Under the pieces are notes generated by a model. It searched no databases, was not told where the DNA came from, and worked only from the letters and a program-made list of their open reading frames with translations. The position numbers were made by a program, and so were the translations under genes. A stretch of 64,000 nt of DNA, from positions 57,683 through 121,682 of the IMG/VR virus record IMGVR_UViG_3300022555_002641; one strand, 5' to 3'. Positions 1-64,000 of this stretch are shown here, in pieces. Within the stretch, counting starts at the first letter, position 1, and the number at the start of each line of letters is the position of its first letter. Origin of the DNA: a virus.

Positions 1-537
1 AAATTCATTAATATCGAAATCGCAATCATCTTTAGTTTTAAATAGCTTAATAATAACAGATGTCAATCTATTTGATGAATCATATACATGATCACTTAAA
101 CGATAATTCTGCTGGGATAATCCAAGGATATGTTTTATATCTAAACTAATTTCTTGTATACTTTCAGTTAATCCTGTAAGTACTGAATTAATAGGATCAA
201 TATTAGGGATATCGGTATTTTTGGAAAGAATTGTTGATCCATTATTTATGAACGGTGTAGTGTAATCATCCGAATATAAATTATCATTAAATGTTACTGT
301 AAGATTTTCTACTTTGACAAGCCAATTATTTATAAGAAAATAATAACTTGGAGCATTTTGATTAACTGTTGTTGGATCACCGCCAAATGCCCTGAAAGCT
401 GCCAGCCACTGTGAATTATTATCCTGTAATACCCAATTCTTCCATTCCAAATAAAGATCAACTCGAACATCAATATCTGTTACGCCAGTGTTGATTATAA
501 TCAATCTATTTTGTCCATCAAATTGAACTTTTGACAT
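1..537 (-). CDS. Putative virion structural protein (runs off the window edge)
   Basis: ATG at 537 reads MSKVQFDGQNRLIIINTGVTDIDVRVDLYLEWKNW..., co-oriented with the tail-fibre-like genes; I translated only the N-terminal part by hand. Confidence 0.6.
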   Translation of the reverse strand, partial: MSKVQFDGQNRLIIINTGVTDIDVRVDLYLEWKNWVLQDNNSQWLAAFRAFGGDPTTVNQNAPSYYFLINNWLVKVENLTVTFNDNLYSDDYTTPFINNGSTILSKNTDIPNIDPINSVLTGLTESIQEISLDIKHILGLSQQNYRLSDHVYDSSNRLTSVIIKLFKTKDDCDFDINEF

Positions 538-553
538 TGTTTTATTTTTATTT

Positions 554-763
554 TTATATAAACCCAAAATCAGTAATTAGCACATTTGGTATTTCATTTA
601 ATGTATTTTCATCAAACAAAATATCATTTGTTGATCCATTTGTGCCAATTACCTCACTTGTTAATGGATTGTCGAATAATATATCATTTGTAGCACCACT
701 AACTCCTATTATTTCCATCTCAAAATAATCAGATTCTGAGAATATTATATCTACTATTGCCAT
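554..763 (-). CDS. Small acidic protein with an internal repeat (EI/VIG..G.TNDILFD x2)
   Basis: ORF track; fits operon spacing. Confidence 0.6.
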   Translation of the reverse strand: MAIVDIIFSESDYFEMEIIGVSGATNDILFDNPLTSEVIGTNGSTNDILFDENTLNEIPNVLITDFGFI

Positions 764-785
764 TTTATTTTAATTGATATATTTT

Positions 786-3700
786 TTATAATAATGTTAA
801 TACCGCTTTTATTCTTATATTATTTGCTGTTGAGGCTGGAGTATATCTTAAATAAGTAGTTTCATTTCCTTTATCATTATTTACCCAGTTAGACCAATTA
901 GTACCATCATTAGTTGATATTTCAAAACTACCAAGAGCTGGATTTGTTAATGTGTTATCATCACACTGCATAACACCTGAAATAGCATCATACAATCTAA
1001 CTCTTAAATTAGGAATAGTACCACCAGAAAGATTAAATGGTGTAGCAAATCTCCACGCAAATCGTTTATCCACAATTGATGATTTGCCAACTGATGGCTG
1101 ATAATGACTATCAGATGTTATACCATCTTCCCATGTTAAACCAAGTGATGTAATTTCTGGTGAAACACAAGTCCAATTAAGTATATCAAAAACTATCTTA
1201 AACTGAATTGAAGTGGCGGCTGTTACATCATATAATGTAGCTTCATCGTTAATTTTAACCCATACTCCAGAATTGTCAGAAATACCATTTGTTCTATAAT
1301 AAACATCATATCTTTCTTTTGCATAACTTCCACTACCACCTCTCTTTTCGGATACATATACTCTATAAAAAGCAGTAGCATTCGTTGTAATTATTTCTTT
1401 TGTTATAACATATGCACCATGTGCACCAACTTCTATTAATAATAATTGTTGAGCGGCAGCGGCAGCGGCAGTCAACCCTTGCCTTGTAACTATTAAAGTT
1501 CTATCAGCATAACCGACCCTTGCAGTAAGCATAGTTGCAGCTACAATAGGTAAAGGACCTGCTGCAATTGGATTCGTTTCAAAATTTACTGTTCCCCAAA
1601 ATCTTTCCAATGGTTGACCTGGATTATAAATTGCTCTATAATCTCTAAATGATCCATTAGTCACAATTATGAAATAATCATTAATTGGATCATATGCAAG
1701 TCCACCCCAGTTATTTACAGCTTGCTGAATCGTTGCACCTAATGGTGGTATATCAGTTATATAATCATCTTCACCAATTAATGTAGCGATAACCCTTCCA
1801 TTTGTATCAGCAATATCTGACTCATTAGGCCCAATATTTACATATTGGATTGTTGTTGCATTGGCATATGTTATAACGACTTGAATACCTGGTTCTTTTC
1901 CAAACCCGCCATTATTATAAGTTACACCACTAATACCAGTAAATCCATAAATAATAACTCTTTGGTTAACGGTAAAACTATGTGAAGCAAATGTTATTGT
2001 TGCGGTATTATTAAGTCTTGATCTTCTTGTTGTTGGGGTAGCATTTGTAAATCTACTTATAACAACTCGTCCAACCCTTGCAGCAGCAGTACCACGAGTA
2101 AAGAATAATGCAGTTACTCCTGAGATACCAACAGGATGATTAGAACCTGGAGTCGCTATTGTAATCTGTGATACAGTGGCGGATGGTAAGTTTGTAGCAT
2201 ATTCTGATGTCATAATTGCTGAACTATATCTTGATGTATCTGGAATGGTTATAATTCCATTTTGTGAGAGTGGAAGGGTACTTAAATCTAATAAATTTAA
2301 GGCTGGTGCAGCAACGGTATTAGTGGTTTGTATTACATATATTTTAAGATTACCGTTATTTACCCCAGTATTAGTTGGATCAGCAACAGTAATATTAGAA
2401 ATAGTAGATAATACATTATTTGTTGAGCCAACTTTAGCTGGATACATATTAGGTGCGGGACTACATCCAACAGCCTGTCCTATTGTTTGGGGTAAGTTAG
2501 TTAAAACACCATTCCAAGTTATACAATCGTGTGAATACGCAGCGGTAAATGACCCAGCACCCTTAGTACCTACCGCTGTAAATAACGTACCATTAAAACA
2601 GATTCCATTACCACCAGAAATTGCTGGAAACATAGTAACACCAGCACCAGTCCAGTTAATACCATCAGTAGACCAAGCTATTGTATGTGATGCCCCAATA
2701 CCAACAGCACACCATCTTGGTGTTATTGTCGTACCTGGTGTAACTATATTACCCACTTGTGCACCCCAACATACAGCATTTCCTTGAGTAAATGGTGGTG
2801 ATGCACAGGCAGTCCAAGTTGTACCATTAGAAGAATAAGCCATTGTCATACCACCAATTCCCATAGCAACATATTGAGTACCATTATAGGCTATACCGTA
2901 ACCCGCTGTAGAAAATGGTGAGTGTAATGCTCCACCGTCAGCCGCTTGACCATAACCAGTCCAAGTTATACCATCAGGTGATGATGCTAATGTATTTGTA
3001 CCTTGACCAACTGCCCAGAAATTTGTACCATCCCAGCAAACCCCGTAAGCTCCAGTAGTGAACACCCCAGTGGCTGTAATACCTTGTGCGGGAATAACCC
3101 AGTTTGTTCCATCATTACTATAAATAATAGAATTTGTACCAACCCCAACAGCTACCCATCTACCACCAACTCCAGCAATTTCACCATAACAAATACCTCT
3201 ACATCTCGTACCAAAGTTACCAACACCTGACGCAATACCAGTCCAAGCCATACCATCCCAAGACCAAGCCAGTGAGTTTGTCCCTTCACCACCAGCCACC
3301 CATAAGCCGCCACCATAAGCCACAGCCCAACCAGATGTTGCAAAAATAGTTGTTAATGCGGTATAAGTTGCAGCACCAGCCTGTGTTGCTAAAGTAGCAC
3401 CCGCTTGTGTTGAATATGAAATAAAGTTAGTACCAGCACCAACAACCACAGTTCTATCAACAACTCCTGATCTAATTAAATAACACATTCTTGGTGCAAT
3501 TGTATTAATACCAGAGGGTAAAGTCACACCAGCCCAATCATTTGCCGTAAGTCCATAAACCCAAGCAAGCCCACCCTGTAAAGGTGTTGCTGCTGTAAAA
3601 GCTATAATTACTTCTGTAGAACCCGAATTAACCCAAACATCTCTACACGTATTTACTTCTGATGTTTTAGATAAAGTCATAACAATATAACCCGCCCAAG

Positions 3701-3971
3701 CCAATGTTTTTTTATTCCATCTGTTTACTCTAACTGACGTACCAGACCCCATAGTAGAAACAGTATAAATATAATTTGAATCGGCATACACAGAGTTTGC
3801 TAATAATGCACCATTACCTTGCTCAAGATATGGTATTGCTCTTGGTAAAGGCACTCTAATTACACCATTAACAACTTCTAAACCACCAAAAATGCTATTT
3901 TTAGTCGAATCATATGTATTTCCTGTTGTGTATGTTTCAGTAAATTCTATTGTACTCCATTGTTTTGCCAT
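786..3971 (-). CDS. Large tail-fibre/receptor-binding-like virion protein with BNR/Asp-box-like S-x-D-G-x-x-W repeats
   Basis: 1061 aa, G/T/A-rich; repeats SWDGMAW, SNDGTNW, SPDGITW, SSNGTTW, STDGINW suggest a beta-propeller. Confidence 0.65.
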   Translation of the reverse strand: MAKQWSTIEFTETYTTGNTYDSTKNSIFGGLEVVNGVIRVPLPRAIPYLEQGNGALLANSVYADSNYIYTVSTMGSGTSVRVNRWNKKTLAWAGYIVMTLSKTSEVNTCRDVWVNSGSTEVIIAFTAATPLQGGLAWVYGLTANDWAGVTLPSGINTIAPRMCYLIRSGVVDRTVVVGAGTNFISYSTQAGATLATQAGAATYTALTTIFATSGWAVAYGGGLWVAGGEGTNSLAWSWDGMAWTGIASGVGNFGTRCRGICYGEIAGVGGRWVAVGVGTNSIIYSNDGTNWVIPAQGITATGVFTTGAYGVCWDGTNFWAVGQGTNTLASSPDGITWTGYGQAADGGALHSPFSTAGYGIAYNGTQYVAMGIGGMTMAYSSNGTTWTACASPPFTQGNAVCWGAQVGNIVTPGTTITPRWCAVGIGASHTIAWSTDGINWTGAGVTMFPAISGGNGICFNGTLFTAVGTKGAGSFTAAYSHDCITWNGVLTNLPQTIGQAVGCSPAPNMYPAKVGSTNNVLSTISNITVADPTNTGVNNGNLKIYVIQTTNTVAAPALNLLDLSTLPLSQNGIITIPDTSRYSSAIMTSEYATNLPSATVSQITIATPGSNHPVGISGVTALFFTRGTAAARVGRVVISRFTNATPTTRRSRLNNTATITFASHSFTVNQRVIIYGFTGISGVTYNNGGFGKEPGIQVVITYANATTIQYVNIGPNESDIADTNGRVIATLIGEDDYITDIPPLGATIQQAVNNWGGLAYDPINDYFIIVTNGSFRDYRAIYNPGQPLERFWGTVNFETNPIAAGPLPIVAATMLTARVGYADRTLIVTRQGLTAAAAAAQQLLLIEVGAHGAYVITKEIITTNATAFYRVYVSEKRGGSGSYAKERYDVYYRTNGISDNSGVWVKINDEATLYDVTAATSIQFKIVFDILNWTCVSPEITSLGLTWEDGITSDSHYQPSVGKSSIVDKRFAWRFATPFNLSGGTIPNLRVRLYDAISGVMQCDDNTLTNPALGSFEISTNDGTNWSNWVNNDKGNETTYLRYTPASTANNIRIKAVLTLL

Positions 3972-3989
3972 AATATTATTATTTATTTT

Positions 3990-5936
3990 TTAAATTTGTA
4001 TTTTTAATTGAACTGATATATCTCCGCCAGCCATCGTATTTCCAACTTGATCTACATCTATTGATAAAATATCCCCTTCTACAAGTGAAGTTGTATCAAA
4101 ATTTGATTGAGTTCCATAAGTTTGCCCACTTAAAATTTTTAATCTATTGGATTGTGTAATATTCCATATACTCACACCATTTATATTTATATCAAAAATA
4201 TCGTCCGTTCCTTGTGGGCCAGTTCCAGAACTAACATATGCTTTCAATATTGTTCCTATATACGGAACTATTACTCTTGTTTTATTAGTTCCAGTTGTTA
4301 GTGCTGTACCTACTGCTAATAAAAACGTAATATTAGATATACCTAAACCTGAACTACCTGAAGTTCCTGATGATCCAGAATTACCATCTATCCCAGATGT
4401 TCCTGAAGACCCTGATGACCCAGAATTACCATCTATCCCAGATGTTCCTGAAGACCCAGATGTTCCTGAAGACCCAGATGTACCATCGATTCCTGATGTT
4501 CCTGAAGACCCTGATGACCCAGAATTACCATCTATCCCAGATGTTCCTGAAGACCCAGATGTTCCTGAAGACCCAGATGTACCATCGATTCCTGATGTTC
4601 CTGAACTTCCAGATGATCCTGATATACCGTCAATTCCTGAACTTCCCGAACTTCCTGATCCTCCATCAGTCCCAGAACTTCCAGAACTTCCTGAACTTCC
4701 TGTTCCTCCATCAGTTCCAGAACTTCCTGAGCTCCCTGAACTTCCTGACCCATCAGTCCCAGAACTACCTGAACTTCCTGAGCTTCCTGTTCCACCATCA
4801 ACCCCAGAACTACCTGATGTGCCATCAGTTCCTGAACTGCCTGATGAACCTGAACTACCGTCAACACCTGATGAACCTGAACTACCAGAACTTCCTGAAC
4901 TACCAGAACTTCCTGATGTGCCATCAGTTCCTGAACTGCCTGATGATCCTGAACTACCTGAAATTCCAGCACTTCCTGATGTGCCATCAGTTCCTGAACT
5001 GCCTGATGAACCTGAACTACCTGAAATTCCAGAACTACCTGATGTGCCATCAGTTCCTGAACTGCCTGATGATCCTGAACTACCTGAAATTCCAGAACTA
5101 CCTGATGTGCCATCAGTTCCTGAACTGCCTGATGAACCTGAACTACCAGAACTTCCTGATCCATCTGTCCCTGAGCTTCCTGAACTACCTGATGACCCAT
5201 CGGTTCCAGAACTACCTGATGATCCTGAAGAACCAGCTCCACCATCAGCACCAGAAGAACCAGAAGAACCAGAACTACCTGAAGACCCAGTTCCGCCATC
5301 GGTACCCGAAGAACCAGAACTACCTGATGAACCAGTTCTACCATCAGTGCCTGATGACCCAGATGACCCTGAAGAACCATCTGTACCTGATATTCCAGAA
5401 GAACCTGATGTACCATCACTACCCGATACTCCTGAAGACCCAGATGTACCATCACTCCCTGATATTCCTGATGACCCAGATGTACCATCACTACCTGAGC
5501 TTCCATCAACACCAGATGTTCCTGAAGTTCCAAAATTTGCGCCATCAACCCCTGAAGAACCTGACGTACCAGAAGTTCCAGAAGTGCTTGTCTTTCCACT
5601 ATAATTCCAATCTTTATCGGGGGAAAACAGAATTGTTGTTGCCCCACTTGTTATAATACCTGTAGTAATTGTATATTTACCAATACCCAAACCAATAGCA
5701 ACGGCAGTATAATCAGCATCAGTATTTGGAGTTCGACCACCTTGAGTGTTTCCAGTATAATCAAAAGTAAAATAAATTGAAGTCCTTCCAGACACATATC
5801 CAGTAATTGGATTCCCATCAGAATCTTGAATTAAGATAGCATTATTGGTTCCAAAAGAATTTGTAAAATAAATCCAATATTTAGATTGCTGATCATTAGC
5901 AAGATAATTGTTAAATAATATATTACCAGTAGACAT
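3990..5936 (-). CDS. Gly-Ser/Thr collagen-like (G-X-Y) repeat virion fibre protein
   Basis: About 410 aa of GSS/GTS/GTD triplets between globular N- and C-terminal domains; ATG at 5936. Confidence 0.75.
   Translation of the reverse strand: MSTGNILFNNYLANDQQSKYWIYFTNSFGTNNAILIQDSDGNPITGYVSGRTSIYFTFDYTGNTQGGRTPNTDADYTAVAIGLGIGKYTITTGIITSGATTILFSPDKDWNYSGKTSTSGTSGTSGSSGVDGANFGTSGTSGVDGSSGSDGTSGSSGISGSDGTSGSSGVSGSDGTSGSSGISGTDGSSGSSGSSGTDGRTGSSGSSGSSGTDGGTGSSGSSGSSGSSGADGGAGSSGSSGSSGTDGSSGSSGSSGTDGSGSSGSSGSSGSSGTDGTSGSSGISGSSGSSGSSGTDGTSGSSGISGSSGSSGSSGTDGTSGSAGISGSSGSSGSSGTDGTSGSSGSSGSSGSSGSSGVDGSSGSSGSSGTDGTSGSSGVDGGTGSSGSSGSSGTDGSGSSGSSGSSGTDGGTGSSGSSGSSGTDGGSGSSGSSGIDGISGSSGSSGTSGIDGTSGSSGTSGSSGTSGIDGNSGSSGSSGTSGIDGTSGSSGTSGSSGTSGIDGNSGSSGSSGTSGIDGNSGSSGTSGSSGLGISNITFLLAVGTALTTGTNKTRVIVPYIGTILKAYVSSGTGPQGTDDIFDININGVSIWNITQSNRLKILSGQTYGTQSNFDTTSLVEGDILSIDVDQVGNTMAGGDISVQLKIQI
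4345..5590 (-). repeat. Coding tandem 9-bp-unit repeat (G-X-Y triplets)
   Basis: Repeated cctgaacta/ccagatgtt/cctgatgat-type units on the + strand. Confidence 0.9.
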
Positions 5937-6054
5937 CAAAAAAGTCGTTTTTTCAATGACTATATATAATTTACTAACAGTCAGAATTTAATTGGTTGGT
6001 AAAAAAAATTTTTGATGGAAAATATTAATATATACTAAAAAATAATATCATCGT

Positions 6055-6549
6055 ATGGAATTCTTCAATAATAAAGAAAACGAAAATCTGAAATTTAAAA
6101 TAAATAGCGAAGGTATCGACACAGAAAAAGTTGAGCCAAGACTTATATTAACAACAAAAGAAAATAAGAATTACTTATTCTTCGGGGAAATTCACAATGG
6201 TGTTTGTAAATTTAATATTCCAGAATTGGGACTATATGAAAAAGGAGAGCAGGGAAAGATTAGATTTGAAATTATATCCGAAGATTTGTATTTCCCAGTA
6301 TGGCAAGATACTTTTGAAATTAAATCAAAAGCTTCAATTAAGATAGAAGAAATGATTTCTGAAATTAACAAAGAAACAATTAAAACAAAGGCTAAAATAT
6401 CTTCTGAAATTATCAGGGATATTAAACCAGAACCAAAAAAAGAAGCACCAGTATTTGAAAAATTAAAAGATACAAAACCAGAAATAAAAACTGTAGCAAA
6501 ACAAGATTTAAAATCCGATAATAAAATAAAAGGATTTGAAGATTTCTAA
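6055..6549 (+). CDS. Hypothetical protein, C-terminal KIKGFEDF motif
   Basis: ORF preceded by AATATATA (6027-6034) and followed by a hairpin plus T-run at about 6580-6603. Confidence 0.7.
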   Translation: MEFFNNKENENLKFKINSEGIDTEKVEPRLILTTKENKNYLFFGEIHNGVCKFNIPELGLYEKGEQGKIRFEIISEDLYFPVWQDTFEIKSKASIKIEEMISEINKETIKTKAKISSEIIRDIKPEPKKEAPVFEKLKDTKPEIKTVAKQDLKSDNKIKGFEDF

Positions 6550-6652
6550 ATATAATCGTAAAAACATCATTATTAAATTAGGGCAATAAAATGCCCTTTT
6601 TTATTTCTGAAAAAAGAGACTTCAATTTATTTATATATACATATAAAACAAT

Positions 6653-6823
6653 ATGAAACTGCAAAAAACATTTACGATTGATGAAAAAATTTCCAAACTC
6701 TTTGACGAATTAGCAAAGAAGAATTCAATAAACAAATCATTATTTGTTGAAAATTCCATGTTGGAATATATTCAATATGAAAAATTGAATATTGATAAAA
6801 AAATATCATATGATAATGAATGA
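6653..6823 (+). CDS. Small ribbon-helix-helix-like DNA-binding protein (56 aa, not in ORF track)
   Basis: MKLQKTFTIDEKISKLFDELAKKNSINKSLFVENSMLEYI...: alternating beta strand then two helices, typical RHH pattern. Confidence 0.6.
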   Translation: MKLQKTFTIDEKISKLFDELAKKNSINKSLFVENSMLEYIQYEKLNIDKKISYDNE

Positions 6824-7610
6824 ATATTATGTTTATATTTATTTAGACCCTCGAAAAAAAGGAAAATTTATATATGGTGATTTAGAATTTGAATATGAAC
6901 CTTTTTATGTTGGGAAGGGAAAAGGTGATAGAATTTATAGGCATTTGCATTTATATAAAAGTGATTATACAAATGAATATAAATATAATAAAATAAGAAA
7001 AATAAAATTAGAAAATTTAGAACCAGTAGTTATAAAAATTTTCGATAATTTAGATGAAAAAAACGCATTTAAAAAAGAAAACGAAACAATTTTAAAAATT
7101 GGAAGATTGAAAAACGGACCATTAATAAATTTTAGTGATGGTGGGGAAGGTCAAAGTGGTTATAAACATCGTGAAGAAGATAAAAAGAAAATCGGAGAAC
7201 GTGTAAAAAATTCAGAAAAATGGCAAATCGCAATAAAAAGTGATGAACATAAAAAGAATTTAAGCAAATCTTTAATGGGGCACGAGGGACATGTATTTAT
7301 CCATAGTGATAAAGCTAAAGAAAAAATAAGAATTGCTCAATCTGGAAATAATAATTCATTTTATAAAAAAACTCACACAAAAACTCTTAAAAATAAATGG
7401 AGTAGTGAGCGAAAAGGAAATAATAACCAGAATTCAGTATTATATGAAATTAAATCCCCAATTGGCGATATACTGAAATTTAAAGGTATGAACGAAATAA
7501 AAGATTATACCAGTAAAACTAAATTGTTTAGTCCTACCAGTATAATCAAATATGGAATTTCTAAAGGATATCAAATAATATCCAAAATCAAATTAAACAA
7601 GATTTTTTAA
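6816..7610 (+). CDS. GIY-YIG homing endonuclease with NUMOD3-like repeats
   Basis: YYVYIYLDPR...PFYVGKG...R, N-x-x-DGGEG, and repeated H-x-E-E/D-x-K-x-K-I motifs. Confidence 0.85.
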   Translation: MNEYYVYIYLDPRKKGKFIYGDLEFEYEPFYVGKGKGDRIYRHLHLYKSDYTNEYKYNKIRKIKLENLEPVVIKIFDNLDEKNAFKKENETILKIGRLKNGPLINFSDGGEGQSGYKHREEDKKKIGERVKNSEKWQIAIKSDEHKKNLSKSLMGHEGHVFIHSDKAKEKIRIAQSGNNNSFYKKTHTKTLKNKWSSERKGNNNQNSVLYEIKSPIGDILKFKGMNEIKDYTSKTKLFSPTSIIKYGISKGYQIISKIKLNKIF

Positions 7611-8471
7611 TTTCAATGCTCTTAATAATCTCGTTAAACCGCAACCACATCCATACCTATTAATCATAGTTAAATTCAAGAACTCTTCTAATTCTTTTTC
7701 AACCCTATCTTTACCAAATTCATTATAAAGTAATTTAGCATACATTCCATCTGATATTGTATGAAAACTATTTCTCATTTGAACTACATCCACAGACCTT
7801 TCAGCCGATCCAAATGTTTCTTGACCGCAAATTATAAAATCACATTTATTGAATATTTTTTCATTGGTTAAATTACTATATCCATTGTTTTTCATATTAA
7901 AAAACGGGGAAGTTCTCTCAGGAAAATTTATAATTCCAACAACATCCCCATACTCTTTCCATAATCTGGTTTCTTGATCAGATTCTAAATAGTTAACTCC
8001 ATATTTAATACATAATTCATCATATGTAAATATAGGAATATTATCAACAGAATCAATAAATCCCATATATACTGCTAATTCACTAAGAGTATTTATGAGG
8101 TCTGAAAATATTCCTTTGTGCTCAAATTCCCACATGGGGAACGTTAAATCGTGTCTGCCTGGTATAGGGGCTGGCTCATCACGATATGATGCGGTTAGAC
8201 AAAAAAGTCCATCCAATTTATCAGCATACATCATTAATTCTTTTTCCAAATGCATTTGTGAAGTTTGGGGAAGGGGCCAAATATCACCATCAAAATTAAA
8301 ACTCCTAACTGTTTTTGGGTCTTCACACGCAGCTAAGATACTTAGCCGTGATTGTGGAAATGTTTCTAAATAACCTTTTTCAATAAAAAACCCTCTCAAC
8401 TTTGATATCATTTTGTTAAAGTCTTGAGGGTCAATGATTTTCTGTTCGTAAACTCGTTTGTTCATGGGCAT
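7593..8471 (-). CDS. Class II aaRS catalytic-domain-only protein (AsnRS-like / archaeal-type asparagine synthetase A-like)
   Basis: LPQTSQMHLE, SYRDE...GRH...F.M.EFE (motif 2), QETFGSAER, GCGCGLTRL (motif 3); no anticodon-binding OB domain. Confidence 0.8.
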   Translation of the reverse strand: MPMNKRVYEQKIIDPQDFNKMISKLRGFFIEKGYLETFPQSRLSILAACEDPKTVRSFNFDGDIWPLPQTSQMHLEKELMMYADKLDGLFCLTASYRDEPAPIPGRHDLTFPMWEFEHKGIFSDLINTLSELAVYMGFIDSVDNIPIFTYDELCIKYGVNYLESDQETRLWKEYGDVVGIINFPERTSPFFNMKNNGYSNLTNEKIFNKCDFIICGQETFGSAERSVDVVQMRNSFHTISDGMYAKLLYNEFGKDRVEKELEEFLNLTMINRYGCGCGLTRLLRALKLKNLV

Positions 8472-8538
8472 TTTTTTTTTAGAAGGCAATACCTTCCAAA
8501 AAATGCACTTAAAAATTAAACTTCACTATATATTAAAA

Positions 8539-9291
8539 TTATAAATCAAATCTTTGTTGAATCTTTACTTTTTTAAATTCTTTTACAATTTCTGGAAATA
8601 ATCTTTGAAATTTTATAAAAAACATAAATCTACTATCGGTTGCATATTCTACAAAATCCCAAACGTTCATACCATTCATATCTTTGTAATATGGATCACC
8701 ACCAGCATTATAAATTATCTTAAATGCTTCTAAAGCATTATCTTCGTTACTTTGCCTTATATCCTGAAATACTAATATTAATGGAGTTGCCCCGCCTTTA
8801 GTTTTAGAATTTGGATTTGCTCCAGCGTCAATAAGTAATTTTGCTATAATAGGATTTTTATTCACTGCCGATTGATGTAATGGGGTACAATTAAATTGAT
8901 CGCCCTTATTTACATCCGCCCCGTTATTTATTAAAAATTTAGCTAAACTATCTAATTCAGATTTACACGCTTTAAGTAGTGCTGATTCGGATGGGGAATC
9001 CAAATCACAAACATCATCTATTAATTGAGGGTTTTTTTTTAATAATCTTTTCATTTGACTGAACACATAAGATTCCCCTCCAATACCTGATACTTCCCCA
9101 GCTCGTCCACTTATAATTAAGTTAACCAATCTTGACCATAATTGCTCAGGGGTTTCACCTTCTCGGTTAAAAGATTCGAATATATTAAAATTATAAATCA
9201 AATCTTTGTTGTATTTTCTTTTTTTTGTATTCTTTATCAAACTCACGATATAATGCACGTTCTTCCTTTGTCGCCAAATGATAACAACCAT
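8539..9291 (-). CDS. Ankyrin-repeat protein (true start uncertain)
   Basis: LINNGADVN..D....TPLH.SA, LLIDAGANPN, GATPL repeats; ends KIQQRFDL. Confidence 0.75.
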   Translation of the reverse strand: MVVIIWRQRKNVHYIVSLIKNTKKRKYNKDLIYNFNIFESFNREGETPEQLWSRLVNLIISGRAGEVSGIGGESYVFSQMKRLLKKNPQLIDDVCDLDSPSESALLKACKSELDSLAKFLINNGADVNKGDQFNCTPLHQSAVNKNPIIAKLLIDAGANPNSKTKGGATPLILVFQDIRQSNEDNALEAFKIIYNAGGDPYYKDMNGMNVWDFVEYATDSRFMFFIKFQRLFPEIVKEFKKVKIQQRFDL

Positions 9292-9532
9292 TTGTTAAAA
9301 CTGTGGATGTCGAATCACAAAATTTTTTAAAATCGCCATACCATCCACCATCATCAATAACATATCCCTCAAAATCGCACATCCCTGTTGGTGTACTTGC
9401 GGTTTCTCGTCTTTTACGAACTAATTTAGAAAGAGTTATAAATCGATCTGGATACTCAACTCTAAAAATATCCCCACTCCGTATATTACGAACTGAATTT
9501 ATAATTCTTTCAAATGTTTTAATATATTTCAT
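9191..9532 (-). CDS. Hypothetical protein, N-terminal MKYIKTFE and C-terminal KIQQRFDL motifs
   Basis: ORF with AATATATA 7 nt upstream (9539-9546). Confidence 0.75.
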   Translation of the reverse strand: MKYIKTFERIINSVRNIRSGDIFRVEYPDRFITLSKLVRKRRETASTPTGMCDFEGYVIDDGGWYGDFKKFCDSTSTVLTNGCYHLATKEERALYREFDKEYKKKKIQQRFDL

Positions 9533-9600
9533 ATAAGGTATATATTTTATAAACTTATTGATTTTTTTTATCTAAAAATGAAAAACTAAAATTATTTATT

Positions 9601-10803
9601 ATGGTAGATGTTGTTATAGATTTACAGTTCGGGGATTGTGGTAAAGGTCGTATAGTCGATTGGTTATCACCAGATTATGAGATTATTGCAAGATTTAATG
9701 GCGGTCCTAACTCTGGGCATGTTGTAAAATTCAATGGTAAGGAATATTCCTTACATCTTATCCCATCTGGAATATTTGAAGGTAAGCGATGTGCTTTGGG
9801 TAATGGTGTAGTTATTGATCCAATATCTTTTAAAAAAGAAGTTGAAATGCTGGAAGCTGATGGTATTGAAGCTAAGGTTAATTTGTGTATATCAAAATAT
9901 GCTCATATTATTACTCCACAGCATATTGTTGAAGATGCTGAAATTGAAAAACGACTTAATATTGGAACAACCCTTAAAGGTATCGGTCCTGCTTACACCT
10001 CTAAGTTTCGCAGGGATGGAATTCGTATTTGCGACATCACTGATGACCTAATTCAAAGTTTCGCTGGATACCCAGAATTTCAGGATGGGTTAAGATATAT
10101 TGTAGATAATATTGCTATAGCCAGTTTAGAAAGATTACTTAATTCACCATACACGCCAATTTTGGCAGAAGGTGCTCAAGGCACATTACTTGATGTAGAC
10201 TTCGGAACATATCCATATGTTAGTAGTTCAAATAGTACAATTGGTGGGGTATGCACTGGACTTGGAGTTTCTCCAAAGAATATTGATAAGGTTTATGGGG
10301 TATTCAAAGCATATATGACTCGTGTAGGCGGAGGACCATTTATAACCGAAATAGACGATGAAGATGGTGAAAAGATCAGAAGCATCGGTAATGAGTTTGG
10401 ATCAACCACAGGTCGTGCAAGGCGTTGCGGGTGGCTGGATTTACCAGCATTAGAATATGCTTGTATCATCAATGGTGTAACAGATTTGATAATGACAAAG
10501 GTTGATGTACTTAATGGGTTTGAAAAAGTAAAAATTTGCGTTGGGTATGCATTGGAAAATGATGCAGATTTTGATCCTGATTATGATGATGAGAATAATG
10601 TGTATACATACGATCCAACTATTCATAAAGAAAATCCAACCCCAATATATAGCGAATTTCTTGGCTGGGAAGAGTCTACATCTGAAAATGAAAATCTTGA
10701 AACATTCATATCATTCATTGAAAGAAAAATCGGTGTGAAAATTAAGTTTGTATCTTATGGGAAAGATAGAAATGATATGTTCGAAAGGATATTTGAAAAA
10801 TAA
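9601..10803 (+). CDS. purA: Adenylosuccinate synthetase
   Basis: QFGDCGKG, GGPNSGH, GTTLKGIGPAY, EGAQG, TYPYVSSS, TRVGGGPF, EFGSTTGRARRCGWLD. Confidence 0.97.
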   Translation: MVDVVIDLQFGDCGKGRIVDWLSPDYEIIARFNGGPNSGHVVKFNGKEYSLHLIPSGIFEGKRCALGNGVVIDPISFKKEVEMLEADGIEAKVNLCISKYAHIITPQHIVEDAEIEKRLNIGTTLKGIGPAYTSKFRRDGIRICDITDDLIQSFAGYPEFQDGLRYIVDNIAIASLERLLNSPYTPILAEGAQGTLLDVDFGTYPYVSSSNSTIGGVCTGLGVSPKNIDKVYGVFKAYMTRVGGGPFITEIDDEDGEKIRSIGNEFGSTTGRARRCGWLDLPALEYACIINGVTDLIMTKVDVLNGFEKVKICVGYALENDADFDPDYDDENNVYTYDPTIHKENPTPIYSEFLGWEESTSENENLETFISFIERKIGVKIKFVSYGKDRNDMFERIFEK

Positions 10804-10812
10804 TTAAATGGT

Positions 10813-11700
10813 TTGATATTAGAAGCAAAAGATTTTGAAAATCCTTTCTTTCAAGTGCTTACAACTTCAAATGATATTATTGAAGTTGCCTATATGGACT
10901 TGGAAGAAAGGAATAATTTTAGTCCAATGACTTATCCACAAGAACTTGCTATTACTACAAAAAATAAATATTTTGAATTAAAAGAAATAACAGTATCTAA
11001 ATCAACGGATTTAAAAAATCAATTAAAAAGATTTCTTTTAGAAGAAGCTATAAGTAAAGCTTCGATGCTTGGATTGAAGCCGTATAGTGTTAATTCTTAT
11101 AAGTTAGATATTTTAATGGATGAAATGCCAACTAAATCGAATAATCAATTTGGCAAAGAATCAAAAATGCATTTACATTATGAACATATGATGGGTAAAA
11201 TCAACGGAGCATCTAATGTTATTGCTATGAATTCTCGTATTGGACCTGCACAATATATGATAATAAACAGTAACACTTATAAATTTTTATATCCATATTT
11301 TAGTACGTGCCCTGAATCATTTTCAAGAAAGGGGGATAGAGAGTATGTTTTTAGAACTGGTAACCACCCATTTGGTGATTTACCAGTTTATATACACGAT
11401 AGTATGAAGGATGATCTTATTTTGCTTGGACGAAAAGGTCAACCACAAGATGGTGGAATTAAAATCGCATTCCAAGATAATGGTCAAACTTTTACACCAG
11501 AAATTAGTTTATCGACAATATGGCGAGATCAACAAGTGGATAAGAGAATAAATTGTGTCGATAACAACTCATATGTTAAATTAAAATATTCTATAGTTGA
11601 GGTTGGAAGCAATTTGCATAATTTCTATTATACTATTTATCTTGATCGTGGGTTAGTTGCAAAAAGAAAGGCTAAATTAAATAGATTATCTACATTATAA
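10813..11700 (+). CDS. Divergent T4 gp23/gp24-like (major capsid) paralog or fragment
   Basis: KINGASNVIAMNSRIGPAQYMIINS and PVYIHDSMKDDLILLGRKG..DGGI resemble the C-terminal region of T4-type major capsid proteins (by eye). Confidence 0.5.
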   Translation: MILEAKDFENPFFQVLTTSNDIIEVAYMDLEERNNFSPMTYPQELAITTKNKYFELKEITVSKSTDLKNQLKRFLLEEAISKASMLGLKPYSVNSYKLDILMDEMPTKSNNQFGKESKMHLHYEHMMGKINGASNVIAMNSRIGPAQYMIINSNTYKFLYPYFSTCPESFSRKGDREYVFRTGNHPFGDLPVYIHDSMKDDLILLGRKGQPQDGGIKIAFQDNGQTFTPEISLSTIWRDQQVDKRINCVDNNSYVKLKYSIVEVGSNLHNFYYTIYLDRGLVAKRKAKLNRLSTL

Positions 11701-11781
11701 TTTTTTTTATCAATTTTTTGTGTTACATTTGTGCTTTGATTGTAAATATCGTTTATTTGTCGAACTTAATTTAAATTAACC

Positions 11782-11811
11782 ATGAAACACTGCCACGATC
11801 CCCCCAGTTAA
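11782..11811 (+). CDS. 9-aa micro-ORF MKHCHDPPS (possible leader/arrest peptide)
   Basis: Between a TACATTTG box (11724-11731) and a terminator; A-rich start context. Confidence 0.35.
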   Translation: MKHCHDPPS

Positions 11812-11887
11812 GATTATAAAAAATATAATAATGATATAAGAAGCCAAAAAAGCAAATCAGGTATTTAGATATATAAAATGAAGAATG

Positions 11888-11919
11888 AAAACCCCCGCCT
11901 ACGTGCGGGGGTTTTTTTT
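11888..11919 (+). terminator. Intrinsic terminator
   Basis: AAAACCCCCGC-ctacgt-GCGGGGGTTTTTTTT. Confidence 0.85.
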
Positions 11920-11954
11920 ATTAAAAATTTTGATTATATTTGCAAAAATATAAT

Positions 11955-12458
11955 ATGTCATTAACACCATTTCCATCCGTGTCACGACCAGAAAAACGAA
12001 TCCCAATTGTAATGAAGCACATTGATTGGGCAGATTTCATAAACGAATTAGGTTTTACTTTATCTGAAGAAGAAAAGGATAAAATAGTATTGAATTGCCA
12101 AATACGATATAATGATATTTTTACTAAATGGAAGGAATCACCAGATTTAAGATTGACTCAGGTGCTTGCCACATTGGAAATAGTCCCCAATTTTGCGGGT
12201 GGTTGGTTCTATATTGAAGAATCTGACTATATGGTCAGAAAAAACTTTATTAAGCCAGAAGAAATTTTATTCTGGGGATCATATGGAAAAAGTGGAAAAC
12301 TTGAAGATTTTCATTGGGTGCTTATTAATGATATGGAAACTAAACATATTGAAAATTGCCTTTCTACACAAAAAAATATGAAACCTGTTTACAGGCAAGC
12401 AATGACCAATGTTTTGCGAAAAAGAAAAATAGCACATCTTAATGACAGCGAGGACTAA
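11955..12458 (+). CDS. Hypothetical phage protein
   Basis: ORF after TATATTTG box (11935-11942); ends LRKRKIAHL tag. Confidence 0.75.
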   Translation: MSLTPFPSVSRPEKRIPIVMKHIDWADFINELGFTLSEEEKDKIVLNCQIRYNDIFTKWKESPDLRLTQVLATLEIVPNFAGGWFYIEESDYMVRKNFIKPEEILFWGSYGKSGKLEDFHWVLINDMETKHIENCLSTQKNMKPVYRQAMTNVLRKRKIAHLNDSED

Positions 12459-12497
12459 GTTAAAAATAATCCTTATGCTTATATTAGATTTTATTGC

Positions 12498-12902
12498 ATG
12501 AAAAGAAAAAAGCCAAATAAGATTAAAATTCCAACCACTATTTTTTATTTCGAAAATAAAAATTTATTGGTACCAATTCTTATCGGCAATAAATATACCC
12601 CAATTCGATTTTTACCATTATCTAATTTGGAAAAATTAAAATCACACAAGAGACTTCAAGTATTCTACCATAAAGGGTTTTTATGCGCAAGCGGTTGTGG
12701 TAAAATCGGTAAATATCTTATAGAAGCACAAGAAGCTAACGGTAGAAAACATATTGATTTATATACCGAAGATTTTGAATTAATGACTGTTGATCATATA
12801 AAACCGAAATCAAAAGGTGGAACAAACGAATTAGATAATTACCAGCCTATGTGTCTAACTTGTAACCAAAAGAAAAAGGATATTTATCACGGCTCAGAAT
12901 AA
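12498..12902 (+). CDS. HNH endonuclease
   Basis: CxxxCG...MTVDHIKPKSKGGTNELDNYQPMCLTCN. Confidence 0.9.
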   Translation: MKRKKPNKIKIPTTIFYFENKNLLVPILIGNKYTPIRFLPLSNLEKLKSHKRLQVFYHKGFLCASGCGKIGKYLIEAQEANGRKHIDLYTEDFELMTVDHIKPKSKGGTNELDNYQPMCLTCNQKKKDIYHGSE

Positions 12903-13097
12903 TGATGACTTCTTTTGAATCTCAAACTTGATATTATTATTTTTCAATATTTTTGCAAGTTGGTTTTGATCCTTCTCATTTATTTCAAGGTACATTCCAA
13001 ATCTTCCACCTTCCTTGGGGTGCAAATAAAATATGACATCATTAACGATCACATCGTCAAATACCACATCATTAAAATCTTCATTATTAAATTTCAT
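12894..13097 (-). CDS. Hypothetical protein
   Basis: ORF track. Confidence 0.55.
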   Translation of the reverse strand: MKFNNEDFNDVVFDDVIVNDVIFYLHPKEGGRFGMYLEINEKDQNQLAKILKNNNIKFEIQKKSSLF

Positions 13098-13127
13098 ATC
13101 TATTTTATATAGAAATGTCTGAAAAGT

Positions 13128-13436
13128 TTATGGTTTTAATTTGCAATATAGTAAGCATAACCCATAAGATGTTATTCCACCAAAAAGACCGTCAAAAAAT
13201 ATTGATAATATTCTGATATTTGTAAATATTAAAAATGATGGAGAATAAATAAAACTTAATAAAAATCCACTCCAAACAGCCACACAAAGGATGCAGTGAA
13301 TCCATTTACCAAACAATTTAGGAGATTTTTTATCCAGATATATTCGTAACCACTCGAATGCGTAGCTATTTGTGATAATATAGCTTGCTGCAAAATTTAT
13401 CAATATAAATAAAAACAAATTGTATAATATGATCAT
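13128..13436 (-). CDS. Small membrane protein with CxxC...W motif (DUF1360-like)
   Basis: Hydrophobic helices, IHCILCVAVW; AATATATA upstream. Confidence 0.6.
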   Translation of the reverse strand: MIILYNLFLFILINFAASYIITNSYAFEWLRIYLDKKSPKLFGKWIHCILCVAVWSGFLLSFIYSPSFLIFTNIRILSIFFDGLFGGITSYGLCLLYCKLKP

Positions 13437-13483
13437 ATTCTATATATATTTAAACAAATTGCTCATTTCTCACTAAAAGTGAT

Positions 13484-13858
13484 ATGGATTTAATCAAAAA
13501 AATAAATAGCCAAGAGGTTCGATCTAAGACTCAAATTGAACGAAGACGAATGCTAAAAGATAAAATTCTACAGCGGTCACAAAGTAGAATTGGACTGAGT
13601 GTAATTTGTTTTGAAAATGAAGGTATAGAATCAGACCAAACGTTTATGTATAAACGTGCGTTTATACCCTATAAGACAATTCCAAAAAAAGTCCCATTAA
13701 CAATTGGTAAATTTTATACAATTTTGGAAATTAAAAAAGATGAAATAAAAGTAAAAAATGACTTGGGTAAGAAAGTGTGGTATACGATTAAAAGATTTTT
13801 ATATACCATAAAATATGAACGTTGTGAAAAACTAAAAAATATAATTCAAAATGTCTGA
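13484..13858 (+). CDS. Hypothetical protein (LTIGK.Y motif)
   Basis: ORF; shares LTIGK(F/T)Y with 21666..21950; C-terminal tag. Confidence 0.7.
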   Translation: MDLIKKINSQEVRSKTQIERRRMLKDKILQRSQSRIGLSVICFENEGIESDQTFMYKRAFIPYKTIPKKVPLTIGKFYTILEIKKDEIKVKNDLGKKVWYTIKRFLYTIKYERCEKLKNIIQNV

Positions 13859-14051
13859 CGGTATAAGTGAATCAAGAAGGGGTACATATTTTTCAAGTTA
13901 TAAATATGATTTTGAAATAAAAAGTAAGTTATCAGAATTTGTAACTGATGATATTTTAAAAACTTGCCCAGAAGGTGTATCGAAAGATGCTTTCAAAGAA
14001 TCAATAATTAACGCATTGTTTAACATTAATAAAAACACTCGAATAATATGA
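13851..14051 (+). CDS. Hypothetical protein
   Basis: Overlap-coupled ORF. Confidence 0.6.
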   Translation: MSDGISESRRGTYFSSYKYDFEIKSKLSEFVTDDILKTCPEGVSKDAFKESIINALFNINKNTRII

Positions 14052-14227
14052 AAGGCTTTGATGACGACATATTTGACAGTTTAGATTTTGGTTCATTCGG
14101 AACTGGAAACGATTATGAAAAAATTGATTACGAGAAAATTTTGGAAGATATTCCAATATCCGAAATCGAAAAATTTTTAAGAAAGAAAAAATTAGAAACA
14201 ATTAAAAATGGTAAAAATAATAAATAA
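14048..14227 (+). CDS. 59-aa hypothetical protein (not in ORF track)
   Basis: ATGA overlap; MKGFDDDIFDSLDF...IEKFLRKKKLETIKNGKNNK with C-terminal tag. Confidence 0.65.
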   Translation: MKGFDDDIFDSLDFGSFGTGNDYEKIDYEKILEDIPISEIEKFLRKKKLETIKNGKNNK

Positions 14228-14477
14228 GATGGATGATTTAAGTGATTTCTTTGACTATTGGAAAGTGGAGCCAACTAAACCTAAAAACTATGAGGATTTG
14301 GATGATTTGAAAGTGAGACCTAAAAACCATGAGGATTTGGATGATATTTTTAATATGTCATATATGCCAATGTATGAAGAATATTTACAGCAAATAAAAA
14401 AGATTCCCATCCGTTTTTTGGAAAGATACATCAGAGAACAAAAAATACAAAATTTAAACAAACAAGATATAACATGA
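14208..14477 (+). CDS. Hypothetical protein with internal PKN.EDLDD duplication
   Basis: ORF track; C-terminal tag REQKIQNL. Confidence 0.65.
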   Translation: MVKIINKMDDLSDFFDYWKVEPTKPKNYEDLDDLKVRPKNHEDLDDIFNMSYMPMYEEYLQQIKKIPIRFLERYIREQKIQNLNKQDIT

Positions 14478-14911
14478 TATTGGACATAAAGAAATATGGA
14501 GCCGATAAATATGGGGCATTAAGAAAAAAATGTATTAATGTTAAACCAGAACACCCATCAATACAAAAATTGATCGATGATATGTTCGAAACTGTCAAAT
14601 TTTATGGCGGGGTCGGGTTGGCAGCACCTCAAGTAGATTGGGCATTAAATATGTTTATTATTAATACTTCAACATTCCAAGAAGTTATGATCAACCCAGA
14701 GGTGTCTGCATACGGTAATCACCTTCAAGTAAGAGAAGGGTGCATTAGTTTTCCTAATTTGGAGACTCCTACGAGTAGGCAATCCAAAGTGGCAGTACGA
14801 TACCTTGATCGAAATTGGATTCAACGTACACGAGATTTAGAGGGGCTATTAGCAATTATTGTTCAGCATGAATATGATCACTTACAAGGTAAACTAATTA
14901 TAGATTTTTAA
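14474..14911 (+). CDS. def: Peptide deformylase
   Basis: GVGLAAPQ, EGCIS, HEYDH motifs. Confidence 0.95.
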   Translation: MILDIKKYGADKYGALRKKCINVKPEHPSIQKLIDDMFETVKFYGGVGLAAPQVDWALNMFIINTSTFQEVMINPEVSAYGNHLQVREGCISFPNLETPTSRQSKVAVRYLDRNWIQRTRDLEGLLAIIVQHEYDHLQGKLIIDF

Positions 14912-14961
14912 TCTTAATTCATCAGAATGACAACATTTTAATTATTTATTAGTATAATACT

Positions 14962-15780
14962 ATGATGAAGAAAGATAAAACATTTTTTTATTATGTTTTT
15001 GATTGGGATAATAATATTCTAAATCTTAGTACCCCTATGTACTTTAAGAAAAGAATTAATAATTGTTGGAAGAACGTTACAATTTTTCCAAATGACTTTG
15101 CCAAGATTAGAAAAAAATATGGTGCTGAATATATGAACAACCCAGAGTGGAAGGCGACCCAAAAAACTGCATTCACCGAATTTGGGGATTACGGAAAGCG
15201 TGGAAATATGGCATTTATTGAAGATTGCATTGTTGCAATTAATAATAAAGATTTTGGACCTTCATGGGATTCATTTATTCAAACCATAATGGAAGGTAGA
15301 TTATTTTCCATTGCCACCACGAGAGGTCATGAGCCAGCCACCATAAAAAAAGTAGTAAGGTATATTATTGAAAATATTCTTACACCAAGTCAAAAACAAA
15401 TAATGGCTGATAACCTTAAAGAGTTTGCAAAATTCTTTAAAATTAAAAATAAAGATTTGCTAACTTACTATCTCAATAAGTGTTATTTTATAGGATTATT
15501 TTCAAAAAAATTCAAAAAACAATTTGGATATGTTCCATATGGTGAGTTAATAGAAAAAGGTAAGCAAGATGCAATTCAATATTTTATTGAATATGTAAGA
15601 AAATTTGCCCAAAGACACAATAAATCATTGAGTGTTGGATTTTCTGATGACGACATACATTTTTCTAATGCAGCTAAGCAGTTATTTATCAAGATGAAAA
15701 ATTTAAATGAGAATGAAAATTACTACGTTTTTGATACATCCAATAGAAAAATTAAAGGTGGTATCAGAATAAAAATCTAA
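14962..15780 (+). CDS. HAD-superfamily-like protein
   Basis: N-terminal FDWDNN, TTRGH, GFSDDD motifs. Confidence 0.55.
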   Translation: MMKKDKTFFYYVFDWDNNILNLSTPMYFKKRINNCWKNVTIFPNDFAKIRKKYGAEYMNNPEWKATQKTAFTEFGDYGKRGNMAFIEDCIVAINNKDFGPSWDSFIQTIMEGRLFSIATTRGHEPATIKKVVRYIIENILTPSQKQIMADNLKEFAKFFKIKNKDLLTYYLNKCYFIGLFSKKFKKQFGYVPYGELIEKGKQDAIQYFIEYVRKFAQRHNKSLSVGFSDDDIHFSNAAKQLFIKMKNLNENENYYVFDTSNRKIKGGIRIKI

Positions 15781-15842
15781 TTCAATTTTTTTTTTCTCAA
15801 TAATTATTTATATCTTTGTGCTCTTAATTAAAAATAATCATA

Positions 15843-16610
15843 ATGAAAACAAATTTCAACGATTTCCAGTTAGACTCATATTTGATAGAAGACCTTTATC
15901 AGAATAAAAACAGGACTTTGAGTGAAATTGGAAAACGTTTCAATTGCTCTACCGACAAAGTAATTGAATCTATAACTGAAAAGGGTCGAATAAACTACGA
16001 ACAACAAATAAAAAATCCAACAGTTTATAGTCAATTAAAAAATTTCATTGAGACTGAAATTGACCCATATTGCAATAGTACTTTGATGCCAGTACTGGAT
16101 ACTTTCAAACTTTTTCGTTGGAAAGAATATACAGTTGCAAAAAATATTAGAACTACGGAATATGAGTTTAACTTTACACCATCACGATATGGGATGAGTG
16201 GATTTGGTGCATCTATAAGCTTTTTTGTTGTCGAAGAAAAGGATACAAAAGTGATTATAGATTGTTATTTTGAACTTAACATTTTTGGTTACAATTATAA
16301 AAAAATAGCTGGAAAGGATCATGCAAAACTCATAACCGATATTACAGATCATAACTTAAAGCAAATGTTCAATTTGAGTAGGTTATCTGAAGATAAGAAA
16401 ATTGAAATGTATATTGACCAAATTAATATTGATATAATCAGAAAAATCGCAAAGAAAAATATACAAGGTATGGTAGGTGATATTGATTCAGCATCAGATG
16501 AAGATGTAAGAGAAGCGTTGAAAGAATTTATCTATGAGGACGAAACCTATTCTACACCAATAAAAAAATCTGTTTTAGCACAAGCAAAAAAATTAGGAAT
16601 AACCGTATGA
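15843..16610 (+). CDS. Hypothetical protein (possible N-terminal HTH)
   Basis: RTLSEIGKRFNCS; TATCTTTG box at 15811. Confidence 0.65.
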   Translation: MKTNFNDFQLDSYLIEDLYQNKNRTLSEIGKRFNCSTDKVIESITEKGRINYEQQIKNPTVYSQLKNFIETEIDPYCNSTLMPVLDTFKLFRWKEYTVAKNIRTTEYEFNFTPSRYGMSGFGASISFFVVEEKDTKVIIDCYFELNIFGYNYKKIAGKDHAKLITDITDHNLKQMFNLSRLSEDKKIEMYIDQINIDIIRKIAKKNIQGMVGDIDSASDEDVREALKEFIYEDETYSTPIKKSVLAQAKKLGITV

Positions 16611-16996
16611 AAGTAACTAAAGAAATATTATTCATGAGTGGATATGATATGCGAGAGATTGCAACTAAAATAGTTACTAATAAAGCAACAGATTTCACAA
16701 AAAAATTAAAGGGTAGGTATAAAAAATTCATGTCTGATGAATTTATTATCGCTTACATTACTTATAAATTTGTAGATTTGTATGTGGAGTATTGGGGTAA
16801 AGGTGTTAGAACTCCCAATGCCATAAATATTGCCTATGATTCAACAATAGAACTTTTTGAAAATATTCTTGAGCATCGTTGTCATGCAACTGGTAATGGG
16901 CATCATGTTGCTCAAATGTTTTCTGGTTATTTTGAAGATGCATTAATAACTGACAAAGAACTTAGAAAATTAAAATTACAAAAAATCGAATTATGA
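16607..16996 (+). CDS. Hypothetical protein
   Basis: ATGA-coupled; C-terminal tag LRKLKLQKI. Confidence 0.7.
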   Translation: MKVTKEILFMSGYDMREIATKIVTNKATDFTKKLKGRYKKFMSDEFIIAYITYKFVDLYVEYWGKGVRTPNAINIAYDSTIELFENILEHRCHATGNGHHVAQMFSGYFEDALITDKELRKLKLQKIEL

Positions 16997-18987
16997 AATA
17001 CTTAACATTATCAGAAATTTATGATCTCCTTTTTGAAGGAAATTATTCAGCAGCCGTAGAGCAGCTCCGTCTTTTAAATGACGCTTACAGGAAAGGTGAC
17101 CCAAAAATAAGCGACCCAGAATGGGATAAAATTTATGAAGATGTCAGGTCTTTCGTTCCTGATGATGATTTTTTCAAATCTGCCGTCATTGAGGAAGTTA
17201 TTGTCAATCCTGAGAGGATGGAAAAACTTATTTACCCTATGTATTCATTGAACAAATTGACAACTATCGAAGAAATTCAGAAAAAAATTGCCAGCAAAGG
17301 GCTTCCACCGAATATTCTTGTAGTCGTATTATCAAAGTATGATGGTTGTTCGGCACTCAATTATGAGCAGGGCCCATCGTGCTGGTCGAGGGGAGATGGT
17401 GTTGAAGGTCAACGATTAATGGAACATTATAAGAAAGTTGGACAAAACGGTCAAAAATTAAAAGCCAATTTGTATACCATTGGCGAACTTATCATTGCTA
17501 AAAAAACATTTGCCGACAACCAACATTTAATGATCAAGAAGGATGGAACCCCATACAAAAATCCTCGCAACATGGTGGCTGGACTTATAAATGATGATAA
17601 TGCTTCTGATTACTGGAAGTACGTCACTCATATTCGTTACGGTATTGCTGATGCCGATGCCAATTTTACAATGGATAAGCTTGAGCAGTTAAAGCTTATT
17701 CCTGAAATTCCTTATCTTGCAATTCCAGCCAATGAATTAACCGAAGAATTACTTGACGGTTTGTATTACAAATGGGGTGAAGACTGGGAAATTGATGGTC
17801 TTGTCATTGACATAAACGATAAAAATATTCGTAAATCCCTTGGGCGTGAGACCAATGATAACCCTGCATATGCTTGGGCATACAAAAAAGGCTGGACAAA
17901 GCCGACAACAACACCATTGATAAGCGAAGAATGGAATCTTGGTAAAAAAGGTTTTATGGCTCCAGTTATCAATATTCAGCCAGTTGAAGTTGAAGGTGTT
18001 ACCGTATCACGTGCGACTGCATACAATGCAAGGTTCGTTCTTGAAAACGGTATTGGGACTGGCGCAATTGTTGACATTATCCGATCTGGTTCCGTTATTC
18101 CTAAGATTGTAAATGTAAGAAAGCGTGGAGCCGTTAGCCTTCCTACACACTGCCCATCATGTAATCATGAGCTTGTTTGGAGCACCAATACCAAAGGTGA
18201 GCATGTGAATCTCATGTGCATCAATCCAGATTGTGAAGAAATCAAGTTTAAGATGGCAGCATTTTTCTTCACCAGCTTTAAATTAAAAGATTTTGGTGAA
18301 GGTACAGCAAAGATTCTGTTTAACAACGGATTCGACAGTGTCAATAAAATTCTGAATATGACCATTGATGATCTTAAAAAAATTAATGGGCTTGGTAATG
18401 TTTCTGGTACAAAATTTCTGAAAGAAATCAGCACAAAGATACGGAAATGTACATTCGAAAGAATTGGGCATGCGTCTGGGTGTTTTGAGAACCTTGGCTC
18501 AAGAAAACTGAAGATGATCCTTGATGGTATTGGGCTTTCGTATATTGAGCTCGCTTCAAAAATTTCAACATCAAATGGTGTTGAATTGTTGAATTTTCAG
18601 AACAACCTACTGAGTATTAAAGGCGTTTCAGATAGAACTGCCGCTGCATTTATGGATGGGCTGGCTGAATTCAAGGAATTCATCAAAGATATTGACGTAG
18701 AAATTGTTGATGTTGTTGAAGATGCCGAATCTGATGCTCCTGATGCAGTTGTTCTTAAGCCACAGGATATGACAGGTAGGGCATTCCTATTCTCAGGCTT
18801 TCGTGATGCCAATCTTGAAAAATATATCGTAAAGAATGGCGGTGAGATAAAGTCATCATATTCAACTAAAGTTACCGATCTCCTTCTGGCTGACATTAAT
18901 TCGTCTTCAAAAAAGACAAATGATGCAAAGGCTAATGGGTGCACGATCACACAAATTGATGATTTCAGGAAAAGCTTATCAGTATAA
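16993..18987 (+). CDS. ligA: NAD-dependent DNA ligase
   Basis: KYDG adenylation motif, SRGDG, NPRN, EIDGLV, C4 Zn finger, HhH repeats, C-terminal BRCT. Confidence 0.95.
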   Translation: MKYLTLSEIYDLLFEGNYSAAVEQLRLLNDAYRKGDPKISDPEWDKIYEDVRSFVPDDDFFKSAVIEEVIVNPERMEKLIYPMYSLNKLTTIEEIQKKIASKGLPPNILVVVLSKYDGCSALNYEQGPSCWSRGDGVEGQRLMEHYKKVGQNGQKLKANLYTIGELIIAKKTFADNQHLMIKKDGTPYKNPRNMVAGLINDDNASDYWKYVTHIRYGIADADANFTMDKLEQLKLIPEIPYLAIPANELTEELLDGLYYKWGEDWEIDGLVIDINDKNIRKSLGRETNDNPAYAWAYKKGWTKPTTTPLISEEWNLGKKGFMAPVINIQPVEVEGVTVSRATAYNARFVLENGIGTGAIVDIIRSGSVIPKIVNVRKRGAVSLPTHCPSCNHELVWSTNTKGEHVNLMCINPDCEEIKFKMAAFFFTSFKLKDFGEGTAKILFNNGFDSVNKILNMTIDDLKKINGLGNVSGTKFLKEISTKIRKCTFERIGHASGCFENLGSRKLKMILDGIGLSYIELASKISTSNGVELLNFQNNLLSIKGVSDRTAAAFMDGLAEFKEFIKDIDVEIVDVVEDAESDAPDAVVLKPQDMTGRAFLFSGFRDANLEKYIVKNGGEIKSSYSTKVTDLLLADINSSSKKTNDAKANGCTITQIDDFRKSLSV

Positions 18988-19038
18988 TTTTTTTATTCAG
19001 AAAATTGTTTTATATTTGCACAACTAAAAATCAATAAT

Positions 19039-19371
19039 ATGCAACGTACAAGCAGTAATCGTTTTATGCGGTCAAGTAACTGGATTGAATTGATGACATC
19101 ATTTGCCGCACCAGTTTTATTTCTGGTAATCTTTTTTATTCTTGTTGCAGTAAAGGGTTGTACTGACCCTGAAAAAGCAACTATGGTTCTGAAAGCAGAT
19201 GGTTACACCGAAATCACAATTGTTGGGTGGGCAGGACCATTCGCTGGTGGAAAAGGTGATTGGTACAACACTGAATTTCGGGCAGCAAAAAGCAACCAGA
19301 TTATTAATGGTGTTGTTAGTGAAGGTCTTATCTTCAAAGGTTCAACTATCAGGATAAATAGCGCACGATGA
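19039..19371 (+). CDS. Membrane/lipoprotein-like hypothetical protein
   Basis: TM segment followed by KGC. Confidence 0.65.
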   Translation: MQRTSSNRFMRSSNWIELMTSFAAPVLFLVIFFILVAVKGCTDPEKATMVLKADGYTEITIVGWAGPFAGGKGDWYNTEFRAAKSNQIINGVVSEGLIFKGSTIRINSAR

Positions 19372-19772
19372 TACAACTTGAAACCATATTAGCATTTACA
19401 TTAGTAGGGATTATAATTTTTTGTCTACTAAGTATTATCTGCTACACTTTATTTTCATTGGTATACTTTCCAATTATAATATTCAAAGGAGAAACAAAAT
19501 TCACAAAGCGAATTGAAAATTTCATGCTTTACAATAAATTTTCGTTGATCCTAATAAATTTTGTTATCACTGGGATTTTGACATTTGTAATTGGAAGCAT
19601 TCTATTATATGTATCTTTTCAATGCCACCCTGAAGATCACTATATTTTAGGCGGCATTGTAAGTTCATTTATGATTTTAATTGGTGGAACCCGAACATTA
19701 ATATTTTTCAAAAAGTATTTTATAAAAAAAGACTTTAATAAAAAAAATGCATATGAAAATAAAAATATCTGA
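19368..19772 (+). CDS. Membrane protein
   Basis: Three hydrophobic helices. Confidence 0.65.
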   Translation: MIQLETILAFTLVGIIIFCLLSIICYTLFSLVYFPIIIFKGETKFTKRIENFMLYNKFSLILINFVITGILTFVIGSILLYVSFQCHPEDHYILGGIVSSFMILIGGTRTLIFFKKYFIKKDFNKKNAYENKNI

Positions 19773-19986
19773 AATAGATGTCCTCAAGGGCAAGTTTTCA
19801 AACACAATATCAGCTATCGAAGGCGTTCTAAAAGAAAGTCATGGTGATATTGAAGTAGGTCAATCATACAGCGCAGAAGCGGTTTACAGCCGCACTAAAC
19901 GGATTAAAGAAGTCTTTGAAGACGAAATAAAAAAGCTTTCTATGGATATTACATTAACAATTGATGAATCAACCCAACCTGAGTAA
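19753..19986 (+). CDS. Hypothetical protein
   Basis: ORF track. Confidence 0.55.
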   Translation: MKIKISEIDVLKGKFSNTISAIEGVLKESHGDIEVGQSYSAEAVYSRTKRIKEVFEDEIKKLSMDITLTIDESTQPE

Positions 19987-19996
19987 AAATAAACAT

Positions 19997-20559
19997 ATGA
20001 GAAAAATCCTATTAAGCCTTATGCTGTTACTGACAACAACAGTATCATTTTCGCAAAAATTACCCGACTATGATCCATCTCACCGTTGGGTTACAGATTT
20101 GGGTGGATTGTTTACCCCAGAGCAGAACAATCAAATCTATCAGATGCTTGATCAATATGAAAAACAAACATCAATTGAAATTGCTGTTCTGACAGTATGT
20201 GATTTCGAAAGCAGCCCAGAAGATTTTTCTCAAAAAACTGCTGAAAAATGGGGTGTTGGAAAAAAAGGTGTCAACAATGGAATTTTTATTATGATTTCTA
20301 AATGCAAGGTTCCACATGTGTTTCGTGTTGATATTGGATACGGATTGGAGGGGTACCTTCCAGATGGATGGGTAAAATTACAGCAAGACTCTATAAAGAT
20401 TAAATATCTTCAAAAATCTCAATATTTTGAAGGTACCGTTGCGCTTATCAATAAATTCACAACAAAGATCGGAATCGCTAACATATGTGGGTTTAAAGAT
20501 AAAAACCATATTTTCAGGCACAGGCTGGTGCAGATAAAGCTCCGACAGTCAATTTTTAA
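19997..20559 (+). pseudogene. TPM-domain gene truncated and fused to a LemA C-terminal remnant
   Basis: TPM motifs (VTDLGGLF, EKWGVGKKG.NNG, RVDIGYGLEG.LPD), then IANICGFKDK and, after an A-run frameshift, PYFQAQAGADKAPTVNF* (LemA-like tail); the unshifted frame runs through the terminator. Confidence 0.65.
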
Positions 20560-20580
20560 TTTCATCATTTCGAATAAAAA

Positions 20581-20614
20581 ATGGGGAAAGCTTAGTCTTT
20601 CCCCATTTTTTTTT
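20581..20614 (+). terminator. Intrinsic terminator
   Basis: ATGGGGAAAG-cttagt-CTTTCCCCAT followed by a T-run. Confidence 0.85.
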
Positions 20615-20655
20615 ATTATAATAAAAACTGTATATTTGTCAAAAACTATAACCTT

Positions 20656-20853
20656 ATGAAAAATATATGGTTGATCATTTTTGATGAAGTTTACAATTTA
20701 ACAAATATTGCTATATTTTTTATAGTTTTTTTTGTTACTTGGATATTTTCAACATTTACTGGAGCTTGCAGTGCAACATTTGCAGTGCTAATTTTGGTTA
20801 TAATTGGAGCTTATGTGAAAGTTGTATTTAAAGAATATGAAGAAAATGAATAA
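20656..20853 (+). CDS. Small membrane protein
   Basis: Two TM helices; TATATTTG at 20631. Confidence 0.65.
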   Translation: MKNIWLIIFDEVYNLTNIAIFFIVFFVTWIFSTFTGACSATFAVLILVIIGAYVKVVFKEYEENE

Positions 20854-21175
20854 AGATGACATCTATAGGGTTGCCATATTTATGATTGTAAAGCCCCCAA
20901 AGGATGCGTGGACGACCGCACATGGGTATTCAGTTGGTGATGACATTAGACTACCATTTGATCATGCAGTGGAAAGCTTCAAAAATGGTAAACAAGTCAC
21001 AATGCAACTTGGGCAAGGAGATGGGTGTTGTTTTGAAGCTGATGAATTAGAACTTGTAGAAATTAGTTACTCAAGGAAGTGGGTTGCTAAACCATCTGAG
21101 GAAGAATTAGAAGAAATGCTTATTGCCCAAGGTAATATCCAACGCCTTAGAAAATTAAAGTTGAAAAAATTATGA
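20846..21175 (+). CDS. Hypothetical protein
   Basis: C-terminal tag RLRKLKLKKL. Confidence 0.7.
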   Translation: MNKDDIYRVAIFMIVKPPKDAWTTAHGYSVGDDIRLPFDHAVESFKNGKQVTMQLGQGDGCCFEADELELVEISYSRKWVAKPSEEELEEMLIAQGNIQRLRKLKLKKL

Positions 21176-21669
21176 CGGAAATCTTCCCGACACTTAGTAA
21201 ATTGCTTAAAGGATTAAGAAATCCAAAGAAGAAACATGAATTTGTCAATTATATTGCTGAAATGGATTATGACAATTTCAAACGTATATGGGTTACTTAT
21301 TCTGATATTCTTTTTAAGAAGCGAATAAAATATGCTAAAAGTAGAGTTCTAAGTAGAAATTGGTTTAAATACCATACGATTAAATATTATTATGCTGAAT
21401 TATTTTTATTATTCGATAAGGCTAATAAGCCTTATGTCACTCGTATTATGAATGAGCTTGACAAATTTACTACAAAGTTATTAAGTTTGATGAGTATCAT
21501 TTCTGAACGACAAGCAGCGTTGGAATATATTGGCAAAATTGATTTCACACTGAAAGAGAATTCCAGCAATAAAATTTTGATAATTTTGGTTCTAATGGAA
21601 AGTGTTTATTCCAGAGATGAACTTATTAAAGCAATGAATGATCTAAGAAAATATAGAAAATTTATATGA
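21172..21669 (+). CDS. Hypothetical protein
   Basis: ATGA-coupled ORF. Confidence 0.65.
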   Translation: MTEIFPTLSKLLKGLRNPKKKHEFVNYIAEMDYDNFKRIWVTYSDILFKKRIKYAKSRVLSRNWFKYHTIKYYYAELFLLFDKANKPYVTRIMNELDKFTTKLLSLMSIISERQAALEYIGKIDFTLKENSSNKILIILVLMESVYSRDELIKAMNDLRKYRKFI

Positions 21670-21950
21670 AACGTATTGAGTCAAATGAATTAAAATATTC
21701 AGATTTTTTAATTGGTCAAAAAATAGTTTGCACCAATCTGGAAGATGAGATTATTGATTATTGGGATCAGCATTTAACCATAGGCAAAACGTATATTGTT
21801 GATGATGTGGATTTTCACTTTCCAGAAAGTGTGGCAGTTAAAACTGATCACGCTGTGGTAATGTTCGTTAGGTGTAAATTCTTTAAAGAAAATCTAAAAG
21901 AAATCAGAAAAAGAAAACTTGCAAAAATTGCCAAAAAAAGTGAAAGGTGA
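21666..21950 (+). CDS. Hypothetical protein (LTIGKTY motif)
   Basis: C-terminal tag IRKRKLAKI. Confidence 0.7.
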   Translation: MKRIESNELKYSDFLIGQKIVCTNLEDEIIDYWDQHLTIGKTYIVDDVDFHFPESVAVKTDHAVVMFVRCKFFKENLKEIRKRKLAKIAKKSER

Positions 21951-22322
21951 AATAAAATATGAATACTGGGCAGTTGAATATTCATTGATTTATGAATTTA
22001 GTGAATTTTTAAAAAATGAATATACAGTGAATTACAACATGGTAGTGATCCATATGCATTTAGTATTGTAAGTGCTGTATCGCCTTATACAAAAATTCCA
22101 ATTGATTATTTTTATGTTATTTTAACATTCCAAGATAATGAAGATGGGACACAAATCTTGTCTGATGGGCATAATTTATTTAGTAAAGGAACATGCGGTA
22201 AGGTAAATACAAGAGTATCGTTTGATATTCAATTGAATCCATATTTTAAAAATAGAAATTGGAAAAAATATGACACCAAATTTTCAAGAAAATATAAACT
22301 AATAAGATTAAATAATATATAA
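21940..22322 (+). pseudogene. Frameshifted ORF (or sequencing indel) ending in the shared C-terminal tag
   Basis: GTG start 21940; the -1 frame from about 22020 is open to TAA 22320-22322 and ends SRKYKLIRLNNI. Confidence 0.5.
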
Positions 22323-22342
22323 AAGAAAAAAAACATATTACC

Positions 22343-23026
22343 ATGGAAACTATAATTATTGAAATTAGAGCATCCGAAGGTGGAAATGACTCTAAATTAT
22401 TAGTTAAGGATTTAGCAAGTATTTATACAAAATCTTGCCGCAACAATAACTTCAGCTATAAAGTTGAAGAAAGAGAAGGCTTTGCCTCCATATGAATAAC
22501 AGGAAATGAAGTAAAATCTTACTTCAAAAATGAAAGCGGCTCTCACTGCTTCGTCCGAATTCCCCCAACAGAAAAATATAATAGAACACAAACAAGCTTT
22601 ATAACGGTAGCTATTATGCGACCTGATATAAAGAAGGACATCATTTTGAATAGAAATGATGTCATAAAAAGTTATATAAAAAGTAGTAAAAAAGCGGGAG
22701 GACAGCATTTGAATAAGACTTCGTCATGTTGCCAATTAACTCATATTCCAACTGGAATCATGCTTAAAGTACAGGATACAAGGGATCAGCACAAAAATGA
22801 AACTATTGCGTGGGATAGGCTTACCGACAAACTTCAAGAAATTAATGATAAATTTCATGACTCTAATATAAATTCACATAGAAACGGTCAGATTGGAAAT
22901 GGTAGCCGTGGCGGAAATAAAAGACGAACTTATCGAATCAAAGATGATATCGTAGTTGATCATATAACTGGGAAAGAATGTAGATGGAAAGATATATTAA
23001 AAGGTAGATTAGAACTTCTTTTCTAA
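22343..23026 (+). CDS. RF1-like class I peptide chain release factor lacking domain 1, with in-frame UGA at codon 51
   Basis: METIIIEIRASEGG...FASI*ITG...ESGSHCFVRIPPTE...TSFITVA...AGGQHLNKT...RRTY; TGA at 22493-22495. Confidence 0.85.
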
Positions 23027-23049
23027 TATTTTTTGCTTATCTTTGAAGA

Positions 23050-23607
23050 ATGAAAGTAGTAGATGATATATTATTGAATTTAAAGTTTCCACCACAAATG
23101 GTGTTGGTAATATCTAATAATTCTAATGCTTTATTGAACACTCTTTGTGATTCTATTTATAAAAGTTATTCTGGACCAAAATGTATTATCGAGAATCAAA
23201 AAGGATTGCTTAGAAAAATTCATAAGATTCAAAATAAATTAGTTTATGTTAATGTTGATTTATCAAAAATTCAATTGAGTAGTTCACAGAACACAAATTC
23301 ATTATTGAGAGATTTTGATAACTTGAAAACATTTATTTGTGAATCGCATAATATTTTGGTATTAAAGTTAAGCCTTAGAAAATTTAACCCACCACCCAGA
23401 GACACAGTACCTCAGCGTGGTTGGAACTGGGATCGTGAATATGATAGATTTGTAAGAGCTATTATTCCATTTGAAAATAGTATTGATAGAATATATTATA
23501 TCGAAAAAGATGGAATTTATCTTAGTAGATATGGTGATACTCCAAAATATTCAATTGATCAGCTTGTTCGGTATAGTAAATTGAAAAAAATAAAGCGGAG
23601 TTTATAA
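23050..23607 (+). CDS. Hypothetical protein
   Basis: TATCTTTG box at 23038; C-terminal tag VRYSKLKKI. Confidence 0.7.
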   Translation: MKVVDDILLNLKFPPQMVLVISNNSNALLNTLCDSIYKSYSGPKCIIENQKGLLRKIHKIQNKLVYVNVDLSKIQLSSSQNTNSLLRDFDNLKTFICESHNILVLKLSLRKFNPPPRDTVPQRGWNWDREYDRFVRAIIPFENSIDRIYYIEKDGIYLSRYGDTPKYSIDQLVRYSKLKKIKRSL

Positions 23608-23668
23608 ATCAAATCGATTGCCGTTCATCGAGCCCATGTTTCTTTATATATAAAAACAAAAATATAAA

Positions 23669-23860
23669 ATGAAATATTTAATTCACATTTGCCTTATAAC
23701 TGGAGATATTATTAATATGGACGTTGAATACGATAAGGAATATGATTTACGTAAGGATGTAACAATAATGGGAAACAACGGGGTAACTAAAAAAGAAGAT
23801 AATAAATATGTGTTTTATCCAGCACATCAAATTATGAAAATTGTAGTTGATGAAGTTTAA
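23669..23860 (+). CDS. Hypothetical protein
   Basis: ORF with TATATATA upstream. Confidence 0.6.
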   Translation: MKYLIHICLITGDIINMDVEYDKEYDLRKDVTIMGNNGVTKKEDNKYVFYPAHQIMKIVVDEV

Positions 23861-23871
23861 ACCGTTAAAAA

Positions 23872-25233
23872 AAATCTACACAAATCTACACCTGTGTAAT
23901 TTTCTCTTCTTGTTTCAACCAATCGATATTGTGATTGTCCACAAGCGTAAATTCGGTAGAACGGCTACCTATTATTATTTTTAATCCTTCTTTCTTGATA
24001 TTAATGGCTGCATTTAAGTCCCTGTTATGATTTGTTTTACAATCAGGACAAATCCATTCTCTATCTGATAATGTTAATTCCGTGTTTTTATAACCACACA
24101 CATTACATAATTTACTCGAAGGAAACCATTTATCTACTTCAACAACATACCTACCATACCAATTAGCTTTGTAAATCAACATTGATTTAAAATGATTCAA
24201 TGATAATTCTTGAATTGACCTCGCTAATTTATGGTTTGACATCATATTCTTTACACTAAGGTTTTCCATCGATATAATTTGGTTTTCATTAATCAATTGG
24301 TTACTAACTTGATGTAAATAATTTTCTTTGATGTTGTTTAAATGTTCGTGATATTTAGCTAATTTTTTTCTACATTTATTTTTGTTTTTACTACCATTTG
24401 TTTTCTTTGATAACTGACGATTTAATTTTACTAATTTCTTTTCATTATTTCTTTTTATCTTTATGTTTTCAAATGTTTTACCGTCTGAACAGATAATGAA
24501 ATCTTTTATTCCAAGGTCAATACCAATCACTTCGTTGATAGGTTTTAATACTTGTTTTTCTAATTCACCATCAATCAAAACTGATAAAAAGTAATTACCC
24601 GATTTTGTCTTGGTTAAAGTTGCTGACTTAATACCAGATTTATATTTATTTAAATAAATTTTATATTCATCTGAACATCTGAATTTGACATTTTTTAGTG
24701 ATTTTGTCAAGGTCAGTTTACCAGTGGAATAATCATTGTTTGATGATATGGCTTCCTCTGGAAATCTACAGGATTGTTTGTTATCGTGTTTAGATTTAAA
24801 CTTAGGAAATCCACTACCATTAACAAAAAAGTTTTTGTATGATTCTAACATATTTAGAATTGATTGTTTGAGTACCTTTGTGTTATGTTCAGTTAAAAAA
24901 TGATAATCAGCATCCTTAGTTAATTCATTATGAAAGTAATGTCCTAAATGAGTTAATGTAAGATTCGATTTATCATTCAGGTAAGCTGTTTTCTTTTTAT
25001 CCAGACATTTATTGTAGACAAGTCTATAACAACCAAGTAATTGATTAATATAATCCTGTTGGATTGTTGTTGGATATAAACGAATTTTAACTGCTCTTAA
25101 CATATGTTTTTATAGTTTAGGGATAAAATATCCCTTTTCTATAAATACTATATATTAAAGTAAAAAACTCATTTTTTGATAATTTATTTTAACTTGTAGA
25201 TTTGTGTAGAATTGTGTAATTTTGTGTAGATTT
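23872..25233 (-). mobile_element. Non-autonomous TnpB-only insertion element with IS607-like subterminal repeats (exact ends uncertain)
   Basis: Four 10-bp GTGTAGATTT-like repeats at 25194-25233 and two inverted copies AAATCTACAC at 23872-23891 flank tnpB. Confidence 0.65.
23886..25103 (-). CDS. tnpB: TnpB RNA-guided endonuclease (IS200/IS605/IS607 OrfB)
   Basis: [13 protein letters not shown]-terminus; RuvC residues in GIDLG, MENL, RDLNAA; CxxC...CxxC Zn finger. Confidence 0.95.
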
Positions 25234-25243
25234 TTGGTAGCAG

Positions 25244-25453
25244 TTACTTAACCCTAACTTCTAACTCATTCTTAATTTTTCTTATATTTAATTCATAATG
25301 GAACAGATGTTCGTTAACATAGAACTCCGTACTTTCTGGGTCCTTCGTTATTATATCTTCAATATCTTCTTTTAAGAATATGTATGATGATAATAAGTCC
25401 AATAGTTCATTTAATGTTTTTGATCGTAGTTCTTTATAGCAATACGTTTTCAT
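25244..25453 (-). CDS. Hypothetical protein
   Basis: ORF track. Confidence 0.6.
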   Translation of the reverse strand: MKTYCYKELRSKTLNELLDLLSSYIFLKEDIEDIITKDPESTEFYVNEHLFHYELNIRKIKNELEVRVK

Positions 25454-25455
25454 TT

Positions 25456-25887
25456 TTAGGTGATCTTTTCAAAATCTTTATTATCGCTGGTATAAAAAAT
25501 ATCATCGCATAAAAATTTTACAGTTATAGATTTTCCGTTAGCTGGGTAAGTAGCAATCGATGTATCAAAATCTATTAAGTTACTAATTTCAATGAATTTT
25601 AATGTCCTGAATATAACAAAGCCTAATATTTTATGATCCTTATCGTGAATTTTAACTCTAACTTCACCCGTTGTTTTATTGTTCTTTAATTTTAATAATA
25701 TTTCTAATGGTTCTATTTTCTTTTCAAATGCTAACAAATCAAATTCCATCACATCCTCATTGATTCGCACTAATGTTTCTCTACAGATGTCCTTCTCAGT
25801 TTTTGTCAATTCTTCAAAGTCAAATTCACATTCGAATAAATTTTTATTTATTGGCTGTGTTTTATCGTAGATGTTTTCCTTTTTCAT
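25456..25887 (-). CDS. Hypothetical protein
   Basis: AATATATA upstream at 25914-25921. Confidence 0.65.
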   Translation of the reverse strand: MKKENIYDKTQPINKNLFECEFDFEELTKTEKDICRETLVRINEDVMEFDLLAFEKKIEPLEILLKLKNNKTTGEVRVKIHDKDHKILGFVIFRTLKFIEISNLIDFDTSIATYPANGKSITVKFLCDDIFYTSDNKDFEKIT

Positions 25888-25986
25888 AATTAATTAATTG
25901 TTTTTAATTGAAATATATATTAAATGTGGTAGGTCAAAAAAAAAGCAGCCCCAATTGAGACTGCTTTCTTTTTGAAAAATAACTAT

Positions 25987-26214
25987 TTACATTTCATCGT
26001 CATCATCCGAAATCATTCTATCATCGTCAAAGGTATTATCTTCAACGTTATGAACTGTAACTTCGCTGATACTTATATCTTCACGAATTTGAAGATCATC
26101 ATTCTTTCTGATATCTTCTGCCAATTGATCTGCATATTCTGCAACTTCGTCAACTGTAACAGAGCGATCCGCCTTTACTGTAAATGTCATTGTAATTTCG
26201 AATTCTTTTTTCAT
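25987..26214 (-). CDS. Small acidic protein
   Basis: ORF followed by a hairpin at about 25937-25972. Confidence 0.65.
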   Translation of the reverse strand: MKKEFEITMTFTVKADRSVTVDEVAEYADQLAEDIRKNDDLQIREDISISEVTVHNVEDNTFDDDRMISDDDDEM

Positions 26215-26316
26215 AGGGATTTGGAGTTAATTTTTGGAGTTTTTTGATTATAAACAGAAAAAAGTATAAAGTTTAGTTTTTTATTGAATATTTTTTTATT
26301 ATCTTTGAATTAAATA

Positions 26317-26916
26317 TTGAAACCTATGACAAAGGATAAAAGAAAATTGTTAGTTGATATGTTCCTTGCGGAAAATGAAAAGGAAAAATTATTCAGGAAT
26401 ATGACTGATGGTGAGTATTTTATAAAGTACACAAATGAAAATTTCGACATTAGAAGAAACCTTTTTTATAATACGTTACACGCTGTAAAATATAAACCAA
26501 ACCATCATCGATATCCATCCAGTAATTTGGATATTGATCAGCAACGTCTTATTAAAAGGTTTTATTTTAAACCTATTGTACCTATAGCACTTATATTAAT
26601 CGTTGGACTTCTATATATAATATCTCAGCCAACTTCTGTTTTTGGCAAATTGCTTGGAGATTACATATTTATTTTGAAATCCTTCGTAGTACCTATGCTT
26701 ACTACATACTTTTTAATTTTTATATATGATCGAATTATCAATCGTAAAATATTTAAAAAGTTTAAAGATATAAAGAACGCTATGCTTGATAACGCACAAC
26801 ACATTGAAAATAGTAAAGACAATGAATTTGTTGACGAGTTAATCAATAATAATATAGCTTATTATCGGAAGCTTAAACTTGACAGATTAAATAAGAATGC
26901 TGGTTCCAGATGTTGA
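26317..26916 (+). CDS. Membrane protein
   Basis: Two TM helices; tag YYRKLKLDRL. Confidence 0.7.
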   Translation: MKPMTKDKRKLLVDMFLAENEKEKLFRNMTDGEYFIKYTNENFDIRRNLFYNTLHAVKYKPNHHRYPSSNLDIDQQRLIKRFYFKPIVPIALILIVGLLYIISQPTSVFGKLLGDYIFILKSFVVPMLTTYFLIFIYDRIINRKIFKKFKDIKNAMLDNAQHIENSKDNEFVDELINNNIAYYRKLKLDRLNKNAGSRC

Positions 26917-27184
26917 TAATTTACCTAAGAAGGTTATATGTGTAAAAGATGTAAAGAATTCTAAAGGTGAAGTTTTGGTTAAAAAAGGTAGTACTTTTAT
27001 ATGTGAATATGATGATGGTGGTGGCTATTGGAAACGTAACGGAGCAACAACCCCGACAATATTTGTAACACTTATAGGAATTCCTGAATTGAAGTTTGCC
27101 CATCATTGGCAATCAAATTGGACGGAGTTTGAAGATTTGGATGAAAATAGAAAACAAAAATTGGCACAATTACAAAAAAAATAA
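26897..27184 (+). CDS. Hypothetical protein
   Basis: Tag NRKQKLAQL. Confidence 0.7.
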   Translation: MLVPDVDNLPKKVICVKDVKNSKGEVLVKKGSTFICEYDDGGGYWKRNGATTPTIFVTLIGIPELKFAHHWQSNWTEFEDLDENRKQKLAQLQKK

Positions 27185-27238
27185 ACTTTTTAGTTAATAA
27201 TTAATATATTTATAAATCAAATCAAAACAATTAAGACA

Positions 27239-27577
27239 ATGAAAGACGCAAGTGAAATTTTAAATGCAAGTGATGTTAATACTTTTAAAAGTATTACCCA
27301 TGGTGACCAGACCGAACTTTTTGGAAAATTGAAAGAGATGAAATTCTTTGAATTGGCAGTTCCAGAAAGGGAGAATTTGATTAGCTTCCTTGGGGTCGCT
27401 GAACAGGACCTCGCTAAGGATTATCTTTTTCATGTTTTAGATAATGAGCTTCCCTATCCTGTTGATGACGAAAAGGCAAAGGTTTTATTTGCTGATGACA
27501 GAATCAAGACCTTGAAGGAGCAAATGATGATGGAACTTCAAGAAGATGATGAAGCTACCGAAACAACTGAAGCTTAA
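27239..27577 (+). CDS. Acidic hypothetical protein
   Basis: ORF followed by a terminator. Confidence 0.7.
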   Translation: MKDASEILNASDVNTFKSITHGDQTELFGKLKEMKFFELAVPERENLISFLGVAEQDLAKDYLFHVLDNELPYPVDDEKAKVLFADDRIKTLKEQMMMELQEDDEATETTEA

Positions 27578-27595
27578 TCAAACAAAAACTGTCAC

Positions 27596-27622
27596 AAAAA
27601 AAGCGGCATTTGCCGCTTTTTT
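27596..27622. terminator. Bidirectional terminator
   Basis: A-run GCGGC-attt-GCCGC T-run between convergent genes. Confidence 0.8.
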
Positions 27623-28026
27623 TATTTGATATCATTAATTCTTTTTTGAATAGTTATGTAGTCATCTGGAACATAAGGAATATAGCCTTCGTCTTCGAAT
27701 GAATCTGGTTCAAAATAATATGATCTAACACCCTTTCTCTTTTTTTCAAGTTTATGATATAAAATCTTTTGAACGATAAGTGCAAATGGGAATCTTAAAG
27801 AGAACGTATCTATAATATTTTCAGTATTTTCAATCTGTTCTGAAAATTTACAGGTATTTATTATTTTTAGAATTTTTTCAAGTGCATCACCAGCATTTTC
27901 GAAATCGATTGAAGTTAATTCATATTTTCTTGAAGATAATTTATCTGATATTTTATAAAGATAAAATCTTTTTTTCAACAATCTTATTTGAACTTTTATA
28001 AACCAAGTTAACTGTGTTTGCGTCAT
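27622..28026 (-). CDS. Hypothetical protein
   Basis: TAACTTTG box on the minus strand at 28052-28059. Confidence 0.65.
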   Translation of the reverse strand: MTQTQLTWFIKVQIRLLKKRFYLYKISDKLSSRKYELTSIDFENAGDALEKILKIINTCKFSEQIENTENIIDTFSLRFPFALIVQKILYHKLEKKRKGVRSYYFEPDSFEDEGYIPYVPDDYITIQKRINDIK

Positions 28027-28084
28027 ATTAAAGTTTTTTATTATTGGATGGCAAAGTTAATAAAAATATCCAATAAAAAAAATA

Positions 28085-28414
28085 TTACTTCTTCAATTTC
28101 TTAACAACACTATAAAAACGCCTTAAATTATTTTTACCATATTTATTTTTCTTACCTTCGGTATGTTCAAATTCATTTTGTATTAAGTCAAGAAACTTTT
28201 TAGAATAATTAAGATCAGATAATGTTGCCGAATAAAATTCAACTCCATCATCTACCATTATCTGCATTTCGTAGCCAGTAATATTAATTTCAACAACCTT
28301 CAATATAATATCGCATTTTATTGAAAAATATATTCCATCCCTTTCAAACACGTAATGTTTTTTGTTTTCAATTATATAGTTGTAGATATTTTCGAGTGCA
28401 TCGTTATCGGTCAT
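28085..28414 (-). CDS. Hypothetical protein
   Basis: ORF track. Confidence 0.6.
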   Translation of the reverse strand: MTDNDALENIYNYIIENKKHYVFERDGIYFSIKCDIILKVVEINITGYEMQIMVDDGVEFYSATLSDLNYSKKFLDLIQNEFEHTEGKKNKYGKNNLRRFYSVVKKLKK

Positions 28415-28490
28415 TTAATTGGGGTTATTTTATCTATATATTTTTTTTTATAATTTTTTTTCCTACCTTTGCATTCTAAAATATATTTTT

Positions 28491-29099
28491 ATGAAAATAC
28501 TTAGCAAGAATCAAATTGTAAGAACAATTTGGGATAAACGTTATCTTAAAGTTTTTAGTTTTTCAGTAGAAGATAAAGGAAAATTTTTTAGCCGTGAATA
28601 TGTACAGACTCACGATTCAGTTGCTGCTATTGTTCATAACACAGATGAAAACACGTTTGTTTTTGTTGAGCAGTTCAGGGTTGGTCTGGCTGGTAGAAAT
28701 TTTGAAATCAATGAAGATTTTAACTTGATTGAGCTTGTAGCTGGGCATATTGATGTTGTTGATGGTGTACTCGAATCCCCAGAAATTGCAATTAAAAGAG
28801 AAATTTATCAGGAAACTGGCTACGATGTTGATTCATTGGAGTTATTAATTCAGCCATATTATACTTCCCCAGGATTTTCAACCGAAACAATTGCTATTTA
28901 CTATGCTCGTGTATCAAATAAAAGTGGTAAAGGTGGCGGATGTGAATCTGAAAATGAAAACATAAAAGTTATAGAAATGCCAGAAGATGATGCGTATTCT
29001 TATAACTTCAAAGATGGAAAAACTATAATGGCATTGGATCGACTCATTTTAAGAAGTGTCAACCCATTTGCTGGTATGAACATGCGAGGACTAATATAA
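28491..29099 (+). CDS. Nudix hydrolase (ADP-ribose/NDP-sugar pyrophosphatase-like)
   Basis: VEQFR, ELVAG...E.....KREIYQETGY, YTSPG, E.E.I, DGKT. Confidence 0.9.
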   Translation: MKILSKNQIVRTIWDKRYLKVFSFSVEDKGKFFSREYVQTHDSVAAIVHNTDENTFVFVEQFRVGLAGRNFEINEDFNLIELVAGHIDVVDGVLESPEIAIKREIYQETGYDVDSLELLIQPYYTSPGFSTETIAIYYARVSNKSGKGGGCESENENIKVIEMPEDDAYSYNFKDGKTIMALDRLILRSVNPFAGMNMRGLI

Positions 29100-29713
29100 T
29101 GATAACAGCACAACAAATAATTGAAGCAACCAAGTTGCATCCTTACAAAATAAAAAATATTTATATGTTTGGATCACAAGTGTACGGGACCCAGAATGAG
29201 GACTCCGATTATGATTTTATTGTGCTTGGGTCAAGTTTGTTATCAAAACAAGAAATTCATGATGGCGATTTAAATATTCATATTCATACCCCAGATGTTT
29301 TCTTAGAGGGATTGAAGAATTATGAAATGAATTATTTGGAATGTGTTTATGCTCCAGACTTTGCAAAACTTCAAGAAAAAATTATTCTTCCTGATAAAAA
29401 CTTTTCGTTAAAAACGGATATGCTAAAATATAAAGGAATGGCTCAATCTTTCAATGCATTTCATAAAGCCAAAGAAAGAATCAATGACGGTGATGATTTG
29501 TGGCGTGGGGTTAAGAGTCTTTGGCACAGCATAAGAATATTGCAGTTCTTTATTCAGATCATAGAGCACAAAAAGATTGTTGATTTTTCATCTGCAAATG
29601 ATCTTTGGAAACAAATATTGGATGATTATGATAACGACATTTGTGACTGGGCATACTATAAAGAAAAGTATTTGCCAATAAAAATTAAATATGAGAAGCA
29701 ATTAAATGACTGA
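29099..29713 (+). CDS. Nucleotidyltransferase (Pol-beta superfamily)
   Basis: FGSQVYGT....SDYD motif. Confidence 0.8.
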   Translation: MITAQQIIEATKLHPYKIKNIYMFGSQVYGTQNEDSDYDFIVLGSSLLSKQEIHDGDLNIHIHTPDVFLEGLKNYEMNYLECVYAPDFAKLQEKIILPDKNFSLKTDMLKYKGMAQSFNAFHKAKERINDGDDLWRGVKSLWHSIRILQFFIQIIEHKKIVDFSSANDLWKQILDDYDNDICDWAYYKEKYLPIKIKYEKQLND

Positions 29714-29963
29714 CAAGGAAAAAGCCCATAAAATAAAAAAGATAGATCGGCAAATGAAATTGATTGCGCTTGAAGGAAAACTTGACCCTGAATCAAAAAG
29801 AAAATTCATTAATCGAGTAGGCAACATTATCTTTTATAATGAAGATTCAGAAGAAAGTGATGCTGAAATTCATGCAAGAATAAAAAGAGAAAATACCGCA
29901 GCTATGGGTAGCCAAATAACACCAGATATGTTTGTAAAAAGACCGTGGCATGGACTCTTCTAA
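29706..29963 (+). CDS. Hypothetical protein
   Basis: Coupled ORF. Confidence 0.6.
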   Translation: MTDKEKAHKIKKIDRQMKLIALEGKLDPESKRKFINRVGNIIFYNEDSEESDAEIHARIKRENTAAMGSQITPDMFVKRPWHGLF

Positions 29964-30495
29964 ATTTATTATTGTCGAGGCCCCAAATGAGTCCAAACTT
30001 ACTGGGAAATGTATAAAGGTCTTTATTGCTGGAGGTATCAGCAACTGCCCTGATTGGCAAACTGATCTTATATCTCGTTTAAAAAAAGATAAACGACTAA
30101 AAAACTGCGGTACAGTAAAAATATTAATATTTAATCCACGAAGAAAAAATAAACCAAGGGTTGATGAAACTGAAGCTCAGGTTACTTGGGAATTTTTTAA
30201 TTTAAACAAATCGGATATTATAAGTTTTTGGTTCTCCGAAGGGTCTTTGAATCCAATTGTATTGTTTGAATATGGTCGGATTCTTGCGGCACCCAACCGC
30301 TGGAAAAAAAGTGTTATAGTTGGATGTCATGAAAAATATGGAAGACGCACAGATGTGATCATACAAACTAAATTGATTGAGCAATCCAGATTCAGGCACC
30401 CAGAAATTGAAGTTAAAAATACGTTTGAAGATTTTGCAAACGAATTAATAGAAAGTATAGTTAATCACATAATAAGGCATAATTTTATTACATGA
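29950..30495 (+). CDS. Nucleoside 2-deoxyribosyltransferase-like protein
   Basis: VFIAGGI...DWQ...FNPRR...QVTWE...PIVLFEYG. Confidence 0.8.
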   Translation: MDSSKFIIVEAPNESKLTGKCIKVFIAGGISNCPDWQTDLISRLKKDKRLKNCGTVKILIFNPRRKNKPRVDETEAQVTWEFFNLNKSDIISFWFSEGSLNPIVLFEYGRILAAPNRWKKSVIVGCHEKYGRRTDVIIQTKLIEQSRFRHPEIEVKNTFEDFANELIESIVNHIIRHNFIT

Positions 30496-31316
30496 AATCA
30501 ACGTGGCTCATAGAAAAAGATTTATTTGAAGATACTGAAATCGATTTAATTGGAACGGTTAAAAGACTTGGCTATCCAATTAAAGTTGTTAAGTATATTC
30601 CTATGGATGATGATTTGTCGTGGCTTGAGCGCATGTTTAAGCCTGAAGACTGCGTTATTTATTATGGGTCATTGAATCTTGGATTAAAGATAAAAAAATT
30701 CGGATGGATTCCAGGTTGTTACGGAACCATTGAAAAATATTCTTGTACAAATTATTATCCATATTTTGGTATCAATCACATCAACAGTGAATACCAAGTT
30801 ATGACATATGGCGAATTACTTTTGAAAAAAGTTGAACTTTTTAGCAAAAATAATGTTATCTTTGTTAGACCAAATAGCATTTTAAAAGAATTCACTGGAA
30901 TGGCGGTATCTGAATATAATTTTGACAGAGCCTATGCGCTTATGGGATTTTACAATGATGTTGTATCTTCCGATCTTCCAATTATTGTATCCACAGTAAA
31001 GGAAATAAAAAAAGAATGGAGATTCGTTGTTATCGGTAGTACTATAATTTCAGGAAGCTTATATCGGTCTGGTGATGATGATAAGACACTACATGAACCA
31101 TGCACTGACCATCAAGCATTAGAATTTGCAAAAGAAATGGCAAAATTATATCAGCCAGATAATGTTTGGGTTCTGGATATTTGTTTATCCAATCTTGGAT
31201 ATAAAGTTATGGAAATTGGCTGTTTTTCGTTTGCTGGTTTGTATGGTGGTGATCTCGATGTAATTGTTGAAAAAGTATCAAACACTGCGATTGATGAAAA
31301 AATGGGAAGAACTTAA
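30492..31316 (+). CDS. ATP-grasp protein (DUF4343/R2K-like)
   Basis: FVRP...KEFTG, EWRFVV, VLDI, KVMEIG. Confidence 0.75.
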   Translation: MKSTWLIEKDLFEDTEIDLIGTVKRLGYPIKVVKYIPMDDDLSWLERMFKPEDCVIYYGSLNLGLKIKKFGWIPGCYGTIEKYSCTNYYPYFGINHINSEYQVMTYGELLLKKVELFSKNNVIFVRPNSILKEFTGMAVSEYNFDRAYALMGFYNDVVSSDLPIIVSTVKEIKKEWRFVVIGSTIISGSLYRSGDDDKTLHEPCTDHQALEFAKEMAKLYQPDNVWVLDICLSNLGYKVMEIGCFSFAGLYGGDLDVIVEKVSNTAIDEKMGRT

Positions 31317-31617
31317 AGTTGGCGATATTATTTATTTTGTCAGTCTAAACAAAAATAATATTAAATTATTAAATGGAATGACGGTTCCACAAGATAATGT
31401 TGTCAGTATAACAAATACGGGGAAAGATTATCTCGTTATAACTGGTAAATTTCAAGTTATAATAAATTATGATGATTATTTTAATCGGGGTAGTGATGTA
31501 ACATATTCAGATGATACATTAGAAAATCCTGAAAATTGGGAGCTTTTAATTATGGCTACAACTCAAGATGGTATCATACATGAAATAAAAGAATTCTTTT
31601 TAACAAAAGAACAATAA
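31264..31617 (+). CDS. Hypothetical protein (start probably a few codons downstream)
   Basis: ORF track. Confidence 0.6.
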   Translation: MLKKYQTLRLMKKWEELKVGDIIYFVSLNKNNIKLLNGMTVPQDNVVSITNTGKDYLVITGKFQVIINYDDYFNRGSDVTYSDDTLENPENWELLIMATTQDGIIHEIKEFFLTKEQ

Positions 31618-31643
31618 TTATTAACCTTAAACTTAACTATACT

Positions 31644-32333
31644 ATGAATGAATTTCAAAAATTTGCTATTGGGCACAGTTTCTGCGGACCTGTCGCTATT
31701 GCCAAATATACTCAGGCTGTCAATTCAATTGCGGCTGGTTATATTTCACCGACCATTATTGAGGAACGTCAGTTAAATGTTGCTCAGATGGACGTTTTCT
31801 CCAGATTGATGATGGATCGTATCATATTTTTGGGGACTGCCATCGATGATACAGTCTCAAATATTATTCAGGCACAACTTCTTTTTCTTGAGTCAACAGA
31901 CCCAACAAAAGATATCATGCTTTATTTGAACACACCAGGTGGCGGAGTTCACGCTGGACTTGGCATCTACGACACCATGCAGTATATCACGCCTGAGGTC
32001 GCAACTATCTGCACTGGAATGGCTGCTTCAATGGGAGCCGTTCTTATGTGTGCTGGTGCCAAAGGAAAACGCAAAGCACTCCCTCATGCACGTGTGATGA
32101 TTCACCAGCCAATGGGATATGCTGAGGGTCAAGCAACTGACATGCAAATTAGCGTCAATCAGGTCAACATTCTGAAGAAGGAATTGTATAATATAATTTC
32201 TATTCATTCTGGTAAAACGTATGATGAAGTATACGCTGATTCAGAGCGTGATTACTGGATGACCGCTGAGGAAGCTAAAGCTTACGGAATGGTGGATGAA
32301 GTTCTCATCAAAAGTAAGCGTGAAGAAAAGTAA
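31644..32333 (+). CDS. clpP: ATP-dependent Clp protease proteolytic subunit
   Basis: DVFSRLMMDRIIFLG, NTPGG, GMAASMG, MIHQP, ERDYWM. Confidence 0.96.
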   Translation: MNEFQKFAIGHSFCGPVAIAKYTQAVNSIAAGYISPTIIEERQLNVAQMDVFSRLMMDRIIFLGTAIDDTVSNIIQAQLLFLESTDPTKDIMLYLNTPGGGVHAGLGIYDTMQYITPEVATICTGMAASMGAVLMCAGAKGKRKALPHARVMIHQPMGYAEGQATDMQISVNQVNILKKELYNIISIHSGKTYDEVYADSERDYWMTAEEAKAYGMVDEVLIKSKREEK

Positions 32334-32339
32334 TTTGAA

Positions 32340-32375
32340 GTTGAAAGGAGTGGAACCCCACTCCTTTCAACTTTT
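32340..32375 (+). terminator. Intrinsic terminator
   Basis: GTTGAAAGGAGTGG-aacc-CCACTCCTTTCAAC-TTTT. Confidence 0.8.
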
Positions 32376-32397
32376 CTGTAAAATAATACTACATACC

Positions 32398-32643
32398 ATG
32401 AAAAATAATGATTTTGAAAAATGGGTTAATGAAAACTTCAGTAAAGCAAGAATTGAAGAGTTCATAAAAAAATACAAAAACAACTATATGAGTAGTTGTT
32501 GGAGTGAAATATTGGAAGATGGTGGGGAGGAGTTCGATCCACTTATATATATGGAAGAACTTGATCGTTGTCATTATGATTGCAAATTTAATGGAACTGA
32601 TCTTAGGCAACTTGAGAAATTTTTTAATTACCCGATAGCCTAA
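32398..32643 (+). CDS. Hypothetical protein
   Basis: ATG 32398 downstream of the terminator. Confidence 0.6.
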   Translation: MKNNDFEKWVNENFSKARIEEFIKKYKNNYMSSCWSEILEDGGEEFDPLIYMEELDRCHYDCKFNGTDLRQLEKFFNYPIA

Positions 32644-32661
32644 AAAAATTATGATTATGAC

Positions 32662-33735
32662 TTGGATAAAAACAATTTTATTTTTAGAAGAAGTGGGCAT
32701 TCGGTAAATTGCGAATATTGGAATAACCTCAGTGATGAAGCCAAAGAAGTATTTGCTCAACAGATTTTTGATGAATATCGCACCGATGATAATGGTATTC
32801 CATACAACCCAAAAAGTTTAGGGTACCCATATTATCCAACAGACCATGAATATCGTGTTAAAGAATTCGAAAAATTAAAATCCTTTGATTTCAGTACAGT
32901 ACTGACAACTGGTGATACAATTCGCCAAACTATGCATGGGCTTGGATTAGCATGGTCTTATTTCCCGCATGCATCTGAAGTCGAATGTGCAAATATGATG
33001 AGCCCATTAAATGCGTTCTGTAGTGATTTAATTTTCAAAAAAATTATTCATAAGAGATTAAAAATGGGAACTTATATATCAGATTCTGGAATCAGAAAAA
33101 TGATAAAAGTTTACACTGGAGTGCAAGGTGTTTCAAATTTCAGACCAACCGCAGCGGCAGCAATTTATAAAGAGTTTGCACCTAATGGTGTTGTTTGGGA
33201 CCCGTCTGGCGGATGGGGTGGTAGAATGCTTGGTGCAATAATAGCAGGGGTTGACACATATGTTACAACTGAGCCAGCAGCATTAACAGTTAAAGGTTTG
33301 AAAGAATTGGCTGAAGATTTTGCTGGTGATATGAAATACGAAATAATTCAATCTGGCTCTGAAGATTATGATCCAGAACCAGACAGATTTGATCTTTGTT
33401 TCACATCACCACCATATTTCAATTTAGAAAGATACTCCGATGAAGATAGCCAGAGTTACAAAAAATTTAGCAATAAACAATTGTGGATTGATGGATTTTT
33501 AGCGTCAACGCTTAAAAATTGTTACAAAGGAACAAAACAAGGTAAGCTAACTTTGATTAACATGGCTGATCCAAAGGGAAAGAACGGATTAAATCTGGAA
33601 GATGAAATCATTAGAGTGGCTAAATTAGTTGGGTTTAAATACGAAGGAATGCTTAAATTAGCTCTTTCAAATCCAACAATGAAAAATAAATTATCACCAT
33701 TTAAATTTGAACCTGTATTTATTTTCAGAAAATAA
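32662..33735 (+). CDS. Amino (N4C/N6A) DNA methyltransferase
   Basis: WDPSGGWGGR (SAM binding) and FTSPPY (catalytic). Confidence 0.85.
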   Translation: MDKNNFIFRRSGHSVNCEYWNNLSDEAKEVFAQQIFDEYRTDDNGIPYNPKSLGYPYYPTDHEYRVKEFEKLKSFDFSTVLTTGDTIRQTMHGLGLAWSYFPHASEVECANMMSPLNAFCSDLIFKKIIHKRLKMGTYISDSGIRKMIKVYTGVQGVSNFRPTAAAAIYKEFAPNGVVWDPSGGWGGRMLGAIIAGVDTYVTTEPAALTVKGLKELAEDFAGDMKYEIIQSGSEDYDPEPDRFDLCFTSPPYFNLERYSDEDSQSYKKFSNKQLWIDGFLASTLKNCYKGTKQGKLTLINMADPKGKNGLNLEDEIIRVAKLVGFKYEGMLKLALSNPTMKNKLSPFKFEPVFIFRK

Positions 33736-33778
33736 TTATTTTTTTGTTATATTTGCTTAAACATTTAAATTAATTAGC

Positions 33779-34369
33779 ATGAAAAAAATCCTACTATTAC
33801 TTTTTGTATTGGTGTCAATGCAAACATTTGCGATTTCACCTGAGCCAGTATCTAAATCTAAACCTGTAATGATTACAAAACCAATGGTTGAATATCATGA
33901 TACGATGTTCTTTTCAAAATATTTTTATTGGCATATACGTAAACAACATGATTTAGCTGATTGGCACGATGATAAAAATGATGAGTTGGGTATTGTTGGA
34001 TACTTCAAAGTCTGTTTCTGGTTTACTTTTATATTTTCTTTTATACTATGTATAGTGACATTCCTTGTTGGTGTCGGAAATACAACAACTGAATTTATAA
34101 TGGGAAATTACGGGTGGCTATATTTTATATTACACCTTTTTTACTTAGCAATAATTTTTACGTATGGGATATTTCTGGCTAATGTTGGACCTGTCTGGTT
34201 TGGGGTTGTTGGAGTTATAACATGCATCGTATTAGGAATAACATTAAGCAATTTTCACACAAATACATTTTTACCACTTCTTCAAACTTTTTATAAAAAT
34301 CACACTACAAAGAACAAATTTAAAGACAATTATAATAAAATAAAAAATCAAAAGCCATGGAATCAATAA
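33779..34369 (+). CDS. Membrane protein with signal peptide
   Basis: Signal-like N-terminus plus three TM helices. Confidence 0.7.
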   Translation: MKKILLLLFVLVSMQTFAISPEPVSKSKPVMITKPMVEYHDTMFFSKYFYWHIRKQHDLADWHDDKNDELGIVGYFKVCFWFTFIFSFILCIVTFLVGVGNTTTEFIMGNYGWLYFILHLFYLAIIFTYGIFLANVGPVWFGVVGVITCIVLGITLSNFHTNTFLPLLQTFYKNHTTKNKFKDNYNKIKNQKPWNQ

Positions 34370-35208
34370 CAAGTTTAAAAATTCATCAAGACCTTGAGAA
34401 AGCAAGAAAAGAATTCGATGTCGAAATTCAAAACGTCTCCAAGGCAATGGAAACCCTTTTAAATACAAAGGATGACTCCTTTGATTATTTCAGCCGTCTT
34501 GCCAATATCGGATTTAAATCTGTGATTGGTATACAAGAAACCAGAGTAAGGTCTGAGCAAATCGCCAAAAATAAAAACATCAAAAATGCTTTTGATACTA
34601 TTTTTGCGTATTACAAACAAAATTATCCGCAATATTCAATCATATCATTGAAAGACATGATCACTGTTTGCGAAAAATACGGATTGATTTTTGGTGCTGT
34701 AGCTAATTACAAAAATTTAATTCCAGAAAAAAATCTCAACGATGTTGAAGAATTTTTCAAAATGATGGATGATCGGGTTAAAAAGGCATCAGACACTTTG
34801 GGAAATTACAGAATGAAAAACATATACCAAAAAAATATGTCATCCCCATTAACAGTTGAAGCATCATTCAGTTTGTCGGATGTTGATAAATACAATCAAA
34901 TTAATCCTCGTAACGCATATTTACAGATTACCGCTCCTAAGGATCATTTTACATTAGGTCACAGAGACAAGATTATTGGTAGTTGCATTGTTAGTCACGG
35001 TGATTTTGATCTATCTGAAAGCTTTGGTAATAACAGGGAATCCCAAAGATTAGCAAGGGAGGAAAGACGGGCTCGTAGATTAAGAGTTACCGATCCGATT
35101 ATTTGGGTTCCTGTTCAGTTCCCGATGATTGGTGGAGCTTGTATGATCATCACAAAATGGGGTGAAGAAGCAAATTACCCAGAATTCGCTAACAGTATTG
35201 AAAATTAA
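34357..35208 (+). CDS. Hypothetical phage protein
   Basis: Long ORF followed by a terminator at about 35249-35283. Confidence 0.75.
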   Translation: MESITSLKIHQDLEKARKEFDVEIQNVSKAMETLLNTKDDSFDYFSRLANIGFKSVIGIQETRVRSEQIAKNKNIKNAFDTIFAYYKQNYPQYSIISLKDMITVCEKYGLIFGAVANYKNLIPEKNLNDVEEFFKMMDDRVKKASDTLGNYRMKNIYQKNMSSPLTVEASFSLSDVDKYNQINPRNAYLQITAPKDHFTLGHRDKIIGSCIVSHGDFDLSESFGNNRESQRLAREERRARRLRVTDPIIWVPVQFPMIGGACMIITKWGEEANYPEFANSIEN

Positions 35209-35394
35209 ATTGGAGCCTCGAACTTCATTTTTGAATCCCGTCCTTGCCAGAAAAAAGAAGAACTGTTGTTCTTCTTTTTTTTTATTAATTTTTTAAACTT
35301 TTAATTTAAACACACTATAATAACCATGTTAATTAATTTTTTAACATTTTTTAACATTTAAATATTAATATATAACCAAAAAAAAAACAAGAAA

Positions 35395-35646
35395 ATGAAA
35401 AAAGTTGCATTAAGTATCCTTGTAGTTTTAGCTCTTGCAGTTGTTTCTTGCGGTCCTTCACAGAGTGAGATCGCTGAGAAAGCCAAAGCTGATTCTATTA
35501 AATTAGCCGATTCAATCGCTTTAGTTAATACCAAAGCTAAGATTGTTGCTGATTCTATCGTAAAAGCAGATTCTATCAAGAAAGCTGATTCAATCGCTAA
35601 GATCAGTGTGAAGGAAGTAAAAAAGGCTAAAAAAGGTAAGAAGTAA
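35395..35646 (+). CDS. Small lipoprotein with ADSI repeats
   Basis: LAVVSC lipobox; five ADSI repeats; terminator at 35660-35699. Confidence 0.8.
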   Translation: MKKVALSILVVLALAVVSCGPSQSEIAEKAKADSIKLADSIALVNTKAKIVADSIVKADSIKKADSIAKISVKEVKKAKKGKK

Positions 35647-35731
35647 ATTTCCTTCAGCCAAAAAAAAAGGAACGGATTTAATTTCGTTCCTTTTTTTTTA
35701 TTTTTGCATAAAAAATGATTAACTTTACAAT

Positions 35732-36103
35732 ATGAAAGAATATAGACTTTTCCTTGATGATTATAGAGTCCCATTGGACTCTTTTGGTATTACACGAAAT
35801 CCTATCTACAAAGAAAAATGGATTATTGTAAGAACATATGAAGATTTTTTAAAAACAATTTCGCATTATGGCATTCCAACTATGGTTAGTTTTGATCACG
35901 ATCTTGTTGATGAGCACTATAAAGTTGTGAATGAAAGCCAGTGGGAAGAATATCATAAAAACCCAGCACATCAGCCAACTGGATACGATTGCGCACTTTG
36001 GTTAAAAAGATATTGTTCATTTAATAATTTACCATTACCAGAATATTATATTCATAGTCTTAGCCAAGTTGGGGGCAAAAAAATAAGAAAACTATTAGGA
36101 TAA
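35732..36103 (+). CDS. Cyclic-phosphate-processing receiver-like domain protein
   Basis: LFLDD.R, SFDHDL, TGYDCA.WL, IHS motifs. Confidence 0.75.
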   Translation: MKEYRLFLDDYRVPLDSFGITRNPIYKEKWIIVRTYEDFLKTISHYGIPTMVSFDHDLVDEHYKVVNESQWEEYHKNPAHQPTGYDCALWLKRYCSFNNLPLPEYYIHSLSQVGGKKIRKLLG

Positions 36104-36157
36104 TTTTTTTATTTGATTAATAATCAATATATTTGTATTTAACCAAAAAATACAACT

Positions 36158-37060
36158 ATGAAAATAGGTATTCTAAAAGGTATTAAAAGTTGGCTTTTCG
36201 ATAAACTTCACGACATTAATTCATATCCTGAAGATCAAGAGTTAAGACGGGATATAGAAATTTATGATCATCTTTTACCGCATCTTATTGCTCTACAAAA
36301 AAGAATCCTTCCAGCTAAAATAAAATACTTTTTTAAGCATGAACCAACATTTTTTATAAAGTTTATTCTTAGAATATTATTAAGAGTTTTGATATGGTTA
36401 TCTGGAATAGCCGCCCTTGGCGTTGTAGTTGTGGCTGTTGGGGTGTTATTTTTTCACCTTAAAATAAATCTTAAGACTGAGCCAATTAAAGTTGATAATC
36501 GTGAGCTTTTAATTTATGTTCCAAATGTTGGCGTGAAAGAAACTGATTCACTTAACATGGTTTTCTATAAATCAAAAATCAAATCCAAAGCAAAGTTTGT
36601 GTGGCTATATGTTAGTACACCAACAAAAACATACGATAAATGGGCAAACGATCTTTGCGGTCTTGAGTCTAAGGATTGGTCAAACCCTTATATTGCCAGA
36701 AGGGATGGAAGCCAGTATTGGGGAAAATATCAAATGGGCGAATCCGCACGTAAAGCGGTTAAGATGGAAAGATATACTTGGAGCGAGTGGCAAAAGAATC
36801 CAGCACTTCAAGAAGCCGCATTAAGATTGTGGGTTGACGTATTATATAATGAATTGTCTGATGATATTAAAAAATATGATGGTCAGTTTCTGAATGGTTG
36901 GCATATTACAACCTCTGGAATAATCGCTATGGCTCATAACGTGGGTCCTGCTCCAGTAAAAACTTTTCTTCATAGTGGAGGGTCAATCGTACCAAAAGAC
37001 GGTTCTGGACGAGATGCGACAAGATATTTGATATTGGGTGGGTATGATCTTAATTTTTAA
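36158..37060 (+). CDS. Membrane-anchored lysozyme-like/lytic transglycosylase protein
   Basis: TM helix; GLES...GKYQMG...AMAHNVG. Confidence 0.65.
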   Translation: MKIGILKGIKSWLFDKLHDINSYPEDQELRRDIEIYDHLLPHLIALQKRILPAKIKYFFKHEPTFFIKFILRILLRVLIWLSGIAALGVVVVAVGVLFFHLKINLKTEPIKVDNRELLIYVPNVGVKETDSLNMVFYKSKIKSKAKFVWLYVSTPTKTYDKWANDLCGLESKDWSNPYIARRDGSQYWGKYQMGESARKAVKMERYTWSEWQKNPALQEAALRLWVDVLYNELSDDIKKYDGQFLNGWHITTSGIIAMAHNVGPAPVKTFLHSGGSIVPKDGSGRDATRYLILGGYDLNF

Positions 37061-37103
37061 TAAATATTTTTGAAAGTTTATGAAAGAATAGTATTTTTGC
37101 GAT

Positions 37104-37652
37104 ATGCAAGAAGAAGAAATCACATTCGATGATGTTTTAAATCTTATTAAATCACCAGAGAAATCAGATAGAATAATTATTTTAAATGCTGAGGTTATCA
37201 GTTCATCATTTATGTGCTTTCTTAATAGTATTATAAATAGATTTGAGGATAGTAAATTTGTTCATGAATTAAATGATTATTTCATGCCCATCAACAAATT
37301 TACAGTAATTGAATTGGATGAAATTAAACTGAGTGGGTTCCCAAATACACTGCAATATAGTGAGCCTATTTATAAAGCAAAACGGTTATCTTCATTATTT
37401 AGAATTTGGAATAACTTATGTATAGAGAAAAATATTAAATTGATGGTGATAACAAATAAGATGTGGGGGTTTAATAATGTTTCACCAATGGCAATGACAT
37501 ATCAGCCATATGCTATACTTAATTACAGAACAGATAATAAAGTATATTTTCCAAAAGTTAATGATCCGAAATTTCAGCATGCCATGTTTGATGCAACTGT
37601 TTTTGCAAGACGGGCTAAAATGAATCAACTTAATGACAGAAACCAAATATAA
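37104..37652 (+). CDS. Hypothetical protein
   Basis: Tag ARRAKMNQL. Confidence 0.7.
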   Translation: MQEEEITFDDVLNLIKSPEKSDRIIILNAEVISSSFMCFLNSIINRFEDSKFVHELNDYFMPINKFTVIELDEIKLSGFPNTLQYSEPIYKAKRLSSLFRIWNNLCIEKNIKLMVITNKMWGFNNVSPMAMTYQPYAILNYRTDNKVYFPKVNDPKFQHAMFDATVFARRAKMNQLNDRNQI

Positions 37653-37657
37653 CCAAT

Positions 37658-38083
37658 ATGAAACGAATTTTTTTATTATTGCTACTTATTCCATATTTTG
37701 GAATGTCGCAAACAAAAGACCAGATCAAAGAATTGGTAATTAATAATTTTATTGGATTATCCAAGGACTCAATATTACATAAATTTCCTGATGGATTGAA
37801 CAATGATACGTTAGGCGGTGTAAAATATGACATCATCAGGGGTAGGATAAATAAAATATTAACGACAAGCGTTTTTGATTTATCTAAGAATAAACAACAT
37901 TGTTTTTATTATAAGATGCTCATTATGACGACATATATATCACCAAGTGATATCTCAGGCATTTTAAATTCAAATTTCAAGAAAGATAAATCCAAATGGA
38001 TACAATATAAAGAAAATGATACGATTACTTGGTCATACAAAGAAGCACAATACATAGTAACACTCGAAGCACAAAGAAAATGA
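37658..38083 (+). CDS. Secreted hypothetical protein
   Basis: Signal peptide ending ..SQ. Confidence 0.65.
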   Translation: MKRIFLLLLLIPYFGMSQTKDQIKELVINNFIGLSKDSILHKFPDGLNNDTLGGVKYDIIRGRINKILTTSVFDLSKNKQHCFYYKMLIMTTYISPSDISGILNSNFKKDKSKWIQYKENDTITWSYKEAQYIVTLEAQRK

Positions 38084-38538
38084 AGAAATTATTTATCATC
38101 CTATTACTTTCAATTTTGTCAATTGCTGGATATTCCCAGCAAATAGATTATAATATCTATACTGGATTGACAAAAAAAGCTATTATATTCAGATTTAAAG
38201 ATTTTGGATATAATTACACATCACAGCAAAAAATGTATGTTAAGATCGATAGCACTGGTAATTGGCAATTAGATAATAATTATTATACGTGGCTTATTTA
38301 TTATTCTTTTGATGATAAAAAAACAATGAATAGGGTTTTATTTATGTTTAATCCAAAAGGTATATGTGTGAAATACTTTATATTGATGCCATCATTGGCA
38401 TATTTCTGGGATTATTTTGATTATTATAATCGAAACTTTAAATATATGCAAAACTTAGATTGGGAGAATAATGATATTAGAATTCATCTAAAAGCAAAGT
38501 CAAATTTGAATACAACCATTTATATTGAAAAGAAATGA
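38080..38538 (+). CDS. Secreted hypothetical protein
   Basis: Signal peptide MKKLFIILLLSILSIAGYSQ. Confidence 0.65.
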   Translation: MKKLFIILLLSILSIAGYSQQIDYNIYTGLTKKAIIFRFKDFGYNYTSQQKMYVKIDSTGNWQLDNNYYTWLIYYSFDDKKTMNRVLFMFNPKGICVKYFILMPSLAYFWDYFDYYNRNFKYMQNLDWENNDIRIHLKAKSNLNTTIYIEKK

Positions 38539-38990
38539 CAGAAACAAAAAGGCTAAAGAAACGGCTCATTTCAATTTTAACCCTTGCTATTAAAGAGCGT
38601 AAATATGAATGGAATTGGGAATTGGAGAAAACAAATCTATATCGAAAATTCATCGATAAAGATAGGTATAAAGTCAAATATTATAAACAATTTTCCAATT
38701 ACACACTAATATTGATAAATGGTAGATTTAAGGTAAGAGATGACTCTGTGTCAAGATCAACTAAAGTTATTTGTAAATTCTTATTGTGGGGATTTATACC
38801 AACAAACAAAATATTCTTTTATTACTTATATTTGACATTTATTAGGCATACTAATAATTATCAAATTAAAAATAGAGAAAAATCCGCTGAAGAAAAACGA
38901 ACTGAATCTGAATATAAAAGTATTATAGGCTCTCTTGAGGATGACCTTAAACAGGAAATAAGAAAAGAAAAACTCGACAAATTAAAGTAA
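38535..38990 (+). CDS. Hypothetical protein
   Basis: Tag IRKEKLDKL. Confidence 0.7.
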
Positions 38991-38991
38991 T

Positions 38992-39351
38992 ATGACAATA
39001 GAAGTATTAAAATCAAAGATTCACAGGGTTGCTGTCACCCAAGCAAATTTAGATTATATGGGTAGTATAACCATTGATGAAGATTATATGGAAGAAGCTA
39101 ATCTGATTCCATTTGAAAAGGTCCAAGTTCTCAATATAAATAATGGTGCCCGTATAGAAACTTATGTTATAGCTGGTGCCAGAGGGTCTGGTATTATAGG
39201 TATAAATGGTGCGGCTGCAAGACAATTTCTTGTAAACGACCTTGTAATAATAGCATCTTATGCTCAAATGAATTTTGAAACAGCAAAAGATTTCTATCCA
39301 GATATCATTGTATTTAAAGGAGATACATACACTAAAGAGCCGAAAGGTTAA
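38992..39351 (+). CDS. panD: Aspartate 1-decarboxylase
   Basis: [29 protein letters not shown]. Confidence 0.95.
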
Positions 39352-39538
39352 AAATTTTCAAACTTTTTTCAATTAAAATTTTTTTTATACAAAAAATGAT
39401 TATACATTTGTTGCATGAAATTAATTAAGGCAAAAGATGAAAAGTAAAAAATATTCAAATTAAATTTTTTTTATCCAAAAACTTTTTTTATATTTGCCAA
39501 CTGAAATTTAAGAATTTTTAACATAAAAACTCTAAGCT

Positions 39539-40261
39539 ATGTTTGACAGCCTAAAGAAAAGACTTGCTGATGCCACTATGACAGATGAGTGGAAAAAAGC
39601 AAACATTGTTGAAGCACCTATTGCTAAACAAGAACCGAAGTTTACCCCGCAGCCCCAAAAGGTGAATGCTGGATTTATCTCTGCACAGCCAGAAGTGTCG
39701 GATGATGACTCTTCAAATACATTAACGTTTACTCCGTCATCCGCTGCCGCTGATAAAGAAATGCTTGATAGTATTTACAAGCTCTTGGAGCAGTTAAACA
39801 AAGATGGTATCGACATGTTTGAGGTCTGGGATGCCGCTGAACAAATGGGTGGTATCACCGATACAAATGTTAAGATGGCTTTCATTGCTTGTAAATCAGC
39901 ATCCGCTGGCAAACTAACAAAAGAGTATGTCGTGGAAACTGCACAGTACTACAGGCAAAAAATTCAGGAAACCCTTGATACAAATGCCGCTGCCAAAAAA
40001 ACTGAAAAGAAAAATATGATGGCTGAACTATCTTCAAAGAAAGAAAACCTTCAGGCTCAGGTAACTGATTTCGAAAATCAAATCGCCCAGTTGACAGCGA
40101 AAAAGGAGCAAGCTGAAAACTCACTTTCCAAAATCGATTCAGCATACAAACCTAAAATTGAAAAAATTGAACAGGTTATATCAAGTGGTACAAAAGCCGT
40201 TCAAGTTGTTGACACTGAAATTCAAAACTTTCTGGATATTTTCCTGAGGGTTATAAAATAA
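39539..40261 (+). CDS. Coiled-coil protein, first gene of the envelope operon
   Basis: C-terminal heptad helix; two TAnnTTTG boxes upstream (39403, 39489). Confidence 0.75.
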   Translation: MFDSLKKRLADATMTDEWKKANIVEAPIAKQEPKFTPQPQKVNAGFISAQPEVSDDDSSNTLTFTPSSAAADKEMLDSIYKLLEQLNKDGIDMFEVWDAAEQMGGITDTNVKMAFIACKSASAGKLTKEYVVETAQYYRQKIQETLDTNAAAKKTEKKNMMAELSSKKENLQAQVTDFENQIAQLTAKKEQAENSLSKIDSAYKPKIEKIEQVISSGTKAVQVVDTEIQNFLDIFLRVIK

Positions 40262-40311
40262 TCAAACGTAATCAATCAATCATTAAGTCAAACCTAAATT
40301 TTAAATTAACT

Positions 40312-41436
40312 ATGGAAAATCAAACAACTCAAATTCCTGAAGGATTAAAAGCACTGCCTATTTTTCAGGTCATCGGTGACTCACTTCCTAAAACCCCTGA
40401 GGGTAAGAAGACTGTTGCCAAAGTGGTAGCTGTGGTAATTGGGGTCGCTATTGCCGCACTCTTCATTAAAAATATCGACATGATCAACTCATGGTTGGGT
40501 AAATTTGTCGAATTCTCATCAATTCTGCTTTTGCTTGGTGTTCTTGCAGTTGTAGGAATCGTATTCATTGCCCGTTTTCCGCAGATCGTAAGCATGTTGG
40601 ATAATATGGTAAAGGTTAGACTGTTCGGTGCAGAAAAGGGATTTGTAAGGCGTAATTTTATGAATCAGCTCAGTGTTCTGCTTGCCGATGCTAAAGATGC
40701 TCTGAAAAAGGTACGAGATAAAATTACCGAAGTTGTTGGTTCAAAACTTATGCTGGATCAGAAAGCATCAGAAAAAGGAAAACTTAAGGAACAGAAGTGG
40801 GAAACTGTTAAGCGTATTAACACTGAAGTTCAGCAAATGTCCAAAGAACTTGAGGATTTGAAAAAGAAAGCTGAAACAAATGCCGCCCTCGGTGAAAAAG
40901 TATCTGCCAAGTCACGTGAAATCAAGGAAGCTTTGAATACTGCATCCTTACGCACCGCTGAAGCAAATGCTGCCTCTGATGGAGAAAAACTGTATATCCA
41001 GTGTTCAAACCAGATTGCCAAGGTTATCGAAATCCTTAAGGACAACGAAAGTGCTGCCAAGATTTATGTTGGTGCCATCACAAGTTCCGTCCAGATTATT
41101 CAGGACAAAGTTGCCATCACCACCGATATTAACAAGGCAACCCAGAACCTTGCCGAAGTGTTCAACATTTCTGAAGGATGGAAATTCCTTGAATGTATGG
41201 ATGCCGCCAATTTCACGATCAGCAATAATATTGCTAACATTCGTGAAAACTTACAGTTCGTTGAAGATAATCGTGGAGCCATTGCTGGTACTATGACTGC
41301 TGAAGAGCTCAACCAACTTACCGCAAAACTTGATGCTGGAAACGGAATGACAGCATTGAATGTATCACAGTTGACTGATGCAAGCTATGAGCTCCAGCCT
41401 GATCAGATTGCAGATAAAACATTGAAGATTTTTTAA
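40312..41436 (+). CDS. Two-TM membrane protein with long coiled coil
   Basis: Two TM helices then about 250 aa helical. Confidence 0.75.
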   Translation: MENQTTQIPEGLKALPIFQVIGDSLPKTPEGKKTVAKVVAVVIGVAIAALFIKNIDMINSWLGKFVEFSSILLLLGVLAVVGIVFIARFPQIVSMLDNMVKVRLFGAEKGFVRRNFMNQLSVLLADAKDALKKVRDKITEVVGSKLMLDQKASEKGKLKEQKWETVKRINTEVQQMSKELEDLKKKAETNAALGEKVSAKSREIKEALNTASLRTAEANAASDGEKLYIQCSNQIAKVIEILKDNESAAKIYVGAITSSVQIIQDKVAITTDINKATQNLAEVFNISEGWKFLECMDAANFTISNNIANIRENLQFVEDNRGAIAGTMTAEELNQLTAKLDAGNGMTALNVSQLTDASYELQPDQIADKTLKIF

Positions 41437-41532
41437 TTTTTTCGGAAGTGGGTGCTGATTTTTCAGCACCCACAACCAAACCAATCTTACCAATTAAACC
41501 AATCAATTAGTATTAACTTAAATTTAACAAAC

Positions 41533-43458
41533 ATGAACACAACTCCGAATGCAAATGCAAATCCTACCAAGGTAGGTCTGTGGGCTGGAATGCAGCCTAA
41601 GCTGAAATCAAGAATCAAGTACACCTTTTTGGCTATTCTGTTCCTCGGTGGACTCTATGTAGCCTACACTCAGGGGTGGATTCCAGGTCTGAAATCAGAC
41701 AAATCGAAGGAAGTTGCCAAATTTAGCTCTGACAACTCAGGGCTTAACACCAACACCGAAGCCACCAAACTGGCTGTGCCAAAAGTACAGGATGCAGAAT
41801 TTGCAACCATGGACAATATCAAGGAAACACGTTTGATCAACTATATCTGGGCTGGTAACCTCGGAATGGGTGCTGCTAATGACGGCCCGCAGACCATGAA
41901 AGGTTCACTTATGGAACAGTTCGGTGTTAAGCTGCACATGATCACCAATAACTCCAATCAGTTTATGAAAGACCAGTTGCTGGCATTTATTCAGGCATAT
42001 GCAAAGGGTGATAAAAATCCGTCAGTTGGTGCACCGCTTATTACTGTAATGGGTGATGGTAATCCAGCACTTTTCTCGGTCATGAATAAAAACATTGTCA
42101 AAACATTTGGCGAAGAATACAGACTGAAAGCTGTTGGGGTAATCGGATTTTCAATGGGTGAAGACTGCCTGATGGGTCCTGCCGCATGGCTTACCACACC
42201 ATCTCTTATGAGGGGTGCCATTATTTCAGGTGTCATCGGTGATGGTGACTGGGGGCTTGGTGTACGTTTTCTTGCAGATATTTCAGATGAAAAAGGTAAC
42301 CGTATTCCTGTAAATCCAGATCCTTCAACCTACGACCCGAATGCCCTTAACTTCGTACCAGCTCCTAATGACGATTTCATGGAAGCTGCCAATGATGTTA
42401 TTACTGGTAAACCAGCAAAAGACCTCAAAATAAAAGATTCCAAAGGTAAACTTACTGGCAAGACTATCACCCGCAAAATTGATGGATGCGTAACATGGTT
42501 TCCTGGTGACCGCAACGTGGTAAAAAATCTCAACCTTGTTAAGATTATCAGCACCAAGCAGTACCCGAACCAGATGGGAACAACTATCGTAGGCTGTGAT
42601 AAATGGATGAAAGAAAACTCCAAGACTATGGTCGGATTGCTTTCTGCTACATACGTTGCCTGTAACCAGATTAAAAATTATGATGAATGGTTCCGTTATG
42701 CATGCGAAGTTGCTCCTAAAATTTTCTATCCTGGATCGGTCTCCCCAGATATTTCTGCCGATGACTGGTATCGTTATGCCAAAGCTGGTGGTGCCGAAAT
42801 GAAAAATACTGATGGAACTTCTGTTCTGGTTGGCGGAACTCAGATGGCAAACCTTGCAGACGCAAAGAAGTATTATGGTCTTACTGGAGGAAACGACTAT
42901 TACAAAGCCGTATACGAATACTTTGCTCAGGTTATTAAAGACCTTAACCCATGCGACATTATGGGTCAGGCTAAGACACTTACTGCATATGAAGATGTTG
43001 TTGACCCGACATATCTGAAACAGGTTGCCATCGGTGGAGAATCTGGAAAAGTTGCTCCTATTGATTATTCTAAAAACACTGGTCACCAGTTTGCCAAGAA
43101 AATCTGGCACGTTGAATTCGAAGTGGGCTCAGCTAATCTTACTGGAGCATCCAAAGTTGAACTCAAAAAACTGTATGATGCCCTTAAAAACTGGAACGAA
43201 GGTGCTGTATGTAATATTGTTGGACACACTGACAATACTGGGAAACCTGATGGCCCAGGCGGTAATGTGGACTTATCAGTAGAAAGGGCACGTTCTGTTA
43301 AGAATTATCTTATCAACCTGTCAGGTGGTACATTTCCATCAGAACGGTTCCATGTTGACGGAAAAGGACAAACCAGTCCAATTGATCCAAATGCTAACCA
43401 GAACTCACAAGCCGCACGTAAAGCAAACCGTAGGGTTGAAATCAGTCTCTCCGAATAA
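41533..43458 (+). CDS. Membrane-anchored ABC substrate-binding-like domain fused to C-terminal OmpA-like peptidoglycan-binding domain
   Basis: TM near the N-terminus; C-terminal GHTDNTG...LSVERARSV...G.G...P...NRRVEI. Confidence 0.85.
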   Translation: MNTTPNANANPTKVGLWAGMQPKLKSRIKYTFLAILFLGGLYVAYTQGWIPGLKSDKSKEVAKFSSDNSGLNTNTEATKLAVPKVQDAEFATMDNIKETRLINYIWAGNLGMGAANDGPQTMKGSLMEQFGVKLHMITNNSNQFMKDQLLAFIQAYAKGDKNPSVGAPLITVMGDGNPALFSVMNKNIVKTFGEEYRLKAVGVIGFSMGEDCLMGPAAWLTTPSLMRGAIISGVIGDGDWGLGVRFLADISDEKGNRIPVNPDPSTYDPNALNFVPAPNDDFMEAANDVITGKPAKDLKIKDSKGKLTGKTITRKIDGCVTWFPGDRNVVKNLNLVKIISTKQYPNQMGTTIVGCDKWMKENSKTMVGLLSATYVACNQIKNYDEWFRYACEVAPKIFYPGSVSPDISADDWYRYAKAGGAEMKNTDGTSVLVGGTQMANLADAKKYYGLTGGNDYYKAVYEYFAQVIKDLNPCDIMGQAKTLTAYEDVVDPTYLKQVAIGGESGKVAPIDYSKNTGHQFAKKIWHVEFEVGSANLTGASKVELKKLYDALKNWNEGAVCNIVGHTDNTGKPDGPGGNVDLSVERARSVKNYLINLSGGTFPSERFHVDGKGQTSPIDPNANQNSQAARKANRRVEISLSE

Positions 43459-43469
43459 ACTTTCGAATT

Positions 43470-43505
43470 AGAAAGAGGGGGTAACCCACCCCCTCTTTCT
43501 TTTTT
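43470..43505 (+). terminator. Internal hairpin/terminator
   Basis: AGAAAGAGGGG...CCCCTCTTTCT-TTTTT. Confidence 0.7.
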
Positions 43506-43575
43506 ATCTTACCATCAATTATACACCAATCTAATTGCTGGAGCAATCAATTAATTCCACTTAAAAATAGCAAAC

Positions 43576-44385
43576 ATGAACACTATAACAAATTATATGT
43601 CCCCTGCGTGGATATTACTAAAGAGGCTTTTTACACCTTTCGAAGTAATTGATAAAAAGGTTCTGAACACCGTTGCATTTTTACAAGTTATGCTTTTACT
43701 GTATGCTTGGTTTGCGTGGGTTCCAGAAAAATCGTTTTTTCCCAGCCTCGGAGCAGTCCTTGAAGGTTGGTTTGAAATGTGGAACAAAGGTTTATTTTTT
43801 CACATTCTTCAAACATTAAAATTATGCGGTACCGCAACTGTTATCAGTATCTTCTTTTCCTGTTTAGTTGCATATTCATCCAAAATACCGTTTTTCGAAT
43901 TTATTGCCAACTTAGCCACGAAATTTCGTTACAATCCAATCCAAGGATTCACGTTATTTCTAACCACAATGACAGGCGGTGGTAGATCATTACAGATTAC
44001 AATACTTGTTATCTTTATGAGTTTTTATTTCATCACCGCTTTGATGTCAATTATTAATGACATTCCGCCAGATGACTACGACCGCAGAAAAGCTCAGGGT
44101 ATGAGTCGCTGGAAAATTTTGTGGAAAGTCGTTATTCTTGATCGTTTAGATTACTTGCTTGAAGTTATTAGGCAAAACCTTAGTATCACCTTTATGATGA
44201 TTGTTTCTGTCGAAGCTATGAACAAAGAAGGTGGTGGGCTTGGTGCCATGCTCGTTGATACGAACAGAGGTCTTAATTTTCCAAATATTTTTGCCCTTCA
44301 GTTAACAATCCTTTGTATTGGAATTCTTCTTGACACCATTTTAAAAATGTTCTTTCACCAGTTCCCTGCAAACGCTAAACGATAA
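43576..44385 (+). CDS. ABC transporter permease (SsuC/TauC-like)
   Basis: Multiple TMs, EAA-like loop AQGMSRW, GGLG. Confidence 0.8.
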   Translation: MNTITNYMSPAWILLKRLFTPFEVIDKKVLNTVAFLQVMLLLYAWFAWVPEKSFFPSLGAVLEGWFEMWNKGLFFHILQTLKLCGTATVISIFFSCLVAYSSKIPFFEFIANLATKFRYNPIQGFTLFLTTMTGGGRSLQITILVIFMSFYFITALMSIINDIPPDDYDRRKAQGMSRWKILWKVVILDRLDYLLEVIRQNLSITFMMIVSVEAMNKEGGGLGAMLVDTNRGLNFPNIFALQLTILCIGILLDTILKMFFHQFPANAKR

Positions 44386-44390
44386 TTCAT

Positions 44391-45269
44391 ATGATACACG
44401 CACATCCATATAATATTGTAAGACCCCTTATTCAAGCTAATAACGTGTCTTTCTCCGTAAATTCCAACGGATCAAAAAAAATCCTTCTACGGGATATTGG
44501 AACAGAAAAAATGCCATTTCTTATCAATGATATTACTCGCCCAGATGTTACAAATACTGGTCAAACTATTGCAGTTGTTGGTCGATCAGGTGGCGGGAAA
44601 TCAACATTGTTCAGAATGCTTGCTGGTTTAGCAAAACCGACAACAGGTCAAATATTAATCCCTAAACACACGAGGGACCATGATGAACTCGATAAATTAG
44701 TTGAAGTTCAGGAAGGATCGGTTGGATTTGTTCAGCAGAACTATCCACTATCCCGAAACCAGTCAGTTCAAGGGATGCTTTGGGATGCTGCTGTTCAGGG
44801 TAATATTCCTCGTCATGAACGAATGGGTGTTATCGAAAACTACCTTGAAGAGTGGGGATTAAAAGATCAGAGAACTCAGTCCAGAAATCAGCTTTCTGGT
44901 GGTCAGCGTCAACGTCTTGCTATTATGGAGCAATTACTTTGTTCACATCATTTCATTATCTTTGATGAGCCTTTCAGTGGGCTTGACCCAAAGAATGTTG
45001 ATGGATTGAAGAAAGTCTTTAACCAGATTGTAACAGTTGACGAAATCAACACAATCTTATTCAGTACACATGATCTGCACCTTGCTGTTGAATTAGCCGA
45101 CCAAATTTTTGTCATCGGATATGAAAAGGATGATCAAGGAAATTATTTGGCTGGTGGTACAGTAATCAAAGAATATGATCTCAAAACTATGGGGTTGGCT
45201 TGGAACCCTTACGGGGATCAACACCAAGAGCTCAAAGAAGAAATAAAACTTTTAATTGAAACAAATTAG
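44391..45269 (+). CDS. ABC transporter ATP-binding protein
   Basis: GRSGGGKST, LSGGQRQR, FDEPFSGLD, THD. Confidence 0.93.
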   Translation: MIHAHPYNIVRPLIQANNVSFSVNSNGSKKILLRDIGTEKMPFLINDITRPDVTNTGQTIAVVGRSGGGKSTLFRMLAGLAKPTTGQILIPKHTRDHDELDKLVEVQEGSVGFVQQNYPLSRNQSVQGMLWDAAVQGNIPRHERMGVIENYLEEWGLKDQRTQSRNQLSGGQRQRLAIMEQLLCSHHFIIFDEPFSGLDPKNVDGLKKVFNQIVTVDEINTILFSTHDLHLAVELADQIFVIGYEKDDQGNYLAGGTVIKEYDLKTMGLAWNPYGDQHQELKEEIKLLIETN

Positions 45270-45292
45270 TATAAACCTAAATTTATAAAAAT

Positions 45293-45493
45293 ATGAAAAC
45301 ACGATTTATTGTTTGGGCTATAGTACTCTTCGTACTGTTTGCCTTCGGATTTATCTGGCTTATAAACCATGCTTTTGTAGTGATGACATTCGCAACCATC
45401 TTTAAGATTGCTGGGGCATTCATTATCTCTACTGTTATATCTTATTGGATCGGATATATGAGGGGGCATCACAACGCATCCACGAAGGTTTAA
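45293..45493 (+). CDS. Small membrane protein
   Basis: Two TM helices. Confidence 0.65.
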   Translation: MKTRFIVWAIVLFVLFAFGFIWLINHAFVVMTFATIFKIAGAFIISTVISYWIGYMRGHHNASTKV

Positions 45494-45601
45494 AACACCA
45501 GTTTAATGATCATGTTTGCTTAATTGATTGGTTTAAGCAAGGTAGTTCTCCGCCCCGAAAGGGGCGGGGATTACCGAAATTAAGCCACAAAAATATAAAG
45601 A

Positions 45602-45838
45602 ATGAAAAAATTATTGGATAAAGTGTGGTTCAATATGATCGCACTTGGAATTTATGTTCTTGTTATCCCAATGCTCATGGCTTGGGGTATATTTTCATTA
45701 CTACGGCTGATAACAGGAACCCAATTAAATGATTATGGAACAACTGGGATTCTTTTTCAATTTGCAATTTTTGTATCATATGTTATCATCTTTGCGTTTT
45801 TCAAAAAAATTTTTAAAGAACGGAGTGACTTAGCATGA
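45602..45838 (+). CDS. Small membrane protein
   Basis: Two TM helices. Confidence 0.65.
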   Translation: MKKLLDKVWFNMIALGIYVLVIPMLMAWGIFSLLRLITGTQLNDYGTTGILFQFAIFVSYVIIFAFFKKIFKERSDLA

Positions 45839-45920
45839 TAATAGTTAATTCAATATTAGTGCTTATTATTTTTGTTTGCATTTGTGCTTTGCCAAGTGCA
45901 ATACGTAAAGACCTCAGGCG

Positions 45921-46220
45921 ATGACTTTAAAAGAATTTAAGACCGCATTTTCTATAAGATTCAAATTATTTTTCATGCTTTACGTATTGGGCATGCTTGG
46001 ACTTTTCGTATATACGTTAATAGTACCAATCGAAAGAAAAAATTACAAAATTCAATTATATCAAAAATACTATGGTGATCAAACTCTTGTCGGAACATAT
46101 TTCACCAATGATACAATAAACACTATTGCGAGACTTTCAACCGAATATCCAAAAACCACATATAACATTGTGGTGACCAAAAATATAAAAGTTAATTCAA
46201 ATCAATCAATTATTCACTAA
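45921..46220 (+). CDS. Membrane-anchored hypothetical protein
   Basis: One TM helix. Confidence 0.6.
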   Translation: MTLKEFKTAFSIRFKLFFMLYVLGMLGLFVYTLIVPIERKNYKIQLYQKYYGDQTLVGTYFTNDTINTIARLSTEYPKTTYNIVVTKNIKVNSNQSIIH

Positions 46221-46232
46221 ATTTTTAAAACT

Positions 46233-46727
46233 ATGGGAGCACTATTAGCATTAACACTTTTCGGCACCTTTTGGGGTGCATTGATCGGCATTGTCTTATT
46301 TCTGATTATCTGCTGGCTTGCGGATATTTATGAAAATGGATTTTTTGCCACGGCAGCCTTAATTGTAATATGTGTATTATTTTATTACAAAGGCGCAAAT
46401 TTCGCACCGTTTATGTTCATTATATCATGGACATTTGCTGGAACTTATCTCGGCATCGGGTTGGTTTATTCTGTTATCAGGGTATTCTTTGAAGGTCGTA
46501 AACTTGGTAAAAAAATTCAGGATTTACCAAAGGGAAATACATCCCAGAAAGATTACGTCATCGATAAGCTTAGCGGTAATGTATCACGTTGGTGGTTCAT
46601 GTGGCCCATCAGCCTTATCAACTGGGTCTTAACCGATCTTCTGCGTGACTTCTGGGATTATGTCTATTCCAAAATGGGCAATTTCTACAGGAAGGTTCTT
46701 GAACTTGGTATCAAATCCGTAAAATAA
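46233..46727 (+). CDS. Membrane protein
   Basis: Multiple TMs, WWFMWP motif. Confidence 0.7.
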   Translation: MGALLALTLFGTFWGALIGIVLFLIICWLADIYENGFFATAALIVICVLFYYKGANFAPFMFIISWTFAGTYLGIGLVYSVIRVFFEGRKLGKKIQDLPKGNTSQKDYVIDKLSGNVSRWWFMWPISLINWVLTDLLRDFWDYVYSKMGNFYRKVLELGIKSVK

Positions 46728-46734
46728 TCCAGAA

Positions 46735-47064
46735 ATGAAAAAACTATTTATTTTATTTATTATCGGCTTACTTACATCATTTCTTACCAGTTGTGGTAAT
46801 GATAATGAAGATAAAGTAAAATCCATTAACAAGGATGGCGCAATTTCAGTTCAATTATCAGTAAAACACCTTGCAGATAAAGATGTACTGATTTCTGAAT
46901 ATGAAATTTGGAACAAAAATAACCTTGTTAAAAAATATGCAATCTATGATACCGTGCCAAATTTGGGGATGGTTAAATCAGAAATTGATTCAACTGATGC
47001 CAATGAAAATGCAGTTTCAGTTATGGTTCCTAAAGATTATGAATTTTACGTAACACTAAAATAA
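46735..47064 (+). CDS. Lipoprotein
   Basis: FLTSC lipobox. Confidence 0.7.
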   Translation: MKKLFILFIIGLLTSFLTSCGNDNEDKVKSINKDGAISVQLSVKHLADKDVLISEYEIWNKNNLVKKYAIYDTVPNLGMVKSEIDSTDANENAVSVMVPKDYEFYVTLK

Positions 47065-47071
47065 TCATAAG

Positions 47072-47404
47072 ATGAAAAAACCTAACATGAAAACTAAAGT
47101 TATTACTTTGGTGTTGGTTTGTGCAGCCCTTGCTTGTTGCAATAAATCAAAACAACCATATGAAAAACAGCAAACTCTTCACTTAAGAAGTGATACGACT
47201 GCTGAATATTCATATGTACGCCCATATGGTATGTGGTGGTATGCATTCAGACCCTATGGGGTTTATTCTCATGGTCGTTATTCCAGAGGAGGTTTTTATT
47301 CTGCGTCAATTCATGAGTCATCTAATATTGGGCATAGTGCTGGAAAGAGCGCAGCCGTAAGAGGTGGGTTCGGTGGTCGTGGAAGTTTTGGTGTTTCATC
47401 TTAA
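47072..47404 (+). CDS. YgiB/DUF1190-like lipoprotein
   Basis: LACC lipobox, C-terminal VRGGFG; directly precedes a YgiC-like gene. Confidence 0.65.
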   Translation: MKKPNMKTKVITLVLVCAALACCNKSKQPYEKQQTLHLRSDTTAEYSYVRPYGMWWYAFRPYGVYSHGRYSRGGFYSASIHESSNIGHSAGKSAAVRGGFGGRGSFGVSS

Positions 47405-47415
47405 AAATAAAAATT

Positions 47416-48588
47416 ATGCAAAGAATCGTTATATCACCTCGTAAAGATTGGCAAAAAAAAGTTGAGGAAATAGGATTTGGATTTCATACAGCCGATACCC
47501 CATATTGGAATGAAGGTGCCATGTATAAATTTACAATGAACGAAGTCCTCGAAATTGAAAAAGCAACTGGAGAACTTTGGGATATGTGCCTTGGTGCTGT
47601 CCAATATGTCATGGACAATGATCTGTATGATAAGTTTTGTATCCCCAAATGGATAATCCCCCATATTGAAAAATCATGGGAAAATGATAGCCCAGCAATC
47701 TACGGAAGATTTGATTTTTTGCTTAAAGATGGCGTTCCAAAAATGCTTGAATTTAATGCTGATACACCAACATCACTTTTTGAAGGCGGTGTTGTACAAT
47801 GGTACTGGCTTCAGGATTTCGATAAGTCAAAAGATCAATTCAATTCAATTCATGAAAAATTGATTGCTTATTGGAAATATCTTAAACCATATCTGCAACA
47901 TTCTTTGGCAGTGAAACCACATCCGTTATACTTTACGTGTCTTAAGGAAACTCTTGAGGACCTTACAACTACAGAATACTTGCGGGATTGTGCTATTCAG
48001 GCTGGATTGGAAACCAAATTAATCTATATCGATGATATTGGTTGGAACGAAAAGAAAAAGGTTTTCGTTGATCTTGAAAATAATGAAATTTTCAATATTT
48101 TCAAACTCTATCCTTGGGAATTTCTGGTCACTGAAGATTTCGGTAAGCATATTATTGAAGATAAAAATGCAGCATTTTGGATTGAACCAAGTTGGAAAAT
48201 GATTTTATCCAACAAAGCAATTCTTCCAATTTTATGGGAACTTTATTCTGAATGCCCATATTTACTTCCATCTCATTTCGATGAATCTTATCATGTTGAT
48301 TACGTTAAAAAACCAATCCTTTCAAGGGAAGGTGCGAATATTTTAATTGTAAAAGATGGTAAGCAGATTCTTAAAACCGAAGGTCAGTATGCTGAAGGAA
48401 ATGCCGAATTTAACCAAGAGGCTTATATTTATCAGGAGTTTTGCGAAGTTCCAAGCTTTGATGGCAATACTCCAGTGATTGGTAGCTGGGTTATCGGGCA
48501 GCAAGCAGCGGGTATGGGAATACGTGAAACTGCAACTATAGTCACTGACAATTTTAGCAGATTTGTCCCACATATAATTGAAGATTAA
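47416..48588 (+). CDS. Glutathionylspermidine-synthase-like ATP-grasp ligase (YgiC/YjfC family)
   Basis: YW.E, YGRFD, EFNADTPTSL.E, FKLYPWE, EP.WK.ILSNKA, KP.LSREGAN, IGSW, SRFVPH. Confidence 0.93.
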   Translation: MQRIVISPRKDWQKKVEEIGFGFHTADTPYWNEGAMYKFTMNEVLEIEKATGELWDMCLGAVQYVMDNDLYDKFCIPKWIIPHIEKSWENDSPAIYGRFDFLLKDGVPKMLEFNADTPTSLFEGGVVQWYWLQDFDKSKDQFNSIHEKLIAYWKYLKPYLQHSLAVKPHPLYFTCLKETLEDLTTTEYLRDCAIQAGLETKLIYIDDIGWNEKKKVFVDLENNEIFNIFKLYPWEFLVTEDFGKHIIEDKNAAFWIEPSWKMILSNKAILPILWELYSECPYLLPSHFDESYHVDYVKKPILSREGANILIVKDGKQILKTEGQYAEGNAEFNQEAYIYQEFCEVPSFDGNTPVIGSWVIGQQAAGMGIRETATIVTDNFSRFVPHIIED

Positions 48589-48600
48589 CATCAACTTAAC

Positions 48601-48637
48601 AAAAAAAAAGACGACTTTCGGGTCGTCTTTTTTTTTT
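48601..48637. terminator. Bidirectional terminator
   Basis: A-run GACGAC-tttcgg-GTCGTC T-run. Confidence 0.85.
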
Positions 48638-48945
48638 TAATACTGTGGTTGCTCCACTATATCTACAATCACAGATTTTGTCCAATATGGCAAATCATCA
48701 TCGTCATTATATTTAATCGCAATAAAATATACTCCGTTATCATTAATATCTTTTCCAATATTGTAATAATTAATCCCCTGTGCAGCTTTAAACTCAACGG
48801 TTCTTATTTGAACACCAAGTGTATTATATACTTCAATATTAATACATTGTGATTTTTTCGAGTTGAATTGTACCGTTTCAGTCTTAGCACTTACACAAGA
48901 TGTAGTCAGAATTAGTAGTAATAAAAAGATAAATATTTTTCTCAT
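48637..48945 (-). CDS. Exported protein consisting of a T9SS C-terminal-sorting-domain-like module
   Basis: Signal/lipobox LTTSC; INIEVYNTLG...GVYFIAI pattern. Confidence 0.55.
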   Translation of the reverse strand: MRKIFIFLLLLILTTSCVSAKTETVQFNSKKSQCINIEVYNTLGVQIRTVEFKAAQGINYYNIGKDINDNGVYFIAIKYNDDDDLPYWTKSVIVDIVEQPQY

Positions 48946-49050
48946 TAGTATTTTTTTTTATTGTATATATTTAATATTTTAAGCACCTAATTTATTTGCA
49001 TATTTTTTGGATTTTTTATTTAATATATAGAATAAAATAACCCACATAAA

Positions 49051-49248
49051 ATGGAAAGAGAATTAAAAACGTTAAAAAGTTTCGAAAGTTTTGTCGAAGA
49101 GATAACTGAGAAGAAAGACGTTGATTGCAAAGAATGCGGAGACAGTCCATGTACTTGTAAAATTAAGAAAAATAAATCTGGAAAAGATAAATCTGAGAAA
49201 AATAAACCTTGGAAAAAAGGTGTTGATCCTGATGAAGATGATGAATAA
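49051..49248 (+). CDS. Small protein with KSFESF N-terminal motif and CxxC...CxC
   Basis: AATATATA at 49022. Confidence 0.65.
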   Translation: MERELKTLKSFESFVEEITEKKDVDCKECGDSPCTCKIKKNKSGKDKSEKNKPWKKGVDPDEDDE

Positions 49249-49381
49249 TATTAAACAAGCACGTGCACAGGCTTAATTAAGGGTAATAAATTAAATTTTT
49301 ATTACCCTTAATTTTTTTTATTTAAAAATGTTTCATACATTTGTGCTTCTATTAACCATTAGCCATTAATCCAACCTCAAA

Positions 49382-49528
49382 ATGAAAATAAGAGTCGGAA
49401 ATAAACAAAATTCAATTCTCAACGGAGAATGGGCTGGGCATGTTCGTGAGTGGGGGAAAAAACTCACAGCAAAAATTCGCAGGGGGGTTGGAAAAAAAAT
49501 CATAAGCAAAGAATTAAAAGAATTATAA
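49382..49528 (+). CDS. 48-aa basic protein (not in ORF track)
   Basis: MKIRVGNKQNSILNGEWAGHVREWGKKLTAKIRR...; TACATTTG box at 49336. Confidence 0.55.
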   Translation: MKIRVGNKQNSILNGEWAGHVREWGKKLTAKIRRGVGKKIISKELKEL

Positions 49529-49545
49529 TTTAAAACATTTGAATC

Positions 49546-49881
49546 ATGAAGAAAAGACTTTTTATGTATGTGTGCGTGTGTGTGTGCTTATTTTTATTTG
49601 GATGTAACACACAACAACCTCCACCAGCACAACCTATTTCAAATCCGAATGTTGGATCAACTAAATTTGTTGTAACACAAATCGATCCAGTTGATGATTA
49701 TTATTCACTATATTACGTCTCCCGCCCATCTAATGCGAGTGTGGCAAGCTTGACAAATTTAATGTTTACAGATACTATTGAAAAATTCCATGTTGGTGAT
49801 GTGCTGGTTATGGATAAATATCGTTATACCCCACCACGACCACAAGTTCAACAGTCGCAGCCTGACACTGTAAAAAAATGA
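49546..49881 (+). CDS. Lipoprotein
   Basis: LFGC lipobox. Confidence 0.7.
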   Translation: MKKRLFMYVCVCVCLFLFGCNTQQPPPAQPISNPNVGSTKFVVTQIDPVDDYYSLYYVSRPSNASVASLTNLMFTDTIEKFHVGDVLVMDKYRYTPPRPQVQQSQPDTVKK

Positions 49882-49905
49882 CAATTTCCCACTAAAATAT
49901 AATCA

Positions 49906-50502
49906 ATGAAACTCCTGAAAAAAATTGATGGTTTCTTTTTGAAAAACTCTGAAGGAAATTTCTTAACTTGTATGGCATTAAATACACAGATTATTGGTGA
50001 TGCCGAATATTATTTCAATTCACAATCTGATATTTCAATCGAAAATATTGAGATATTTTCCGAAAAGGATATTAATACTTTAAAAAAAGCTGACCAAAAA
50101 TTTTTTGATGAAAATAGTAATACTGAATATTCTATTCACGATTTGATTCCAGTTAAAGCATCAGTTACAATTGAAATTGATGATAAGACAACAAGGGTTG
50201 AAAATGATTTTAATACGATTATTGAAATGTTGGAAAAATCATTAACCCCAGATGAACAAGAAAAAATAGAATATACCCAAGAGCAACCGAAAAAAAATGC
50301 CGAATGGTATAAGAGCCAGTTGAACATTCCTGAAAATATAACATGGAAAAAAGGTTCATATATCTTAAATGAAAAAATAAACACCTATTATATTATTTCG
50401 GATGATGGAAATTATGTTGGGAAATGCCTACATCATAATTCTCAGTCAATGATGGTTTTTGTGCCAGAATCAATCCAAATTTTAAAATTTCATTTTAAAT
50501 AA
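49906..50502 (+). CDS. Hypothetical protein
   Basis: ORF track. Confidence 0.65.
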   Translation: MKLLKKIDGFFLKNSEGNFLTCMALNTQIIGDAEYYFNSQSDISIENIEIFSEKDINTLKKADQKFFDENSNTEYSIHDLIPVKASVTIEIDDKTTRVENDFNTIIEMLEKSLTPDEQEKIEYTQEQPKKNAEWYKSQLNIPENITWKKGSYILNEKINTYYIISDDGNYVGKCLHHNSQSMMVFVPESIQILKFHFK

Positions 50503-50543
50503 ACCTTTTCATGATTTTTTTCTATAATAATAAAAAATATTGT

Positions 50544-50894
50544 ATGAAAAAAGAACAAATAATTGAAGTGTGTCAGGGATATGATGACTTTTTGGAAAAA
50601 GAAGGATTTATCGTAAAACATCGTGAACCAGATACAATTGAGCAAGATTTGAATTATGTTCGTTGGATGCTGAATGAAATTCCAAAAATGCTTGAAAATC
50701 CTTGTAAGATTGAAAAAATTAACAGGTGGCTTGGATTTGCACAAGGTGTGATGTGGATCAAAGGTTTTTACAGTATTGATGAAATGAAGGGGCACAACAG
50801 AAGCGGTAACGAATGTAAGGACCAAACAATTCCAGAAAATCCAAATGATCAATTTTATTGGTATGAAGGCGGATTTATGATGTATGGTGACTAA
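50544..50894 (+). CDS. Hypothetical phage protein (KINRWLGF.QG motif)
   Basis: ORF track. Confidence 0.7.
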   Translation: MKKEQIIEVCQGYDDFLEKEGFIVKHREPDTIEQDLNYVRWMLNEIPKMLENPCKIEKINRWLGFAQGVMWIKGFYSIDEMKGHNRSGNECKDQTIPENPNDQFYWYEGGFMMYGD

Positions 50895-51064
50895 TTTTTA
50901 TAAATTTATTCCAAAATAAATTAAACAAATTAAAAAGAATTAACTATATTTGCAATATGAAAAATCGTCCATCTATAAGTTGCCCTACCGAAGAAGTCCC
51001 TTGGCTTGTTGAAAGCCTTGTTCAACATATTAATAAGTTAAACCAAAACCTAAACCCTGTTTAT

Positions 51065-52009
51065 ATGAAAAAGAATTCTCTTACCCCAAACGCTGGTCTT
51101 AGCCTTTCACAGGCTCAATCAATTTCAAATCTTTGCCATCAGAGGGCATTGGAAATTGAAAACAAATTGAGTGGTATTAACAACTACAGCAAATCTGTTG
51201 ATATTGCCAGTAAAAAAGAAACTACAACACATGTGATTGTTGTTGGTAAGCCTATTCCATCGGATGTTGTTGCACTGCTTACAGAAAAAGCGACACTTCA
51301 TGCATGTCAGGGATTCTTGATGGAGAATATCAAAGCAAAGGAAGCATCACTCAACGAAAACAAACGGGCAACCGCTGACATTTCATCAGTTGTTCTTCCT
51401 GAAAGAATTACCCCAAAGACTCCAGAACAGCTTCCACAGGTTAATGAGGATTTCGGCTGGTCACAGCTCAGTGTTGCTGACCTTAACGAATTCATCGAAG
51501 CAGATGCTTTCGCAGCCCACATTGGGCAATTTATTCACAAAGAAGGTACTCTCAATGCTTTGAGGAAAGAATTACCAACAGTGGCTCCAATCGAATGGAT
51601 GACAATTAAAGATGGTGAAAAATCACCAGTAAAGGTTGTGACCCATCACACTTCAGACCAGCTTCTTAAAGTTCATGAAGAATTGGCTGGATTACATCGT
51701 GAGCGTGAACAGCGTGTAAATTACTTCAAGGCAAAGGTGAAGAACCTTACCACAGAAGAAAATGCACGTATCGCTAAAGTTAACGCTGATGCACAGCATG
51801 ATGCTCAGAAGTTCAACAATGATCAACAGGCTGCTTATGAAACTGCATTTAAAGCATCCCAGGAACAGATCAGAACCATTCAGGCTGAGTTTGAAAAAGA
51901 ACGTCAGTCCAAAGTCAAAGATATTGCAGCAATGCGTATTAACGTAGATGCTCGTTTCAAGAAAGTTATTGACCAGTTTATGGGTCAGCTTTCAGATAAA
52001 CAAGAATAA
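51065..52009 (+). CDS. Long helical/coiled-coil protein upstream of a structured RNA
   Basis: MKKNSLTPNAGLSLSQAQSISNLCHQRA...; extended C-terminal heptads; start could be 50957. Confidence 0.8.
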   Translation: MKKNSLTPNAGLSLSQAQSISNLCHQRALEIENKLSGINNYSKSVDIASKKETTTHVIVVGKPIPSDVVALLTEKATLHACQGFLMENIKAKEASLNENKRATADISSVVLPERITPKTPEQLPQVNEDFGWSQLSVADLNEFIEADAFAAHIGQFIHKEGTLNALRKELPTVAPIEWMTIKDGEKSPVKVVTHHTSDQLLKVHEELAGLHREREQRVNYFKAKVKNLTTEENARIAKVNADAQHDAQKFNNDQQAAYETAFKASQEQIRTIQAEFEKERQSKVKDIAAMRINVDARFKKVIDQFMGQLSDKQE

Positions 52010-52022
52010 AATGAGGTGAATC

Positions 52023-52336
52023 GTAGGCAAAGCATGAGCTGAGCCTACTTTTCTTTGTGCTTGGTGATAAGTTCTTTGATATATTCAACTAAGTTTAGAC
52101 AACTTATCTAATGTGCCTTAGGGCGCATTTGTTAAAAAGGATTACACCGCCTTTTCTACAACTTAAAGTTTTTTGTGGGATTTTCTCAAAATGACCACAT
52201 GTAGAGTAAGTTACCCTTAAATGTGGATAATTACCTACGAAACAAAACTTTGATTTTGTCTTTGCCCTTGTAGTAGAAAAGGGTCTTTGACCTTGGCGTT
52301 GACTTAAACTTTAACTATACAGCTTATCACCAAGCG
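52023..52336 (+). ncRNA. Candidate structured non-coding RNA
   Basis: Nested helices 52059-71/52323-35 (13 bp perfect), 52091-103/52298-311, 52150-59/52273-82, 52165-79/52234-51, 52195-200/52221-26, plus hairpins 52023-48 and 52110-29. Confidence 0.7.
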
Positions 52337-52369
52337 ACTTATTTTTTAAAACAAAAAACAATTAAAACT

Positions 52370-52558
52370 ATGAAAAAATTACATTTATCAAAAAACAAAA
52401 TTGTAGGTGGCGTTTGTGGCGGAGTTGCCGAATCATTAAATGTTGATCAAAGTATCGTCAGAGTAGTTTGGGGATTAGCTGCACTCGCTTGGGGTGTTGG
52501 AATTCTCGCATACGTAGTTTGCTGGATTGTGTTTCCAGAAGATACCGAAGCGGAATGA
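52370..52558 (+). CDS. PspC-domain protein
   Basis: KIVGGVCGGVAE...VR...AY..WI.FP. Confidence 0.85.
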   Translation: MKKLHLSKNKIVGGVCGGVAESLNVDQSIVRVVWGLAALAWGVGILAYVVCWIVFPEDTEAE

Positions 52559-52821
52559 TAAGCAAAATCAGAAAATTTGCAGGGACTGCACTTATAATTA
52601 TTGCAGTATCATTATACATTTTTTTAGTTATTGATATACTGAAGAAATCTAATGAATATGAGTCCATGAAAAACAAAAAATCCTTTGCAATAAAAATTTA
52701 TGATCTGGATAATAAACAAGAATTCCTTGCTGCTGATTCCATTTTAATAAACTATAAAACAAATAAGATTGACTGCTGGTATAAAGGTCAACTATTATAT
52801 TCAAGCCCAATCCAAAAATGA
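52555..52821 (+). CDS. Membrane-anchored hypothetical protein
   Basis: ATGA-coupled, one TM. Confidence 0.6.
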   Translation: MISKIRKFAGTALIIIAVSLYIFLVIDILKKSNEYESMKNKKSFAIKIYDLDNKQEFLAADSILINYKTNKIDCWYKGQLLYSSPIQK

Positions 52822-53081
52822 AAAGTAAAGGTAAAAAACATCATATGGGTAGCCACAGCCGAAGAAGTAATCCTATTAAAATGGGAATTACCAAAGAGTT
52901 CGCCAAAAGTATACGAAGTGAACCAGTCTTTAGGAACGGCAAACTCGTAATTGAAGGTGGAAAAGTTAAAACTGTATCCAGCAAACGAAAAATTGGATTA
53001 AAGTTTTATAAGAAATTTGCCAATTCAAAAAGGCGTGGATTTATTAAAGATGATAACAGAAAACAAATCTCGGAGGAATAA
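52818..53081 (+). CDS. Small basic protein
   Basis: K/R-rich ORF. Confidence 0.65.
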   Translation: MKSKGKKHHMGSHSRRSNPIKMGITKEFAKSIRSEPVFRNGKLVIEGGKVKTVSSKRKIGLKFYKKFANSKRRGFIKDDNRKQISEE

Positions 53082-53083
53082 GC

Positions 53084-53647
53084 ATGGAAGATTTTAAAAA
53101 ATTCATGGCTATTATTTTTTTCCCATTTTTAGTATTTATACTTACCATTCTTTATGTATTTATACTTACCATTCTTTATGTTGATGCCAGATTTACAATT
53201 GGGCATTTAAATGATCGGATACAAGAATGCTATAGTATAGATTCATCTTCTATTCAGGATATGCTCCACAGTAGAGATACAATCAAAATGTATAAAGATA
53301 CTGCAAAATTTTGGGAAGAACAATATTTGGTTGGTAGACTCGAAAGTCCAACATTCAATGTTTATGCTGACGATTTTTATAAAGATACTACTGGGCAATA
53401 TTTTATCTTATTTCAATACGACACAACCCAGTGGGAAACTCCAATGACTTATCCAGCGGGATGTCGCCATTTTCCAGCAAACGTTTTTATATATAGACTT
53501 ACTGAAACTAAGCCTAAACTTTTAGCGTTTATGTCTGGTCATAATTACACTAAACATTTATGTTATGAGGATGATTTAAAGGGCTTGGTAACAGAAGCCA
53601 AAAAAAAATCTAAACCTCAAAATGAAAAAAAACATGAAAAACGCTAA
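53084..53647 (+). CDS. Membrane-anchored protein with a 24-bp tandem duplication (FILTILYV x2)
   Basis: Repeat at 53132-53179. Confidence 0.65.
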   Translation: MEDFKKFMAIIFFPFLVFILTILYVFILTILYVDARFTIGHLNDRIQECYSIDSSSIQDMLHSRDTIKMYKDTAKFWEEQYLVGRLESPTFNVYADDFYKDTTGQYFILFQYDTTQWETPMTYPAGCRHFPANVFIYRLTETKPKLLAFMSGHNYTKHLCYEDDLKGLVTEAKKKSKPQNEKKHEKR

Positions 53648-53978
53648 CAAGGAACGTGAAGACAGTTTAACAACTGGAGAAAAAGTTGCTAAGTTCATAA
53701 CCAATAAGGTTGGAACTATAGGATGTGCAATAATATTTGCAATCATAGCATTTATAAGTTTCCCATCTGTTATTGCATCTGGAAACGCTTTAATCATTGT
53801 TGGATGGCTTGCTCAGACATTTCTTCAATTAGTTTTGCTGCCAATCATTATCGTTGGTCAAAATGTTCAAAGTAAACATTCCGAATATTTAGCTGAAGCT
53901 ACTTATGCAAATGATGTTGAGATGCATGGAGAACTGGATGAAATGAAAGCGGATATCAAAAAAATATTAGAAAAATGA
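53622..53978 (+). CDS. DUF1003-like membrane protein
   Basis: GEKVA..IT..VG, LPIIIVGQN, AEATY. Confidence 0.7.
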   Translation: MKKNMKNANKEREDSLTTGEKVAKFITNKVGTIGCAIIFAIIAFISFPSVIASGNALIIVGWLAQTFLQLVLLPIIIVGQNVQSKHSEYLAEATYANDVEMHGELDEMKADIKKILEK

Positions 53979-54106
53979 AAAAAGTAATCTTATTATTAGT
54001 AATCATAGTATCTGGAATCGTGCTGTCTTGCACAACCCAAAATCAGTGCTCTGCCTACGGAGAAAAACAAAGATATCAGAAAAATCCAAGCTCTTGGGCT
54101 AAATAG
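53975..54106 (+). CDS. 43-aa lipoprotein (not in ORF track)
   Basis: MKKVILLLVIIVSGIVLSCTTQNQCSAY... Confidence 0.6.
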   Translation: MKKVILLLVIIVSGIVLSCTTQNQCSAYGEKQRYQKNPSSWAK

Positions 54107-54126
54107 AATTAGGACAATTACAAATG

Positions 54127-54153
54127 AAAAATGCCCCGTAAGGGGCATTTTTT
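54127..54153. terminator. Bidirectional terminator
   Basis: AAAAATGCCCC-gtaa-GGGGCATTTTTT. Confidence 0.85.
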
Positions 54154-54179
54154 GTTAAATGTAAAATATTTTGTGACTA

Positions 54180-54380
54180 TTATATCAACTCAACATTAAC
54201 TGCATTTAAACCTTTCTTTCCTTCAATTACTTCAAATTTTACTTCGTCATTCTCGGTTATCGTATCGATAAGCCCTGTGGCGTGTACAAAATATTCAGTG
54301 CCTGAATCCCCGTCTTTAATAAATCCAAATCCTTTCGCAGAATTATAGAATTTAACGGTACCTTTGATTGTGTTACTCAT
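54180..54380 (-). CDS. Cold-shock protein
   Basis: GTVKFYN..KGFGFI (RNP1), FVH (RNP2), G..AVNV. Confidence 0.95.
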   Translation of the reverse strand: MSNTIKGTVKFYNSAKGFGFIKDGDSGTEYFVHATGLIDTITENDEVKFEVIEGKKGLNAVNVELI

Positions 54381-54508
54381 TTAATTTATTATTTATTTTT
54401 ATTTATGTAACATTATTTATTGCAATAATGCTTCCAAGTATAGTTATATAGTAATCAAAAGTTTAAACTTTTTTCCATTTTTGTGATAAATAAAGAAAAA
54501 ACTTTATT

Positions 54509-54733
54509 ATGAATAGAAAAGAAAATAGAAAACAAGCTAAATTTGAAAAGGCTGTAAGAAAATTAGATATTATGAACATGAGAATGAATCTTGCTCAGAA
54601 TATGATGAACATCAAAGATGCTCAAGGTAGCCCATATATAAGTGCGAAATGGATTACAGAAAAAATTTTGAAGATTACAGACCCCAAAGCCATTGGTGGG
54701 TCGTGCGGATGTAATGGTAAAGGAAAACACTAA
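54509..54733 (+). CDS. Small protein resembling the C-terminal segment of T4-like portal proteins
   Basis: RKLDIMNMRMNL...PYISAKWITEKILKITD (by-eye similarity). Confidence 0.45.
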   Translation: MNRKENRKQAKFEKAVRKLDIMNMRMNLAQNMMNIKDAQGSPYISAKWITEKILKITDPKAIGGSCGCNGKGKH

Positions 54734-54803
54734 TTTAAAGATTATTTAATACCAAAACACACCTATTTTCGTTTTTAGTGGTATATATACGATAAAAGTT
54801 TCT

Positions 54804-55496
54804 ATGACTTTAACCGTAGTAATACCAACTAAAAACGAAGAGAATAATATCACAAACATACTTGATTGCTTAAACAATCAAACTTTTAAGAATTTCAGCA
54901 TCATAATATCTGATGCTGATTCTTTTGATAATACAATTTCCAAAATAAATAAACACGTTCTCAACTACAAAATAAAAGTTGTTAAAGGTGGAATGCCGTC
55001 TGTTGGTCGAAATAATGGAGCTAAAGAAAGTAAATCAACTTTCTTATTATTCATTGACGCAGATACTACCATAAAAGATAAAAAATTAATTGAAAAGTCA
55101 ATCAATTTAATGATTGATGATGAACTGGATTTAGTCACAACTAATATATCTTGTAGAAATAATTCAGTAGTAAAGTTCATATATTTTTTAAACAATACAT
55201 TTCAGTTTATTTCAAAATTAGATAAACCTTATGCTACAGGTATGTACTTTATGATTAGAAGAAACAAATTTGACGAATTGGGCGGATTCAATGAACAAGA
55301 TCAATATGCCGAAGATTATAACCTCAGTAGAAAAGTTGATAGGAAAAAATTTGATATTGTCAATTCATTCATCTATTCAGATGATAGAAGATTTAAGAAA
55401 ATTGGATATCTTGGAGTTGTTAAATTATTCTTAAAAACACTCAAAAATAAAAACAATGAAGAATATTACAAAGAAAAAATAAACTATTTCTCATGA
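54804..55496 (+). CDS. Glycosyltransferase family 2
   Basis: VVIPTKNEE, DADS.D.T, GRNNGA, LFIDAD, GGF...AED. Confidence 0.9.
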   Translation: MTLTVVIPTKNEENNITNILDCLNNQTFKNFSIIISDADSFDNTISKINKHVLNYKIKVVKGGMPSVGRNNGAKESKSTFLLFIDADTTIKDKKLIEKSINLMIDDELDLVTTNISCRNNSVVKFIYFLNNTFQFISKLDKPYATGMYFMIRRNKFDELGGFNEQDQYAEDYNLSRKVDRKKFDIVNSFIYSDDRRFKKIGYLGVVKLFLKTLKNKNNEEYYKEKINYFS

Positions 55497-56368
55497 TAAA
55501 AAGCATTAGATGTATTCTGATATTTATGTTCTTTACTATTTTTATTCATGCACAAAGTAATATCAAAATTCTTTCTTGGAATATTGGGATGCTGCCTTAT
55601 ATCGAACAAATCAAAAATAAAACAGATCGTATAGTTTCAATTTCTAATGCTCTGGATAAACAGAAATATGATATTTTAATATTTCAAGAAAGTTTTACTA
55701 ACAGATCAAGAGATATAATCAAAGAAAAATTGCATGATCGATATCCATATTCCTATGGGCCAATCAACTCAACGTTTAAATTTAATAGTGGTCTATGGAT
55801 TTTAAGTAGTATTCCATTGCAACTTCAAAAAGAAATAGTGTTTAAAAATTCGAATGGATTAGATTTTTTAGCAAGAAAAGGTGCTGCCTTATTCACTGGG
55901 GAATTTAACAATATTCAATTTCAACTTATAGTAACTCATTTAGAAGATGATAAGTATCCTCAAAGTGTAAGAAATAAGCAAATGAACCAAATTTACACAC
56001 AACTAATTATACCTTACTCCAACAAAAAAATTCCTCAAATAATTTGCGGTGATTTTAATACTGATCAAGATTCTGAGAATTATAATTGTATGATATCTGA
56101 ACTTGATGCTCAAAATGAAGTTTTGAAAAATTGCTATACTTTTGCTGATCAGTTTAATGATGTTTATAAAAATATTAATCCCCGAATCATTGACTATGTA
56201 CTAATTAGAAATTCAAATAATATTCAATGCATTGATAGACACGTTGTCATTTTGAAAAATAAATGGTCAAAAGGTTTCTATCTTTCAGATCATAATGCGC
56301 TTGAAGCAACAATATTATTCAATATTAATGATAATATCGTACAAAAAATAAATAAATATGAAAATTAA
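55493..56368 (+). CDS. Secreted sphingomyelinase-like EEP phosphodiesterase
   Basis: SWN, FQE, NSGL, THL, GDFN, IDY, SDH motifs; signal peptide. Confidence 0.85.
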   Translation: MIKSIRCILIFMFFTIFIHAQSNIKILSWNIGMLPYIEQIKNKTDRIVSISNALDKQKYDILIFQESFTNRSRDIIKEKLHDRYPYSYGPINSTFKFNSGLWILSSIPLQLQKEIVFKNSNGLDFLARKGAALFTGEFNNIQFQLIVTHLEDDKYPQSVRNKQMNQIYTQLIIPYSNKKIPQIICGDFNTDQDSENYNCMISELDAQNEVLKNCYTFADQFNDVYKNINPRIIDYVLIRNSNNIQCIDRHVVILKNKWSKGFYLSDHNALEATILFNINDNIVQKINKYEN

Positions 56369-57086
56369 ATCTTTGTTTATAAGCGATCTTCATCTTGGTA
56401 ATCCAAATTCTCAAGCTGATAAAGTCTTGAGTACACTTAAAGAATATGAATTTGAAAATTTATTCATAGTTGGGGATTTTATAGATATGACATACTTAAA
56501 ACGAAAATTCTATTGGCATAAAGATCATTCAACTATTATTCAAAAAATACTCAGGCTCTCCAGAAAAGGTGTAAACGTTTTTTATATCATCGGCAACCAT
56601 GACGCTTATATTAGAAGTATAATTGAAGATCAAAATCTAAATGTTGGCGATATTATTATATGTAATGAATATGTTTATCAATCAATAAAAGGTGAAAAAA
56701 TTTACATTACTCACGGTGATCAATTTGATGGCTTTATTATTATACATCCATTCCTATACTGGATTGGTGATAGTGCATATGAATTATCAATAAAAATAAA
56801 TAAACTATACAATTTTTTCAGAAGAATATTCAGATATGATTATTGGAGTCTTTCACAATATCTTAAAACTAAAGTAAAAAACGCAATCCAGTTTATTAAC
56901 GAATATGAGAAGTGGGCTGACATAAAAATTAAAGAAATGAAATGTGATTCCATTTTAATGGGGCATACCCATGTCGCCAAAATTATAGACGGCAAATATT
57001 ATAATACTGGTGATTTTGTGGAAAGCTGTAGTTATATCATAGAAACAATTGATGGAGAAATGATATTAAAATTCTGCGAAGTTTAA
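56358..57086 (+). CDS. Metallophosphoesterase (LpxH/UDP-2,3-diacylglucosamine hydrolase-like)
   Basis: SDLHLG, GDFID, GNHD, HGD, GHTH, NTGD. Confidence 0.88.
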   Translation: MKIKSLFISDLHLGNPNSQADKVLSTLKEYEFENLFIVGDFIDMTYLKRKFYWHKDHSTIIQKILRLSRKGVNVFYIIGNHDAYIRSIIEDQNLNVGDIIICNEYVYQSIKGEKIYITHGDQFDGFIIIHPFLYWIGDSAYELSIKINKLYNFFRRIFRYDYWSLSQYLKTKVKNAIQFINEYEKWADIKIKEMKCDSILMGHTHVAKIIDGKYYNTGDFVESCSYIIETIDGEMILKFCEV

Positions 57087-57088
57087 TG

Positions 57089-58624
57089 TTATTTCATTTC
57101 CGAACATGTGATCGGTGCTATAGGTTCTATGGCACCGATTATTGCTTTATAGCCATCCTTCCAAATTTCAGGATCAGTAGTTCTTGAAATTGCATTAAAA
57201 GTTTCCATAGCCGCAGCTACAATTGTATTAAACTTATAAGTCCTTTCGTAAACATCAATAGTCTTCTTCCTGATCATGTCAATTCTATTTCTTGCCCAAT
57301 CTTCATCCTTCTGATTAGGAACATGAACTATATCACCGATTTTCTGATAGCCAGCTTTGAATTTATTTATAAATCTACTGCAACCAGATATATTTGAATC
57401 GATCCATTCGAAATCCTGTTCAGGTGGGCCAGCAAACATGATGTACATTCTCACAACATCTGCACCATATTTTTCAACCATCTCATCAGGTGACACCCCA
57501 TTACCAAAATTCTTGGACATTTTTCTACCATCCTTCTTCACCATGCCCTGACAAATTACACGTTTAAACGGCTCGACTGGAGCATCCTCAGGAATATATC
57601 CCATTTTTTTGAACATTCTCCAGAAAAATCTTGCGTAAATCATGTGCCCTGTTGCATGCTCAGCACCGCCAATGTAATAATCAATCGGGAACCAATGTTT
57701 TATTTTATCCCAATCAAATCTGGTACCATCGAAATCTGAAATGTAACGAATGAAATACCAACTGGATTGTACAAAAGTATCCATGGTATCGGTTTCCTTT
57801 TCAGCATTTCCACCACAAACTGGGCACTTAATAAACTTCCATGTTGGATGATTCGCCATTGGATTTCCGCATCCATCGAATTTAACGTTTTCAGGGGCTA
57901 TAACGGGGGTTTGCTCGTTGGGTATGCAACCGCACCTTGGACAGTTGATCATCGGTATAGGAGTCCCCCAATAGCGTTGACGTGAAATACACCAGTCTGA
58001 GAATGGACGCACTTCATCTTTTTCACGAATTCCATTTTTTATGAACTGTTTTTGCTGCTTTGTGATTACTTCAGCCCAGTCACCTTCAATATCTTTTATG
58101 GAGTCATACATATCATCAGCAAACATTGTAGTTTTGAAATAATATTGCACCATTTCTTTCTGCTCAATCTTTGCACCAGATCGCCATCCTTTACCATCAA
58201 TTACTTGATTGGCTGCCATCACGGTCTGATCTACGGGGTCCCAATTCACCATCCCGATCTTCTTCTCAATAAATCCAGCTTTCCAAGCATCAATAAAAAA
58301 TCTTTGCTCATGCTGCCAGTAACTTACATCACAAGTCGAAATTTCACGATCCCAATCAAAATCCATAGCCATAGCTTTCATTTGTGTTCGCATATGGGCG
58401 ATGTTGGCATTTGTCCAATCCCTTGGATGAACATTGTTCTTGATCGCTGCGTTTTCCCCAGGCATGCCGTATGAATCCCAGCCTATTGGGTGGCATACAT
58501 CAAATCCTTTATTTCGCCAGTATCTGGAAATTGAGTCCGATATGGTGTAATTCCGCATGTGCCCCATGTGAATACTTCCAGATGGGTAAGGAGCCATTGG
58601 TGTCACCATTACATTGTTTTTCAT
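57089..58624 (-). CDS. leuS: Minimal leucyl-tRNA synthetase (no CP1 editing domain, no C-terminal domain, zero Leu residues)
   Basis: MAPYPSG, HMGH, GWDSYGMPGENAA, DWCISRQRYWG, ETDTMDTFVQSSWY, GGAEHA..H..YARF, KMSK. Confidence 0.92.
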   Translation of the reverse strand: MKNNVMVTPMAPYPSGSIHMGHMRNYTISDSISRYWRNKGFDVCHPIGWDSYGMPGENAAIKNNVHPRDWTNANIAHMRTQMKAMAMDFDWDREISTCDVSYWQHEQRFFIDAWKAGFIEKKIGMVNWDPVDQTVMAANQVIDGKGWRSGAKIEQKEMVQYYFKTTMFADDMYDSIKDIEGDWAEVITKQQKQFIKNGIREKDEVRPFSDWCISRQRYWGTPIPMINCPRCGCIPNEQTPVIAPENVKFDGCGNPMANHPTWKFIKCPVCGGNAEKETDTMDTFVQSSWYFIRYISDFDGTRFDWDKIKHWFPIDYYIGGAEHATGHMIYARFFWRMFKKMGYIPEDAPVEPFKRVICQGMVKKDGRKMSKNFGNGVSPDEMVEKYGADVVRMYIMFAGPPEQDFEWIDSNISGCSRFINKFKAGYQKIGDIVHVPNQKDEDWARNRIDMIRKKTIDVYERTYKFNTIVAAAMETFNAISRTTDPEIWKDGYKAIIGAIEPIAPITCSEMK

Positions 58625-58646
58625 AACTATCTATTTTTTAAGTTAG

Positions 58647-58719
58647 TAGCCTCGGTGGGATTCGAACCCACGAAATTATGGTCCTAAGCCATACGGATAT
58701 ACCACTCTCCTACGAAGCC
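58647..58719 (-). tRNA. tRNA-Leu(UAG), short variable loop (type I)
   Basis: GGCTTCG/CGAGGCT-A73; anticodon arm TATGG CTTAGGA CCATA; variable ATTTC; T arm GTGGG TTCGAAT CCCAC. Confidence 0.88.
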
Positions 58720-58732
58720 ATTTTTCATATCG

Positions 58733-58817
58733 TGCCCAAGACAGAACTCGAATCTGCATGCTCTTTCAAGCACAACGGTCTGAACGTTGCGGGTCTAACC
58801 AATTTCCCCACTTGGGC
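58733..58817 (-). tRNA. tRNA-Leu(CAG), long variable arm
   Basis: GCCCAAG/CTTGGGC-A; CAACG TTCAGAC CGTTG; variable stem TGCTT GAAA GAGCA. Confidence 0.9.
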
Positions 58818-59559
58818 GTTGTTTTTTTGGCGGAATACCGCCATAACTTTTGATCCATTTTTTTATTGCGTTATCACTAACACCATATTTCTTGCCAGTT
58901 GATAAGTAACTTGTATCATTTACTTCTTTTAAAAGTATTTCCAATGATGGTCTATCTTTAATTTTTCTTTGATTTATTTTATCACATTCATAACATCTAT
59001 TTGATTTTTTTTGAATTTCTTTGCCGCATTCACAAAAGTTATTTTTTGATTTAATATATTTAGTATATTTTTTCTTTCGTAACTCAGATATGCTACTTTT
59101 TATTTTAGAATTGCAATACGTTACAGTTTGACTATGGCAATTTGGACATAAAATTTTCAAATTGGTTATTCTATTGTCTAAATTATCACCATTAATATGA
59201 TCTAAATGTAAAGTTAATGGTTTTCCATTCCATTCATGTATTCCACAATTTTCGCATATATTTTTTTTTAAATTTTTTTCTATTAATTTTCTTCTTAAGC
59301 CTGAGGTGTTTGAATATGTAGAATTCTTTACTAAAATTTCATCAAGATTACATTTTCTCCCAAAATTTTTAAATCTCTTTCCACAATTCCAACCTTGACC
59401 TGTAAAATGTGAAATATCTATTTCATATAATTTAATATATTTCTTTACAGTTTTATAATTTCCACCAATTGGTCTTACATTTAATTTTCTACAAACGTCA
59501 GCTATTGACAACGATGTTTTAGTTATTTCTTCTAAATTGCTTTTCTCATAATTTTTCAT
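58795..59559 (-). CDS. HNH homing endonuclease inserted in the tRNA cluster
   Basis: CENCG...LHLDHINGD..DNRITNL.ILCPNCHSQT; C-terminal HTH-like; stop lies inside tRNA-Leu(CAG). Confidence 0.9.
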   Translation of the reverse strand: MKNYEKSNLEEITKTSLSIADVCRKLNVRPIGGNYKTVKKYIKLYEIDISHFTGQGWNCGKRFKNFGRKCNLDEILVKNSTYSNTSGLRRKLIEKNLKKNICENCGIHEWNGKPLTLHLDHINGDNLDNRITNLKILCPNCHSQTVTYCNSKIKSSISELRKKKYTKYIKSKNNFCECGKEIQKKSNRCYECDKINQRKIKDRPSLEILLKEVNDTSYLSTGKKYGVSDNAIKKWIKSYGGIPPKKQRPSGEIG

Positions 59560-59633
59560 ATTAAACTTTTTTTTGTATATATAAAAGTTTAATAGTCGAA
59601 AAAATAAATTTCAAGCAACTCTTAAAATTTTTG

Positions 59634-59718
59634 TGGTCGAGGAGGGAGTCGAACCCTCATGGCTCTTAACCAACAGGCTCTCAACCTGTTGCGTTCTTAC
59701 CAATTTCGCCACTCGACC
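59634..59718 (-). tRNA. tRNA-Leu(GAG), long variable arm
   Basis: GGTCGAG/CTCGACC-A; ACAGG TTGAGAG CCTGT; T arm GAGGG TTCGACT CCCTC. Confidence 0.9.
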
Positions 59719-59728
59719 TTTTTATTTG

Positions 59729-59802
59729 TACTCCCACACGGACTCGAACCGAGATATAATCTGTTTAAGAGATTAATGACTAACCAATTGCATCATGGGA
59801 GC
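59729..59802 (-). tRNA. tRNA-Leu(UAA), short variable loop (type I)
   Basis: GCTCCCA/TGGGAGT-A; AATCT CTTAAAC AGATT; variable ATAT; T arm CTCGG TTCGAGT CCGTG (one mismatch). Confidence 0.82.
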
Positions 59803-59810
59803 AATTTTTG

Positions 59811-59892
59811 TGCCGCTGAACGGACTCGAACCGATACATCTTCCGATATGAGTTTCTTAGGCTCACGTGGCTACCAATTACACCACAGCGGC
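59811..59892 (-). tRNA. tRNA-Leu(AAG), long variable arm
   Basis: GCCGCTG/CAGCGGC-A; TGAGC CTAAGAA ACTCA (C31.A39 mismatch); variable TATC GGAA GATG. Confidence 0.82.
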
Positions 59893-59898
59893 AATTTG

Positions 59899-59970
59899 TA
59901 CTCTCACTCAGACTCGAACTGAGACACCATCCTTTTGAGGGATGTACGACTACCATTACGTCATGAGAGC
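59899..59970 (-). tRNA. tRNA-Leu(CAA), short variable loop (type I)
   Basis: GCTCTCA/TGAGAGT-A; CATCC CTCAAAA GGATG; variable GTGT; T arm CTCAG TTCGAGT CTGAG. Confidence 0.88.
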
Positions 59971-59978
59971 AAAAAATG

Positions 59979-60064
59979 TAGCGAGTGTGGGGGTCGAACC
60001 CACAAGAGCACAGAGGCTCACGGACTTTTAAGGACCGCATGTTTGCCAGTTTCATCAACTCGCC
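59979..60064 (-). tRNA. tRNA-Leu(UAA), long variable arm
   Basis: GGCGAGT/ACTCGCT-A; CGGTC CTTAAAA GTCCG; variable GAGC...GCTC; T arm GTGGG TTCGACC CCCAC. Confidence 0.88.
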
Positions 60065-60092
60065 ATTTTTAAATATTTCAAAGAACACAAAC

Positions 60093-60125
60093 AAAAAACC
60101 CCCAGTCTTTCGACTGGGGGTTTTT
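60093..60125 (-). terminator. Attenuator terminator of the Leu operon
   Basis: Minus strand AAAAACCCCCAGTC-GAAA-GACTGGGGGTTTTTT, 28 nt upstream of the first tRNA. Confidence 0.9.
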
Positions 60126-60150
60126 CATGATAGGGTTAAAGGTAACCACT

Positions 60151-60240
60151 TTAACACATCTGTATAACTCTCCCAGTCCTGTTGCTTTGTAACAATAGGT
60201 TGTTGAGGAGAAGTACCAGTGTATTAATGTTGTTTTTCAT
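60151..60240 (-). CDS. Leu-sensing leader peptide MKNNINTLVLLLNNLLLQSNRTGRVIQMC
   Basis: Leu codons CTG,CTT,CTC,CTC,CTA,TTG,TTA (all six) in codons 8-17; GACTGGG (60178-60172) is complementary to the terminator 5-prime arm. Confidence 0.88.
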   Translation of the reverse strand: MKNNINTLVLLLNNLLLQSNRTGRVIQMC

Positions 60241-60245
60241 AATGC

Positions 60246-60273
60246 TATATATTAATATTTTTTATCAAAGTTT
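60246..60273 (-). promoter_or_regulatory. Putative phage promoter of the Leu operon (AAACTTT...AATATATA)
   Basis: Same motifs recur upstream of other genes in the window; ends 5 nt before the leader ATG. Confidence 0.55.
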
Positions 60274-60297
60274 GCTATTTTTGAAAATTTATTTTAA

Positions 60298-60438
60298 TTA
60301 TTTAAAAAAAGTTACATAAGCAGTGAATAAAGTTCCAGCTACCAGTACGGTTGCTAATATTATTACAGCCCACATACTTAACAAAGTATCTCTATCACCT
60401 TTCCAAAAATAATCATACTTTGCAATAAATTTATTCAT
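60298..60438 (-). CDS. 46-aa single-TM protein (not in ORF track)
   Basis: MNKFIAKYDYFWKGDRDTLLSMWAVIILATVLVAGTLFTAYVTFFK. Confidence 0.55.
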   Translation of the reverse strand: MNKFIAKYDYFWKGDRDTLLSMWAVIILATVLVAGTLFTAYVTFFK

Positions 60439-60457
60439 ATTTTTATTTTTAAAAAAT

Positions 60458-60559
60458 CCCCGTTGTGCTTAGCCCTCAACTGCGATTAACCCATACAGCA
60501 TGGTTTCGGTATAAGGCGAATCTATTTCAAGATTCCTGTGAGCTTTTAGCACTTCGGGT
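60458..60559 (-). ncRNA. Candidate structured RNA / 5-prime leader
   Basis: Closing helices CCCG/CGGG and GTGCT/AGCAC, inner hairpins GAATCT/AGATTC and TTATAC/GTATGG; TATATTTG box at 60581-60588. Confidence 0.45.
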
Positions 60560-60611
60560 AACTTTCATTCATTTGAACTGCAAATATACAACTATTTTTT
60601 AAATAAAAAAA

Positions 60612-61136
60612 TTATTTACCAAAATTTTTCTTATTGGTTAAATTCTTCAAATTTAATTTTTCATTGGCTGGCGGTGGTGGAGGTGGTGGTGGGACTTCTG
60701 TTGAAGCCGCTGCGGGGGCTGCTGGTGCTGGAGCTGCTGGTGCTGGAGTTGCTGGTGCCTGAGTTGCGCCTGATTGTGGTGCGGGAGATGCTGGTGCCAT
60801 AGGAGTTCCATCAGCATTGACTTTTGGTAATGGGGCCTGAATAGTATTTGGGTTGGGGGTTGCCAATGATGCAATATCTTGAGGTAAAAATGAGGTTGTG
60901 GACGGTACAGCCTTACAATAATTAATTAATTCGTTTTTAAATTCCTCATTTTTCAATAAATCACCAATTGTTATCATTGGACATTTATCAGCACTTGCGA
61001 TAAAACTTTCACTACCAATTTTATCAATTGTTTCAAAAAACTGTCCACCAAGTGCGATATCATCATTTGTAACCACTCCATTGTATCGCTCACTATGATA
61101 GTTAATATAAATTCTTGCTTTATCAAGATTTGTCAT
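60612..61136 (-). CDS. Hypothetical protein with Pro/Ala-rich C-terminus
   Basis: ATGA-coupled start at 61136. Confidence 0.65.
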   Translation of the reverse strand: MTNLDKARIYINYHSERYNGVVTNDDIALGGQFFETIDKIGSESFIASADKCPMITIGDLLKNEEFKNELINYCKAVPSTTSFLPQDIASLATPNPNTIQAPLPKVNADGTPMAPASPAPQSGATQAPATPAPAAPAPAAPAAASTEVPPPPPPPPANEKLNLKNLTNKKNFGK

Positions 61137-61390
61137 ACATCTCTGGTCTTTGGTGATACGAAACAAATATTAACACCTTTTGATTTTTTCAATTTATTAA
61201 GTGCTTTCTTTTCCTCATTCAGAAATTTTATAACAGGCGATGATATATTATTTACTGGAACTAAAGAATCTATGGAACCTTCGTCCATGCCGATTTGGTT
61301 GAAGAATATTAAATCATCTTCACTAACCGCCAGACTTTCCAATAGAAAGTCAAGTTTCTGTTGAAATTCCTTGATTGTTATAGGTTTCAT
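61133..61390 (-). CDS. Hypothetical protein
   Basis: Coupled ORF. Confidence 0.6.
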   Translation of the reverse strand: MKPITIKEFQQKLDFLLESLAVSEDDLIFFNQIGMDEGSIDSLVPVNNISSPVIKFLNEEKKALNKLKKSKGVNICFVSPKTRDV

Positions 61391-61593
61391 AATTCTTCAA
61401 CTCCGCTGCATCCTGTAGGAAAATTTCGATGTTCATCCAATCTCGAATGGTCAATATCGATGTACGGTATGACCTTATCACCCTCTTTAAATAATCTTAT
61501 TTTTGCTGGGTATGCATCGTCACCAATTCTGATGAAAACTTCTTGCTTGGCTGGAATGCCATGCACCTGATCTTTTAACTCATCTATTCTCAT
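61387..61593 (-). CDS. Hypothetical protein
   Basis: Coupled ORF, start MRIDELK. Confidence 0.6.
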   Translation of the reverse strand: MRIDELKDQVHGIPAKQEVFIRIGDDAYPAKIRLFKEGDKVIPYIDIDHSRLDEHRNFPTGCSGVEEL

Positions 61594-61804
61594 ATATTTT
61601 AAATTTAGTTTGTTTAATAAATAATTGAATATAAGGAAATGATAGGCATATGCACATTCCAACAAGCCCACCACCTAACATAGAAAAAAAATATGTAGAA
61701 AGTGACCAAAATGTTACTGGTAAAATATCGGCTGATAGCAATGAACATAATAACCCGAACAATGTAAAAAACACTATAATTACTCCGTAGATAAAATTTT
61801 TCAT
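61580..61804 (-). CDS. Small membrane protein
   Basis: Two TM helices. Confidence 0.6.
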   Translation of the reverse strand: MKNFIYGVIIVFFTLFGLLCSLLSADILPVTFWSLSTYFFSMLGGGLVGMCICLSFPYIQLFIKQTKFKIYENR

Positions 61805-61898
61805 AGTGTCAATTTTTTAATAAGTTCTTCAAAAGTTCCTTCCCAAACTGGGGTGCTATTTTTTGGATTGCAAAATGAATAAATCCTCCAGAACCGTT

Positions 61899-62102
61899 TC
61901 ATGATTTAAATATTTTGTTTAATTTATTTTTTCGTTCTTCTTTTAATTTTTCACACCACGGTGGGGCGGGGGATTTTTTGGTTCGTAATGCATAAGTTCC
62001 AACAAATTTTTCTCTACAATATAATTCAAATGTCCAGTCGCCATTTGGAGTAATCCGTTCACTCGGTACCCAACTATGCAATTTACATTTTTCGCAATCC
62101 AT
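61899..62102 (-). CDS. Small Cys-rich protein
   Basis: CxxC...C...PPWC; tag ERKNKLNKI. Confidence 0.65.
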   Translation of the reverse strand: MDCEKCKLHSWVPSERITPNGDWTFELYCREKFVGTYALRTKKSPAPPWCEKLKEERKNKLNKIFKS

Positions 62103-63654
62103 TGATTCTTGTATATTGTTGTAATCGTGAAACAAATTCATCCCTACCAATAATTTCTGCGATATCAGTTACGTGCGGCCCTCGATTGGCTCCAACTACA
62201 AGTAATCTCAATGGTGCCAATAACCTACCAGACTGCATATTAGCAGTGGCAAGAAAATTATCGATAAAAGATTGTAGTGATTCTTTATTGAATTCTTTCA
62301 ATGTTGTAAGTTGACTCAAAAACAAACTGATTACAAACCCACTATCCATCTTCCAAATTTTATCGATCATTTCTTGTTCATATGTTTGTGGAGAAAAGAA
62401 GAAGAAATCAGATTCTTTCCATAAGTCTGGTAGCAGTACAACTCTTTCACGAATAAGATGAACTATTTTCAAAAGGAATTCATTTTCATCAGTTGGTGAA
62501 TTGAAAGGTGTAAGAGTATTAATAGCCATCCCATGTTCGCCAATACATCCATGATCGCCTAATTGCCCAGATAAATAATAAGCTAATTCCTCATCGGTTT
62601 TATTAAGAAGATGTTTTTGATTAAACCATAACGCTTTCTTTGGATCGAATCGGCAATCAGCCTTAACAATACGATCTAATGAGAAAATATCGATAAGTTC
62701 TTGCATGGTGTATAATTCCTGAGTTGTTCCAGAATTCCATCCAAGCAGCGCAAGTGTATTAACTACAGCTTCTGGAAGATATCCTCGTTCTGAGCAACCC
62801 AAATATTTTTCACCAGTTTGCGGATCAATCCATGGGAGCATGTACGCTGGGAATCCAAATTTTTCACCATCCCTTTTATTGAATTTCCCCTGACCTTCGG
62901 GTTTAAGAATCAATGGAAGATGTGCGAAAACAGGATGTTCCCACCCCATAAGTTTATAAAGTAAAATATGAATTGGGGTTGATGGTAACCATTCATTTCC
63001 ACGTATTACATGAGAAATTTGCATCAAATGATCATCAACAATATTTGCAAAATGATATGTTGGAAACCCGTCAGATTTATATAGGATTTTATCGTCCAAC
63101 GTTGAAGAATTCCATGATACTTCCCCTGCGATTTCATCAGTGAATGTAATTATTTCATTTTCTGGAACTTTAAGACGAAATACACAATCGGCACCACTTT
63201 CAATAAGTTTATCAACTTCTTTTTGAGATAATGTCAAACTGTTTTTGAATTGCATTCGGTTGGCTGCCGAATATTTGAAATGCTCATTTTCTTCACGAAG
63301 CTTAGCTAATTCTTTTGGGGTATCGAATGCAATATAAGCACCACCCTTCTTATAGAGTTCCAAGATATTACTTGTGTACCAAACGCCTCGTTCCGATTGC
63401 CTGTACGGCCCGTATGCACCCTTACCGATAGCAGGGCTTTCATCAAATTTTATTCCAACCCAATTCAAAGAATCGATTATATATTTTTCGGCATTAGGCA
63501 CCAATCTTTCCTGATCAGTATCTTCAATTCTCAAAATGATATCACCACCATTCTTTTTAGCAAAAAGGTAGTTGAACAGGGCTGTTCTAACTCCACCAAT
63601 GTGAAGCGGTCCTGTTGGGCTTGGGGCGAATCTTACTCGTACTTTATTAATCAT
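62083..63654 (-). CDS. gltX: Glutamyl-tRNA synthetase
   Basis: VRVRFAPSPTGPLHIGG, RIEDTD, GPYRQSER, PTYHFANIVDDH, HVIRG.EW, KFNKR (KMSKS-like). Confidence 0.96.
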   Translation of the reverse strand: MINKVRVRFAPSPTGPLHIGGVRTALFNYLFAKKNGGDIILRIEDTDQERLVPNAEKYIIDSLNWVGIKFDESPAIGKGAYGPYRQSERGVWYTSNILELYKKGGAYIAFDTPKELAKLREENEHFKYSAANRMQFKNSLTLSQKEVDKLIESGADCVFRLKVPENEIITFTDEIAGEVSWNSSTLDDKILYKSDGFPTYHFANIVDDHLMQISHVIRGNEWLPSTPIHILLYKLMGWEHPVFAHLPLILKPEGQGKFNKRDGEKFGFPAYMLPWIDPQTGEKYLGCSERGYLPEAVVNTLALLGWNSGTTQELYTMQELIDIFSLDRIVKADCRFDPKKALWFNQKHLLNKTDEELAYYLSGQLGDHGCIGEHGMAINTLTPFNSPTDENEFLLKIVHLIRERVVLLPDLWKESDFFFFSPQTYEQEMIDKIWKMDSGFVISLFLSQLTTLKEFNKESLQSFIDNFLATANMQSGRLLAPLRLLVVGANRGPHVTDIAEIIGRDEFVSRLQQYTRINGLRKM

Positions 63655-63693
63655 CTTCTCCAACACTTGAAAAAATTACTATTCCACCCATAA

Positions 63694-63831
63694 TTAAGGC
63701 TGCTCCAGCGGCATCGTGGGCTGCGGATGTCCAATTTCGTACATGATAGTGCCTTGAATAAAAAATCCGATAATGAGTGTAATAACACAGAGAACGGCAA
63801 AATATGCCAATTTGATAAAAAGTTTGTTCAT
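63694..63831 (-). CDS. Small membrane protein (possible T-run frameshift; the alternative frame ends at the gltX start)
   Basis: MNKLFIKLAYFAVLCVITLIIGFF... Confidence 0.45.
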   Translation of the reverse strand: MNKLFIKLAYFAVLCVITLIIGFFIQGTIMYEIGHPQPTMPLEQP

Positions 63832-64000
63832 AGTTTTTTATTTTACGTGACCTTTTCGTTTAAGATATTCTTTGTTTTTGATTTTAGATTAAACATTTGA
63901 TTAATTGAAAACAAAATTACATACTATTTTTGGAATAAAAAAATTAAAATGAGAAAAAAATGACTTTTTTCTTATAATATATACTTATACTAAAAAATGA

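Follow-up and report, generated by a model that had tools for sequence, protein, structure and literature searches.

What is the sequence that begins directly behind the gene of a 314-aa protein in this viral DNA, and do the two belong together? The whole stretch of 64,000 nucleotides that was analysed is called the window here. On its + strand, positions 52012-52347 hold a structured non-coding RNA that was previously undescribed, and the parts of this element and the gene are collected in Table 1. The element begins 3 nt past the stop codon, is about 330 nt long in the window (the range given for the RNA is 200-340 nt) and has a single copy in the 121,682-base virus record. We conclude that a new RNA family is coupled here with a protein family that is likewise new: since the folded RNA and the gene are kept together in many phages, they look like a new RNA-protein pair.

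Table 1. Gene and RNA element in the window, with the observations on each feature.
Feature	Position	Strand	Observations
Gene of the 314-aa protein	51065-52009	+	Stop codon 52007-52009; N-terminus from 51065 conserved in 16 homologs
P1ext, 5' strand	52012-52015	+	4-bp helix with 52338-52341; 93.3% paired; 3/4 pairs changed on both sides
Invariant G and U after P1ext 5' strand	52016-52017	+	
P0 5' hairpin, then conserved UUU	52018-52053	+	Compensatory changes in 10/10 and 2/2 pairs; top MI pairs
P0 core stem	52023-52028 / 52043-52048	+	
P0 inner 2-bp stem with 4-nt loop cap	52032-52033 / 52038-52039	+	
P1, 5' strand	52058-52073	+	Holds the 13-mer 52059-52071; compensatory changes in 16/16 pairs; 88.2% paired
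Variable region, lineage-specific hairpins	52074-52149	+	Poorly alignable; hairpin of the window at 52111-52128
P3, 5' strand, pyrimidine-rich	52150-52159	+	Compensatory changes in 9/9 pairs; 100% and 92.2% paired
P4 hairpin of the window's subclade	52174-52199	+	Stem 52174-52178 / 52195-52199 covaries in the subclade (by eye)
P5 hairpin domain	52200-52239	+	Internal sequence highly conserved; compensatory changes in 7/8 pairs; 95.1% paired
Hexamer run A, four NNNUUG units	52247-52270	+	Nearly invariant, unpaired
P3, 3' strand, purine-rich	52273-52282	+	As for P3, 5' strand
Hexamer run B, about six units	52284-52319	+	6-nt register; ends with conserved CUAU
P1, 3' strand	52322-52336	+	Holds the 13-mer 52323-52335; same helix as P1, 5' strand
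Invariant A-C junction, P1ext 3' strand (52338-52341) and U-tract (52342-52347)	52337-52347	+	Terminator-like 3' end

The earlier note had read a perfect 13-bp closing helix from the single sequence. This helix was found, with its arms 251 nt apart, and it grows into the P1 helix of Table 1 when the wobble pairs are included. When a 286-nt stretch was compared with its shuffles, the z value was -4.95 on the + strand and -5.80 on the - strand, and 0 of 200 shuffles were as good on either strand. Among 56 distinct relatives, 91.6% of the cells are paired compared with 71.6% in shuffles (0/500 shuffles equal), and the covariation score is 0.627, against 0.11-0.17 with slid partners. Covariation downstream of the protein homologs, proposed beforehand as a check, is strong: 49 of the 60 pairs carry compensatory changes in these relatives, an independent MI ranking yields the same helices, and a second clade has compensatory changes in 24/64 pairs with the architecture unchanged. 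Three further nested long-range helices had also been read inside the closing helix. One of them, P3, is conserved and is present as well in clade 2 and in the loci L243 and L280, but the others belong to the single-sequence fold and were dropped, being without compensatory changes. The outer stem of P5 in the window is 52200-52204 / 52235-52239, where by our own reading the MAFFT alignment is one column off. In most members outside the window's subclade, a short conserved hairpin takes the place of P4, with a weakly supported consensus (79.4% paired). The hairpins of the variable region differ between relatives, and several of them have UUCG- or GAAA-type loop caps, as judged by eye.

An extent of about 310 nt had been proposed; the element is real but longer, as the 4-bp P1ext helix, the P0 hairpin on the 5' side and the U-tract have to be added. 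Column pair 13/493 of P1ext ranks among the top MI pairs, and distant clades have a hairpin at the position equivalent to P0. Across 52 supported pairs in the 56 sequences, 203 cells are G.U or U.G and 55 are A.C or C.A. This excess favours the + strand, so that the G.U bias seen in the single sequence is borne out at the family level; the U-tract that follows P1 also lies on the + strand. The element is not coding, with the longest ORFs ranging from 19 to 88 codons and being inconsistent among the 56 members. At the 3' end, the P1/P1ext stem is followed by six U, as in an intrinsic terminator. Nevertheless, 250 nt of conserved structure lie inside this stem, which a simple terminator scanner did not call, and therefore we apply the word terminator to the 3' end only. 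Some relatives have, in place of this end, a tRNA-like gene or a separate terminator hairpin; clade 2, for example, has a tRNA-like gene downstream in place of the U-tract.

The 6-nt periodicity noted in the 3' half is real and conserved family-wide. It consists of 4 plus about 6 NNNUUG hexamers, in runs A and B respectively, with the 3' strand of P3 between the two runs. Both are U-rich, with a GUCUUUG-like recurring unit. The register of the hexamers is conserved and free of indels, in run A across all 56 sequences. In run B the UUG conservation fades toward the 3' end; run B recurs in distant clades. No MI partner for the hexamer runs was found in the 56-sequence alignment, and helices that RNAalifold placed inside runs A and B were rejected, as no compensatory change accompanies them. 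Hexamers that are conserved without covariation-supported pairing fit a repeated single-strand binding site, for which the earlier note had proposed an oligomer of the upstream protein as a putative ligand. We considered whether the UUG hexamers are connected with the LeuRS and the seven tRNA-Leu genes of the window, but dropped this idea, because the tRNAs that flank related loci are of many isotypes and those of the window are 6 kb from the pair, on the opposite strand.

The coupling of the RNA to the gene was counted in both directions. RNA copies were collected by an RNA-only pattern, and the count takes the full-length copies with upstream DNA. A protein homolog gene lies upstream of the RNA in 56/56 copies, and in a metagenome scan the same holds for 23/23 full-length copies. 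Conversely, all 23 loci found via the protein (23/23) carry the RNA downstream. We set aside 14 short nhmmer matches from the metagenome scan (16-30 bits, model positions about 215-310), none of which has the protein nearby; they span little beyond the searched pattern and hence match by construction. Among the other ORFs that neighbour the pair in the window, 0 of 14 recur in any related locus, compared with 83 loci for the protein. The architecture is shared by three distant lineages, with a protein identity of roughly 25-30%; P1, P3 and the two hexamer runs are all retained in L243, in L280 and in L244 together with its clade. The spacing between gene and RNA is at most 16 nt in 51/56 loci. 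In at least 6 loci the two are separated by 195-1482 nt or by at least one ORF, and so the RNA need not physically adjoin the stop codon of that gene. No promoter-like site was found between gene and RNA, and co-transcription alone could maintain an RNA that lacks a promoter and follows an expressed gene. The undescribed protein-ncRNA pair suggested by the earlier note thus stands as a conserved genetic pair.

The pair occurs in many uncultured phages, including freshwater giant phages and gut phages of about 95-100 kb. tRNA or tmRNA genes lie within about 3 kb in 39/55 loci, and all 153 of these genes are co-oriented with the pair, which may just reflect the general gene orientation of such regions. 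In the complete relative PQ006092.1, the pair is the first part of a replication-gene block. Enrichment of a host-type promoter motif was seen upstream of the element. The deposited phage collection gave no match at the DNA level; its search with the protein gave one weak match, which led to L243. The genome collection contributed 5 MAG contigs only, which resemble binned phage DNA and indicate no host. The sequence is also present in RNA libraries. Two freshwater metatranscriptomes of one study contain whole contigs identical to the window, at 52071-52326 (256 nt) and 52020-52334 (315 nt), and a peat metatranscriptome of another study contains a 173-nt contig at 52151-52322 with 2 differences and 1 gap; such contigs cannot give strand, ends or level, and the libraries may contain DNA. 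In the RNA libraries X12, X13 and X18, most of the protein gene and the gene downstream are uncovered, which does not count as evidence. A DNA contig (run X8) from the sample that also gave X12 spans 50921-52321, and since it ends at 52321, the 3' boundary is uninformative.

On the protein side, the start at 51065 given by the earlier note is upheld by the conserved N-terminus, and a longer ORF start at 50957 was rejected, since conservation begins at 51065. The protein is without a known family or fold. In the window it matches no Pfam, PHROG or NCBIfam family; against Pfam, NCBIfam and PADLOC it gave 0 families at E<=0.01, and 39 homologs gave scattered weak matches with no family recurring consistently; Pfam Prefoldin_2, for example, was matched by 1/39 homologs (E 0.0035). 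Domain searches recognised no RNA-binding domain, and a CsrA-, Hfq- or TRAP-like domain was likewise not found in this protein. It is near-neutral or acidic rather than basic, with a pI of 5.5-7.7 in 16 homologs. The AF2 model (pLDDT 83) predicts a module of helix, beta-hairpin and long helix that occurs twice. A homodimer prediction scored 0.37 against a mark of 0.42 and is counted neither for nor against binding. Foldseek searches with the full model and with its C-terminal 190 residues returned one uncharacterised viral homolog only and no relative with known function. The topology is like that of prefoldin subunits, and several prefoldin chains are among the weak Foldseek matches, but these matches are insignificant (best E 0.29, TM 0.26-0.59) and give a topological lead, not membership. 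Sequence searches of the PDB gave nothing significant and a search of the ESM Atlas no usable match. The family is large, with 777 representative proteins at E<=0.001 when clustered at 50% identity and 2045 clusters at 90% identity.

The comparison with known RNAs was made through Rfam 15, whose families include tmRNA, RNase P, SRP, 6S, group I/II introns, GOLLD, ROOL, OLE, raiA, HEARO, Y RNA-like and others. At the gathering threshold the whole window yielded 7 tRNAs only, and 51950-52420 yielded 0 matches at E<=10; ten related loci yielded tRNAs and tmRNAs only, outside the element. The earlier view that this is not a tRNA, tmRNA, SRP RNA, RNase P RNA or intron, and that no RT is adjacent, agrees with these scans and with the gene content. 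Several known systems resemble the pair in part. Repeat-platform or sponge RNAs include CsrB/RsmZ with GGA, CrcZ with A-rich motifs and the TRAP-binding trp leader with (G/U)AG every 5-6 nt. Like them, the element has many copies of a short unpaired motif at regular spacing, and the spacing of the TRAP target is close to its 6-nt register; unlike them, it repeats a UUG or GUCUUUG-like motif, on the two flanks of one helix in a closed fold, and it has no Rfam homology to them. The omega/reRNA of TnpB/IscB is encoded directly 3' of its partner protein gene. Here too a structured RNA begins at the end of a protein gene and is inherited jointly with it, but the protein is without a RuvC/HNH nuclease domain and without other known domains, and no transposon ends, multiple copies or guide-like variable segment were identified. 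The tRNA gene cluster of phage T4 holds stable RNAs whose function is unknown. These are non-tRNA stable RNA genes inside a phage tRNA array and co-oriented with it, as here; they are smaller than this RNA and are not known to have a partner protein.

No description of this RNA was found in the literature searched. Fremin et al. 2023 (PMC10690425) list 8,495 candidate RNAs without names, 29-151 nt long and drawn from IMG/VR, which may include pieces of this RNA. ROOL and GOLLD, according to PMC12286853, are phage RNAs that often lie near tRNA islands and form RNA-only cages. The element shares with them the phage origin, the elaborate structure and the tRNA-island context. On the other hand, it is smaller (ROOL and GOLLD have about 580 and >800 nt), their Rfam models give no match to it even at E<=10, and it has hexamer arrays and a strictly co-conserved protein gene.

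These observations might fit together as follows. The RNA would be transcribed together with the 314-aa gene, as the last part of one unit, and the transcript would end at the long P1 helix and the U-tract or, in some relatives, at the following tRNA. The fold, closed by P1/P1ext, displays the two single-stranded U-rich tracts beside the 3' strand of P3. We tentatively favour a dedicated RNA whose hexamer tracts serve as a putative multivalent binding platform with a 6-nt register, with the co-encoded protein as the likeliest ligand and both joined in a putative ribonucleoprotein of the phage tRNA/translation island. The near-neutral or acidic pI of the protein and its lack of a recognised RNA-binding domain or fold match count against this role. 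A more specific version is unlikely in our estimate: a helical beta-hairpin protein of unseen fold would assemble per 6 nt on the two tracts of the ~330-nt scaffold RNA, and the result would be a new phage RNP class of tRNA/tmRNA islands acting on host translation, tRNA handling or RNA decay. In a bacterial virus, such a register would be a counterpart to 'one subunit per six bases' packaging.

The tracts could also have another ligand. Known protein-sponge RNAs have a layout of repeated short unpaired motifs, and the element, with about ten short U-rich repeats without covariation-supported pairing, might be a decoy or sponge that captures a host factor with affinity for single-stranded RNA, such as ribosomal protein S1, a cold-shock protein or a nuclease of the RNase E type. 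The hexamers would then be the bait and the upstream protein a co-expressed helper or a source of the promoter, consistent with a protein that is not basic and lacks an RNA-binding domain. The element also sits in a region of the early or host-takeover type, which suits this role: replication genes follow the pair in PQ006092.1 and the host-type promoter motif is enriched upstream. However, no host factor was identified, and a decoy leaves unexplained why the same protein family stands beside 79/79 copies, at roughly 25-30% identity, while the other neighbours change. We thus consider it rather unlikely.

It is improbable that the RNA acts alone in the manner of ROOL and GOLLD, self-assembling or autonomous, with a gene linkage that reflects shared transcription only. 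The element is phage-encoded, highly structured and often in tRNA islands, the context that PMC12286853 reports for those RNAs, but the differences in size, in Rfam models and in the strictly co-conserved protein gene all count against it. We give equally little weight to an untranslated 3' element that acts in cis on the upstream gene, whether by ending transcription, by stopping 3' exonucleases or as an operator through which the protein controls its own mRNA. The short spacing behind the stop codon, the lack of a promoter-like site in between and the resemblance of P1 plus U-tract to a terminator all speak for it. Nevertheless, 330 nt with near-invariant single-stranded tracts exceed the needs of termination or stabilisation, other ORFs intervene in at least 6 loci, clade 2 has a tRNA-like gene and not a U-tract downstream, and whole RNA-library contigs fall inside the element. 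A role at the DNA level, whether as an origin or single-strand initiation signal, as a site of packaging or recombination, or as a miniature inverted-repeat mobile element, could draw on the good folding of both strands, the replication-gene block headed by the pair in one complete relative and the likeness of the hexamer arrays to iteron-like repeats, but is very improbable given the strand-asymmetric wobble pairs, the RNA-type tetraloops seen by eye on the variable hairpins and the presence in RNA libraries, and the mobile element (MITE) in particular was rejected in view of the one copy in 121.7 kb, the fixed place relative to the protein gene and helix arms that covary whereas mobile-element terminal repeats stay identical.

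Few large structured RNAs combine strong covariation with the lack of a known function, and several of these opened new biology. This pair is widespread, as the numbers of clusters in its partner family indicate, and at least one deposited phage genome carries the protein under the mis-annotation 'hypothetical protein'. The dedicated protein gene, which is absent from ROOL and GOLLD, offers an immediate handle for biochemistry. For the tentatively favoured binding platform, the regular hexamer arrays make a precise and testable prediction of stoichiometric binding. Ornate phage RNAs are linked with tRNA islands in a way that has had no explanation, and this element adds a third RNA class to that link.

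The 121,682-base IMG/VR virus record from which this window (57683-121682) is taken has a CheckV completeness of 17% and is therefore a piece of a very large phage. Some of its genes are of cellular type: 41452-48588 encodes a 668-aa OmpA-domain protein, the permease and ATPase of an ABC transporter, and a protein of the glutathionylspermidine-synthase family (PF03738, E 2.8e-142). The 314-aa protein gene and the next gene are separated by 360 nt, and the parts of the RNA found there are listed in the table. A 66-aa ORF at 54180-54380 (-) looks like a cold-shock protein by eye, and in the related loci it is not conserved next to the RNA.

Features of the protein gene, the RNA behind it and the following gene
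Feature	Position	Strand	Remark
314-aa protein gene	51065-52009	+	RNA partner; stop codon 52007-09
P1ext helix	52012-15 / 52338-41	+	
Invariant G, U	52016-17	+	
P0 hairpin	52018-53	+	
P1 helix	52058-73 / 52322-36	+	
Variable region	52074-52149	+	contains hairpin 52111-28
P3 helix	52150-59 / 52273-82	+	pyrimidine strand / purine strand
P4	52174-99	+	
P5	52200-39	+	
Run A	52247-70	+	four NNNUUG units
Run B	52284-52319	+	about six units
U-tract	52342-47	+	
62-aa PspC-domain ORF	52370-52558		next gene after RNA gap

The element is a structured RNA of the + strand whose fold is under selection. The perfect 13-bp helix reported in the earlier note was located at 52059-52071 / 52323-52335, with 251 nt separating the arms, and the fold is much more stable than those of shuffled sequences on either strand (z of -4.95 and -5.80; 0 of 200 shuffles equal). 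Twenty-three viral loci were retrieved by the upstream protein at 46-65% identity, on contigs of up to 373 kb, and all 23 carry recognisably similar sequence downstream of the gene. In the viral collection, 95 stretches matched a 24-nt degenerate pattern derived from the most conserved part of the RNA, and a profile search over 119 loci gave 85 full-length copies, corresponding to 57 distinct sequences. In an alignment of 56 distinct relatives, standard pairs fill 91.6% of the cells compared with 71.6% after shuffling, a value reached by none of 500 shuffles; sliding the partners by 1-3 columns brings the covariation score from 0.627 down to 0.11-0.17; and changes on both sides occur in 49 of the 60 pairs. 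The helices supported are the 4-bp P1ext, the 5' hairpin P0, the long closing P1, the long-range P3 and the hairpin domain P5, and their pairs also rank at the top by structure-blind mutual information. The additional long-range helices in the fold of the single sequence are not conserved.

The earlier note's assignment to the + strand from G.U pairs is borne out, with 203 G.U/U.G cells in the supported helices versus 55 A.C/C.A cells, the latter being the would-be wobble pairs of the opposite strand. A U-tract follows P1 on the + strand, and the variable hairpins of the relatives, as judged by eye, often have UUCG- or GAAA-type loops. No consistent ORF is present in the RNA, the longest having 19-88 codons among the 56 members. 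Contigs identical over their whole length to 52071-52326 (256 nt) and 52020-52334 (315 nt) occur in two freshwater metatranscriptomes, both from one study. A peat metatranscriptome from a different study holds a 173-nt contig that aligns to 52151-52322, with 2 differences and a single gap; in the freshwater libraries, other short contigs cover the conserved core only. These contigs record presence in RNA libraries only; they do not give strand, ends or level, and DNA carry-over is possible.

The 6-nt periodicity noticed in the single sequence extends to all 56, with UUG at every six bases, fading toward the 3' end of run B. Run A is nearly invariant, and neither run contains an indel among these sequences. 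P3 encloses the loop that holds run A, and P1 the loop that holds run B, so the two runs stand at opposite ends of P3 and directly flank its 3' strand. Two small RNAalifold helices inside the runs have no compensatory changes in the same alignment; the RNA has two conserved hexamer-repeat tracts without covariation-supported pairing.

The strongest functional clue is the coupling of the RNA to the protein gene. When viral copies were found by the RNA pattern only, the gene was upstream in all 56 distinct copies with upstream DNA, and in a metagenome scan it was upstream in 23 of 23 full-length copies among the matches listed. The RNA begins no more than 16 nt past the gene end in 51 of the 56 viral copies; intervening DNA of 195-1482 nt occurs in five viral loci and in one locus from the metagenomes. 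Where inspected, this DNA carries ORFs co-oriented with the pair, which are small except for an RHS-repeat ORF in L011 (4014-5420), coding for a 468-aa protein (PF05593, E 3.1e-41). None of the 14 ORFs that flank the pair in the window recurs in related loci, whereas the 314-aa protein recurs in 83. The genetic linkage of the RNA to one protein family is obligate. Together with the lack of any Rfam match in the element (gathering threshold over the whole window, E<=10 over 51950-52420), these counts uphold, at the level of a conserved genetic pair, the proposal of an undescribed protein-ncRNA pair. ARAGORN likewise calls no tRNA or tmRNA inside the element.

The pair is old as well. In four further sources the gene is followed by the same plan: a long helix closes the element, P3 is present, its 3' strand is flanked on each side by U-rich hexamer runs, and a hairpin stands at the 5' end except in L243, where none is evident. 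L243 is a human-gut phage scaffold (MT836666.1) with a protein homolog about 25% identical; L244 is the complete 98.6-kb Bajarodcaudo virus 1 (PQ006092.1), also with a homolog, and 32 of its IMG/VR relatives carry the plan; L280 is a third lineage. Compensatory changes occur in 24 of 64 predicted pairs of the gut clade formed by L244 and its relatives. A 58-aa "hypothetical protein", XHH63432.1, is annotated over part of the structured RNA (PQ006092.1 88046-88222; L244 2418-2594) and is probably not a gene.

Conservation of the 314-aa protein starts at its first residue, and the family is near-neutral (pI 5.5-7.7). It comprises 777 representatives at E<=0.001 and 2045 clusters at 90% identity, labelled "hypothetical" at source apart from two isolated JGI labels. 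Pfam, PHROG and NCBIfam returned no family and PADLOC no consistent one. AlphaFold2 gave a confident model (pLDDT 83, pTM 0.72) with two helix / beta-hairpin / long-helix modules. The sole Foldseek match is an uncharacterised viral homolog, with nothing significant in the PDB; prefoldin chains recurring among the insignificant matches are at most a topological lead from the model.

The pair is frequently set in tRNA islands; by Rfam and ARAGORN, many loci have it inside a tRNA array. tRNA or tmRNA genes occur within about 3 kb in 39 of 55 distinct loci, and all 153 are on the cassette strand. The gut clade has two tRNA-Arg genes, then the tmRNA, the protein gene and the RNA, with an odd tRNA-like gene following the RNA by about 10 nt. 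The tmRNA lies just upstream of the pair in these gut phages of about 95-100 kb (L245 675-1060, L246 677-1056, L249 678-1058, L267 704-1086), with tag peptides ending in AA. The odd ARAGORN calls ("tRNA-???", two-letter anticodon; L246 2658-2727, L257 2653-2722, L266 2648-2717, L012 4283-4353) start about 10 nt past the RNA 3' end or overlap it; they may be false calls, or unusual tRNAs that determine that end through their processing.

The nearest tRNAs in the window are 6 kb from the pair on the opposite strand. Seven genes at 57089-60064 (-), all tRNA-Leu by ARAGORN (tag, cag, gag, taa, aag, caa, taa), cover all six Leu anticodons, three being only 73-75 nt. The adjoining 511-aa protein matches the 843-position bacterial leucine-tRNA ligase model in two stretches (552.2 bits, cutoff 548.4), and together they have the appearance of a shortened LeuRS carried by the phage along with its full tRNA complement. 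The fragment also encodes a 527-aa glutamate-tRNA ligase at 62083-63666 (-) (TIGR00464, 435.7 bits). A 254-aa ORF among the tRNA genes at 58795-59559 (-), overlapping the end of one and with only a weak ZorE-like match (E 0.00075), may not be a real gene. A link of the pair to leucine was rejected because the isotypes of the flanking tRNAs vary.

TAnnTTTG, which we take to be the -7 box of Bacteroidota promoters, occurs within 130 nt upstream of the gene start in 20 of 50 loci versus 7.9% of background windows, and no promoter-like site was found between gene and RNA. The promoter (or tRNAs upstream), the gene, the RNA and the terminator (or a tRNA that follows) would accordingly make up one transcription unit.

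Considered together, the RNA fold, the hexamer tracts, the obligate linkage and the tRNA-island setting suggest a scaffold RNA whose tracts would bind several protein copies at 6-nt spacing, and the co-encoded protein is the best candidate ligand because its linkage is so strict and so old. That this protein binds the RNA and both work as one unit is given somewhat less than an even chance, and roughly half of that share goes to binding at the hexamers in particular. A sponge for a host single-strand RNA-binding factor is rather unlikely; in one concrete form, the hexamers fit the cleavage preference of RNase E (purine, any base, A/U, U, U). An autonomous RNA like ROOL and GOLLD is a poorer prospect. 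These are the closest by context, described in PMC12286853 as phage RNAs that form RNA-only cages, have no known function and often lie close to tRNA islands, but the present RNA, a smaller one with a partner gene, gives no match to their models. The same low probability is assigned to a cis-acting 3' element of the upstream gene. A DNA-level signal or mobile element is very improbable.

Repeat-platform RNAs (CsrB, CrcZ, the TRAP leader) and omega RNAs, the latter coded directly behind a partner gene, resemble the element in layout, although the defining features of each are absent here. Literature searches found no description of this RNA; the catalogue of unnamed 29-151-nt candidate RNAs from IMG/VR in PMC10690425 may include fragments of it. 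We rate the pair as a new RNA family with a new protein family, akin to the ornate phage RNAs of tRNA islands. Should the hexamer-register ribonucleoprotein be real, it could turn out to be categorically new.

Follow-up and report, generated by a model that had tools for sequence, protein, structure and literature searches.

Organization of the leucine operon

The operon lies on a contig of a huge lake-water phage (121,682 bp), of which we analyzed a 64,000-nt stretch (the window). On the minus strand are found, in order, a short leader open reading frame (ORF), an intrinsic terminator, seven tRNA-Leu genes that flank a probable HNH endonuclease gene, and a gene for a leucyl-tRNA synthetase (LeuRS) that contains no leucine (Table 1). 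As an observation this set, which the original prediction had picked out, is confirmed as a whole. A literature search found no paper describing such an operon. The adjoining genes encode an Exo_endo_phos protein and a metallophosphatase protein.

Table 1. Features of the operon in minus-strand order, with positions in the window
Feature	Position	Strand	Basis or remark
Leader-upstream intergenic region	60241..60297	-	promoter not established
Leader ORF, 29 codons, 7 Leu codons using all six kinds	60151..60240	-	ORF translation
Region 1, Leu-codon block, codons 8–17	60190..60219	-	MFE and truncated fold; pairs with region 2 without ribosome
Region 2, antiterminator strand	60166..60178	-	truncated fold and exact-copy test
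Intrinsic terminator (regions 3 and 4), 17-bp stem, GAAA loop, T tract	60085..60128	-	folds
tRNA-Leu(UAA), 87 nt, long variable arm, A73	59978..60064	-	ARAGORN, Rfam
tRNA-Leu(CAA), 73 nt, short variable loop, A73	59898..59970	-	ARAGORN, Rfam
tRNA-Leu(AAG), 83 nt, long variable arm, A73	59810..59892	-	ARAGORN, Rfam
tRNA-Leu(UAA), 75 nt, short variable loop, A73	59728..59802	-	ARAGORN, Rfam
tRNA-Leu(GAG), 86 nt, long variable arm, A73	59633..59718	-	ARAGORN, Rfam
Probable HNH homing endonuclease, 254 aa, 20 Leu	58795..59559	-	weak Pfam matches
tRNA-Leu(CAG), 86 nt, long variable arm, A73	58732..58817	-	ARAGORN, Rfam
tRNA-Leu(UAG), 74 nt, short variable loop, A73	58646..58719	-	ARAGORN, Rfam
Leu-free minimal LeuRS, 511 aa, HMGH and KMSK present	57089..58624	-	ORF, profile and structure matches

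ARAGORN, run on the window and on the contig, calls seven tRNA genes in the window, and these are the only tRNAs of the contig. All seven are tRNA-Leu, as predicted, and score 44.7–62.4 bits with the Rfam tRNA model (gathering score 29). As a set they provide each of the six Leu codons with an anticodon that pairs with it by Watson-Crick rules. Three of the seven have short variable loops, and similar short tRNA-Leu recur in the related loci L161, L001, and L003. The two close relatives examined, L161 and L001, each have four distinct anticodons; judging by these, the six-anticodon set is a peculiarity of this genome rather than the conserved trait that had been supposed. The LeuRS ATG follows the ARAGORN end of the last tRNA by 21 nt, against the 22 nt originally counted.

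The 765-nt endonuclease ORF separates the first five tRNAs from the last two and LeuRS. Its translation has a visible H-N-H/CxxC motif, but its assignment is weak, with Pfam scores below gathering for both HNH_3 (19.1 bits) and HNH (17.9 bits). L161 instead encodes a GIY-YIG/NUMOD endonuclease at a different operon position, and metagenome contigs break within the endonuclease gene. We regard the gene as an insertion into the array that has no working role in the module. Nonetheless, its 20 Leu codons lie between the attenuator and LeuRS, where stalled ribosomes could cause polarity, and weaken the description of the operon as self-contained. The tRNAs are presumably co-transcribed with LeuRS; among the listed sequencing runs that contain this DNA, none is recorded as RNA. 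Because sigma-70-like sites occur within and ahead of the endonuclease ORF, transcription of LeuRS may also bypass the attenuator.

A leucine-free synthetase clade

The predicted absence of Leu from LeuRS holds at 0 of 511 residues (binomial P = 3.7e-20 at the genome Leu content of 8.4%); contig ORFs of at least 100 aa average 8.6% Leu, and the next lowest has 2.2%. The protein passes the NCBIfam leuS_bact equivalog cut-off (552.2 versus 548.4 bits) and matches solved LeuRS with an E value of 5.5e-136 in an alignment that includes the HMGH and KMSK regions. Relative to 7nua it lacks the CP1 editing domain, which leaves ∼200 aa of 7nua without a counterpart, as well as the leucine-specific and C-terminal domains. 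An AlphaFold model has a mean pLDDT of 88.8 and a pTM of 0.86. By the equivalog cut-off, structure matches, and model, the LeuRS looks functional, and we infer that it is enzymatically active.

Forty-five full-length relatives (57–98% identity) contain just five Leu in 24,605 residues, and 40 of them have none. Among the short relatives P0001–P0047, 41 of 47 have no Leu, five have one, and one has two. The relatives form a monophyletic clade (SH-aLRT 100), whose internal branches reach 0.75 changes per site. In the 33 alignment columns that are Leu in at least 70% of 40 bacterial LeuRS, clade members mostly have I, M, F, or V. These comparisons support a Leu-free state conserved across the whole clade. 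As 228 of the 511 codons are one mutation from a Leu codon, the absence must be actively maintained. Eradication is not universal, since a close relative known from a 336-aa fragment (P0049, 70% identity) contains eight Leu at sites occupied by M, I, or F in the window protein. Selection against single Leu codons over such deep divergence suggests that the enzyme was shaped by a near-total loss of Leu decoding, not mild scarcity.

A LeuRS 81.5% identical to that of the window is encoded by the 735-kb uncultured phage LR756501.1. Al-Shayeb et al. predict, in the section of their paper available to us, a Bacteroidetes host for genomes above 634 kb (PMC7162821). The match and this prediction fit a phage origin and a probable Bacteroidota host. 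The 735-kb relative also encodes two RtcB-family ligases and a T4 Rnl1-like ligase, another related genome (G002) encodes an Rnl1-like ligase, and all four records examined encode a CCA-adding-type nucleotidyltransferase. These genes are circumstantial evidence that tRNA damage is a pressure on the lineage.

Analogous cassettes for other amino acids, which had been anticipated, did not turn up. Among the 86 contig ORFs of at least 150 aa, and likewise among the 528 ORFs of the 735-kb relative, no protein other than LeuRS is without a common residue. The neighboring GluRS has 7.4% Glu, and we saw no Glu-codon leader upstream of it by eye.

The leader and its alternative pairings

The leader encodes MKNNINTLVLLLNNLLLQSNRTGRVIQMC, with Leu codons in the order CTG CTT CTC CTC CTA TTG TTA, and thus carries every Leu codon, as predicted. 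At genome codon usage, seven Leu would include all six codons with P ∼0.01. All six also occur in 2 of 1056 short ORFs of the contig, so a six-codon leader taken by itself is only moderately improbable; in the 735-kb relative the figure is 23 of 4665. An Rfam scan matched no leader family, even at E values up to 1. A leader not conserved in relatives had been named beforehand as one of the outcomes that would refute the prediction. A Leu-codon leader and terminator lie upstream of the Leu-free LeuRS in 5/5 loci with DNA context, and the leaders of L161 and L001 are homologous to that of the window. In L002 the leader and terminator directly precede LeuRS, with no tRNAs; L003 has one leader ahead of its tRNAs (L003a) and a second directly before LeuRS (L003b).

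The terminator hairpin (60128–60091) has 17 pairs, seven of them G-C, and is followed by a T tract. Within region 2, GACTGGG (60172–60178) exactly repeats a segment of the terminator 3′ arm. Exact copies of 7–9 nt occur at leader codons 20–21 in the window, L161, and L001, where 23, 12, and 11 of 2000 shuffles, respectively, reached the observed copy. The antiterminator strand of these three leaders changes in step with the terminator (GACTGGG versus GATTGGGT). The test was not significant for L002 (1900/2000), L003a (928/2000), or L003b (1937/2000).

We also folded RNA truncated before the terminator 3′ arm, assuming a ribosome footprint of the A site plus 12 nt. Without a ribosome, the Leu-codon block of the window leader pairs with region 2 and the terminator 5′ arm is free. 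A ribosome at any of the seven Leu codons leaves 10–11 of the 14 nt of the terminator 5′ arm paired with region 2, compared with 5 of 14 for a ribosome at the stop codon. The stall-versus-stop contrast is common to L161, L001, L002, and L003b. The fold models are not uniform, because L161 and L001 already form the antiterminator without a ribosome, and in L003a a ribosome at the stop codon does not remove it (11/12). Full-length thermodynamic folds keep the terminator in every case; the argument for antitermination is therefore a kinetic, co-transcriptional one that also depends on the assumed footprint. The anticipated terminator and antiterminator are thus both found, and the in silico evidence supports a model in which leader, terminator, and antiterminator act as a classical ribosome-mediated attenuator, with read-through expected upon ribosome stalling.

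The predicted promoter-like motif fared less well. The sigma-70-like site closest to the leader (60268–60239), the sole such site in the upstream intergenic region, overlaps the start codon of the leader, and sites of this kind show no enrichment over shuffled sequences (19 versus 14.3 ± 3.7); a promoter is therefore not established. By eye, there is a partial match upstream of the leader to AAACTTTG, which we take to be the Bacteroidota -7 motif. Overall, the earlier interpretation is partly supported: the attenuator and the conserved Leu-free state stand, and the analogous cassettes, conserved six-anticodon set, and clear promoter do not.

A model for the operon and its relation to known systems

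The sequence features, their conservation, and the alternative RNA pairings are demonstrated in silico; the proposed mechanism would work as follows. Transcription would start upstream of 60240, from a putative promoter, and a ribosome would translate the 29-codon leader. With plentiful Leu-tRNA-Leu, the ribosome would reach the stop codon, the strong terminator would form, and transcription would end before the tRNA genes. Were any of the six Leu codons undecodable, the ribosome would stall in codons 8–17, freeing region 2 (GGACUGGGAG...) from the Leu-codon block to pair with the terminator 5′ arm, and RNA polymerase would continue into the seven tRNA-Leu genes and LeuRS. Being free of Leu codons, the LeuRS mRNA could be fully translated even under blocked Leu decoding, and the new LeuRS would charge the new tRNAs and restore decoding. 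We consider it probable that the supply of charged tRNA-Leu gates the expression of this phage operon, and that the key product of the operon can be synthesized without any charged tRNA-Leu. LeuRS could then be made even after leucine decoding has failed. The deficit could stem from host tRNA-directed defenses or toxins, or from damage that the phage itself causes; if free leucine were lacking, extra LeuRS and tRNA would be of little help.

An unlikely alternative is that the attenuator tunes LeuRS and tRNA-Leu to the heavy Leu demand and codon usage of a huge phage, with no attack on tRNA-Leu and with Leu avoidance only sharpening the response. Leu is among the commonest residues (8.4% in the contig, 7.5% in the 735-kb relative), and Leu-run leaders directly precede the L010, L017, and L056 mini-LeuRS (the last a cut ORF), which keep 4.5–5% Leu. 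Cognate bias is moreover a known statistical trend in biosynthetic enzymes, as far as the portion of that study available to us goes (PMC4209129). However, mild scarcity would barely penalize one or two Leu codons, yet 40 of the 45 clade members have none; GluRS lacks a cognate bias; and six matched anticodons exceed what codon usage needs, with CTC and CTA making up 3.8% and 5.1% of Leu codons.

We find it improbable that the phage itself disables host tRNA-Leu or LeuRS and substitutes a partly private pair, i.e. short-armed tRNA-Leu and a LeuRS without the tRNA-elbow-binding C-terminal domain, with the Leu-free gene letting this pair start in a cell unable to read Leu codons. Such a takeover would agree with the near-zero Leu decoding that total eradication implies, with the missing C-terminal domain, with the recurrent tRNAs that lack a long variable arm, and with a tRNA set that requires no wobble. 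Yet no gene in the window was identified as a candidate for a tRNA-Leu nuclease or an inhibitor of LeuRS, four of the seven tRNAs have the long arm of an ordinary tRNA-Leu, the orthogonality of the pair is putative, and other phage proteins have ∼8% Leu, so that the phage would harm itself until rescue worked.

We give very little credence to self-protection of an editing-deficient LeuRS, in which a Leu-free enzyme would be immune to Ile, Met, or norvaline misplaced at Leu codons and the leader and terminator would be incidental: CP1 is indeed missing, but three clade members of 645–647 aa (P0035, P0037, and P0039) are recorded with editing-domain family PF13603 (80.1 bits on a rescan of P0039) and still have no Leu, 57 phage mini-LeuRS loci (L004–L060) with ORFs of mostly ∼405–530 aa, mostly too short for CP1, carry 4.1–12.4% Leu, and the conserved leaders are left unexplained. 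Equally hard to credit is a constitutive codon-compensation cassette with a spurious short ORF and a hairpin that just terminates the upstream gene; six-codon ORFs do arise by chance and no Rfam leader family matches, but Leu-run leaders recur in all five loci although their sequences have diverged, three of these show co-variation of antiterminator strand and terminator, and an unregulated terminator directly before same-strand tRNA genes would silence them.

The gated operon that we favor resembles leader-peptide attenuators. Both pheM and the leader of the leu operon (Rfam Leu_leader) likewise combine a short ORF of cognate codons with a terminator and a mutually exclusive antiterminator, and in Escherichia coli the pheM leader places an aminoacyl-tRNA synthetase, pheST, under attenuator control, a precedent for the control proposed here. 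The phage element differs in matching no Rfam leader family, in controlling tRNA genes and a synthetase instead of biosynthetic genes, in sampling all six Leu codons where leuL has a run of one or two kinds, and in regulating an enzyme devoid of the sensed amino acid. The T-box that controls leuS in Firmicutes follows the same logic, with a shortage of charged tRNA-Leu inducing LeuRS by antitermination. However, a T-box senses uncharged tRNA directly by RNA-RNA contacts, whereas the phage sensor would be a translating ribosome; an Rfam scan found no T-box match.

A structural counterpart of the enzyme is 3ZIU, also a bacterial-type LeuRS without an editing domain, which aligns in one continuous stretch (3ziu_A, query 7–479, E = 1.8e-83). 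It is 637 aa long; the 511-aa phage LeuRS has no Leu and also lacks the leucine-specific and C-terminal domains. The other phage mini-LeuRS (∼420 aa) are likewise CP1-less and from huge phages, some with Leu-run leaders, but are just 30–37% identical to the window protein and retain Leu.

Sulfur-starved cyanobacteria make sulfur-depleted proteins. In these, as in the cognate bias described in part of a study of amino-acid biosynthetic enzymes (PMC4209129), a protein needed in scarcity avoids the scarce resource. Such cases are statistical or concern rare residues, whereas here one of the commonest residues of these proteomes is completely gone from 511 aa and across a clade. Phage tRNAs have also been described, in the accessible sections of two papers, as counter-defense against tRNA-cleaving systems (PMC10264068, PMC11464382). 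These are likewise phage-carried and could replace destroyed host tRNAs. Compared with what those sections describe, the present array is devoted to one amino acid, is linked to the matching synthetase, and would be under a sensor of the very deficit that it repairs.

Structure of the operon

The window forms the right-hand 64 kb of a linear virus contig, G000 (121,682 bp; CheckV completeness 17%), and the leucine operon on its minus strand is laid out in the table below, together with related features. Much of what the original prediction read from this DNA holds up. The leader contains every leucine codon (CTG, CTT, CTC, CTC, CTA, TTG and TTA, within 29 codons), an intrinsic terminator lies 5′ of the tRNA genes, and the synthetase (LeuRS) gene directly follows the last tRNA gene, but with a spacing of 21 nt rather than the claimed 22 nt. 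The HNH gene placed inside the array corresponds to an ORF of 254 aa in which an HNH-like motif is recognizable by eye, but its Pfam scores fall below the cut-offs (HNH_3, 19.1 bits versus 24.8; HNH, 17.9 bits versus 21.4). The promoter-like motif ahead of the leader found no backing in a sigma-70 promoter scan, in which sites were not enriched over expectation.

Features of the window operon, of the related loci L161, L001, L002 and L003, and of other phage mini-LeuRS loci (L010, L017, L056)
Feature	Coordinates	Strand	Description
Operon, order of parts	60240 to 57089	minus	29-codon ORF, hairpin and T tract, five tRNA-Leu genes, 254-aa ORF, two tRNA-Leu genes, synthetase gene
Leader ORF	starts 60240	minus	29 codons, 7 Leu codons within codons 8–17
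Terminator	60128–60091	minus	17-bp stem and T tract, ∼29 nt 5′ of first tRNA gene
LeuRS gene	ends 57089	minus	511-aa class I synthetase
Phage GluRS gene	62083–63666	minus	PF00749, E 2.2e-86
CCA-adding-type nucleotidyltransferase	G000:C1:51842–52276	plus	PF01743, ∼5.4 kb before window start
L161 leader			MNNILHINLLNSLCLLGIKLIG; 7 Leu codons, all six kinds
L001 leader			MNNILHNNLLNLLLLLGIIGLGVLC; 10 Leu codons, five kinds
L002 leader			MKFISTYSLLLSALRKC; 4 Leu codons, three kinds; immediately 5′ of LeuRS, no tRNA genes
L003 leaders (two)			one 5′ of its tRNA genes, the other immediately 5′ of LeuRS
L010 leader ORF	5867–5914		MITTMNTNLLLLADS
L017 leader ORF	5875–5916		MKQNAKSLLLLLL
L056 leader ORF	5858–5905		MKQIFVNTLLLLSLF

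Freshwater and lake metagenomes reproduce this arrangement in DNA contigs from four runs in three studies (X3, X4, X6 and X7). Contigs from X3, X4 and X6 match the LeuRS gene, the last two tRNA genes and part of the endonuclease gene with zero differences; the tRNA array and leader are likewise matched without a difference in X4 and X6, and in pieces in X7. Inside the endonuclease gene (window 59250–59440), the contigs of all four runs break or thin out and leave many loose ends, which would fit a multi-copy mobile gene.

ARAGORN identifies seven tRNA genes, all of them for leucine and all confirmed by Rfam; they are the sole tRNA genes in the entire G000 contig. As predicted, all six leucine anticodons are present (UAA twice, CAA, AAG, GAG, CAG and UAG), such that each of the six leucine codons has one exactly matching anticodon. 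The A73 discriminator, an identity element of tRNA-Leu, occurs in all seven, and none encodes CCA. A long variable arm is expected in tRNA-Leu. Four of the seven have such a class II arm; the remaining three (CAA, UAA and UAG; 73–75 nt) have a short variable loop of 4–5 nt.

A leucyl-tRNA synthetase without leucine

The synthetase gene indeed encodes no leucine in 511 aa (binomial P 3.7e-20). Across G000, ORFs of 100 aa or longer average 8.6% leucine, and the lowest after LeuRS has 2.2%; a leucine-poor regulon was looked for and none was seen. The protein is nevertheless recognizable as a LeuRS. It retains both HMGH and KMSK as well as the zinc-ribbon region, scores 552.2 bits against the NCBIfam leuS_bact equivalog TIGR00396 (cut-off 548.4), and matches PF00133 at E 7.2e-44 and a solved bacterial LeuRS at E 5.5e-136. 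Its predicted structure has a mean pLDDT of 88.8. Sequence and structural model thus suggest a good bacterial-type LeuRS despite the lack of leucine, and leucylation is predicted. Residues 9–195, 206–364 and 362–507 align to residues 40–225, 428–586 and 629–788 of 7nua (877 residues), and the 7nua segments between these blocks and its last ∼90 residues have no counterpart. With the alignment confined to these three blocks, the enzyme lacks an editing domain (CP1), a leucine-specific insertion and a C-terminal tRNA-binding domain.

Among the relatives listed by a search of 5.8 billion proteins, 47 are short (P0001–P0047; 57–98% identity); 41 of these have no leucine, five have a single leucine and one has a pair. 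Among the 73 further matches listed, 71 are full-length, at 777–871 aa with 52–78 leucines each. The other two are fragments: P0096 (342 aa) has no leucine, and eight leucines remain in the CP1-less P0049 (336 aa; 70% identity to the window LeuRS), at sites that are M, I or F in the latter. P0049 is the one exception to leucine avoidance among close relatives, and may be an intermediate or reverted form. Summed over the 45 full-length members of the leucine-free clade, there are five leucines in 24,605 residues. In a quick tree this clade is monophyletic (SH-aLRT 100) with deep internal branches, and at 33 columns with a conserved leucine in 40 bacterial enzymes its members have I, M, F or V instead. 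As 228 of the 511 codons in the window gene sit one substitution from a leucine codon, the absence of leucine must be kept up by selection. IMG/VR contains three loci of the clade only, and the matches listed from a metagenome scan comprise other LeuRS types (at most 46% identity) and no clade member.

Loss of editing was considered as the cause of leucine eradication. Three clade members of 645–647 aa, P0039 among them, carry a partial editing domain (family PF13603) and are still leucine-free; in the quick tree they are nested inside the clade rather than basal. Conversely, the 57 other phage mini-LeuRS loci (30–37% identity, ORFs mostly ∼405–530 aa) retain 4.1–12.4% leucine. Editing loss therefore does not account for the eradication.

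The predicted leader attenuator and its conservation

The leader–terminator region folds far more stably than shuffled sequences (z = −5.4). We modelled its alternatives on a transcript ending before the 3′ arm of the terminator, with an assumed ribosome footprint. Without a ribosome, the leucine-codon block pairs with the next segment, with no nucleotide of the 14-nt terminator 5′ arm sequestered. With a ribosome at any of the seven leucine codons, the segment GGACUGGGAG... pairs with 10–11 of these 14 nt; moving the ribosome to the stop codon lowers this to five. These constrained, truncated folds bear out in silico the predicted antiterminator, exclusive with the terminator and set by ribosome position; full-length minimum-energy folds with the ribosome masked always keep the terminator. 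As modelled, and depending on the assumed footprint, the window leader would follow the classical 1:2 / 2:3 / 3:4 scheme. Rfam offers no curated match: no leader family, Leu_leader included, reaches its gathering score, there is no T-box match, and the sole leader-type match is Thr_leader on the opposite strand (23 bits versus a gathering score of 55).

A leucine-run leader with a terminator lies 5′ of the leucine-free gene in all five loci compared: the window and four relatives, L161, L001, L002 and L003. L161 comes from a 735-kb uncultured phage (LR756501.1), and its LeuRS is 81.5% identical to that of the window. In the window, L161 and L001, an exact 7–9-nt copy of the terminator 3′ arm occurs at leader codons 20–21, and the copied stretch shifts in step with the terminator (GACTGGG versus GATTGGGT), a three-way co-variation. 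L002 and L003 do not pass the exact-copy test, and one of the two L003 leaders, L003a, is a misfit in the folds, retaining the antiterminator with the ribosome at the stop codon.

Other parts of the operon vary. L161 and L001 each have four distinct anticodons and L003 has fewer, while L002 has no tRNA genes within 6 kb. The L161 endonuclease is of the GIY-YIG/NUMOD type and lies between the last tRNA gene and LeuRS; the window has the probable HNH gene, at another position. The endonucleases are invaders of the operon. Since tRNA array and endonuclease differ among relatives, the conserved core is the leader-attenuator plus the leucine-free LeuRS.

Further RNA elements occur at these loci. 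After the terminator and ahead of its first tRNA-Leu gene, L161 has a tRNA-like element (6516–6600; Rfam 38.5 bits) that ARAGORN misses; a stretch at ∼5450–5570 of L001 matches it, and the window is without one. Downstream of its LeuRS locus, L001 has a GOLLD RNA (163.4 bits; gathering 150) at 11101–11564, surrounded by tRNA genes. In L003, the gene at 5187–5260, called as tRNA-Arg(UCU), has an acceptor stem that by eye resembles the one in the short tRNA-Leu(UAG) genes from L001 and L161. Short-armed tRNA-Leu may have arisen from class I tRNAs through a changed anticodon.

Generality, proposed mechanism and significance

The suggestion that analogous cassettes serve other amino acids was not borne out in G000 or the 735-kb relative, where LeuRS alone lacks a common residue. 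We scanned every ORF of at least 150 aa for near-absence of any residue: among 86 ORFs in G000, LeuRS is the single match of normal complexity, and among 528 in the 735-kb relative, the single match for a common residue. Without filtering, most entries in both lists are antisense ORFs or very large, repetitive virion proteins. A 648-aa protein with 1 Glu, 8 Lys and 15 Leu (window 3990–5936, minus strand; G000 61672–63618) is probably a virion protein; its region is repeat-rich and also contains low-complexity antisense ORFs. The phage GluRS in the window has an ordinary composition (7.4% Glu, 60 Leu), and no Glu-codon leader was seen by eye upstream of it. Leucine-run leaders do occur ∼85–100 nt upstream of other, leucine-containing mini-LeuRS genes (∼420 aa) in other huge-phage contigs (L010, L017 and L056), so attenuation of phage LeuRS genes extends more widely than the leucine-free clade.

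We propose that a shortage of any charged tRNA-Leu would stall the leader ribosome, allowing RNA polymerase to pass the terminator and produce the phage tRNAs and LeuRS mRNA. Translation of this mRNA would need no Leu-tRNA, and the resulting enzyme would restore leucine decoding. With LeuRS both leucine-free and under a leucine-decoding sensor, the loop in which LeuRS is needed to make LeuRS would be cut. Selection against single leucine codons argues for a near-total block of leucine decoding. The 735-kb relative carries a pair of RtcB-family genes plus an Rnl1-like RNA ligase, G002 (another of the records searched) encodes an Rnl1-like ligase, and all four records searched encode a CCA-adding-type nucleotidyltransferase (PF01743). 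These ligases and CCA-adding enzymes point the same way, toward a leucine-decoding block, without implying tRNA-Leu as the target.

A bolder reading, which we hold to be improbable, is that a huge-phage lineage takes over the host's leucine ‘letter’: leucine decoding collapses and a self-starting kit then rebuilds it. The collapse would be caused either by a host defence against tRNA-Leu (e.g., the long-armed class II forms) or by the phage itself. The kit would comprise a sensor of every leucine codon, wobble-independent tRNAs, including short-armed ones that evade nucleases, and a LeuRS translatable at zero Leu-tRNA. If true, this would be the first natural aminoacyl-tRNA synthetase evolved to break translation's circular dependence on its own products.

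The proposed rescue circuit places a translation enzyme purged of its substrate residue under a sensor of that residue's decoding, and indicates leucine decoding as a battleground of phage–host conflict. As a natural minimal LeuRS, the 511-aa leucine-free enzyme may be of use in bootstrapping reconstituted translation and in work on how tRNA-Leu is recognized when the C-terminal domain is missing, and it might also serve in orthogonal pairs. Editing-site LeuRS inhibitors act at a site in CP1; a CP1-less enzyme would be without their target site.

Among the papers listed by literature searches, none describes a LeuRS devoid of leucine, or tRNA genes preceded by a leader-peptide attenuator. The word ‘leucine’ does not occur in the main text of PMC7162821, whose supplementary tables list tRNA synthetases and may mention the gene. 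The modules are of known kinds (attenuator, phage tRNAs, phage aminoacyl-tRNA synthetase and editing-less LeuRS); their combination, with complete removal of the cognate residue, is new as far as can be told.

Follow-up and report, generated by a model that had tools for sequence, protein, structure and literature searches.

The leu, trp and his attenuators place a short open reading frame (ORF) rich in the regulatory codons before an intrinsic terminator, with an antiterminator that competes with it, and the leader of E. coli pheST is a ribosome-mediated transcription attenuator. A separate precedent concerns the composition of the enzymes themselves. It is an established hypothesis, known as cognate bias (Alves and Savageau 2005, as cited in PMC4209129), that biosynthetic enzymes needed to recover from the shortage of an amino acid hold little of that residue. 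In the accessible text of PMC4209129 a tryptophan synthase alpha subunit without Trp is the classic hint of this bias, the median bias of leucine pathways is -4.4 residues, and the word 'synthetase' appears once, for tryptophan synthetase. Among leucyl-tRNA synthetases (LeuRS), the M. mobile enzyme (PDB 3ziu) has no CP1 editing domain, carries the tetrapeptide GKDG in place of the Leu-specific domain and is active in aminoacylation, according to the accessible part of PMC3643597; the same part makes no mention of this enzyme being Leu-free or encoded behind a Leu leader.

The locus described here belongs to a lake giant phage and lies in the window, the 64,000-nt stretch of a 121.7-kb contig that was analysed. 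It encodes a LeuRS that can probably be translated when leucine decoding has failed. The features referred to below are:

57089..58624, minus strand: Leu-free minimal LeuRS, 511 aa (codon count, PF00133, PDB match, AF2 fold)
58646..58719, minus strand: tRNA-Leu(UAG), 74 nt, short variable loop (class I shape), A73, G1.U72 (ARAGORN; Rfam 62.4 bits)
58732..58817, minus strand: tRNA-Leu(CAG), 86 nt, long variable arm, A73 (ARAGORN; Rfam 46.9 bits)
58795..59559, minus strand: HNH-endonuclease-like ORF, 254 aa, 7.9% Leu (weak HNH matches)
59633..59718, minus strand: tRNA-Leu(GAG), 86 nt, long variable arm, A73 (ARAGORN; Rfam 56.4 bits)
59728..59802, minus strand: tRNA-Leu(UAA), 75 nt, short variable loop, A73, G1.U72 (ARAGORN; Rfam 44.7 bits)
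59810..59892, minus strand: tRNA-Leu(AAG), 83 nt, long variable arm, A73 (ARAGORN; Rfam 44.9 bits)
59898..59970, minus strand: tRNA-Leu(CAA), 73 nt, short variable loop, A73, G1.U72 (ARAGORN; Rfam 54.8 bits)
59978..60064, minus strand: tRNA-Leu(UAA), 87 nt, long variable arm, A73, G1.U72 (ARAGORN; Rfam 45.5 bits)
60091..60128, minus strand: intrinsic terminator, a G+C-rich hairpin with GAAA loop and T run (terminator search, folds)
60151..60240, minus strand: leader ORF upstream of the tRNA array, 29 codons, MKNNINTLVLLLNNLLLQSNRTGRVIQMC, with 7 Leu codons of six kinds
62083..63654, minus strand: GluRS, neighbour of the LeuRS

From its motifs, sequence matches and modelled fold, the product of 57089-58624 is predicted to be a bacterial-type class Ia LeuRS. 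It matched PF00133 with 150.6 bits (cut-off 22.7), and its best PDB matches were LeuRS (E 5.5e-136 for the 877-aa N. gonorrhoeae enzyme), compared with 8e-27 for IleRS. Residues 9-195, 206-364 and 362-507 aligned with residues 40-225, 428-586 and 629-788 of the N. gonorrhoeae LeuRS, respectively. This alignment upheld three losses that had been proposed from the sequence-only reading: CP1 (~200 residues; 226-427 in N. gonorrhoeae) is reduced to a linker of ~10 residues, the Leu-specific domain (about 587-628) is missing, and so are ~89 C-terminal residues, the alignment stopping at 788 of 877. The protein therefore lacks both the editing domain and the C-terminal tRNA-binding domain of a bacterial-type LeuRS. 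It shares this C-terminal end point with the clade consensus. Its first ~30 residues are also missing, and these are present in most relatives. Three clade members of 645-647 aa keep a CP1 remnant that aligned only to residues 319-369 and is probably inactive.

What remains is an intact catalytic core, as in a naturally CP1-less LeuRS. HMGH was found at residues 19-22 and KMSK at 368-371, with H19, G21, H22, K368, M369, S370 and K371 invariant in 25 clade sequences. The four-Cys Zn module is kept, its Cys4 columns being invariant in the clade, and the model contains a helical anticodon-binding bundle that is under strong purifying selection. In the window subclade, Ala or Ile replaces the Phe of an M-F-P-Y-P-S-G stretch shared by the clade consensus and the N. 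gonorrhoeae LeuRS. Structure prediction, one of the checks originally proposed, returned a LeuRS fold (AF2 model, pLDDT 86.6; TMq 0.87 to LeuRS; Foldseek range 0.85-0.88). We infer that the phage LeuRS charges tRNA. The phage enzyme resembles M. mobile LeuRS in being bacterial-type and CP1-less, in carrying K-K-D-G before KMSK, and in sequence (E 1.8e-83) and fold (TMq 0.85, TMt 0.71 to 3ziu). In contrast, the M. mobile protein is a cellular housekeeping enzyme of 637 aa, matched over residues 40-521, and its chain runs >100 residues beyond the phage end.

A direct codon count confirmed that the ORF contains no leucine. In-frame Leu codons numbered 0 of 511, each of the six kinds being absent, whereas 41.0 were expected (binomial p 2.6e-19) at the 8.03% baseline given by the mean of 162 non-overlapping ORFs on the contig. 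The LeuRS was the sole Leu zero-count entry in the residue-depletion list of the 121.7-kb contig, and the genes adjoining it contain 5-13% Leu. A single base change separates 228 of its 511 codons from a Leu codon. Out of frame, Leu trinucleotides occurred 103 times, compared with 103.0 +/- 4.9 after codon-order shuffles, and in frame 0 times, which indicates selection on decoding rather than on a nucleotide motif.

The absence of Leu is complete, acts at the codon level, extends across the clade and is under purifying selection. Counting Leu in homologues, as the sequence-only reading had suggested, showed that every close relative is essentially Leu-free: the 46 nearest cluster representatives (P0001-P0046; 57-98% identity) together hold 5 Leu in 25,041 residues, all singletons, and the next matches are cellular LeuRS with 52-78 Leu each. 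Between clade pairs at 55-85% identity, only 224 of 172,499 mismatched columns (0.13%) involved Leu, against 48,748 of 394,949 (12.3%) among 71 cellular LeuRS. At the 32 columns where Leu occurs in >=80% of these 71 sequences, the clade carries I (32%), M (25%), V (9%), F (7%) and Y (6%). The clade has reached saturation at synonymous sites (pS 0.60-0.87), with pN at 0.08-0.25. The Leu-free sequences form a single branch with local support 100 in a tree built by FastTree only and containing many rows of unusual composition. In a 735-kb relative the LeuRS was the most extreme case of a residue absent or present once among 823 ORFs (p 2e-17); the other three listed cases concerned Cys (two) and Ser, and no further ORF was Leu-free. 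A metagenome scan added no members to the clade; most of its matches were cellular LeuRS. These counts, the mismatch columns and the out-of-frame control bear out the strong Leu-specific selection claimed at the outset. The phage protein also follows the pattern of cognate bias as set out in the accessible text of PMC4209129, where an enzyme for recovering from a shortage of X holds little X (0 Leu against 41 expected here; 5 in 25,041 in the clade). It differs from the biosynthetic enzymes treated there in being a tRNA synthetase, in belonging to a virus and in the fall from ~41 expected Leu to 0.

A second family of huge-phage LeuRS (family B; loci L002 and L006-L064, of which 57 LeuRS were scored) provided a comparison. 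Its members are likewise phage-encoded and, at 405-531 aa, too short to accommodate CP1. They often stand beside tRNA-Leu genes, including ones of 73-77 nt; a few lie behind Leu or Leu+Ser leaders. In contrast to the Leu-free clade, to which they are 30-37% identical, they form a separate tree branch and retain 4.1-12.4% Leu (ratio to flanking ORFs 0.51-1.28, median 0.75). The 57 loci rule out Leu-freeness as a general habit of phage LeuRS. The sequence-only reading had named homologues of ordinary Leu content in the same setting as counting against it; such homologues were found, but only in this distant family. The five of 56 family-B loci with a Leu leader are Leu-poorer (median ratio 0.58, against 0.76 in the other loci; one-sided Mann-Whitney p 0.004, the loci not being independent). 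Nevertheless, the LeuRS behind these leaders keep Leu (18 in L002, 20 in L012, 19 in L019, 33 in L023 and 22 in L043), which argues against the attenuator by itself forcing Leu-freeness.

Other synthetases of these phages have ordinary contents of their own amino acid. As had been stated from the sequence, the neighbouring GluRS is not Glu-depleted, with 7.3% Glu against 5.8% in the contig ORFs, and GluRS in two related phage records contain 7.2-8.1%; no Glu leader was found before the GluRS gene. Together with a class-II-like protein of ordinary cognate content in the same phages, this rules out a general habit of phage synthetases. When four records were searched with profiles, the LeuRS was the only match to PF00133, and PF00587 gave one partial match, in one of the four.

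The LeuRS gene is directly preceded, on its own strand, by seven tRNA-Leu genes that cover all six anticodon types and are the only tRNAs that ARAGORN found on the 121.7-kb contig. Three have the class I shape and four a long arm, and G1.U72 is present in four of the seven. The array is interrupted by the HNH-like ORF, whose 3' end overlaps tRNA-Leu(CAG) and whose HNH matches (E 1e-3 to 3e-3) are under the Pfam cut-offs. No minus-strand terminator was found between the tRNA-Leu genes and the LeuRS gene, and across 56900-60700 the minus strand has no terminator-like site other than the hairpin at 60091..60128. Leader, tRNAs and LeuRS are presumably co-transcribed.

This terminator lies 23 nt past the stop codon of the Leu-rich leader ORF, and bases 60172-60178 repeat part of its 3' arm, making them a candidate antiterminator segment. 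We assessed the effect of ribosome position by constrained folds of the transcript before the terminator 3' arm is made. With a ribosome masking a Leu codon of the window leader, 8-9 of the 9 bases of the terminator 5' arm paired with the antiterminator; with the ribosome at the leader stop codon, or with none, 0 of 9 did so. Full-length minimum-energy folds always showed the terminator, and the argument for an attenuator therefore rests on co-transcriptional order. A Leu-rich leader and a terminator precede the LeuRS gene or its tRNA-Leu array in all five clade loci read (the window, L001, L003, L004 and L005), and the leader/terminator/antiterminator design is conserved in the clade. The ribosome-dependent pairing is weaker or less classical in the other four than in the window: in L001 and L003 the antiterminator forms without a ribosome too, and pairing in the constrained folds reached just 7 of 12 arm bases in L004 and 7 of 11 in L005b. 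A leader scan for short ORFs with >=5 Leu codon kinds was uninformative, such ORFs being common by chance; in its final form the scan required a terminator and included an antisense control, which gave 1 match in 60 loci. Rfam contained no known leader family that this leader matched at gathering score. The design thus shares a regulatory-codon-rich short ORF, an intrinsic terminator and a competing antiterminator with the leu, trp and his attenuators, but the phage leader gates tRNA genes and a synthetase and uses six kinds of Leu codon.

On balance we favour the view that the minimal and putatively working phage LeuRS is the last gene of a feedback-controlled leucine-decoding module that consists of the attenuator, the seven tRNA-Leu genes and the LeuRS gene. 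When charged tRNA-Leu is plentiful, ribosomes would pass through the leader, the terminator would form and the module would be off. Slow decoding of any Leu codon would stall the ribosome and free the antiterminator, allowing RNA polymerase to read through into the tRNA genes and the LeuRS gene. Because its message is without Leu codons, the LeuRS would be translated at full rate in the very state that induces it, and the module would restore or boost Leu-tRNA(Leu) independently of its own product. The selected trait would then be translatability under Leu-tRNA shortage, a shortage that could arise from starvation, heavy phage demand, host attack on tRNA-Leu or LeuRS, or phage shut-off. Of the earlier proposal that the enzyme can be translated during total Leu-tRNA failure, the part that gains support is translation without Leu-tRNA, which fits the attenuator and the tRNA-Leu context, neither of which the sequence-only reading brings up for this gene. 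Some observations sit uneasily with such a module. An HNH gene of normal Leu content breaks the tRNA array, and an extra synthetase and tRNAs would be useless if free leucine itself were short. The C-terminal domain of bacterial LeuRS binds the tRNA elbow, and its deletion abolishes charging in the E. coli and Thermus enzymes; this domain is gone from the phage LeuRS.

Several other explanations have to be weighed against this module. That zero Leu reflects chance, composition or nucleotide-motif avoidance is practically impossible: no point in its favour was found, chance and composition are ruled out by the probabilities in the window and in the 735-kb relative and by the clade-wide trait, motif avoidance is ruled out by the out-of-frame trinucleotides, and the genes beside the LeuRS are not Leu-poor. 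A more serious contender, which we nevertheless judge unlikely, is a programmed takeover or counter-defence in which host tRNA-Leu or LeuRS is destroyed or blocked and the phage swaps in a whole leucine channel. The agent of the loss would be a host abortive-infection nuclease or toxin, or phage shut-off, and the phage tRNAs, including short-armed and G1.U72 ones, would form a private pair with a synthetase fitted to them; zero Leu would be needed because Leu codons are unreadable until the LeuRS is made. Such a takeover would account for the provision of all six anticodon types rather than rare ones alone, the class I shape of three tRNAs and the G1.U72 of four, the missing elbow-binding domain, and a module that brings tRNA and enzyme with no leucine synthesis; the 5 Leu in the clade's 25,041 residues suggest that even a single Leu codon is costly. 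However, no nuclease, toxin or inhibitor directed at tRNA-Leu or LeuRS was identified, short of a systematic search, and an attenuator points to expression on demand, not on a schedule. The 735-kb relative has no other Leu-free ORF, and the four long-armed tRNA-Leu oppose a strictly private short-arm pair.

The editing-less M. mobile LeuRS causes mistranslation. Zero Leu might be a form of error-proofing, the phage enzyme mischarging tRNA-Leu with Ile, Met or norvaline and its Leu-free gene avoiding error feedback. The missing CP1, the M. mobile precedent of an editing-less LeuRS without CP1 and Leu-specific domain (accessible part of PMC3643597) and the replacement of Leu mostly by Ile and Met are in line with this idea. 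We consider it improbable, since the 57 family-B LeuRS of 405-531 aa, among them the 422-aa L002 enzyme with no room for CP1, retain 4.1-12.4% Leu, and the 645-647-aa clade members with part of CP1 are also Leu-free. In addition, all other phage proteins keep normal Leu and would bear the same errors, and the Leu-sensing leader would be left unexplained. More improbable still is that the protein is no translational synthetase but senses leucine or tRNA, or else uses only Leu-AMP as an enzyme, its Leu-freeness serving for instance to evade Leu-directed proteolysis or tagging. That the protein has lost ~30 N-terminal residues as well as its C-terminal tRNA-binding domain, and that the window subclade has Ala or Ile in the M-F-P-Y-P-S-G stretch, would suit such a role. 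Purifying selection on HxGH, KMSK, the Zn module and the anticodon-binding bundle speaks against it, as do the adjoining tRNA-Leu genes and an avoidance of Leu that acts at the codon level and is tied to a predicted decoding sensor.

As far as our searches show, there is no earlier description of an aminoacyl-tRNA synthetase entirely purged of the amino acid that it charges. A literature search that most subscription journals lay outside turned up no publication on a Leu-free LeuRS, nor on phage tRNA arrays gated by a leader. In the main text of Al-Shayeb et al. 2020 (PMC7162821), whose supplements may hold synthetase details, 'leucine' and 'attenuat' occur 0 times.

The feedback-controlled module, if true, would offer a clean example from nature of a component of translation that is independent of its own product. 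It raises the questions of how little of a LeuRS suffices for charging when the CP1, Leu-specific and C-terminal domains are gone, and whether short-armed tRNA-Leu can function in bacteria. A compact Leu-free LeuRS and its tRNAs may also serve cell-free systems and work on leucine-codon reassignment or depletion. For the phages, the finding bears on the fate of leucine decoding in infected cells and on whether phages monitor the speed of decoding at the level of single codons. We put forward as a tentative, rather doubtful possibility that huge phages run demand-driven modules in which tRNA arrays are gated by leaders rich in the matching codons. The Leu-purged LeuRS would then be the extreme case, rebuilding leucine decoding from nothing after host immunity or the phage itself has disabled the tRNA-Leu or LeuRS of the host, with the short-armed G1.U72 tRNAs and their domain-poor synthetase forming a partly private channel.

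The gene under study is marked by the complete absence of the residue that its product would attach:
57089-58624, minus strand: open reading frame (ORF) of a predicted leucyl-tRNA synthetase (LeuRS), 511 residues, with none of the six kinds of Leu codon in frame.
The sequence-only reading had described a 511-residue LeuRS with zero Leu, at a chance of about 1e-18 to 1e-19, and both statements held. Across the 162 non-overlapping ORFs of the source contig (a virus record of 121,682 bases, estimated by CheckV to be 17% complete) Leu averages 8.03%, which leads to an expectation of 41 Leu in the LeuRS and a binomial probability of 2.6e-19 for none; the ORFs adjoining it contain 5-13%. In the two other frames of the gene the six Leu trinucleotides occurred 103 times (65 + 38), and shuffling its codon order gave 103.0 ± 4.9. 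This agreement rules out avoidance of a DNA or RNA motif and places the avoidance at the codon level. Of the 511 codons, 228 could become a Leu codon by a single base change.

Judged by its sequence, the window protein is a bacterial-type LeuRS. It matched PF00133 at 150.6 bits (cut-off 22.7), and its nearest solved structures were the LeuRS of Neisseria gonorrhoeae, Escherichia coli and Thermus thermophilus (E 5.5e-136 to 4e-111). The window enzyme covers residues 40-225, 428-586 and 629-788 of the 877-residue N. gonorrhoeae LeuRS, and from these gaps we infer the loss of three domains. About ten residues align in place of the CP1 editing domain, close to the linker of about 11 residues initially proposed, and a few residues before KMSK stand in for the Leu-specific domain. 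The C-terminal domain (the last ∼89 residues of N. gonorrhoeae LeuRS) is missing; the alignment stops at 788 of 877, bearing out the suggestion of a lost Leu-specific domain and an early end. The N-terminal ∼30 residues are missing in the window subclade and present in most relatives. The HMGH and KMSK motifs, the four cysteines of the Zn module and many core residues were invariant across 25 aligned relatives. Close to the active site, in the M-F-P-Y-P-S-G stretch, the Phe of the clade consensus and of N. gonorrhoeae LeuRS is replaced by Ala in the window enzyme (residue 11) and by Ile in that of a 735-kb phage.

An AlphaFold2 model from the 25-relative alignment (mean pLDDT 86.6, pTM 0.84) had the predicted fold of a LeuRS, with TMq of 0.85-0.88 to LeuRS structures, and matched 3ziu, the naturally CP1-less Mycoplasma mobile LeuRS, at TMq 0.85 and TMt 0.71. 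The M. mobile enzyme is the closest characterized one: like the phage protein it lacks CP1 and the Leu-specific domain, and it is active (PMC3643597). In the alignment it is longer at the C-terminus than the phage enzyme, for which charging is putative.

The Leu-free state extends across a clade of close relatives. We searched a large protein collection and obtained 46 cluster representatives at 57-98% identity, mostly of 510-547 residues (one of 436 and three of 645-647, the latter keeping a CP1 remnant). Counting Leu in these homologues, a check proposed at the outset, gave 5 Leu in 25,041 residues, every one a singleton. The next matches were cellular LeuRS of ∼800 residues with 52-78 Leu each. 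The homologue in LR756501.1, a 735,411-base phage record, has 508 residues, is 81.5% identical and is Leu-free; that genome is described in Al-Shayeb et al. 2020 (PMC7162821). Window DNA itself was also present in metagenome runs that several studies made from freshwater and lakes. In a 69-row FastTree tree the Leu-free proteins formed one branch among cellular LeuRS (local support 100, stem 0.64), apart from a second phage LeuRS family; their position among the cellular sequences is tentative, since the tree comes from FastTree and many rows are of unusual composition.

As an empirical control we compared pairs at 55-85% identity, among which Leu was involved in 0.13% of mismatched columns within the clade versus 12.3% in 71 cellular LeuRS. 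Where at least 80% of cellular LeuRS have Leu (32 columns), the clade mostly has Ile, Met, Val, Phe or Tyr; at one of these columns, aligned with N. gonorrhoeae L550, it has Ser, Gly or Ala. Synonymous sites were saturated at the five clade loci with DNA (pS 0.60-0.87) and pN was low (0.08-0.25), arguing for long-standing purifying selection that did not admit Leu.

The effect is specific to LeuRS. In a crude ORF call of the 735-kb relative (823 ORFs of at least 80 residues) LeuRS headed the list of ORFs that lack a residue or contain it a single time (p 2e-17); this list otherwise comprised two Cys-poor large proteins and one Ser-poor protein. LeuRS was the only PF00133 match in the four related records searched. 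Three of these carry a GluRS with 7.2-8.1% Glu, in line with the earlier remark that GluRS is not Glu-depleted, and two a class-II-like protein of 291-292 residues whose Asn, Asp and Lys content is unremarkable. Profile matches in the window included:
7593-8471, minus strand: class-II-synthetase-like protein, 292 residues, catalytic core only (PF00152, E 6.6e-15)
9601-10803, plus strand: adenylosuccinate synthetase (Pfam-type profile match)
16993-18987, plus strand: NAD-dependent DNA ligase (Pfam-type profile match)
The second family of phage mini-LeuRS (family B; mostly 405-434 residues, 30-37% identical to the window enzyme) contains 4.1-12.4% Leu in 57 loci, with a ratio to flanking ORFs of 0.51-1.28 (median 0.75, 56 loci). 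Because these enzymes keep Leu, the Leu-free state is a discrete property of one clade rather than part of a continuum.

Directly upstream, the window LeuRS is preceded on its own strand by seven tRNA-Leu genes (UAG, CAG, GAG, UAA, AAG, CAA, UAA), the only tRNAs of the contig, all above the Rfam tRNA threshold (44.7-62.4 bits). A73 is common to the seven, and G1.U72 occurs in four. A long variable arm is usual for tRNA-Leu and is found in four; three have a short variable loop (73-75 nt). Features of the array and its counterpart in the 735-kb phage (locus L001) are:
58646-58719, 59728-59802 and 59898-59970, minus strand: putative short-variable-loop tRNA-Leu genes with A73 and G1.U72
58795-59559, minus strand: HNH-like ORF of normal Leu content inserted in the array (Pfam matches below cut-off), overlapping tRNA-Leu(CAG) by ∼23 bases
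L001 5219-5989, plus strand: 256-residue ORF between array and LeuRS, a GIY-YIG-like candidate by eye
Two related phages thus carry different endonuclease-like ORFs in or beside the array. Short-loop Leu-anticodon tRNAs (73-76 nt, A73, G1.U72) also occurred at L001, L003, L011, L016 and L021, with long-armed tRNA-Leu genes of the normal kind next to them. Both phage LeuRS families, neither of which has the C-terminal domain, have such short-loop tRNAs as neighbours. At L001 (∼4470-4600, ∼4790-4915) and L003 (∼4440-4580), the interval from the Leu leader to the first called tRNA contains conserved stretches that resemble tRNA and end in a T-arm-like GGTTCGA motif. ARAGORN called no tRNA at them; they may represent tRNAs that are interrupted or degenerate. 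Elsewhere, LR756501.1 has a neighbouring pair of CUA-anticodon tRNAs that would decode UAG (690585-690738, plus strand), and ARAGORN called a tRNA with a four-base anticodon at a 634-kb phage locus (L002, 8513-8586).

Upstream of the array lies a candidate attenuator:
60151-60240, minus strand: leader ORF of 29 codons, seven of them Leu codons of all six kinds
60091-60128, minus strand: strong terminator hairpin with a T run, following the leader ORF
The hairpin is the sole minus-strand terminator-like site in 56900-60700, and the leader ORF contains a seven-base copy of its 3′ arm. We folded the part of the transcript made ahead of the 3′ arm, masking the bases that a ribosome would cover. 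A ribosome mask on the first, middle or last Leu codon left 8-9 of the nine 5′-arm bases paired with the copy; a mask on the stop codon, or no ribosome at all, left none of the nine so paired. This modelled pattern is that of classical attenuator logic.

At the four remaining clade loci, too, this design stands ahead of the array or LeuRS, with weaker or less classical fold support than in the window. The L001 leader has seven Leu codons of six kinds and that of L003 ten; at L004 and L005 the leader lies directly before LeuRS. A uniform scan found leaders at all four of these clade loci (5 of 5 when the window is included) versus 5 of 56 family-B loci, with 1 hit in 60 in the antisense control; a stricter perfect-stem scan found 4 of 5 and 3 of 57. 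Within family B, the five loci that have a Leu leader rank with the Leu-poorest; they retain 18-33 Leu, with a median Leu ratio of 0.58 versus 0.76 without (one-sided Mann-Whitney p 0.004, the loci not being independent). No Glu leader was found at GluRS. TAnnTTTG motifs near L004 and in the window look promoter-like when read by eye against a consensus.

Short ORFs just upstream of phage tRNA arrays were likewise enriched in the amino acids of the array's own tRNAs:
LR756501.1 169875-173813, 194300-194844, 202935-207319 and 362624-367322, minus strand: tRNA arrays with matched leaders
L005 3850-3948; L043 4540-4611; L023, ∼780 nt upstream of LeuRS: further matched leaders
An Ile/Met/Gln/Glu-rich leader precedes a Glu-Ile-Met-Gln array, a Lys/His/Ser/Phe/Trp-rich leader a Lys-Trp-Ser-Phe-His array, and a Thr/Gly/Pro/Ala/Val/Arg-rich leader a Pro-Arg-Gly-Ala-Val-Thr array; Leu+Ser and Leu+Arg leaders occur at other loci. 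Cross-scoring leaders against arrays (−log10 p) gave 4.2, 0, 3.3, 3.4 and 4.4 on the diagonal and at most 1.8 off it, so that four of five arrays had a matching leader; the Asp-Tyr-Ile-Asn-Cys array had none within 500 nt. The perfect-stem scan placed a terminator-like site at two of the four matched arrays (Glu-Ile-Met-Gln and Leu).

Neither a synthetase without its cognate residue nor leader-gated phage tRNA arrays were reported in the literature searched, which included few subscription journals and no supplements. A cognate-bias principle has been proposed for biosynthetic enzymes (PMC4209129); here the bias would be extreme in degree and in a synthetase. The most economical reading is that leader, tRNA-Leu set and LeuRS form a module under feedback control. 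If decoding slowed at any Leu codon, transcription would open into the phage tRNA-Leu set and LeuRS, and the LeuRS message, because it contains no Leu codon, would be translated unhindered in that inducing state. No direct evidence emerged for a host or phage factor behind such slow decoding. As the module supplies tRNAs and enzyme and no leucine, its make-up points to a fault in tRNA-Leu or LeuRS as the cause of the shortage, and away from a lack of free leucine.
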